From: Macrostomum lignano
Lineage: Eukaryota
Direction: 5' to 3'
DNA: 64,000 nucleotides
Assembly (NCBI GenBank): GCA_002269645.1
Contig: NIVC01001208.1
Coordinates: 1-64,000, forward strand
Position 1 is the first letter of the stretch; each line of letters opens with the position of its first letter. Made by a program: the position numbers and the translations under genes. Below, piece after piece: positions 1 through 64,000 of the stretch. The notes below the pieces were generated by a model. That model ran no database searches. It worked only from the letters and a program-made list of their open reading frames with translations, and was not told the DNA's origin.

Positions 1-7290
<7,290 letters not shown>

Positions 7291-7479
7291 AGTCCAGCTT
7301 GTATAATATCGGTACGGGTGCACCTGCAGCCTCTCTGATTGGTACAGAGCTTATCAGCGCTGTGCTGTGTGATTCACTGGTTTTTCCTTTTCACGCGTAA
7401 GCCAGAAATCGTTTGTCAAGTCATGAAGTTGAAATGGATTTCATTTATCAGTAATTTGAAAAGTCGATTAATCCAGATT

Positions 7480-7885
7480 AGAAACGCATTGATCTATATG
7501 AAAAACGCATTGATCTATATGAAAAATGCATTGATCTATATGAGAAATCGATTATTTTAAATTAGAAATTGATTAGCTTTTTTGAGAAACTTATTAATAT
7601 ATAAGATATATGTAATGTATTAATCTTTATGAGAAATTAATTAAGCTATATAATATATTGATTAATCTATATGAGAAATTAGTTAATCTATATGAGAAAT
7701 CATGAGAAATTGGCTAAATTATATGAGAAATTGATTAATCTATGAGAAATTTGTTCATCTATATGAGAAATTGGTTAATCTGTATGAGAAATTGGGTAAT
7801 CTATATGAGAAATTGGGTAATCTGTATGAGAAATTGGGTAATCTATATGAGAAATTATGATAAATAGATTAATCTATATAGGAAA
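7480..7885. repeat. ~22-bp AT-rich minisatellite upstream of XPOT
   Basis: Unit GAGAAATTG(A/G)TTAATCTATAT. Confidence 0.85.
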
Positions 7886-8444
7886 CCGATTATTTATGAG
7901 ACATTGCATATCTATGTATTGATAATAAATAACATAAAAACATACACGTAATTTAATCGCATTAACTGACGCAATATATTTCAATTCAATTCTTACAGAC
8001 TATTTCGCGCACCCAGAAGTAACAATAATGCCCGCAAGTGCCTATGACGAGCACAAGGCTGATATGACCTGCCGGGGACATCGGGTTGCACATAGGACAA
8101 TACAATGCATAGCTTTCATTTCTTCCCCAGCTTCAACAAAATTAATAACAAAAACAAGTACTTTTAAAATTTATTGCAAGCATCGTAAAGCAGGAGAACA
8201 GAACAAAATAAGAGACAAACGCAACAGAAAAGAAACACTAAAAAGGACAAAAAATTGTGAAAGAACTAAACTTGTTTAGTAGAACAAAATAATTATAAGA
8301 CGGAAAGTAATTCAATATTATAAAATTAGTAAAAATGACAATGTGACAGTCGATCTTGAGCCACAGAAAATTAATTCAATTCAATTCACACAATCCACAC
8401 CCCAATTAACACCAAACTCTTAAGGCCCAAATTGTACACGCCAA

Positions 8445-8823
8445 AGGGCTGTTGTACACCCCGTGGGAGCGTGTGTATTGAGTGCCTTCCAGCATACTAG
8501 TATCCGCCGGGCTGTTGTACACCCCGTGGGAGCGTGTGTATTGAGTGCTTTCCAGCATAATAGTATCCGCCGGGCTGTTGTACACCCCGTGGGAGCGTGT
8601 GTATTGAGTGCTTTCCAGCATACTAGTATCCGCCGGGCTCTTGTACACCCCGTGGGAGCGTGTGTATTGAGTGCCTTCCAGCATACTAGTATCCGCCGGG
8701 CTGTTGTACACCCCGTGGGAGCGTGTGTATTGAGTGCTTTCCAGCATACTAGTATCCGCCGGGCTGTTGTACACCCCGTGGGAGCGTGTGTATTGAGTGC
8801 TTTCCAGCATACTAGTATCCGCC
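8445..8823. repeat. 63-bp tandem repeat x6
   Basis: Near-identical copies of GGGCTGTTGTACACCCCGTGGGAGCGTGTGTATTGAGTGCCTTCCAGCATACTAGTATCCGCC. Confidence 0.97.
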
Positions 8824-9640
8824 GAAGACGTTGCGCCAATATCGGAATCGGTAAAGGAAATGAGTAAACTAAAATAAAATTGCCATTGACAGAAATATTG
8901 CATAGTAAAAAACTAATATATGACTTACGCGTACATATATAGTATAAACTTAAAAGTGGAAATAAAAGAGAGACATATACAAAAGGAGCAATTCAAGCTA
9001 ATCAATGATATTCCACGAAGATCATCATTGCGCTCATTAACAAACAATGATATCTGAGGAAAATAAAAAATTAAACAATGCAAATTGTGACAATACAACA
9101 ATATCGAGCAGTTTAAATCATTTTGGTGTATCCGTGCCTGTTAATCAAACATACTACTATACACGCATATAGAAGCTACTCATTATGCAAATATACGAGC
9201 ACGCAATAAAAAAAGAACTTAAAAACGCACGATGCACTACTATTCATTAATTTTACCGCTAAAAGTAGCACGGATAGAATTTTATTTAAAAAAGTACTTT
9301 GTGCGCCTTAATAAAATTAACCAATATTGTCTCCGAGACCAATTTAAAAAAACACGCGTGACTAGAACAAAAGATTTATGCGCAAAAGAAAGCTAATAAA
9401 TTTTGCGGAAGAATATCAAATTTAAAGCGGCGATTAACTAGTATTATAGTAAAATAAATAATAGAACGCATAGTCGAATGATGCTACTAACTAAAGAGTT
9501 TCTCAGTAGACGTACAGAAAAATCGATAATTTTTTAATGCTCTTCAAAAATAGGTCAATATTTTGGGTGAACTTGTGCGTATAAGTTAAATACGATTTCG
9601 CACACACTAAAATTGTCATTTTGATTAGAAACAGACACGC

Positions 9641-9910
9641 TTAACGAATTACAAAGCTGGTATTGCCCAAAATTTCCTCATCCTCAGACTGGCAGTCGTC
9701 GCAGATGCCGCGTATGTCAGCGCCGTCGGTTACGACGTGGCCGCATCGTTCCGGCATCATCAGTTTGAGCAGGGGCCGATTGCCGCTGCCAGTGCCCCGC
9801 TTGCCGAACGCTCCTGTGTAGGGATACTGAGGGAATTTGAGATGGGGCGGGACATACATGCGCAACAGTCGGCCGAGTCGGCCGATCCGGCCGACCGATT
9901 TGGCGGCCAA
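9641..9910 (-). CDS. Possible coding exon of unknown product
   Basis: GC-rich non-repetitive ORF (KLMMPERCGHVV...GICDDC) with a GTAATT donor candidate after NTSF. No ATG and no clear acceptor. Confidence 0.2.
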   Translation of the reverse strand: MAAKSVGRIGRLGRLLRMYVPPHLKFPQYPYTGAFGKRGTGSGNRPLLKLMMPERCGHVVTDGADIRGICDDCQSEDEEILGNTSFVIR

Positions 9911-10053
9911 TCAAAGAAGTCGCAAAAATGCCCACCCAAAAAACACCCAAGTAGTAGTACTAAGTAGCTGACGAGGCATTTTGGCCTAATAAGACAGTCA
10001 TAGTTACTCCTGCCGTTTACCCTAAGTTGCGTTAATTTTGCTTTAGGATTTTT

Positions 10054-10188
10054 TTACATGTAAGTCGCATTTTTGTTAAAACTAAGTCGCACGGCCGACA
10101 GAATTTTGGAGGTTGCGCATGTATGGGGCGGGATGCAGCTGCGAGTATTCATGTAGCTATTCTCGATGACTTGGGGATAGATATTAAA
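10054..10188 (-). CDS. Candidate terminal exon of the MS4A-like gene
   Basis: Acceptor ttctcccag followed by phase-0 FNIYPQVIENSYMNT...NATYM*, compatible with the phase-0 donor at 13147. Competing acceptors at 13079 and ~11070 give near-immediate stops. Confidence 0.35.
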   Translation of the reverse strand, partial: FNIYPQVIENSYMNTRSCIPPHTCATSKILSAVRLSFNKNATYM

Positions 10189-10204
10189 CTGGGAGAATCT
10201 GTGG

Positions 10205-11055
10205 GGCTGTCCCAGCAACTGAAGATCTGGGAGGCTGGCCCAGCAACTGATCTGGGAGGCTGGCCCACCAACTGATCTGGGAGGCTGGCCCAGCAACTGA
10301 GGATCTGGGAGGCTGGCCCAGCAACTGAGGATCTGGGAGGCTGGCCCAGCAACTGAGGATCTGGGAGGCTGGCCCAGCAACTGAGGATCTGGGAGGCTGG
10401 CCCAGCAACTGACATTCTGGCAGGCTGGCCCAGCAACTGAGGATCTGGGAGGCTGGCCCAGCAACTGAGGATCTGGGAGGCTGGCCCAGCAACTGAGGAT
10501 TTGTGAGGCTGGCCCAGCAACTGATCTGGGAGGCTGGCCCAGCAACTGATCTGGGAGGCTGGCCCAGCAACTGAGGCTCTGGGAGGCTGGCCCAGCAACT
10601 GATCTGGGAGGCTGGCCCAGCAACTGATCTGGGAGGCTGGCCCAGCAACTGATCTGGGAGGCTGGCCCAGCAACTGAGGATCTGGGAGGCTGGCCCAGCA
10701 ACTGAGGATCTGGGAGGCTGGCCCAGCAACTGAGGATCTGGGAGGCTGGCCCAGCAACTGAGGATCCGGGACGCTGGCCCAGCAACTGAGGATCTGGGAG
10801 GCTGGCCCAGCAACCGGATCTGGGAGGCTGGCTCAGCAACTGATAATCTGGGAGGCTGGCCCAGCAACTGAGGATCTGGGAGGCTGGCCCAGCAACTGAG
10901 GATCTGGGAGGCTGGCCCAGCAACTGAGGATCTGGGAGGCTGGCCCAGCAACTGAGGATCTGGGAGGCTGGCCCAGCAACTGAGGATCTGGGAGGCTGGC
11001 CCAGCAACTGAGGATCTGGGAGGCTGGCTTAGCAACTGAGGATCTGGGAGGCTGG
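10205..11055. repeat. 28/25-bp minisatellite
   Basis: Unit GAGGATCTGGGAGGCTGGCCCAGCAACT with 25-bp variants; stop-free in all minus frames, which explains the overlapping ORFs. Confidence 0.97.
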
Positions 11056-11694
11056 CGGTGGTGGCCTAGAGCTGCGAAGATGGTAACAGTTGAAATGCAA
11101 GAACAATAAGATGCATGATGCACTAATAGCATATTGTGCAGAACATCTACATGCATACAACACAGAAATATATAAATGCAGTCACGCTAGTACTTTCACA
11201 CTACTATATGCATAAATATGAAAGTATATAGTGCATCTAAATGCATGCATTAGTTACAGGGTGCAAATAGGAACTATCTGCTAAAAGCTATAGTTTAAAA
11301 CCTTAATTCCAAAGAGTAGTGCCATACACAACATGGAGATAAAAACAAGACCAAATACAGAAATATATTCAAGAATGTACCTGTGATATTGTGAAGCAGA
11401 AAAACTTGGTAGTTTAAAAAATCAGTCCAAAGTTTAGAAAGGCATATAAATACGAGCTATTCAATTATATCAAGAAAAACCGGTAATAGACTGCTTCGTT
11501 TTAACTCCGACTTGGAGTACAGGAGGTCCTTTGAACCTGCGCGTGACAAGCAAATGTAAGATAGACAATAAATCATGGCTTACATATGATATGGCATTGG
11601 CGTTATGGGAAATTGCGAACGACGGAAGTATTATCATATTGATAATTAAAAATCTAGGAATTAGGAGAGAATTTTTTGCATAGTGGATTCTACT

Positions 11695-13080
11695 AGTGGC
11701 TTAGGGGAGATTCTATTGGCGATTTAGGGGAGATTCTATCAGCGATTTAGGGGATTCTATTGGCGATTTAGGGGAGATTCTATTGGCGATTGAGGGGAGA
11801 TTCTATCAGCGATTTAGGGGATTCTATTGGCGATTTAGGGGAGATTCTATTGGCGATTTAGGGGAGATTCTATCAGCGATTTAGGGGATTCTATTGACGA
11901 TTTAGGGGAGATTCTATTGGCGGTTTAGGGAAGATTCTATTAGCGGTTTAGGGGAGATTCTATTGGCGGTTTAGGGGAGATTCTATTGGCGATTTAGGGG
12001 AGATTCTATTGGCGGTTTAGGGGAGATTCTATTGGCGGTTTAGGGGAGATTTTTTTGGCGATTGAGGGGAGATTCTATTAACGATTTAGGGGAGATTCTA
12101 TCAGCGATTTAGGGGATTCTATTGGCGATTTAGAGGTTCTATCAGCGATTTAGGGGAGATTCTGTTAGCGATTTAAGGGAGATTCTGTTGGCGGTTTAGG
12201 GAAAATTCGATTGACGATTTAGGGGAGATCCTATTGGCGGTTTAGGGGAAATCCTATTGGCGATTCATGGGAGATTCTGTGGGCGAGTTAGATGAGGTTA
12301 TATCAGCGATTTAGGGGAGGTTCTATTGGCGATTTAGGGGAGATCCTATTGGCGATTGAGGGGAGATTCTATTGGCGGCTTAGGGGAGATTCTGTTGGCG
12401 ATTTAGGGGAGATTCTATTGGCGATTTAGGGGAGATTCTGTTAGCGAGTTAGAGGAGGTTATATCAGCGATTTAGGGGAGGTTCTATTGGCGATTTAGGG
12501 GAGATTCTGTTGGCGATTTAGGGGGAGATTCTGTTGGCGATTTAGGGGAGATTTTATTGGCGATTGAGGGGAGATTCTATTAACGATTTAGGGGAGATTC
12601 TATCAGCGATTTAGGGGATTCTATTGGCGATTTAGAGGTTCTATCAGCGATTTAGGGGAGATTCTGTTAGCGATTTAAGGGAGATTCTGTTGGCGGTTTA
12701 GGGAAAATTCTATTGACGATTTAGGGGAGATCCTATTGGCGGTTTAGGGGAAATCCTATTGGCGATTCATGGGAGATTCTGTGGGCGAGTTAGATGAGGT
12801 TATATCAGCGATTTAGGGGAGGTTCTATTGGCGATTTAGGGGAGATCCTATTGGCGATTGAGGGGAGATTCTATTGGCGGCTTAGGGGAGATTCTGTTGG
12901 CGATTTAGGGGAGATTCTATTGGCGATTTAGGAGAGATTCTGTGGGCGAGTTAGAGGAGGTTATATCAGCGATTTAGGGGAGGTTCTATTGGCGATTTAG
13001 GGGAGATTCTGTTGGCGATTTAGGGGGAGATTCTGTTGGCGATTTAGGGGGAGATTCTGTTGGCGGTTTAGGGGAGATTC
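11695..13080. repeat. 23-bp satellite with a ~502-bp higher-order duplication
   Basis: Unit GCGATTTAGGGGAGATTCTATTG; the variant pattern starting at 12061 recurs at 12563. Confidence 0.95.
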
Positions 13081-13147
13081 TACGGGAGAAGATACACGCG
13101 GTAAACAAGCGGACAAGCCGTAGGTAAAACAATCAGACTCAACTCAC

Positions 13148-15035
13148 ATTCAAAGAATTATTGCTTCTCTTTAATTCAGAGAACGAGTCGCGCTGTGACT
13201 TTCGGCACACGGTTCTAACAAAGATGCCCAATACTTGCAATAGATTTTTGCCGATACAGAAGTCGCACAATACGCAGGCTAGCACTAGCAGCCAGCTAGT
13301 AATTAACAATATAGCGTTCAGCGCTTGCAACAATCTAATTGGCCAATTACGCGAATTGCTTTGATGGTCGCCGTCGCCGCTAGTAGGCTGAGATTGCGAC
13401 ACCCAGGACAGCACCAGTAGCAATAGGCCTAGGCAGAGCAGGCCAAGGTTTAATAGAGAGTACAGGCGATACAGGTGCAACTGCGGGCAGGTATGAAACA
13501 ATAAGCGAAGGATACTACTAAGAGTAGCAATCGTTGAAAACGTGAATAATAGCATTTTAAAATTAAAAATGGTTAATTACCAAGCGCTGCAACGATGTCT
13601 TTGAATACCAAAGAGCGAAAATACTGGAGATTATCATCTGCAATTTCAAGCAATTATTCAAATTAATCAATATTACAATATAATAGAAAATTCTGGAAAC
13701 GGAAAAAATTCTGAAAACGGCAACATTTCTAACGTTTATAGCTTTACACTATACTGCAGCACACTATTCAGTAATTTTTTTATTTTATACAGACAACCTA
13801 CACCGACACACTTGAAATCTACATCGGCACATCTCAAACCTACACCGACACACTTGAAATCTACATCGGCACATCTCAAACCTACACCGACACACTTGAA
13901 ATCTACATCGGCACATCTCAAACCTACACCGACACACTTGAAATCTACATCGGCACATCTCAAACCTACACCGACAAATCTCGAACCTACAGACACACTT
14001 GAAATCTACATCGGCACATCTCAAACCTACACCGACAAATCTCGAACCTACACAGACACACTTGAAATCTACATCGGCACATCTCAAACCTACACCGACA
14101 AATCTCGAACCTACAGACACACTTGAAATCTACATCGGCACATCTCAAACCTACACCGACAAATCTCGAACCTACACAGACACACTTGAAATCTACATCG
14201 GCACATCTCAAACCTACACCGACAAATCTCGAACCTACACCGACACACTTGAAATCTACATCGGCACATCTCAAACCTACACCGACAAATCTCGAACCTA
14301 CACCGACACACTTGAAATCTACATCGGCACATCTCAAACCTACACCGACAAATCTCGAACCTACACCGACACACTTGAAATCTACATCGGCACTGTCACG
14401 GACATACCTACAATCCACAGGTAGGATACCCACAAGCCTACAAAAGCCAGCACTTCCCCGCGCCAACGACTCACCGATATTGAGCACCAGAGCGGAAAGC
14501 CAAACCCCGCGGTGACATCAAACGGTCGGGCCTGTTCAGTCTCTTTAAACATCGAGCTGGTGCTAAACGCGGTGGAAGAAGCGTTATTACGATCGCTAGC
14601 CCTATTAGCGCAAGATCTATATAGGGCATCTGATAGGCCAATCACGCAGCCAACTAAGCCCAGCACTAGCTGAGCCCAGCCCAGCAGCAATGGTACGCGC
14701 GAATTAGTTCTAGCGCTAACCACCTCTAATAGACTGTCGGCGTCTCCGTCTCGACCGCTTCTATTACTACTTCTGGCGTTAATAGTAGTAGCATTAGCAT
14801 TACTAGCATTATTACTAATCGGGGTAGCAGTATTATTATCTAATTGAACTGACGGCCTGACAGCGGTTGTAGGCGCAGACGAAAACGCTGCATTACTATT
14901 GCTATGATTACTATTAGTAATATTATTATTAGCTATCCGATTTGAGGCAACCGCAGGAATGGCAACAATGGAATCGTCAGAAACAATTTCAGGTTCGCTC
15001 CGTGTGTGATAGCCGGCGACTTGACTAGGCATCAT
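13148..15035 (-). CDS. CD20/MS4A-like four-transmembrane protein (C-terminal exon unresolved)
   Basis: Exons 15035-14475, 13637-13581 and 13480-13148 are all phase 0, GT-AG and in frame. Four hydrophobic segments (LLLGWAQLVLGLVGCVIGL; GFGFPLWCSISMIISSIFALW; LYSLLNLGLLCLGLLLLVLSWV; LQALNAILLITSWLLVLACVLC). The Q-x2-LG and G-x-P-x-W motifs resemble the CD20-like family. Confidence 0.7.
13795..14392. repeat. 21-bp-based minisatellite with 42- and 63-bp higher-order units
   Basis: ACCTACACCGACACACTTGAA / ATCTACATCGGCACATCTCAA / ACCTACACCGACAAATCTCGA; intronic. Confidence 0.95.
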
Positions 15036-15279
15036 TTCTCAACTGAGAAATGGATGATGGATTGCTGGGTGGAAGCTGACAGGCCACTATGCGTTCATTG
15101 CCAACAATGGCTGATGTTATTAATCAAATACGAAGACGAAGTGGCATAAAAGACCAAAAGTTAAAATACGGTTATTTTTTATTTTAAACGTAAAATTAAC
15201 AAAATAACTACATGTGTAAATACACAGTTCAACATAGAGACATCCGAATCCTATATAGAATTCAGTTTCAGCTAAGATT

Positions 15280-15980
15280 CTCAATCACAGGTAAGAGATT
15301 TCCAATTACAGGTAAGAGATTTCCAATCACAGGTAAGAGATTACCAATCACAGGTAAGAGATTTCCAATCACAGGTAAGAGATTACCAATCACAGGTAAG
15401 AGATTACCAATCACAGGTAAGAGATTACCAATCACAAGTAGGAGATTTCCAATCACAGGTAAGAGATTACCAATCACAGGTAAGAGATTCCCAATCACAG
15501 GTGAGAGATTCCCAATCACAGGTGAGAGATTTACAATCACAGGTGAGAGATTCCTAATCACAGGTAAGATATTACCAATGACAGGTAAGAGGTAAGAAAT
15601 CCCAAATCTCAGGTGGGAGAACCCCAATCTCAGGTGAGAGAACCTCAATCTCAGGCGAGAGAATCCCAATCTCAGGCAAGAGAACCCCAATCTCAGGTGA
15701 GAGAACCTCAATCTCAGGCGAGAGAACCCCAATCTCAGGTGAGAGAACCCCAATCCCAGGTGAGAGAACCCCAATCTCAGGTGAGAGAACCTCAATCTCA
15801 GGCGAGAGAACCCCAATCTCAGGTGAGAGAACCCCAATCCTAGGTGAGAGAACCTCAATCTCAGGCGAGAGAACCCCAATCTCAGGCAAGAGAACCCCAA
15901 TCTCAGGTGAGAGAACCTCAATCTCAGGCGAGAGAACCCCAATCTCAGGTGAGAGAACCCCAATCCCAGGTGAGAGAACC
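15280..15980. repeat. Two related 21-bp minisatellites in tandem
   Basis: AATCACAGGTAAGAGATTTCC at 15280-15600, then AATCTCAGGTGAGAGAACCCC at 15600-15980. Confidence 0.95.
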
Positions 15981-16759
15981 TAGATAACAATGTTTCGTAA
16001 ATGCCTATTGTACCAAATCATAAAATAATTCGAAAAGACAACGAAGTCAGAAAATGACACCATACAGAGCATAAAGTTTATTTTATAGAGCCATTGACCG
16101 TCATCTGCCTACTAAAAAATGACTTAAATAATAAAAAGGCCTACAAATATTCGTAAATTGTTAAATCAAAAAGCACCATTAATCAGTGATCATAAACAGA
16201 CTAAATATTCTAATATTCAGATTTCAAGTCACAGAGCGAATGCACAAACGAATGCACTGTAGCGATAGATACTACTATATACTACTTATTAACTTATGCT
16301 ACTTATTAACTAGAAGACTACAAAAATACGGTATATATAAACAAGCACTAAATTAATACAAAATTGTAAAGTTAATCACAGCGGGACAAATCAATTCGGC
16401 AAAGTATTATTTCACACAAAAACATTGCCGATCTACAATGAATTGTAAAAAGTGGTTTTTTGTAAACTCTGGAATAGAACATACAGACAGTCATAGAGCA
16501 ACGTCAGCACCAACAATTAGGAAAAAATCGTCAAATATCTTAGAAAGATTGTCGCTCAACAGAGTTAACTGATTTTAATGCACTTTTATTAATACATGAT
16601 TACGGCGGACGCACTGATAATCCACTGGTCTACGACAATTGACAGCCACAAATTAACAGTCAAATCAGACTCCCACCTAAACCCTAACTTCCATACCCTC
16701 ACCATATACCTCTAACCTAAACCCTAACCCTAGACGAAAAACCGAACGCTAACAAAATT

Positions 16760-17020
16760 AATTTAATAATAATTGATTACACCTGCCCCAATGAGCAGAT
16801 GTGCAACCGACAGCTCAGCCGCAGCTATTGCGCGGCGCATCTGAAGGCTACGTACGGCTGTTCAGTCCAAGGACTTGGGGGTCGCCAAACAAACAGCCTC
16901 AATTACCCCAGCTAATGTTGGCACCCATTTTACAGCTGGGTGAACTAAAGCAATGCAGAGTTTAGTGTCTTGCTCAAGGACACAACCTGTTCTGAGTAGG
17001 TTGAGAATCGAACACCCCAC
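16760..17020 (-). mobile_element. tRNA-derived CORE-like SINE, 5'-truncated
   Basis: Reverse strand reads B-box GTTCGATTC, then GTGTCCTTGAGCAAGACACT...GCTGTAAAATGGG (resembles the MIR CORE domain), then an AT-rich tail. Homologous copies at 32878-33160 and 46985-47235. Confidence 0.8.
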
Positions 17021-17680
17021 CCCACCTTCAGGCTTATTGAGGGCATTGCTGAGATGTCAAGGGGGGAAGTTGATATGTTAAAGCTTGTGGGGGGGAATTA
17101 CTGACATGTCAAGGCTTACAAGGTTTGACAGGAGATTTTTTAAGATTTCAAGGATACATGTAGCTTATTAAAAAAACGTGTATTGCATTTCTTTGGCTCC
17201 CCAACGGGGGCGTAGATTGCTAGTTCTAACCTAAACCTAACTTAAAACCTAACCCTAACACAAACATCGGCAGTAAATTTGTGTTGTGCTGTCAACATAC
17301 TGATTCAGGTTAAACAATACTGAGGTGAAGAAAAACTCGAGGAAAAATCATTTCAATCTAATCAAAAATTCATTAGTGACTTGTATAGAAGACGTTAAAT
17401 AGTTCATTTAGTATGAAAAACACTTCAATATAAAAAACTGAAGCAAATTTATTATGCTCGGTCAATTGGTCAGTCATAAATTACAAAAACAGACAAGTAT
17501 ATAAGGATTTACTGCGTCACCAAGATAGCTCTACACCAAAACCATTATAGTCTTAGGAAAGCACCATTGCCCGCCAACGATAAGACGATATATAATTATA
17601 ATAATGCGATGGGAAGATTAAAAGAGGCACCATAATATCCCCGCCTGAACTTGTAGCAGTCCACCCACCGCGCGATAATT

Positions 17681-17694
17681 GTCTCCATAGCAAC
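17681..17694. promoter_or_regulatory. RFX X-box motif
   Basis: GTCTCCATAGCAAC matches GTHNYY-AT-RRNAAC at every position; a second TAGCAAC half-site is at ~17715. Confidence 0.35.
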
Positions 17695-17713
17695 AAGCAC
17701 TTGACCGAATCAC

Positions 17714-22199
<4,486 letters not shown>

Positions 22200-22344
22200 C
22201 AGAAGAATACAATTGATAGACAGATTATACGATACATATTATACAGAACTTTAGGGAACGTAAATTGAATTCTGTGACAAAGCTCTAAACTACTTAAAGT
22301 AGGATAAATAGCCGGATATTAAAAGCTCATTTAACGATGCAAAA

Positions 22345-22670
22345 CGGCTCTAACACAACTCAAGGCGAATCTAACTGTCTAACACAACTGAAAGCGACTC
22401 TAACACGACTCAAAGCGACTCTAGAACGACTCAAAGCGACTCTAAAACGACTCAAAGCGACTCTAGAACGACTCAAAGCGACTCTAACATGGTTCAAAGC
22501 GACTCTAACATGACTCAAAGGGGCTCTAACACGACTCTAGAACGACTCAAAGCGACTCTAGAACGACTCAAAGCGACTCTAGAACGACTCAAAGCGACTC
22601 TAACATGGTTCAAAGCGACTCTAACATGACTCAAAGGGGCTCTAACACGACTCAAAGTGAGCTAAATTTA
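22345..22670. repeat. 21-bp minisatellite
   Basis: Unit ACTCAAAGCGACTCTA(A/G)(C/A)ACG. Confidence 0.9.
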
Positions 22671-23452
22671 ACACATAAATCAGATTCCCGGCTCTAGTTT
22701 TGCATATAATAACTATCTATAGACTCATAAGTAAATGATTAACAATGCAAGTACTACATATGCAACTTATTTATTATATATACATTCATGTACTAATTAT
22801 TAATGAAGACAGTGAATATTTTTACCTGTGAAACACAGCAGAGATTGAGAATATTTACGAGTAATAAAGAAATAATAAAAAATCTTTCAAGAAACTACAC
22901 TATCATTAATACAGCACAAGGTAACACAAGATTAAATTAGAGAAAAGCAGGAAAGCGTTGTATACGTTAGAGTCTACAAAATTACGAACGTATGCAGGTT
23001 ACTTCTTAATTAACTCGAAAATATACACAGAAATTAAACAGAAACGAGCTGCTTTCACGCCAAGGACTAATTTTCTTGTAAAATTTTAGGAGGCTTTTCT
23101 TATAGAAAAAAATGCATTACGGAGATGCGAGATTTTAATTTCTTCATCACAGTTGATATGTCATGCCTTACTTATAGCTCTTTTGATATTCATAAAGCTA
23201 TAATAAAGGTAAGACATGTCAAAAGATACACATAGGGTCTTCCTCCCTATCAAAAGTAGAAACAATTTTAGTGCTGATAAAATGAAAACATCCTAATTCC
23301 GTAATGTACTTTTGCGATAAAACCTGTCACCTCAATAAAGCGACGCTAAAATTGGCTAACATGATTAATTTTCTGCGAGAATCATTCGATTTCCACTATA
23401 CACGGCGCTCAGTAACCCGATCGCTAGTGTGAGGAGAAAAAGGAAGAGTTGC

Positions 23453-25880
23453 TCAATCTTTCTTCCGTCGTTTGCCGAGTAAAGTCTTCGCCAACTGTTG
23501 CCCATCAGTCGCGCTGGTTGAGCAGCGTTTCCGGTTCGGCGATGAAGAGGTTGCAGCAGCAGCCTCAGTTTCAGCACCGCCCTCGACAACAGCAGACTTA
23601 GCAGCCAATTTCTGCTCCAAAGAAGCAATCCTAGTTTTCAACTGGTTGATAGTCTGCCTACTAGAACGTTCATGAGAGGCCAAATTTAATCTCAACTGTT
23701 TAACTGCGGCAGAATTTGAGCACACAGTCGCTTTTAAACTAAGAATCTCGCCAAGCAGTCGTTGAACGCACTGACGATCGTCATTGGCGGCCGCCGCAGC
23801 GTCCGGGCCAGCTGTGGCCGAGTTTGAACCAGCGACCGCGCCAGGTGCCGCGGTGGTGGCGGAGGCGGCCGCGGCGGCAGCTAATCGTGACAATTGTCGC
23901 TGATCACCAGCTGCGGCCATCAGCGACAGCAACGATGAGGAAGAATGCGAATGCGAGCAGGCAGGCTGGGCAGCTGATGCGGATCCAACTGCCGCATAGA
24001 CTGGCAGCGAGTGCTGAGAAGCTGCAGCCGCTGCCGCTGCCGTAGCTGCGTCAATTTTAACCAGCGGTTCAATCTGCTCTTCAAAGTGTTCCATAGCCAT
24101 GCTAGACAGATCGCGCAATTCGTGCAATAATTCGTGCGCTCTAGGCGGCTCTACAGTGGCTCGAACTGTGCGCAATATTCGAAATAATTCGTCCAATACT
24201 CGGCCGGGTATGAAACAGCAGCGGCCAAATTGCATGTGCTTTACGTATGTCATGCCGAGCAGGGACACCTGTTCGATGCCAATTTAAACAGCCATTTTTA
24301 ATTGCGCCGATTACCCCAATCTCCTTTGATGGGTGCCGGTGTGAATCCCGCCTCTTGTCCAGTTTCATGTGTGAGTTCCGCTTCTTTTCCAGTTCCGTGT
24401 GTAGGTTCTGATTTTTCCCTGTTCCCTGTGTAGGTTCTGCTTTTCCCCTGTTCCCTGTGTAGGTTCTGCTTTTTCCACTGTTCCCTGTGTAGGTTCTGCT
24501 TTTCCCGTGTTCCCTGTGTAGGTTCTGCTTTTTCCCCTGTTCCCTGTGTAGGTTCCGCTTTTTCCCTGTTCCCTGTGTAGGTTCCGCTTTTTCCCCTGTT
24601 CCCTGTGTAGGTTCCGCTTTTTCCCCTGTTCCCTGTGTAGGTTCCGTTTTTTACCTGTTCCCTGTGTAGGTTCTGCTTTTCCCCCTGTTCCCTGTGTAGG
24701 TTCCGATTTTTCCCCTGTTCCCTGTGTAGGTTCCGATTTTTCCCCTGTTCCCTGTGTAGGTTCCGTTTTTTACCTGTTCCCTGTGTAGGTTCTGCTTTTC
24801 CCCCTGTTCCCTGTGTAGGTTCCGATTTTTCCCCTGTTCCATGTGTAGGTTCTGCTTTTCCCCTGTTCCCTGTGTAGGTTCCGATTTTTCCCCTGTTCAC
24901 TGTGTAGGTTCCGTTTTTTACCTGTTCCCTGTGTAGGTTCTGCTTTTCCCCCTGTTCCCTGTGTAGGTTCCGATTTTTCCCCTGTTCCCTGTGTAGGTTC
25001 CGCTTTTTCCCCTGTTCCCTGTGTCGGTTCCGTTTTTTACCTGTTCCCTGTGTAGGTTCTGCTTTTCCCCCTGTTCCCTGTGTAGGTTCTGCTTTTTCCC
25101 CTGTTCCATGTGTGGGTTCTGCTTTTCCCCCTGTTCCCTGTGTAGGTTCCGCTTTTTCCCCTGTTCCATGTGTGGGTTCTGCTTTTCCCCCTGTTCCCTG
25201 TGAAGGTTCCACCTTTTCCCCCCATTTCCCTGTGGGTTCCGCGTTTTCCCCATTTCCCTTGTATGGGTTCCGCTTTTCGCCAGTTCCCTGTGCGGATTCC
25301 ACTTCTTCCCCAGTTCCCTGTGTAGGTCTTGCTTTTTCTCGAGTTCCCTGTGTGGGTTCCGCTTCTTCCCGAGTTCCCTGTGGGTTCCGCTCCTGAGTTT
25401 CCTGAGTTTCCTGCTTCTTTCCCAGTTCTAGTGTGTGGGTTCCGATTTTCCCCAGTTCCCTGTGTGGGTTCCGCTTCTTTCCCCATTCTTTCGGACAATC
25501 CTATAATAAGAATATTAAGCTGAACTTACCCGCGTGTCAACAGCTGACAGAATTTCGCTATGCCTACTAAACGGATGCTGCTTCCTTTCCGACTCGCGCC
25601 TAGGCAGCTTGGCTTTAACAAATCGCTGACTATCTTGCAAAGTCCGTTCGAGTTTATAGAAACCGCGATTTAAACGACGCTCGCACAGCTGATTAGCCTG
25701 ACGAGATACTGGCCGCAGCTGACTAATAGTGGCATAGCTGAGGTAGCTGAAAATCTTGTCTAGCACCAGGTCTGGCAATTCAAACAGACCCACCATTCTA
25801 TTGCCGCTTGAGTCTGCTGCTTCTAATAATAAACTACTGCTGTCAGCATTGCTGTTGCAGTTGCTTGAGCGCGACTGCAT
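23453..25880 (-). CDS. FBXO28: F-box only protein 28 orthologue
   Basis: Two exons, 25880-25530 and 24268-23453, phase 0. F-box LPDLVLDKIFSYLSY, then VKAKLPRRESERK, ILSAVDTR|VSLL, CCFIPGRVLDELFR and AHELLHELRDLSSMAMEHFEEQI, all recalled as FBXO28 motifs. Confidence 0.93.
24380..25480. repeat. ~30-bp minisatellite filling the FBXO28 intron
   Basis: Unit CCCTGTGTAGGTTCCGCTTTTTCCCCTGTT, degenerating toward 25480. Confidence 0.96.
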
Positions 25881-28487
25881 TATTAACTTAATAGCTCTAA
25901 AACTGTTTAAGCTCAAATCAGTACTTTTTATTTCTTTGTATGAAATGCATGCATTTTACAAACAAAAGTACATTAGTACTTTAACAGTTTTTTTCAATGT
26001 TGATAATAAAGATCTTCATCAAGTTTAATAACTTGGCCATTCATATTAGATTTTTTATTAAAATAGAGTTTGGGTACTATGTTTGAAAATTGAACAAAGT
26101 CAAAGTGTGAAATAAACTACCCTTAGATTTTATGGCTTAAACACTGACATAAACATTGACAGTTTTAATATATAGCCAACTGTTGCGCATGTATAGTTGT
26201 ACTACTACTTACTACTATAATACCCTTTACTACTTATTAGTATTACTAGCAAAAGCAATCTATCTTTCTAAATAGTAACAATGCCATCATATACAACTCT
26301 TTATTTCATACATATAAAGCATAAATGCAAATGATATAATAATGATTTGATATAATCACATAAATGTTATTATACTATACATTGGCAAGTTAAGTTGAGT
26401 GAGACCAGATGATTATATGTGTACTAATGTCAACTGACAGCTGTGTAGTAGTGGTAGTAGTATATTTTATAGCTGACTATGGGCATATGGCTATTAGTAG
26501 GCATAGTAGAGCCATGATCATTTGAAAACTGAAACTAAGTTAAACTTATTTAATTATGATTAGAATATATGTTCTATGTGCTCCAGGCTCTATTCTAAGG
26601 CCCTGGATAATGGGCTCAGAACTTGAGGCTTTTCATATTGCTTTTTCTGGTTCTAGAACCAGAACCAATTTGTAAAGTATAACTTTTTGTCTCCTAAACT
26701 AGAGGGATATTAGTGCTTTAAAATTGTGATTATTGTGATTAAATGGCACTAGCCAAGAAGAAAGTGAAAATTTGTGCAAAGTGAGACTGTTAAGGCAATC
26801 AAACATTCAACCATGAAGAGGCCATGAAGCCATGTCAGTACAAAGCATGACTGTCAGCCATGAAGAGGCTCTTTGACTGTTTCTAGCAGTCATTGAGACT
26901 ATTTTGTTATACAACATTGAGACCTGGACCCTGACAGATACCTTAGAGAGGCAGTTGGATGCTGGATCAGCATGTTGATGTATGTTTGATGTTGGATCAA
27001 AGTTGGACCTTTGAGGCTTTAACCTAAAGTTGCAGAAACATTTAATTACAGCAATCATTGTTTAAGTTTAATCATCACTTTTTTCAAAATGCTTACAAAT
27101 GCGACAGACTTTACATGCACTATACATGGTAAAGTTATCAAATTACACAAACATAATGTCAGTTAGTATTAATAATTGGAATTAGTTAGATAAGATATAA
27201 AAGAATTGAGTTCCATTTTAAGTTTAATTCAATTCAGATACTGGATAGATATAGTATAAGCCCAAGATTAGATTGAATCTTGTCAGCACATTAATGTACA
27301 GCACTAATACAATTACTAATTAGATGACGAGGCATTTTTGTCATAGAAAGGGATTATAGTTACTCTTGCCATTTACCTTTTACTTTGATTTACATTTGGA
27401 AACACATTTGGATATTTCGATTTGGATTTGTAATTTGTTTGTATATTCAGTTTCAGTTTCAGAAACTTACAAAAATCTACATTCGGTCTATCACTAGTAG
27501 CAACTTTGACTCACTAGCCATGTTATTCATCTTGAGCCACTATACAAAGTGTTGCTATTCAAGTTGCAGGGACTACATAGTTAAGGCTAAGGGCAAATAG
27601 TGAGATATCCTAATAGGCTTTGACCAATGCTAGTGCCCTAGACCAAGCTGGGGATATAACTTTTTAAAGGCTATTTTATTTTTGTTAAAAGCATTTTGTT
27701 GTTTTTATATGTATCCAATATTTATAAAATGCATTGTATTCTTGCTTTCTCTCAGTTTAAAATAATAAAATCTTATTATAACTGTGACAACACCTTTTTT
27801 GTACTAAAAACTCATGTAACTCAACTTGACTTTACTTTTTTCCTAATTTGACAAAGTCAAGTTTTTCAAAAAATGACATAAGTAACTTAATTTGCAACTT
27901 GCTAAGTTGAGTACTTGTCTGGCTTCTAGTGCTTGTGCTAAATGTAATATTAATTATATATAGATATATATTATATAACCTCTTCCTCTTTGATGGCTTA
28001 AGGTTTGACCTTAGTATATATAGTAGGCCTATATAACTAATATAAAACTATCCTCTTATTGGTTATCTTGACTTTTGTATCTGATTTTTTCAATGTTTTT
28101 TTAAATATATTTTCTTGACAAACACTGTCACCATTTTTATACTATTAAAAAAACATTTTTATGCAATATATCATTTTTTAGCTTTTCTATTTATAAGCTA
28201 TCGAAAAAATCTAATATAGAAAGAATAGAGGCCTAGTTTTTAGAAGAATTTGCAACAAGGCAGTAATTATGCATCTAGTACCAGATAAATAAAAGTAAAG
28301 TTATTTGTCTAGTACCAGCTGAGCTGCGTGAATTTATATGCCACTCTGCACATCTTCTCTAGCAAGGTATACTAGTGTGATATTAGAGTGTCTTCCTGAT
28401 GATCAGTCAGTTACTAAAATTGAATCTGTAGTGATAACTCCATTTTTTTTTGTAACAACTCTAAGTATTGTTGTAATAATTCTAAGT

Positions 28488-28793
28488 ATTCAAGCATTTC
28501 GCTTTCCAATTTTCTGCGCACTCCCAAAGACTCGCTGGCTGGGGGGTGGCCTGGGTGGACTCGGTCCTAGCACCGTCCCTGATTCCACTGTTTGGGTTGG
28601 CGGTGTCTTGTACCGTAGGCTTGGGTCAACTCGCCCTTTCCCTAGCTTTAAGCTAGGCCCAATCCCAATGTATTCAAGGGGTATCTCGGGCCCTGGACAG
28701 CTAATGCCTTGGCCCCTGGTAGTGCCCCCCAGCGGCAGAGCCCACCCCGGGCTGATCCGCGGGTAGCTAAGCTTCCCACCCTCGTTTAACAAC
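28488..28793 (+). mobile_element. 306-bp GC-rich insertion with 13-bp target-site duplication (probable retroposon)
   Basis: AATAATTCTAAGT at 28475-28487 and 28794-28806; ends in TTTAACAAC; GC- and CpG-rich inside AT-rich flanks. Confidence 0.7.
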
Positions 28794-29384
28794 AATAATT
28801 CTAAGTTTTTATTTTGTCATTTGTGTTATACAGCAGCAAATGTTGTTATTATTTTGACTATACTATGAGTATGACTACTGTTTACTGTGAAACCATACTG
28901 ATATGTATAGAACAAAATATAATAAAGGTAAAAGTAAAATTATACAAAACTGCTAAATTCAGCAATGACATGTGGACTAGGCCCCTATATGCCCAATTTT
29001 TTGTCCAAGTTCTAGAATTTCTGAGAAACAATACTATCTAATCATAACTAATATTTTCTGCTTCTAGGCCTAGCTTAAAAGTGAACTATATACTACTATT
29101 CCCTGTATTTTACAAGTTTTTATTATATATCCATGTCCATACTGTGCTGGAAAAATAACTTCACTTTTATTCATCTGGTACCAAATGAATAATAGTTACA
29201 TTATTATTCATCCTCATCCAATACCAATACCAGATGAATAGTCACTGCTTTGCAACAATACTTAAGAATTAGTCTTATGACTCTTATTATTATTCCAAAT
29301 AGGCTAAGCTTAGCCACAGGTTTTTTTGTGGTTGTATAAAGATATTAGCCCTACCTATGCCTAGGTTTTTTCTAAGGTTGGAAA

Positions 29385-29690
29385 TCCAGTTGCCAGCTGG
29401 CCCTTGGGGCTCAAAATCCAGTTGCTAGCTGCCCTTTGGGGCTCAAAATCTAGTTGCCAGCTGGCCTTTGGGGCTCAAAATCTAGTTGCCAGCTGCCCCT
29501 TAGGGCTCAAAATCCAGTTGCCAGCTGGCCCTTGGGGCTCAAAATCCAGTTGCCAGCTGGCCCTTGGGGCTCAAAATCCAGTTGCCAGCTAGCCCTTGGG
29601 GCTCAAAATCCAGTTGCCAGCTGGCCCTTGGGGCTCAAAATCCAGTTGCCAGCTGGCCTTTGGGGCTCAAAATCTAGTTGCCAATGGCTA
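29385..29690. repeat. 32-bp minisatellite
   Basis: Unit CCAGCTGGCCCTTGGGGCTCAAAATCCAGTTG. Confidence 0.93.
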
Positions 29691-31709
29691 TTTTTGGTTG
29701 CCCATTGGTATCTAGCCAAATTCTCAAGGTTAGATATTTCCAACACTACATTTAAAAGCACAAATTTGTTTTCTTAACTCTAAGATTGCTATCTATGCTG
29801 CAAATAATAACAAGCTATCAATTCTATCATATGATCATATTTATTAGTTACGCTTACAAAATCATTTTTTTAAATTGGCAACTAGCACAGGGAAAATAAA
29901 GTTGCCAGATTGGCCTCTGATAAGCCAAAAATCCAGTTGCCAATAAGATTTTCAGGGGGCCAAAAAACCTTGTATGGCCCAAAAAAACCCTGACCTATAC
30001 ACAACCTTGGTAGCGAGTCCCGTGCTGTGAGCTATATACAAGGTAGGAAAAATGGAAAAAATGTAAAGAAGGTATCAACTTAAAAAATGAATAAAATAAA
30101 AACTATACACAGTATAAAGAAGCCACAATATAAACTAAAAATCTGATGAATGCTACTTTCTAGTGAGTGTCTTATTGTTTAAATCGTGCAAGTATAAAAA
30201 AGTTACACTTGGTCAAACTTTATGCATTTTGTACTTAATTTATAAAATGAAGCCGAAAAATGGGAAAAATATATGCTTCGAGCAAACTGAAAATCATTGC
30301 AAAATTGAAGGACTATAAAACAAGGTAGTGAACACAATGGAATAACATAGCCCTGGCCTATATGACTACAAAAGCATTATTCAAAAGTTCCATCGATGGT
30401 TTTTCAAAGGACAAAAACTCAAAAACAAAATTTTGCTGGCCTCTTATAGGGGTACATGAAAAATTTTCTAATATTTCTCTAAATCTAAAATTTTCTACCA
30501 GAACTAGAACAAACAATATGAAAGGAGGCCCTGATCGAGATTCGAGCTGATGTAACAGTAAATTCGAATTGCTGCACAAAGCCGGAGCATGACGAAATAT
30601 TGTGTCCAAGTTCTACCGGTAAAAGCAATGCTGTATTGACCTTTAAAGCGACATGGCTGATTTCAAACGCCATATTTTATTGTAAAATTATGCATGATAT
30701 TTTAAGTTACTATATTGATTATTCATGACGCAAACATATAATTTGAAGGGTCCTCATGAAGGCATATAAAAATGGGGTGTTGCTATTTCGCGGCCCAGCC
30801 CGGCCCGGCGGCCCCTATTTAGCCAATGTAAATCTATTTTAGTAAATAAGTAAAACAAAAAATACTGACCAGAATGCCGCATATTTTAAAAGTCAATTGT
30901 GAGTTTACTACATTGTAAAATAATGATTGTTAATTTAATGAACTTCTGATTAGAACTTCGGGTTTTGAAAATGTAATTAATCGTAAGTGACATTTTACTT
31001 TAAAACAAATTGTTTGAAAATAGTTTACGTTTTTTAAAGCTAAATTAAGCTTTTAACGATTAACTTTCTTTCACATTTACAAAACAAATTTTTACAGCAA
31101 CCTTTTTGCAATAATTTAAAAAAAGCATTTCAAAGAAAGCAATGTTTAATTTCAAAACTATAGACTACAATCAGTGGTAAACTTTTAAGCTTTAGGCCGT
31201 TAAGCCGTAATGCCTGCACATACCTCACACACTGTCTCTGACTGACTAAAGTCTGATAAAACAGTAAAAACGTAAATCTGTAAAACTATATAGTGGCTAA
31301 TTTTTTCGTTTAGAGTAGTCCCATTCCGGCATTCCTTCTATTAGTATTTACCCCTTTTGCTTTTATGGCATTTTGATGTCCCATCATTTATTGATGTCCA
31401 CATGTATGACAGAGTCAGACAGACATGTACTTTCTTCATTGATTCCTTTAACAGCCACCCTCAAATTGTTTTTATAATATCAAATTACCAACGATAGTGT
31501 GGAGGTATTTTTTTGCACAATGAAAGGCCTAATTTTTCAAAATTAGTATAGATTAGAAAGATCTAGTATACAACGATGTATGACAGAGGGAGAAAGAGAG
31601 CTGGAACAAAAATGATGTAAAAAGTGTCATGAAGCAAAAAAGATAATTTTAATAATTTTATGCAAATGATATAACAATAATATTATTGTTATAATTTTCC
31701 CAAACTTTT

Positions 31710-31870
31710 AGGGGGCCGTAGCCAAGTGTTCTAATGCAAGCTCTGGTATGCCAGCGACCCAGGCTTGATTCCAAGTGTAGTCACATTAATTTAGCCTTAG
31801 GGCTGAATTGGAATCTTGGCTTGGCTCTGCTTGTGCAATTAATGGCCTTGAGAGCCAACCCCTCAAGGTG
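31710..31870 (+). mobile_element. Degenerate tRNA-headed SINE of a second family
   Basis: GGGGCCGTAGCCAAGTG (A-box-like) and GGCTTGATTCC (decayed B-box); no complete cloverleaf. Confidence 0.35.
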
Positions 31871-32877
31871 CAATAAAGTGTACATGCCTTAATGATAAAA
31901 TAAAGTTAGGGCCGCTGTACACTCCTATATGAGTGTGTGCTTGAATCCACAATGCTTGAATGCTTGTATCTGTATGCTTGTATGCCTGCTCAAGGGAGTC
32001 GGCAGAATGGCAGTAATGCCTTTTGCCAGTTGTGCCTATGTCGCTTAAAGTGCACAAGGGTGCATATAACCCCCCTGCCTCTATTAAAAAAATCCTAAAC
32101 TTTTAAAATAGCAAAATACTTTTGATAGACTTTGCAAAGTTTAAGTTATTGTATAATTACTAAAAATAGAAAATTTTCTATGAGCAATAATGATAATTTC
32201 TTTATAGTGTCTCTTAGTAAATTATGTTGGCTTGGTATTGGCATTGCTTTAGTTAGTTGATTTAGCTAAGCATTGTATACTTATTATACAATATTAATAT
32301 GTTGTAATTGTATACTATATTATAATCATTATAATAGATAGAAGTATTAGTATACTATTGCCCATCCTCTCAAAAAATATGCATTTGATATGTACTTACT
32401 ATCAAAATATATTGATTTGGTAAATCTCTTTATTAAAACTTACCTAGCATTGGGGAGGCAATATAAACAAAATCTGTTGTGTGGCTAAATGTGCTATAGA
32501 AAAAAAGCATTATGGGCAAACCTTGGCAAGAAAAAATTCCATGGGCAATTCGCTTGCAGGCAAATCTCCATGGGCAAAATGCACTGCAGGCAAATCTTGG
32601 TGGGAAAAGCTCAGTAAGCAAATCTCCTGTGGCTAAATCTTTGCAGACATTTCTTGTACTCCCAAAGTGCTTTGTATAAACACAATTGTCAATAGCTTGA
32701 TCAAAATTTAGCTCCCATTAAATAAGCATCAGTAGATAAAAAGTTTTGTAGTTTAGACAAATTCAATTGAAAAGGGTATATTTTTATATGGCAGTAAAAT
32801 AAGGCTTGTGTTATTATAAATTATCTACACTTGTAAGATTTAAGTTTTATAATATATCTGGTCTTCTGATCTTACAA

Positions 32878-33160
32878 GGTGTTGTAGCCTAATGGTTAGA
32901 ACATCAGGCTCATAACTAAAAGGTTTGAGGTTTGAATCTTGACCTACATGAAGTATTTTGTGTCCTTGAGCAAAGATACTTAACTCTGCATTGCTTTAGT
33001 TCACCTAGTTAAAATGGGTTCCAGCATTAGCTAAAGTAATTGAAGGTGTGACAACCCCCAGTCCTTGGACTGAATAGCCATATGCAGCAATATGCAGGTG
33101 GAGCTGTTGGTTGCATGTCTTATCATTAGAGAAGGTGTAATCAACTATTATTTTTATTAT
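32878..33160 (+). mobile_element. tRNA-derived CORE-like SINE, near full length and decayed
   Basis: A-box TAGCCTAATGG, B-box-like GGTTTGAATC, CORE-like TGTGTCCTTGAGCAAAGATACTTAAC...TAAAATGGG, tail TGTAATCAACTATTATT. Confidence 0.8.
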
Positions 33161-33284
33161 TAATACTGATCCTACATATTTCAATTCCTGAGTAAAAATG
33201 CTTCAAGATTCGAATGCATAAAAGTAGACAGAATTGAACAGGTGACAGAAGATATCTCTAGTCATTAACTGATTATTAATCATA

Positions 33285-36200
33285 ATGCCCAAACGATGGG
33301 AAGTGTATCCAGGCAAGAGTCAGGTCCTCTGCAGTGGTCGCTGCATCTCGGCCAAGAATCTATCAGTGTTCTACCTCACTCTGGCCCTGATTGTCATCAG
33401 TTCGTGCCTATTTTTAGCATTCGACTGCAGGCTGCTAGCTGTGACTCTGTCTCCATCAGTGCCCGTCTTGGCCGCTGTGCAATTCATCTTTGTACTGTGC
33501 TGCCTGTTGAGAACTACATTTAGCGATCCCGGAATTATTCCTAGGGGCACGCCAGACGAAGCTGCCTGGATTGAATCTCAGCTGGGTGAGAGCTGGCTGC
33601 CTTGAAACTTTTGAGGGGTCAATTTTCTGTTTAGCTGCTGTGGCATTTAACTGTCGAAGTCATGTTTTTATGGGTTAAATAAAACCAATTGGAGACAAGT
33701 CGGAGTGAACTTTCGGTAAAAGTGTAGAATTATGTAGACACTGACGATAATTTTCATTAATTTACGAGTATCACTAAAATTTGTATCTAGATATATTACT
33801 AGTATATAAAAATACAGCAATCGATTAAGTATAAATAGTTTTTTTAGCTCTTTTAGTCTCTTTACATAGCTCCTAGAGGATTACGCAAGGTTTAGCATAA
33901 ACAAAGCTAGATTTTTTATTTGACTAACTAAATCCCTTGCATAAATTGCTTTTGTGCAAAGGTGCTTGCTACTTTAGATCAATATGCTGTCTAATTCACG
34001 TGTCACATTACTGAATGCTTACCGATCTGTGAAAGTGCTTTGCACGTATCGATGTTTTGCTGCTTTGCCACAATGCCACAATGTAAATTAAACATGGAAT
34101 TCTTTATTTGCATATTACCCTCGTGTGCTCTGGTCTTTTCTAAATACTATGGCATTCTGTTGCTCGATTCTGTCTGTTTTAAACATTGTTGTTGCGGCTA
34201 ATCAAAGGGCTAATGAGTGTTGCGGCTGATTAAAGGGCTAATGAGTGTTGCGGCTGATTAGAGGGCTAATGAGTGTTGCGGCTGATTAGAGGGCTAATGA
34301 GTGTTGCGGCTGATTAGAGGGCTAATGAGTGTGACGGAGCTGATTAAAGGGCTAATGAGTGTGACGGAGCTGATTAAAGGGCTAATGAGTGTGACGGAGC
34401 TGATCAAAGGGCTAATGAGTGTAACGGAGCTGATCAAAGGGCTAATGAGTGTGACGGAGCTGATTAAAGGGCTAATGAGTGTGACGGAGCTGATTAAAGG
34501 GCTAATGAGTGTGACGGAGCTGATCAAAGGGCTAATGAGTGTGACGGAGCTGATCAAAGGGCTAATGAGTGTGACGGAGCTGATCAAAGGGCTAATGAGT
34601 GTGACGGAGCTGATCAAAGGGCTAATGAGTGTGACGGAGCTGATCAAAGGGCTAATGAGTGTGACGGAGCTGATCAAAGGGCTAATGAGTGTGACGGAGC
34701 TGATCAAAGGGCTAATGAGTGTGACGGAGCTGATCAAAGGGCTAATGAGTGTGACGGAGCTGATCAAAGGGCTAATGAGTGTGACGGAGCTGATCCAAGG
34801 GCTAATGAGTGTGACGGAGCTGATCAAAAGTTAAAATGTGGCGGGGCTGATCAATGGGCAGCTTAGAGGCTAGTGATTACACAATCTAGTAATGAAAACC
34901 ACCCTTAGCGGTGAATGCGGTGTCCTAATTAATACTAATCTAAGTTCAATACTCGCCCCCCTCTCCTACCTGCCAGAGGGCCCCCAGGTCGATCGAGACG
35001 GCAATTACCGACCGCCTGTACGCCTGAAAGATGTACAGATTAATGGCAGGGTATTCAAGCTAAAGTACTGCTTCACCTGCAAACTGTGGCGTCCGCCAAG
35101 GTCGAGTCACTGCTCAACCTGCGACAATTGCGTGGATAGATTCGATCACCATTGCCCGTGGGTTGGCAACTGCGTTGGCAGGCGGAATTACCGTTATTTT
35201 TATCTGTTCCTGATCAGCTTGTCTGTTTATTGCCTATACGTTATGGTGTTCGGCATTGTTAATTTGGTGCTGCGTAAGTTTCTTTCTCGCTTTACAGCTT
35301 TGCTGTCAATGCTTGAGAATGTTCTGTCATTTAGTAATTACTCAATGCGAGCTCAAATGCAGTCTGAAAACAAAACGGGTCTATGAGCGTAAAATAAAAA
35401 AATAGTCTGATTTTAAGTGGGGGCTTCGCCTCTACACCCCCATTCCGCATTCCCACTGGGATCCTGATGCTATGGCCATTACCATGAAATCTCACTTCCA
35501 GACCAATTGCTGAACCAATTAGCGAGTTGTTTACGCCTGCAAGCTCGGGCTTCTAAACTTATCAAAGTCATTTCAGCTGCCTTTATTTTTATAAAATAGC
35601 CTATGTATTTATCTTTGCTACTGAACTGAAAGTAGAAAGCATATGCCTGAGTGGCCCATCTAGATACTTTAGTACCTATTCAAATATTTTCTATTTCAGT
35701 GTCCAACATGCGCAAAGATTTCCTAATGGCCATGAAGGAGTCGCCTACAAGATATCCTTTGTTACTTAGTTTATGAATTTTTTTCCTAATCACACTTTTT
35801 GTATTGAAGTGAAGTTATCATGATATTTTCCTTAACCCTGGCGCCGCCAACGTTAACTGTGCTCACTATACTAGTTGCATTTTTCTCTATCTGGTCGGTC
35901 GTCGGTCTTGGCGGCTTTCACACTATGCTTATCTGCAGGGAGACATCTACTAATGAGGATGTAAGTTATTTTTATTATCTTAATTTTATTGTTCTCACTT
36001 TCTCTGTTGGCTTGAAATATTAAAATAACTCTGAAATATTTACTGTTGGCTGGAATTTGTTATCTTACGAGTAGCACCCCTTCGTGTAGTTTGATTCCTA
36101 TTGGCTAGTCGTTATATGGCTTTGGAGTCCCTAAATCGTTTACTATTCACCGGTAGTGTAAATCGAAACCTATTGGCTGACAATCTAAATCGATATCATA

Positions 36201-38855
36201 TTCGCTGATAGTCTAAAATCAACTCATATTGGCTGACAGTAATCTAACATTGTCCCCTCACATCGATTCCTATCTGCTGGCAGAAATCTAACATTCGGTC
36301 CTCTTCACCGATTCCTATTGGCTTGCAGTAATCTAACTTTTGGTCCCCTTCACCGATTCCTATTGGCTGGCAGTAATCTAACCTTCTGTCCCCTTCATTG
36401 ATTCCTATTGGCTGGCAGGAATCTAACCTTCTGTCCCCTTCATTGATTCCTATTGGCTGGCAGTAATCTAACCTTCTGTCCCCTTCATTGATTCCTTTTG
36501 GCTTGCAGTAATCTAACCTTCTGTCCCCTTCATTGATTCCTATTGGCTGGCAGTAATCTAACCTTCTGTCACCTTCATTGATTTCTATTGGCTTGCAGTA
36601 ATCTAACTTTCGGTCCTCTTCACCGATTCCTATTGGCTTGCAGTAATCTAACTTTTGGTCCCCTTCACCGATTCCTATTGGCTGGCAGTAATCTAACCTT
36701 CTGTCCCCTTCATTGATTCCTATTGGCTGGCAGTAATCTAACCTTCTGTCCCCTTCATTGATTCCTATTGGCTGGCAGTAATCTAACCTTCTGTCCCCTT
36801 CATTGATTCCTATTGGCTGGCAGTAATCTAACCTTCTGTCCCCTTCATTGATTCCTTTTGGCTGGCAGTAATCTAACCTTCTGTCCCCTTCATTGATTCC
36901 TTTTGGCTGGCAGTAATCTAACCTTCTGTCACCTTCATTGATTTCTATTGGCTTGCAGTAATCTAACTTTCGGTCCCCTTCACCGATTCCTATTGGCTGG
37001 CAGTAATCTAACCTGTCCCCTTCATTGATTCCTATTGGCTTGCAGTAGTCTAACTTTCGCCCCCCTTACATCGATTCCTATTGGCTGGCAGTAATCTAGC
37101 CTCGTGTCACTGCATCGATTCCTATTGACTGGCTACTTTATTACTTTATTCCATGCTTACAATTCGCAGATCAAAGGCTCTTTTAATCAGCGACGCCACC
37201 CGGACCTAATAAATCCATTCGATCAAGGCAACGGCCTAGCAAATTGTTGCTTCGTACTATTCGGCCCGGTGACGCCTTCGCTATTAAATTTCAGAGAAGA
37301 TGAAATCGGACTCGGTTCCAGCATTAGTTTGGTTACTAACAATGGGCGCAACGGTGCTTCTGCAGCAGCAGCTAGTACTGCAGTAACAGCAACGCCAGCT
37401 GTGCGCTATTCAAATTTAACTCGCAACAATAACGACGCAGCTTCTAATAGCGTTGGACACGTTAATAATAGCGTACAGGTGATCAGCGAATCCTTACCTG
37501 CACAGCTGCCAGGTGACGGTAATGATGTGATTGTTAAGAATGGCAATGGCGCTCCTGCGGATGGAGTCATCTCTGGCGGTACTGATGCTGTCGGTGGTGA
37601 GTCAGTTTGCTTTGGGTTCGAATATTGTGCTCAAAATTTCAAGTTTTATAGCGGTAGTGGGTACCCACAAATGCAAATTAAGATTAGAAGTACTCACAGA
37701 AAAACCTATTTAGAATGCATTTACCAACAGAAATACCCATTTAGGATAGCATTACCCACAGAAATAGCCATTTAGAATAGCATTACCCACGGACATCCCA
37801 TTTAGGATGGCCAGTACCCACAGCAATGCCCATTTAGGATAGCAGTACCCATTTAGGGTAGCAGTACCTTCAGAAATACCTATTTAGCATAGTAGCAGTA
37901 CTATTAGGGGTAGCATTATGACCCACTAAGACACCCATTAGGGGTAGGCGGCAGCATTATGACCCACTAAGACACCCCATTGGGGTAAGCGGTAGCATTA
38001 TGACCCACTAAGACACCCATTAGGGGTAGGCGGTAGCATTATGACCCACTAAGACACCCCATTAGGGGTAGGAGGTAGCATTATGACCCACTAAGACACC
38101 CATTAGGGGTAGGCGGCAGCATTATGACCCACTAAGACACCCCATTGGGGTAAGCGGTAGCATTATGACCCACTAAGACACCCATTAGGGGTAGGCGGTA
38201 GCATTATGACCCACTAAGACACCCCATTAGGGGTAGGAGGTAGCATTATGACCCACTAAGACACCCATTAGGGGTAGGCGGCAGCATTATGACCCACTAA
38301 GACACCCCATTGGGGTAAGCGGTAGCATTATGACCCACTAAGACACCCATTAGGGGTAGGCGGTAGCATTATGACCCACTAAGACACCCATTAGGGGTAG
38401 GCGGTAGCATTTTGACCCACTAAGACACCCATTAGGGGTAGGCGGTAGCATTATGACCCACTAAGACACCCATTAGGGGTAGGCGGTAGCATTTTGACCC
38501 ACTAAGACACCCATTAGGGGTAGGCGGTAGCATTTTGACCCACTAAGACACCCATTAGGGGTAGGCGGTAGCATTATGACCCACTAAGACACCCATTAGG
38601 GGTAGGCGGTAGCATTTTGACCCACTAAGACACCCATTAGGGGTAGGCGGTAGCATTATGACCCACTAAGACACCCATTAGTGTTAGCACTGCAGTACAT
38701 TATGAATGATTTCTATTTCTATTTAAAATTGAATTATTATATATTCAACATATATTATTTTGTACTCATTAAATTTTCCTCACAAATTGCCCATCAACCT
38801 TGCAGCGCAGAATTCAAACACTCAGTCAGCCTCGTCAGTGCACTGCATTGTCTGA
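33285..38855 (+). CDS. ZDHHC9/14/18: DHHC palmitoyltransferase, ZDHHC9/14/18 (Erf2/app) subfamily
   Basis: Exons 33285-33585, 34977-35273, 35700-35751, 35858-35960, 37170-37596 and, less certainly, 38806-38855. Motifs [77 protein letters not shown]|[13 protein letters not shown]. Confidence 0.95.
34195..34830. repeat. 30-bp minisatellite
   Basis: Unit GCTAATGAGTGTGACGGAGCTGATCAAAGG, highly homogeneous; ZDHHC intron 1. Confidence 0.98.
35752..35857 (+). other. U12-type (minor spliceosome) AT-AC intron
   Basis: Donor ATATCCTTT at 35752, branch site TTTTCCTTAAC at 35826-35836, AC acceptor at 35857 (alternative 35851). Splicing gives ESPTS|[17 protein letters not shown]. Confidence 0.9.
36240..37110. 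repeat. 45-bp minisatellite
   Basis: Unit TATTGGCTGGCAGTAATCTAACCTTCTGTCCCCTTCATTGATTCC; intronic. Confidence 0.96.
37720..38690. repeat. 41-bp minisatellite preceded by degenerate related units
   Basis: Unit AGACACCCATTAGGGGTAGGCGGTAGCATTATGACCCACTA at 37900-38690. Confidence 0.95.
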
Positions 38856-40236
38856 CGCAGACTTCTAGCCGGATTGAATGATTTATAATCATGCTTTTTG
38901 TTGTTTTCTTGACACTTATGAATATCTCTGTTATAAAACTGGAAAGCTATAGTATTCGTTTTATTATTATTAATTTATTCTAATTTCTATTTTTTTAATT
39001 CAAAATATTTTTGCATGCAGACAGGCTGAAGTTGTGTTTTATTTCTTAACATAGCTGTCTGTACTGGTGGATTTTGTCAACCTAAAAGTTTGTAATAATC
39101 TACTCTAAATCAGATTGCTATACTTGTATTTACCATTACTGCGCTTGTAATAAATAATATGCGTTGGAATGCATAATATTAATAATAATAATAGATTCTT
39201 TCTTCTTTATTCTCTTAGATCTATCTTTAGGGAGGTAGATCTTTTCTCACCCTGTATCTCAGCTGTCTATATGGATCTATTCTCACCCCGTATCTTAGCA
39301 ATCAATCTAGATCTATTCTCACCGTGTCTCAACAATAATCTCTGTTTAGTTTGTACTTGTATATTCTAATAAAAATCCGCCCTTCTCTTAAAGTGACTGT
39401 AGCTAGATGACATATGAATGTACATCCGAGTAAACCGGTACTTATGTCTGTAATTAAAGCTTGTTGTTTTTCACACAGTTACTGTGGATCCGAGTGAAAT
39501 ATGATTTAGTCACAACTAATCATTGTTCGTTTTTAATTGTCTGTCATTCATTTAAACAAATATTTATATTATAGATGCTGTATAGAAATACCTGTGCGTA
39601 AGTCTCTGTTTTACAATGCCAAAGCTATTTGTGTTGGTCTCAAGTTATTCTTTCGTTTTCAAATGCCAAAGACCCCATTCTATGAATGGGTTGGTAATTT
39701 TTAACTAGCTCTTGTAGTAATGCATCCAGCCACTGTTTTATATTTGGTTGTCTAAGCGGATTTATTGTTTTATTATTCTCTAAACACGAATTCTCTGGCG
39801 GAAACTCACTTTACAATTTACATGGAATTGAGCCAATCAAATTCAAATGGAAATTACCGAGAAGAGTAATACATTTTTATTCTTGCAATAACTACCGTAT
39901 TAAGCTATTTTGCCAACGAAAAAGTTTCGTAACAAAGAATAATATGATGAGCAATATTTTATGTACCTTTACTGCAATACACTGTTTTTGTATTATTTCA
40001 AATTCACCTTAAAACAGCACATTGATTTGTATGCTTCTGTAACTATTTAATTTTCGCGCCACTTGTTTCAATTATAGTCTATCTGTTTTTTTAATTACTT
40101 GAATCTAGACAAAAAAATTACTTTGAATTTTTCTCATTTTATTCTTGATTTACAGTTTTTGCTAATGGCAAAATGACTGCACTCTCTCAGTAATTATTTA
40201 GCCTACTGTTTGAAACAGAAAATAGACAGACACAGG

Positions 40237-40279
40237 GCTGCCCTTAGCAACCATGCAGACTATTTTTACGGTTGCTAAA
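40237..40279. promoter_or_regulatory. RFX-like motif pair upstream of the coiled-coil gene
   Basis: GCTGCCCTTAGCAAC at 40237-40251 and an inverted half-site GTTGCTA at ~40270, about 1 kb upstream of the ATG. Confidence 0.3.
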
Positions 40280-41234
40280 TGTAAATTTCTCTGTCATTGA
40301 AAACGCAGACATTTAGCGTATTGTCTTCAGATTGTTTAATTTTACCAAATAGCTAATGCCAATGGAAATGTTTTTGTGTCTATTTTCTTTTTGGGTCATG
40401 CACTGTAGCTCGTATGACCATTGCCGATTGCAATGATATTTTGCGTGCGCAATTCTGCTCCGACTGTCAGCAGTGGCAACGAACTGAAAAACGTGCATAC
40501 TAGCTGGTGAATGTGGCAATAATATTAATGATTGTTTTTCGCTGTGAACTATGCGTATTTGTGTGCAGAAATTATACAGCCATAAATCAATTGAACTGTA
40601 CATTTGGTTTGTTTTGTTGCAAACGGCTACGTGAATCCTATCAGCTTGCAGATGATTTGAAATAAACTAATCCGTTAAAAATGACTGTAGAATTGCACAT
40701 TGTGGGCGTTTCTGTGGCTATCAACCTGGAACCTGCGCTATTAAACAAGCTAGCTGATTTGTTCGTGGTTTTGTTGCTAATGCATAAGAAAGTACGGTTG
40801 TGCCTGCCTTTATTACAGTTTTCACTTGCGAAAAATACACTGCAGTATGACCCTGTCAGAAATCTTAAGGTAAAAAACATAAATGAGCATATAAATAGAA
40901 TTTAAAGTATTACTTCAGTGAAAGAAGTTCCATTCCTCACAAGAACGACGCTACGAGCAAAACTTTTATTATCACGAAAAACTTGTTTTTTATAACAGAC
41001 TTTAAAAACTAGTAAACAACAATATATTAATGTCAATTTTAATTTAAAATTAACTTTGTATGTATACTAGCTTCGAGAAAAATAATGCTTTGTTTAAACT
41101 ACTAAAACTATAGTAATTAAATTTGACATGCTGCTCATTCAATACATTTTTTGTGGACCCATTCGCTATTGCGCGGGAGTCGAACCTTCTGTTTTAATAT
41201 TAGTACATATGTAATCGTAGCTTTTTTTTAAATA

Positions 41235-44200
41235 ATGTCTCGAATTTCTTCCACTTACGGAAAGCAAGCGAATGACAGATCAGTTAAGTCTGCTTCCAAG
41301 ATGTATGGAGGTAAGAAAAATACAAATCTGCTGGTTACCGACTTACCGCGTTTGTTGCCCATTTACTACAACATTTAGATTAGATTTTGGATCATTGATT
41401 AATGGGATGCATCGAAGCTATAGAGTAAATGTATATTTATTTGGAGCTGCTGTCTCCAGTTTTTAGTCTCAGTTGTAACACAATAATTGTACACAATAAT
41501 AATAATGAAGTAAATTTAATTTCCCCTCGAAAGTTAAACAGTGTACAATGAAAGTTATTAAGTGAGCTTTAAAAATTGTTAATTATTTTTTGTGTAGTAA
41601 AAATGTATTTTCCATTAATATCAAGTTTTTTATGTTATTTTTTCATTATTTTTTTTCTGAACAAAAACAGTTCTTTTGAATTTTATACTCTTTGCTATGT
41701 TAAATTCCAGTTAACCCCTAGAAAAAATGCAAAAAGGTGCAGAAGCAACAAAATATTTAGCGCAGAATTTTTAGCCCATGATTTTTCTATTTTTCTTATT
41801 TTAGGAAACTACTTGACTGACAGTGGAAAATCTTTGACTCTCTCTGGCGAGCAACAGCTGAGAGGCTCCCAACAATTGACTAAGTCTGGAAAAAGGTACA
41901 AATGAATGTATTCCTTTGGTCTATTTCTAAGAATCTAGTTCTTTATTTCAGAATAACCATGTTAAATTTCGCATTTGATTTTCAATTTTAGCACAAAATC
42001 TTCATTTGCCGATTCGATTCGAACCAGCACTGGCGCCCTTGAACAAGAGTATATCAAATCACTCCAGCAACAAGTCTATCTGCTGGAATTGGAAAACAAT
42101 CATCTATATCCTTTTTAATTGAAATTTCTATATTTTCACTCATTTATAATTTATCAGATATTTTCTACAAGAAAGCCTAAGGTATTAAATAGCTAGGTTT
42201 ATTAATTTTTGCTTTTTTGACCATTAAATTTTTTAGTAATCCTTTGTGTCAACAAATTTAATAAAATTGATTTAACTGTTTCATCCATACATGTATTAAG
42301 AAACTCTGACTCTAACCAATAATCTAAATGAATAAGAAGTCAAAACTATAAATGTATATCGTTTTTTTATTTTCCCTTTGTTTCCAAGAAACAAATCAAT
42401 CGGTTAAGATTTTCCTTGACGCAGCATTCTCCATAAAATTTGCCCCGACTGATACGCGGTCACAGGCTGTGAAAGCCACTGAGCTTCACCCGACGATGGC
42501 TGCCGAGGCGGAGAAAATGTTGCGCGAATTGAAAGCTCTGCAAGCCAAGGTCGACGCGCTTCAATTGGAGAATTTTCGAAAAGAAGGCGCCGCTGAAGTC
42601 CTTCAGCAAAAGGTGCGTAAATAAAAACTAAAGGCGCCCGACACCGTAAACAAATGTGGGTATTAGTCATTGGTTCGTGAGCGTTCCCCAAATTAGGATC
42701 AAAGAGCTTGGTAAATATAAATTGTTACACCACTGTTAAAATGGTGTCTCTTCCGGATGATCCAAAATTAAACGTAGTTATTAAACGTAAGCCGCCAAAA
42801 TCCCAACCAACTCTCAGGTGAACGGACTCACCCAGAAGCTGACCCAGTACGAGGCCAGCCACAGCGAGGAGCGGGAACGATTCGACAAGGACAGCGCCGA
42901 GGCCCGCAGGGAGAGGGACATGTACCAGAGAGACGTGGGCCGACTGCAGATGCGACTCGGCGAGCTGCAAGAAGACTTCGATCACAAGCTGTCCGATCTG
43001 AAAGCGTCCGAGACTAAAGTGGCCACATTAAGAGGTGAGCAACTTTATATCCATTTTCGCCCATCTGCTTGTACAATCTTGACCAAAGTCATACTGATTG
43101 ATACGTGACCCGCATGGGGCAGAGCAGTTCAGCGCCTTGTCAAGCGACTGTCCCCCAGTATGAGTGCCTGCGGCGCCAAGTATGAGTGCCTGCGGCGCCA
43201 AGTATGAGTGCCTGCGGCGCCAAGTATGAGTGCCTGCGGCGCCAAGTATGAGTGCCTGCGGCGCCAAGTATGAGTGCCTGCGGTGCCAAGATGAGTGCCT
43301 GCGGCGCCAAGTATGAGTGCCTGCGGCGCCAAGTATGAGTGCCTGCGGCGCCAAGTATGAGTGCCTACGGCGCCAAGTATGAGTGCCTGCGGCGCCAAGT
43401 ATGAGTGCCTGCGGCGCCAAGTATGAGTGCCTGCGGCGCCAAGTATGAGTGCCTGCGGCGCCAAGTATGAGTGCCTGCGGCGCCAAGTATGAGTGCCTGC
43501 GGCGCCAAGTATGAGTGCCTGCGGCGCCAAGTATGAGTGCCTGCGGCGCCAAGTATGAGTGCCTGCGGCGCCAAGATGAGTGCCTGCGGCGCCAAGTATG
43601 AGTGCCTGCGGCGCCAAGTATGAGTGCCTGCGGCGCCAAGTATGAGTGCCTGCGGCGCCAAGTATGAGTGCCTGCGGCGCCAAGTATGAGTGCCTGCGGC
43701 GCCAAGATGAGTGCCTGCGGCGCCAAGTATGAGTGCCTGCGGCGCCAAGTATGAGTGCCTGCGGCGCCAAGATGAGTGCCTGCGGCGCCAAGTATGAGTG
43801 CCTTCAGCGCCTAAAAGAGTACCAGCGGCGCCAAATGAGCGCTGACAACACACCGATGCTGGAAATAATGTACATGTAAATGTAGAATTCTTGGCTTGTC
43901 CCCCACCACCATAAAATCCAAGGCGACATCCCTGCTGGCCACATGACTGTCGCAGATTACCCGCAGCCTAGTGCATGACTCATACTTCTATTTTTATTCT
44001 CCATTGCGATGCAATTTGCTCAGATTCCGAAAGCAACTCAAAGGCTCAAAGTACCATCAATTTTATCAGCGGTAATGTTGACTATTTATTCATTTATTTA
44101 TTGCCACACATTTTTGTTTATCCTGTTGTAAGCACGTGAAAAAATGTTTTGCTATACATTTTCTTGTTGTTGTTGTATCTAACAATTACGACTCTACCTA

Positions 44201-47200
44201 TAGTATACAGAAATCCCACGAAATAGACGTGTAGTTGTAATTTCCTATTTGGTGAAGGTAAAATGATCCAGAAAAATTTATTATCTGTTTAAACTATTTG
44301 TGTTAATTATCTCTATATCTATACACATTTACTTACATTGGTGTCTATCATTTGTTATACTGCACTTAAACCTCTTATTTGCCTTTCGTAGCTTTTATCC
44401 TTTTAAATGTATACCCGAAATTTATAGTGTTTTTTGGAACTACTACTGTTATTGTAGTAGGCTTCTATTGTATGTTACTGTATTTTTGTTTGTAAACGGG
44501 GTGCTAGCTTAGCGCTGAACACATCTACTGCCTATAGGATCTCCGAATCCTGGTGCGTGAAACTAGCAGGGTACCAACTTCTGGGGCCTTCTAGGTGGCC
44601 CTTTATGATTACCAGCCTTGCAGGGGGTCGATTTACAATTGCTGTGAGCACAGGTCAGATCACCCAGCACAATGGCAGCTCTAAGCAGCTAATAGTGCAA
44701 TCATCTTCCTGAAGTATGAGAAGCTCAGCCAAAAACGCAAAATCATCAGCCAGGCCGCCCCCAGGACACACTAGCAACCTCCGGGTACACCCACGATCTT
44801 AATGAGACCGGCCGTACTGAACATCATGTACACTTCGGACTGCTATGGATGTTTAATTTATGTAATAACTTGCAACGTTTGTTTTTACTATAGCTGACGT
44901 GGAGTAGAGACCCAGAAACAGCCATGTTTTACTGTTAACAATTACCAGTTATCTTATTTAGTAGCCATATATCATTCTGAGCTGACCGTTCAACCATCTC
45001 ACTCAAGGCCAGCTCGAGGCGGCTCTGGACAAACTGGCCGCGGCGGACTCGGCACTGACCGAGGAGCGAGCTCAAACTGCTCGGCTTGAGGCTCGAGTCC
45101 GAGTACTCGAAGTCGAACTAGCTAGCACCAATACGAAAGGTTTGGAACGAAATATTCGCGAACTACGAGACGAGAATTTGGCTTTAAAAGAACGACTCCG
45201 CCGGGAGCAGAGTAAAGCTCACGAAGAGACGCTTCTGCGCAGCAAGACGTTTGAAGAGACGTCGGCCCTGGTGAAGCAGAATGCCGCTTTGGAGCAGAAA
45301 GTGGTGGAGCTGGAGCGCCAGATTGAGGCGGAAAGAGACAAGTCGCATCAGTGGGCGGGACACGCGAGTGTCGAATCCGATGAGCTGGTGCGGCTCAGAG
45401 AGCGAGAAAAGACGCTTGAATATCAGGTTTGTAGCCTGTCTGAGTTCTAATTGGACGAAAAGCTCAAGTATGAAATTGGGGGAAGAGTTTGGGGTGGGTG
45501 GAGCCAGCTGATTGGGGGAAGGAGTTTAGGGTGGGTGGAGCCAGCTGATTGTCAGAAGGAGTTCGGGTAGGTGAGAGCCCGCTAATTGGAGGAAGGAGTT
45601 TGGGGTGGGTGGAGGCTGCTAATTGGGGGAAGGAGTTTGGGTTGGGTGGAGCAAGCTGATTGGAGGAAAGAGTTTGGGGTGGGTGGAGCGAGCTGATTGG
45701 GGGAAGAGTTTGGGGTGGGTGGAGCCAGCTGATTGGGGGAAGGAGTTTGGGGTGGGTGAAGCCAGCTGATTGGGGGAAGGAGTTTGGGGTGGGTGGAGCC
45801 AGCTGATTGGGGGAAGGAGTTTGGGGTGGGTGGAGCCAGCTGATTGGGGGAAGGAGTTTGGGGTGGGTGGAGCCAGCTGATTGGGGAAGGAGTTTGGGGT
45901 GGGTGGAGCCAGCTGATTGGGGGAAGGAGTTTGGGGTGGGTGGAGCCAGCTGATTGGGGGAAGGAGTTTGGGGTGGGTGGAGCCAGCTGATTGGGGGAAG
46001 GAGTTTGGGGTGGGTGGAGCCAGCTGATTGGGGGAAGGAGTTTGGGGTGGGTGGAGCCAGCTGATTGGGGGAAGGAGTTTGGGGTGGGTGGAGCCAGCTG
46101 ATTGGGGGAAGGAGTTTGGGGTGGGAGGAGCCAGCTGATTGGGGAGGAGGTTCAGGGTGGTTGGTGAGAGCCCGCTCTAATTGAGGGAAAGGGCTTGGGG
46201 TGGGTTTCAGCCAACTAAGGATAATACTAAAGCTGTTGACTTGGCTTTATCTTTCACATTTTCGCATTTACAACAACAATTTTTTGCGTTAAGCTTACTA
46301 AAAGTAGTGCGTACTGTAAAGCGCACGGTGAGTATAACCTTCAAACGATATTTACTATTCAGGTGTCTAGCGGTGTAGAAGAGGTGGCCAAGCTGCGCCT
46401 AAAAGTGCAACAGCTCACCCAGCAACTCAACGAAGCTTCCGAGACCAAGGACGCCGGCACCATCGACTTGACCGTCGCTCGGCGTCGCCTACAAGAGGCC
46501 GAGAACTCTCAGGCCAGCTTGTCGGACCAGCTAAGCAGATTGCAGCGGGACAAAGCCGAACTGGTTGCCCACGTTGACAGCCTTCAACAGGAGCTGATGA
46601 AGCGGGAGTCTGAGAAGGATGGATTGGCGAGGGCGCTGGATCGGGCGGAGCTGAGACTCAACGAATTGCAGGGCGAGGTGACTCGGCTGCAGCAGCTACA
46701 GGTTAGATAGGGTTTGCTTACCTTTTAGAGTTGGGTTTGCTTACCTGTTAGATTTGGGTTTTCTTACCTTTTAGAGTTGGGTTTGCTTACCTGTTAGATT
46801 TGGGTTTTCTTACCTTTTAGAGTTGGGTTTGCTTACCTGTTAGATTTGGGTTTTCTTACCTGTTAGATTTGGATTTGCTTACCTGTTAGATAGGGTTTGC
46901 TTACCTGTTAGATTTGGGTGTTCTTACCTGTTAGATTTGGATTTGCTTACCTGTTAGATAGGGTTTGCTTACCTGTTAGAGAATTTTTATTACACCTGCC
47001 CAAATGGGCAGATGTGCAACCGACAGCTCAGCCGCAGCTATTGCGTGGCGCATCTGAAGGCTGCGTACGGCTGTTCAGTCCAAGGACTGGGAGGGGGGTG
47101 CCAAACACACCCTCAGTTACCCTAGCAATGCTGGCACCCATTTTACAGATTGATCTGAATGGTCGAGAATCGAACCCCCCGACCTTTCAGCCATAAGTCT

Positions 47201-47423
47201 GACAACTCGATTTAGCTTGACTACCTCATACCTGTTGGGTCAAGTTGGGTCAGTTTCACGTGGGTCAGGTTGTGTTTGGCAAGAGCAACACCACAGCAAT
47301 CCTCCCACCTGATATCTGTTCTGTACAACTTTGCAGGCTACCCGCTGGTCGGAGGTGGAGAAAATGGCCGACACGCTTCGCTCTGCCGCCCACTCCAATT
47401 CTGTCCTGTTCGATAGCTATTAG
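41235..47423 (+). CDS. Long coiled-coil protein, family not recognised
   Basis: Phase-compatible exons 41235-41310, 41805-41895, 41992-42105, ~42456-42612, 42818-43034, optional 44024-44071, 45008-45426, 46363-46701, 47337-47423 (TAG). Sequence is rich in E/Q/R/K/L heptads (EQEYIKSLQQQVYLLELEN ... RWSEVEKMADTLRS). Confidence 0.85.
42106..42455 (+). other. Second U12-type AT-AC-class intron
   Basis: Donor ATATCCTTTT at 42106, branch site TTTTCCTTGAC at 42410-42420, frame-preserving AC acceptors at 42449 or 42455. An in-frame TAA follows the donor if the intron is not spliced. Confidence 0.8.
43150..43830. repeat. 22-bp minisatellite inside a dispersed repeat
   Basis: Unit AGTATGAGTGCCTGCGGCGCCA, about 30 copies. 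The right flank 43830-43935 matches 53130-53225. Confidence 0.96.
44560..44820 (-). mobile_element. Degenerate non-LTR reverse transcriptase fragment
   Basis: Minus strand encodes GVPGGC and, in a shifted frame, ADDFAFLAE, resembling the RT motifs GVxQG and YADD; contains stops. Confidence 0.45.
45480..46200. repeat. 37-bp G-rich minisatellite
   Basis: Unit AGTTTGGGGTGGGTGGAGCCAGCTGATTGGGGGAAGG. Confidence 0.96.
46703..46980. repeat. ~22-bp minisatellite starting at a splice donor
   Basis: Unit CTGTTAGAT(A/T)(G/T)GGTTTGCTTAC. Confidence 0.9.
46985..47235 (-). mobile_element. CORE-like SINE copy with an internal deletion
   Basis: Near-identical to 16780-16935 over ~150 bp; tRNA-like head with GGTTCGATTC on the minus strand; CORE segment missing. 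Confidence 0.8.
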
Positions 47424-49176
47424 CTAATGGATATCTCCTTTGATAATGGAGAACTTTTTCTTAGAAAAAGAAACTATTTTTGCATCGTCTTCCATAAAAC
47501 AGTTTTACTGTGCGCAACTCGATAATTAGTGATGGCTAAGAGGAGGATTTAACGCGTCCAAGTTTGAGCATTTTATTGAAGGCCTGCAGAGTTTTTGTCT
47601 GGCTTTAATATTAAGTTTTAACTTAAGTAACCAAACGTCTCTACACATTGCGAAGTGTACAGAGAATCAACCGCCATAAACAGTACGAAACCGTGGACCA
47701 CCAAACCGCTTTAGCGTGAATGTTTTCAGTAATAGAGGTCAAATATTAGTGCTGCAAAAATCTCCCCCATCCCATTCTGTCCCAAATGCAAAGACAAAAA
47801 CGAGCATATTCCCGTAGTAATTGAAAAATCACACGCTGATCTGTACTCATAACTTCAATGCTCAACATCCTCCTTACACTACACTTGTGTACTTCGAATT
47901 TGTAACTTAATAGTTCGTTTTTACTCGTGGCAAATTTTAAATTTTACTTTTAGTTAAAACAAAAATGTGTAATTTATTTGGCGCGCACACAAAGTTTTTG
48001 CTTTCCGAATAAAGGTTGATCCTTGAATGTTTGTGTTTCTCTCAACCATTGTACTATACTTCAGCTCATGGAAATCGAAAGTAGCTTTTTCACAGAAAAG
48101 AATCATCCTGAGATTGGAATGCGTTTGCACCTATCTATCCATTTATTACCTAATTTTGTTAGCTTTCTGTGTTAGCCAATATTCTAATGCTACCAATATT
48201 TTTATTACGAATTACCGTAGCATACAAAATGCTACTAAATGTTAGATTGTTTTTTTGAGCTGGCTTCAAAAGTTTGTTTTTAGATTATTTTTTCTCCCTT
48301 GTTAACAATTAGCATATTATTATTTAGTGCTTAATGCGGTGTTTCATTTCCAATACAGAGGCTTACGAAACAGATATTTACTGCACTAAATGTGTCGCGT
48401 TTTTTTAATTTATATCTTTCCAAGAAAAGCATGTGATAAATTTTCTGGGTTCATTTTACTTGATTTTTAATTATAAACTGTGCCTCTTCAAAGTACATGT
48501 TGTAGTTTTAGCATAATATCGTATAAGGGAACTGGACCTCTTCAAAGCACATGTAGTTTTCACTGCCTTTTTGACATGCACTTTAAAAATCGAGCTTAAC
48601 CTATTTAACTACTTCAGCTCTGGTTTAGAAGTTACTTTCTCAAGTTCAAGGTCTTTCAAATCGTATACCCGCATGGTGAACTGGCAAGAATATTCAACAG
48701 ATTTCTAAATGGAAATGAATTCGGAAAACGACGCGCCCAAACTTTCGAAACCATAGCCGCCACGTGCTCTGCTTGATAAGCGTTCTCGCAGTCTCTGTGC
48801 ATTTTTCTCTCCCCCCCCCTGTCTCTCAGCCTCTGTAACTATAAGCCTCAAACCTTAACCCTGAGACGAAAGCTTTCACAGTGCACTGGAGGAGACAGTC
48901 GCTATGCGTGAGAGCATAGACTCTGATAAACAATTAAGACTTAGGAAAATTAGCTCTGCGTGTTTCCGTCTATTCTTCTAAAATTGCCATATTGAAGTAT
49001 TGAGTTGGCTGGGTGCTCAAGCTTGCTAAACGCATCTATAAAAATTGAAGCAAGAGAGGCGAGGAGTCCTCTCTAAGCCAACTTCGTCTGTCTATATAAG
49101 CATACGAAACTACACAGACGAGTTGAACCATAGCCAAATTCAGGATTAAATTCATACGCATTATACGCAAATCATC

Positions 49177-64000: not shown

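What the first reader, a model, noticed from the sequence alone, without database searches (positions are those of the whole stretch)
35752..35857. AT-AC minor-spliceosome intron in the DHHC palmitoyltransferase gene
Seen in sequence: donor ATATCCTTT, branch site TTTTCCTTAAC and AC acceptor. Reading through gives a stop within ~10 codons and no good GT donor is nearby. Splicing restores ESPTS|VLTILVAFF, collinear with my recollection of ZDHHC9-type sequences. Established knowledge: U12 splicing has been lost repeatedly in animal lineages, and GT-AG-only gene predictors mis-annotate such introns. Inference: this genome retains a functional minor spliceosome.
Basis: partly seen in the sequence, partly recalled or inferred. 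Interest (0 to 1): 0.7.

Follow-up and report, generated by a model that had tools for sequence, protein, structure and literature searches.

The report
Conserved AT-AC minor intron, flatworm ZDHHC gene
The 106-base stretch is a genuine AT-AC (U12-type) intron in a Macrostomum lignano palmitoyltransferase gene; it is an ancient intron shared with corals, annelids, amphioxus and mammals and is already used in the public annotation, so it is real but ordinary.

Summary
**Observation: confirmed.** The window is Macrostomum lignano contig NIVC01001208.1, bases 1-64000.
- Window 35752-35857 starts aag|ATATCCTTT.
- It carries TTTTCCTTAAC at 35826-35836 and ends in AC.
- Splicing 35751/35858, together with five GT-AG introns, reproduces GenBank protein PAA70750.1 exactly. 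That annotation was built from a transcriptome.

**Conservation.**
- Two 67-69 % identical paralogues keep the same donor 9-mer and branch 11-mer in otherwise dissimilar introns.
- An AT-AC intron sits at the same codon position in a coral, Capitella, amphioxus and tree-shrew ZDHHC9. Daphnia has lost it.

**Gene predictors.** Older Macrostomum models and the Capitella model skip the 52-nt exon.

**Second intron.** The neighbouring coiled-coil gene has another AT-AC intron at 42106-42455. Two donor + branch-site pairs are seen in the window, against 0.011 expected by chance.

**Interpretation: supported.** A working minor spliceosome is strongly implied. Its snRNAs and proteins could not be searched.

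**Novelty: low.**
- ZDHHC18 is named as a minor-intron gene.
- Schistosomes are known to have minor snRNAs.

**One oddity.** In all five Macrostomum introns the branch A lies 22-36 nt from the 3' splice site. The same intron in other animals has 10-11 nt, and the published optimum is 11-13 nt.

The parts
33285..38855 (+). CDS span of the ZDHHC9/14/18-type palmitoyltransferase gene BOX15_Mlig030425g1 (PAA70750.1, 409 aa). Exons: 33285-33585, 34977-35273, 35700-35751, 35858-35960, 37170-37596, 38806-38855.
   Evidence: The exon model translates to a protein found by exact look-up as PAA70750.1. The annotated gene range in NIVC01001208.1 is 33285-38855, and that locus is identical to the window. 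Pfam DHHC. Best PDB hit is ZDHHC9.
35700..35751 (+). 52-nt mini-exon 3 (..[17 protein letters not shown] + AG of the split Ser codon), lying between a GT-AG intron and the AT-AC intron.
   Evidence: Older gene models skip it.
35752..35857 (+). AT-AC U12-type intron, 106 nt, phase 2.
   Evidence: No other junction placement reproduces the codons ACA AGT GTG (T-S-V) of the annotated protein (checked by hand from the sequence read).
35752..35760 (+). U12-type 5' splice site ATATCCTTT.
   Evidence: The same 9-mer is present in paralogue loci L001, L002 and L003.
35826..35836 (+). U12-type branch-site motif TTTTCCTTAAC. The presumed branch A is at 35835.
   Evidence: It is the only match (2 mismatches or fewer) to TTCCTTRAC in the last 60 nt. 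The 11-mer is identical in L001-L003.
35856..35857 (+). 3'-terminal AC that is used, 22 nt downstream of the branch A.
   Evidence: Annotated protein reads TS|VL. The alignment to ZDHHC9 has no gap here. Distance.
35850..35851 (+). Proximal in-frame AC, 16 nt from the branch A. It is not used in the annotation. If used it would replace Ser217 by Arg-Leu-Thr (net +2 residues: ...SPTRLTVLTIL...).
35858..35960 (+). Exon 4 ([34 protein letters not shown]).
41235..47423 (+). Neighbouring coiled-coil gene BOX15_Mlig013940g1 (PAA70751.1 = P0128, 499 aa). It has 8 exons, with six GT-AG introns and one AT-AC intron.
   Evidence: The whole of P0128 maps exactly to the window in 8 blocks. Intron boundaries resolved.
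42106..42455 (+). Second AT-AC U12-type intron (350 nt, phase 2). Donor tct|ATATCCTTTT; 3' end GATAC|g; junction peptide ENNHL|RSQAVK.
   Evidence: An mRNA contig of a relative (L009) reads HLRSK across the junction.
42410..42420 (+). Branch-site motif TTTTCCTTGAC of the second intron, with the branch A 36 nt from the 3' splice site. An unused in-frame AC lies at 42448-49.

Best explanation
Window 35752-35857 is a U12-dependent (minor-spliceosome) intron of the AT-AC subtype in the Macrostomum lignano ZDHHC9/14/18-type palmitoyltransferase gene BOX15_Mlig030425g1.

**Mechanism, inferred from established knowledge of U12 splicing.**
- U11 snRNA, and later U6atac, pairs with the ATATCCTTT donor.
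- U12 snRNA pairs with TTCCTTAAC and bulges the branch adenosine, near 35835.
- The AC at 35856-57 is used as the 3' splice site.
- This joins AG|T to make the Ser codon in ...KESPTS|VLTILVAFF....

**Origin.** The intron was inherited from the eumetazoan ancestor of the ZDHHC9/14/18 family. It persists in all three Macrostomum paralogue lineages.

**Shown here.**
- The sequence signals.
- Use of the junction in the transcriptome-derived annotation.
- Conservation among paralogues and across phyla.

**Inferred.**
- Dependence on U11/U12/U4atac/U6atac.
- The presence of those components in this genome.
For: - Perfect U12 consensus at the donor and branch site, with AT-AC termini.
- The six-exon model using this junction equals GenBank PAA70750.1 exactly. 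That annotation derives from RNA-seq and de novo transcripts, not ab initio prediction (PMC5730564).
- Paralogues P0002 and P0003 (69 % and 67 % protein identity) have an AT-AC intron at the same codon.
  - Both carry the identical ATATCCTTT and TTTTCCTTAAC.
  - The rest of the intron differs in length (136 and 111 nt) and is poorly alignable.
- An AT-AC intron with U12 motifs lies at the same position and phase in Oculina, Branchiostoma, Tupaia ZDHHC9 and Capitella.
- ZDHHC18 is named as a minor-intron gene in bioRxiv 10.64898/2026.08.20.745718.
- No GT/GC-AG alternative reproduces the annotated or homologous protein.
- A second, unrelated AT-AC intron with the same signals lies 6 kb downstream and is also in the annotation.
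- Donor + branch-site pairs: 2 observed against 0.011 expected.
- Minor snRNAs are documented in another flatworm genus, Schistosoma (PMC2770079; PMC10639083).
Against: - No U11, U12, U4atac or U6atac gene was seen. Only this window could be scanned, and Rfam gave 0 hits.
- No minor-spliceosome protein of M. lignano was examined.
- RNA-seq reads were not inspected directly. The mRNA evidence is second-hand, through the annotation.
- The branch A to 3' splice site distance is 22 nt, outside the 11-13 nt optimum reported for U12 introns (PMC3584512). A closer in-frame AC at 16 nt is passed over.
Confidence: 0.93

Rival explanations
1. The intron is removed with the AT-AC junction, but by the major (U2-type) spliceosome. 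That would make it either a U2-type AT-AC intron, or a relic in a genome that has lost minor splicing.
For: No minor snRNA or minor-spliceosome protein of this genome was seen. The long branch-site to 3' splice site spacing (22-36 nt) is more typical of U2-type introns.
Against: U2-type AT-AC introns have GTAAGT-like donors (ATAAGT) and no TCCTTAAC box (established knowledge). Here the donor 9-mer and branch 11-mer match the U12 consensus exactly. They are invariant across three old paralogues whose introns otherwise diverged, which implies selection on U11/U12 pairing. A second intron has the same signals. There is no marked T-rich tract before the 3' end.
Confidence: 0.03
2. The real mRNA uses a GT/GC-AG junction nearby, as in UniProt models P0125 or P0126. 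The AT-AC model would then be an annotation artefact.
For: Frame-preserving GT/GC-AG combinations exist. Older predicted proteins use such junctions, or skip the mini-exon.
Against: Those models insert [14 protein letters not shown], or delete about 22 conserved residues, relative to every homologue. Their donors are weak. The transcriptome-derived annotation of three gene copies and two paralogues uses the AT-AC junction. The same junction type is conserved across phyla.
Confidence: 0.02
3. The proximal AC (35850-51, exon starting at 35852) is also used, giving a minor isoform in which Ser217 is replaced by Arg-Leu-Thr (net +2 residues: ...SPTRLTVLTIL...). This adds to the main explanation rather than replacing it.
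For: It is in frame and lies 16 nt from the branch A, nearer the published optimum than the annotated site. U12-type 3' splice-site choice is reported to be error-prone (PMC3584512).
Against: None of the six annotated or predicted M. lignano proteins of this cluster contains RLTVL. Homologues show no insertion here. In paralogues L002 and L003 the only nearer ACs would shift the frame.
Confidence: 0.15

Closest known systems
Minor (U12-type) intron of vertebrate ZDHHC9/14/18. ZDHHC18 is named as a minor-intron-containing gene in bioRxiv 10.64898/2026.08.20.745718. The Tupaia ZDHHC9 intron was examined here.
   Same: Same codon position and phase (…SP-x-S/T | V/I-L…). AT-AC termini. ATATCCT(T/C) donor and TTCCTTAAC branch site. 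Same gene family.
   Different: Branch A to 3' splice site is 22 nt here, against 11 nt in Tupaia and 10-11 nt in coral, amphioxus and Capitella. The intron is 106 nt here; in Tupaia 938 nt separate the two flanking peptide anchors, about 935 nt of intron.
U12-type intron of ZDHHC8 / Drosophila CG34449, conserved between fly and human (PMC2831892, PMC2952598).
   Same: A DHHC palmitoyltransferase gene with an evolutionarily old minor intron.
   Different: That intron is of the GT-AG subtype and lies in the ZDHHC5/8 subfamily. Whether its position is homologous to this one was not tested.
Minor spliceosome of schistosomes (U11, U12, U4atac and U6atac found in S. mansoni and S. japonicum, PMC2770079; minor introns in Schistosoma, PMC10639083).
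   Same: Same phylum. This shows that flatworms can retain minor splicing.
   Different: That evidence is snRNA genes in parasitic Neodermata. Here the evidence is introns in a free-living macrostomorph, and no snRNA was seen. No paper in the searchable library mentions Macrostomum together with U12 or the minor spliceosome.
U2-type AT-AC introns.
   Same: AT-AC terminal dinucleotides.
   Different: These lack the ATATCCTT donor and the TCCTTAAC branch box, both of which are present here (established knowledge).

Membership tests
U12-type (minor-spliceosome) intron, AT-AC subtype | 5' splice site matching /ATATCCTT | tested here: met
   aag|ATATCCTTT at 35752-35760.
U12-type (minor-spliceosome) intron, AT-AC subtype | Branch-site box TCCTTAAC near the 3' end | tested here: met
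   TTTTCCTTAAC at 35826-35836. It is the only match with 2 mismatches or fewer in the last 60 nt.
U12-type (minor-spliceosome) intron, AT-AC subtype | Terminal AC paired with an AT start | tested here: met
   AC at 35856-57. It is the only placement that reproduces the annotated protein (hand check).
U12-type (minor-spliceosome) intron, AT-AC subtype | Short branch-site to 3' splice site distance (typical feature; optimum 11-13 nt, PMC3584512) | tested here: inconclusive
   The distance to the used AC is 22 nt, and 16 nt to the unused in-frame AC. This is outside the optimum. However, the intron is orthologous to AT-AC introns with the same U12-type donor and branch box that have 10-11 nt, and four other M. 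lignano AT-AC introns show 22-36 nt.
U12-type (minor-spliceosome) intron, AT-AC subtype | No strong polypyrimidine tract | tested here: inconclusive
   In the last 25 nt the T fraction is 0.16 and pyrimidines 0.56, with no T run. Several GT-AG introns of the same two genes are equally T-poor, so this does not discriminate.
U12-type (minor-spliceosome) intron, AT-AC subtype | Position orthologous to U12-type introns in other lineages | tested here: met
   Same position, same phase, AT-AC termini and U12 motifs in Oculina, Branchiostoma and Tupaia ZDHHC9 and Capitella. Absent in Daphnia.
U12-type (minor-spliceosome) intron, AT-AC subtype | Junction present in mRNA | tested here: met
   Indirect. 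The transcriptome-derived GenBank CDS PAA70750.1 equals the spliced translation. Reads were not inspected.
U12-type (minor-spliceosome) intron, AT-AC subtype | Excision depends on U11, U12, U4atac and U6atac snRNPs | not testable with these tools
   This needs a knock-down or in vitro splicing.
U12-type (minor-spliceosome) intron, AT-AC subtype | Genome encodes the minor snRNAs and minor-specific proteins | not testable with these tools
   Only the 64-kb window could be scanned with Rfam, with 0 hits. The rest of the assembly is not searchable here.
ZDHHC9/14/18 subfamily of DHHC palmitoyltransferases | DHHC cysteine-rich domain with the DHHC motif | tested here: met
   PF01529, E 2.3e-40, residues 128-253. 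The motif reads [24 protein letters not shown].
ZDHHC9/14/18 subfamily of DHHC palmitoyltransferases | Closest to ZDHHC9/14/18 rather than to other DHHC subfamilies | tested here: met
   PDB ZDHHC9 E 1e-110, against ZDHHC5 2e-53 and ZDHHC20 4e-23. The named best hits are ZDHHC9, 14 and 18.
ZDHHC9/14/18 subfamily of DHHC palmitoyltransferases | Protein S-acyltransferase activity | not testable with these tools
   This needs a biochemical assay.

The most novel reading that the evidence does not exclude
Minor-spliceosome introns of Macrostomum lignano may operate with a branch-site to 3' splice site spacing two to three times the canonical one.

- All five AT-AC introns seen here have the branch A 22-36 nt from the 3' splice site. 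They comprise two near-identical copies of the DHHC intron, two older paralogues, and one unrelated gene.
- The orthologous intron in a coral, an annelid, amphioxus and a mammal has 10-11 nt. The published optimum is 11-13 nt.
- In both window introns a nearer in-frame AC is skipped.

If this holds genome-wide, it points to a lineage-specific change in how the minor spliceosome finds its 3' splice site. It would also mean that classifiers with a tight distance window under-count minor introns in this lineage.
Probability: 0.35. Interest if true: 0.45.

Novelty: new member of a known kind. Interest (0 to 1): 0.2.

Why it matters
**What it shows.**
- A free-living, early-branching flatworm used as a regeneration and transgenesis model keeps U12-type introns. 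By strong implication it also keeps a working minor spliceosome.
- No paper in the searchable library mentions Macrostomum together with U12 or the minor spliceosome.

**Practical lesson.**
- GT-AG-only gene models of this very gene, and of its Capitella orthologue, are wrong around the 52-nt exon.
- Transgene or knock-down designs and orthology tables should use the transcript-based model.

**Conceptual weight.** The intron is an old, conserved minor intron of the ZDHHC9/14/18 family, and the junction is already in GenBank. The main finding is therefore confirmatory rather than surprising.

**Worth following up.** Only the unusually long branch-site to 3' splice site spacing.

Tried and rejected
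- **Rfam on the window.** A gathering-threshold scan of the whole window for snRNAs gave 0 hits. This is uninformative for the genome as a whole.
- **GT/GC-AG and other AT-AC junctions.** I enumerated every frame-preserving, stop-free option around the site, 30 in all. None but 35752-35857 gives the annotated or homologous protein, so these were rejected.
- **A hairpin shortening the long branch-site to 3' splice site distance.** The four folded segments show no consistent or significant structure, with z-scores from -1.5 to +1.1. Rejected.
- **A nearer branch-site-like motif.** None with 2 mismatches or fewer lies in the last 60 nt of any of the five introns.
- **Other U12-like donors.**
  - In the window, GTATCCTT occurs on the minus strand at 17157 and 13515. 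Neither has a nearby branch box, so they are probably chance.
  - Loci L001-L003 and L008 hold no further credible candidate. The one extra donor-like match, GTATCCTT at L001:2691, has no branch box of its own within range.
- **A 93-aa two-exon query for the coiled-coil gene.** It returned 'no homologue'. This was a false negative of the word index; the 427-aa query found the annotated protein.
- **Published gene lists.**
  - Text search for ZDHHC9 with 'minor intron' found no paper.
  - The survey supplement held no Macrostomum, Schmidtea or S. mansoni entry.
  - Three papers searched for ZDHHC9/14/18 held no supplement text.
- **Lineus orthologue locus.** Not on record.
- **First Markov-chain simulation.** It timed out and was replaced by mononucleotide shuffles.
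Full report
**What the window is**

The best protein hits to the spliced gene are Macrostomum lignano proteins. A six-exon model (33285-33585, 34977-35273, 35700-35751, 35858-35960, 37170-37596, 38806-38855) translates to 409 residues. An exact-sequence look-up finds this protein as PAA70750.1, 'hypothetical protein BOX15_Mlig030425g1 [Macrostomum lignano]'.

The encoding record is NIVC01001208.1 of GCA_002269645.1. The gene spans 33285-38855 there, and the fetched stretch is identical to the window at the same coordinates. The window is therefore bases 1-64000 of that contig.

**The observation**

The sequence reads ...GAG TCG CCT ACA AG|ATATCCTTTGTT...ATATTTTCCTTAACCCTGGCGCCGCCAACGTTAAC|T GTG CTC ACT....

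- The donor ATATCCTTT is at 35752-35760.
- The branch box TTTTCCTTAAC is at 35826-35836.
- The terminal AC is at 35856-57, with another in-frame AC at 35850-51.
- Reading through gives RYPLLLSL and a TGA at 35774-76.
- The other four introns of the gene are GT-AG.

Singly, the two motifs are no more frequent in the window than chance. A same-strand donor + branch-box pair is expected 0.011 times per shuffled window and occurs twice, each time exactly at an annotated exon boundary.

I enumerated all frame-preserving, stop-free GT/GC-AG and AT-AC junctions around the site. Only 35752-35857 yields ...[16 protein letters not shown].... That sequence is identical to the annotated protein and aligns to human ZDHHC9 (PDB 8hf3) without a gap.

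**The gene**

- Pfam DHHC (PF01529), E 2.3e-40.
- PDB ZDHHC9, E 1e-110, far better than ZDHHC5 or ZDHHC20.
- The named homologues are ZDHHC9, 14 and 18 across animals.

**mRNA evidence**

The BOX15_ annotation in GenBank was built from a genome-guided transcriptome. It used the de novo assembly mapped with BLAT, RNA-seq mapped with STAR and assembled with StringTie/TACO, and ORFs called by TransDecoder. It was not an ab initio prediction (PMC5730564).

The AT-AC junction is used in three near-identical gene copies (g1, g2, g3) and in two diverged paralogues (P0002, P0003). I did not see reads, so this evidence is indirect.

**Conservation within the genome**

I fetched the loci of P0001 (a 99 % identical copy), P0002 (69 %) and P0003 (67 %).

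- All have an AT-AC intron at the same codon, with identical ATATCCTTT and TTTTCCTTAAC.
- The P0002 and P0003 introns differ in length (136 and 111 nt) and are poorly alignable outside the motifs.

This is the pattern expected if the U11/U6atac and U12 pairing sites are under selection.

**Conservation across animals**

| Species | Locus | Sequence at the site |
|---|---|---|
| Oculina patagonica (coral) | L005 | AG\|ATATCCTTT...TTTTCCTTAACTGTTCTTAC\|T |
| Branchiostoma lanceolatum | L006 | AG\|ATATCCTTT...TTCCTTGACCCCCTGCAC\|T |
| Tupaia chinensis ZDHHC9 | L007 | AC\|ATATCCTC...TTCCTTAACCTCACCTCAC\|T |
| Capitella teleta | L004 | AG\|ATATCCTTG...TTCCTTGACAGCCGCTCAC\|T |
| Daphnia magna | L010 | no intron (...GCC AGT GTT...) |

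The intron is therefore at least as old as the cnidarian-bilaterian ancestor, and Macrostomum has simply kept it.

In the literature:
- ZDHHC18 is named as a minor-intron-containing gene (bioRxiv 10.64898/2026.08.20.745718).
- ZDHHC8 has a GT-AG-type U12 intron conserved between fly and human (PMC2831892).
- I found no text naming ZDHHC9 with 'minor intron'.

**Mis-annotation**

- UniProt model P0125 reads ...[24 protein letters not shown].... It skips the mini-exon and translates part of the intron.
- P0126 and P0127 read ...NLVLLAFFSIW..., deleting 22 residues.
- P0005 does the same for the P0003 paralogue.
- The Capitella JGI model P0022 reads through a GT donor (...LRKSSSSSSSPLT...) and misses the mini-exon, although the AT-AC intron is plainly in the DNA.

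**A second AT-AC intron**

Scanning the window for U12-like donors gave a second case at 42106 (tct|ATATCCTTTT). Its branch box TTTTCCTTGAC is at 42410-42420.

It lies in the next gene, a coiled-coil protein (BOX15_Mlig013940g1, PAA70751.1 = P0128). All 499 of its residues map exactly to the window in eight exons.

- Six of its introns are GT-AG.
- The third is AT-AC, 42106-42455, giving ...ENNHL|RSQAVK....
- My first guess at its 3' end (42449) was wrong. The annotation uses the AC at 42454-55.
- The duplicate locus L008 has the same signals.
- An mRNA contig from a 40 %-identical relative (L009, run SRR28338163) reads HLRSK across the junction.

Two unrelated genes with U12-type introns in one 64-kb window make a working minor spliceosome in this genome very likely. 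Flatworm precedent exists: Schistosoma has all four minor snRNAs (PMC2770079) and minor introns (PMC10639083). No paper in the searchable library links Macrostomum with U12 or the minor spliceosome.

**What remains untested**

The snRNAs and minor-specific proteins of M. lignano were not tested. Rfam found nothing in the window, and the rest of the assembly cannot be searched with these tools.

**An oddity**

The distance from the presumed branch A to the last intron base is as follows.

| Intron | Distance (nt) |
|---|---|
| M. lignano, window DHHC | 22 |
| M. lignano, P0001 copy | 22 |
| M. lignano, P0002 paralogue | 31 |
| M. lignano, P0003 paralogue | 25 |
| M. lignano, coiled-coil gene | 36 |
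| Oculina | 10 |
| Branchiostoma | 10 |
| Tupaia | 11 |
| Capitella | 11 |

- The published optimum is 11-13 nt (PMC3584512). The minor branch site is described as having a well-defined distance constraint (PMC11347168).
- No alternative branch box lies closer.
- No hairpin shortens the path.
- In both window introns an in-frame AC 6 nt upstream is passed over.

With at most three or four independent observations, this is a lead and not a result.

**Verdict**

- The thing itself is an ordinary, ancient, already-annotated minor intron.
- Interest is low (0.2).
- The spacing anomaly is the only part that might repay a genome-wide look.

Noticed in passing
window 42106-42455 (+): A second AT-AC U12-type intron lies in the neighbouring coiled-coil gene BOX15_Mlig013940g1. 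Donor ATATCCTTTT; branch box TTTTCCTTGAC at 42410-42420; junction peptide ENNHL|RSQAVK. It is in the GenBank annotation, and an mRNA contig from a relative reads across the same junction.
   Followed up: yes
window 35835-35857 and 42419-42455; L001, L002, L003: In all five M. lignano AT-AC introns the branch A to 3' splice site distance is 22-36 nt. The orthologous DHHC intron of coral, annelid, amphioxus and tree shrew has 10-11 nt, and the published optimum is 11-13 nt. No closer branch box and no hairpin explains it.
   Followed up: partly
window 35850-51 and 42448-49: In both window AT-AC introns an in-frame AC lies exactly 6 nt upstream of the used AC and is not used in the annotation. 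This could be coincidence or potential alternative 3' splice sites.
   Followed up: partly
proteins P0005, P0125, P0126, P0127 (M. lignano, UniProt A0A1I8*) and P0022 (Capitella; locus L004:6545-6653): Older or ab initio gene models skip the 52-nt exon or translate intron sequence, because they cannot place an AT-AC intron. The Capitella JGI model reads through a GT donor into a poly-Ser run.
   Followed up: yes
L010 (Daphnia magna), around 2351-2395: The intron is precisely absent (...GCC AGT GTT...), so Daphnia magna has lost this old minor intron.
   Followed up: partly
L001 (NIVC01002078.1), L008 (NIVC01002305.1) and the window (NIVC01001208.1): The DHHC gene has three near-identical copies (g1-g3) on different contigs. 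The coiled-coil gene follows it in the window and on L008. The copies differ by SNPs and small indels. This fits the duplicated genome of the DV1 line described in PMC5730564.
   Followed up: partly
window 34197-34828, 36227-37133, 37905-38681, 43157-43834, 45475-46144: Large minisatellite arrays (units of 22-45 nt, 18-31 copies, 89-97 % matches) fill the GT-AG introns of both genes. The two AT-AC introns contain none.
   Followed up: no
window 17882-20634, 6241-7031, 50329-51013, 56005-56692: Very long tetranucleotide microsatellites: (AGAT)n of 2.7 kb, plus (CAGA)n, (ATCT)n and (TCTG)n. They explain the extreme GC/AT skew in the composition profile.
   Followed up: no
tool behaviour: A 93-aa query spanning two exons returned 'no homologue', although a protein identical over those two exons apart from the two residues (L-D-T for L) added by my misplaced acceptor is in the database. 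The 427-aa query found a 96 %-identical cluster representative. Negative results from short queries in the word-indexed search should not be trusted.
   Followed up: yes
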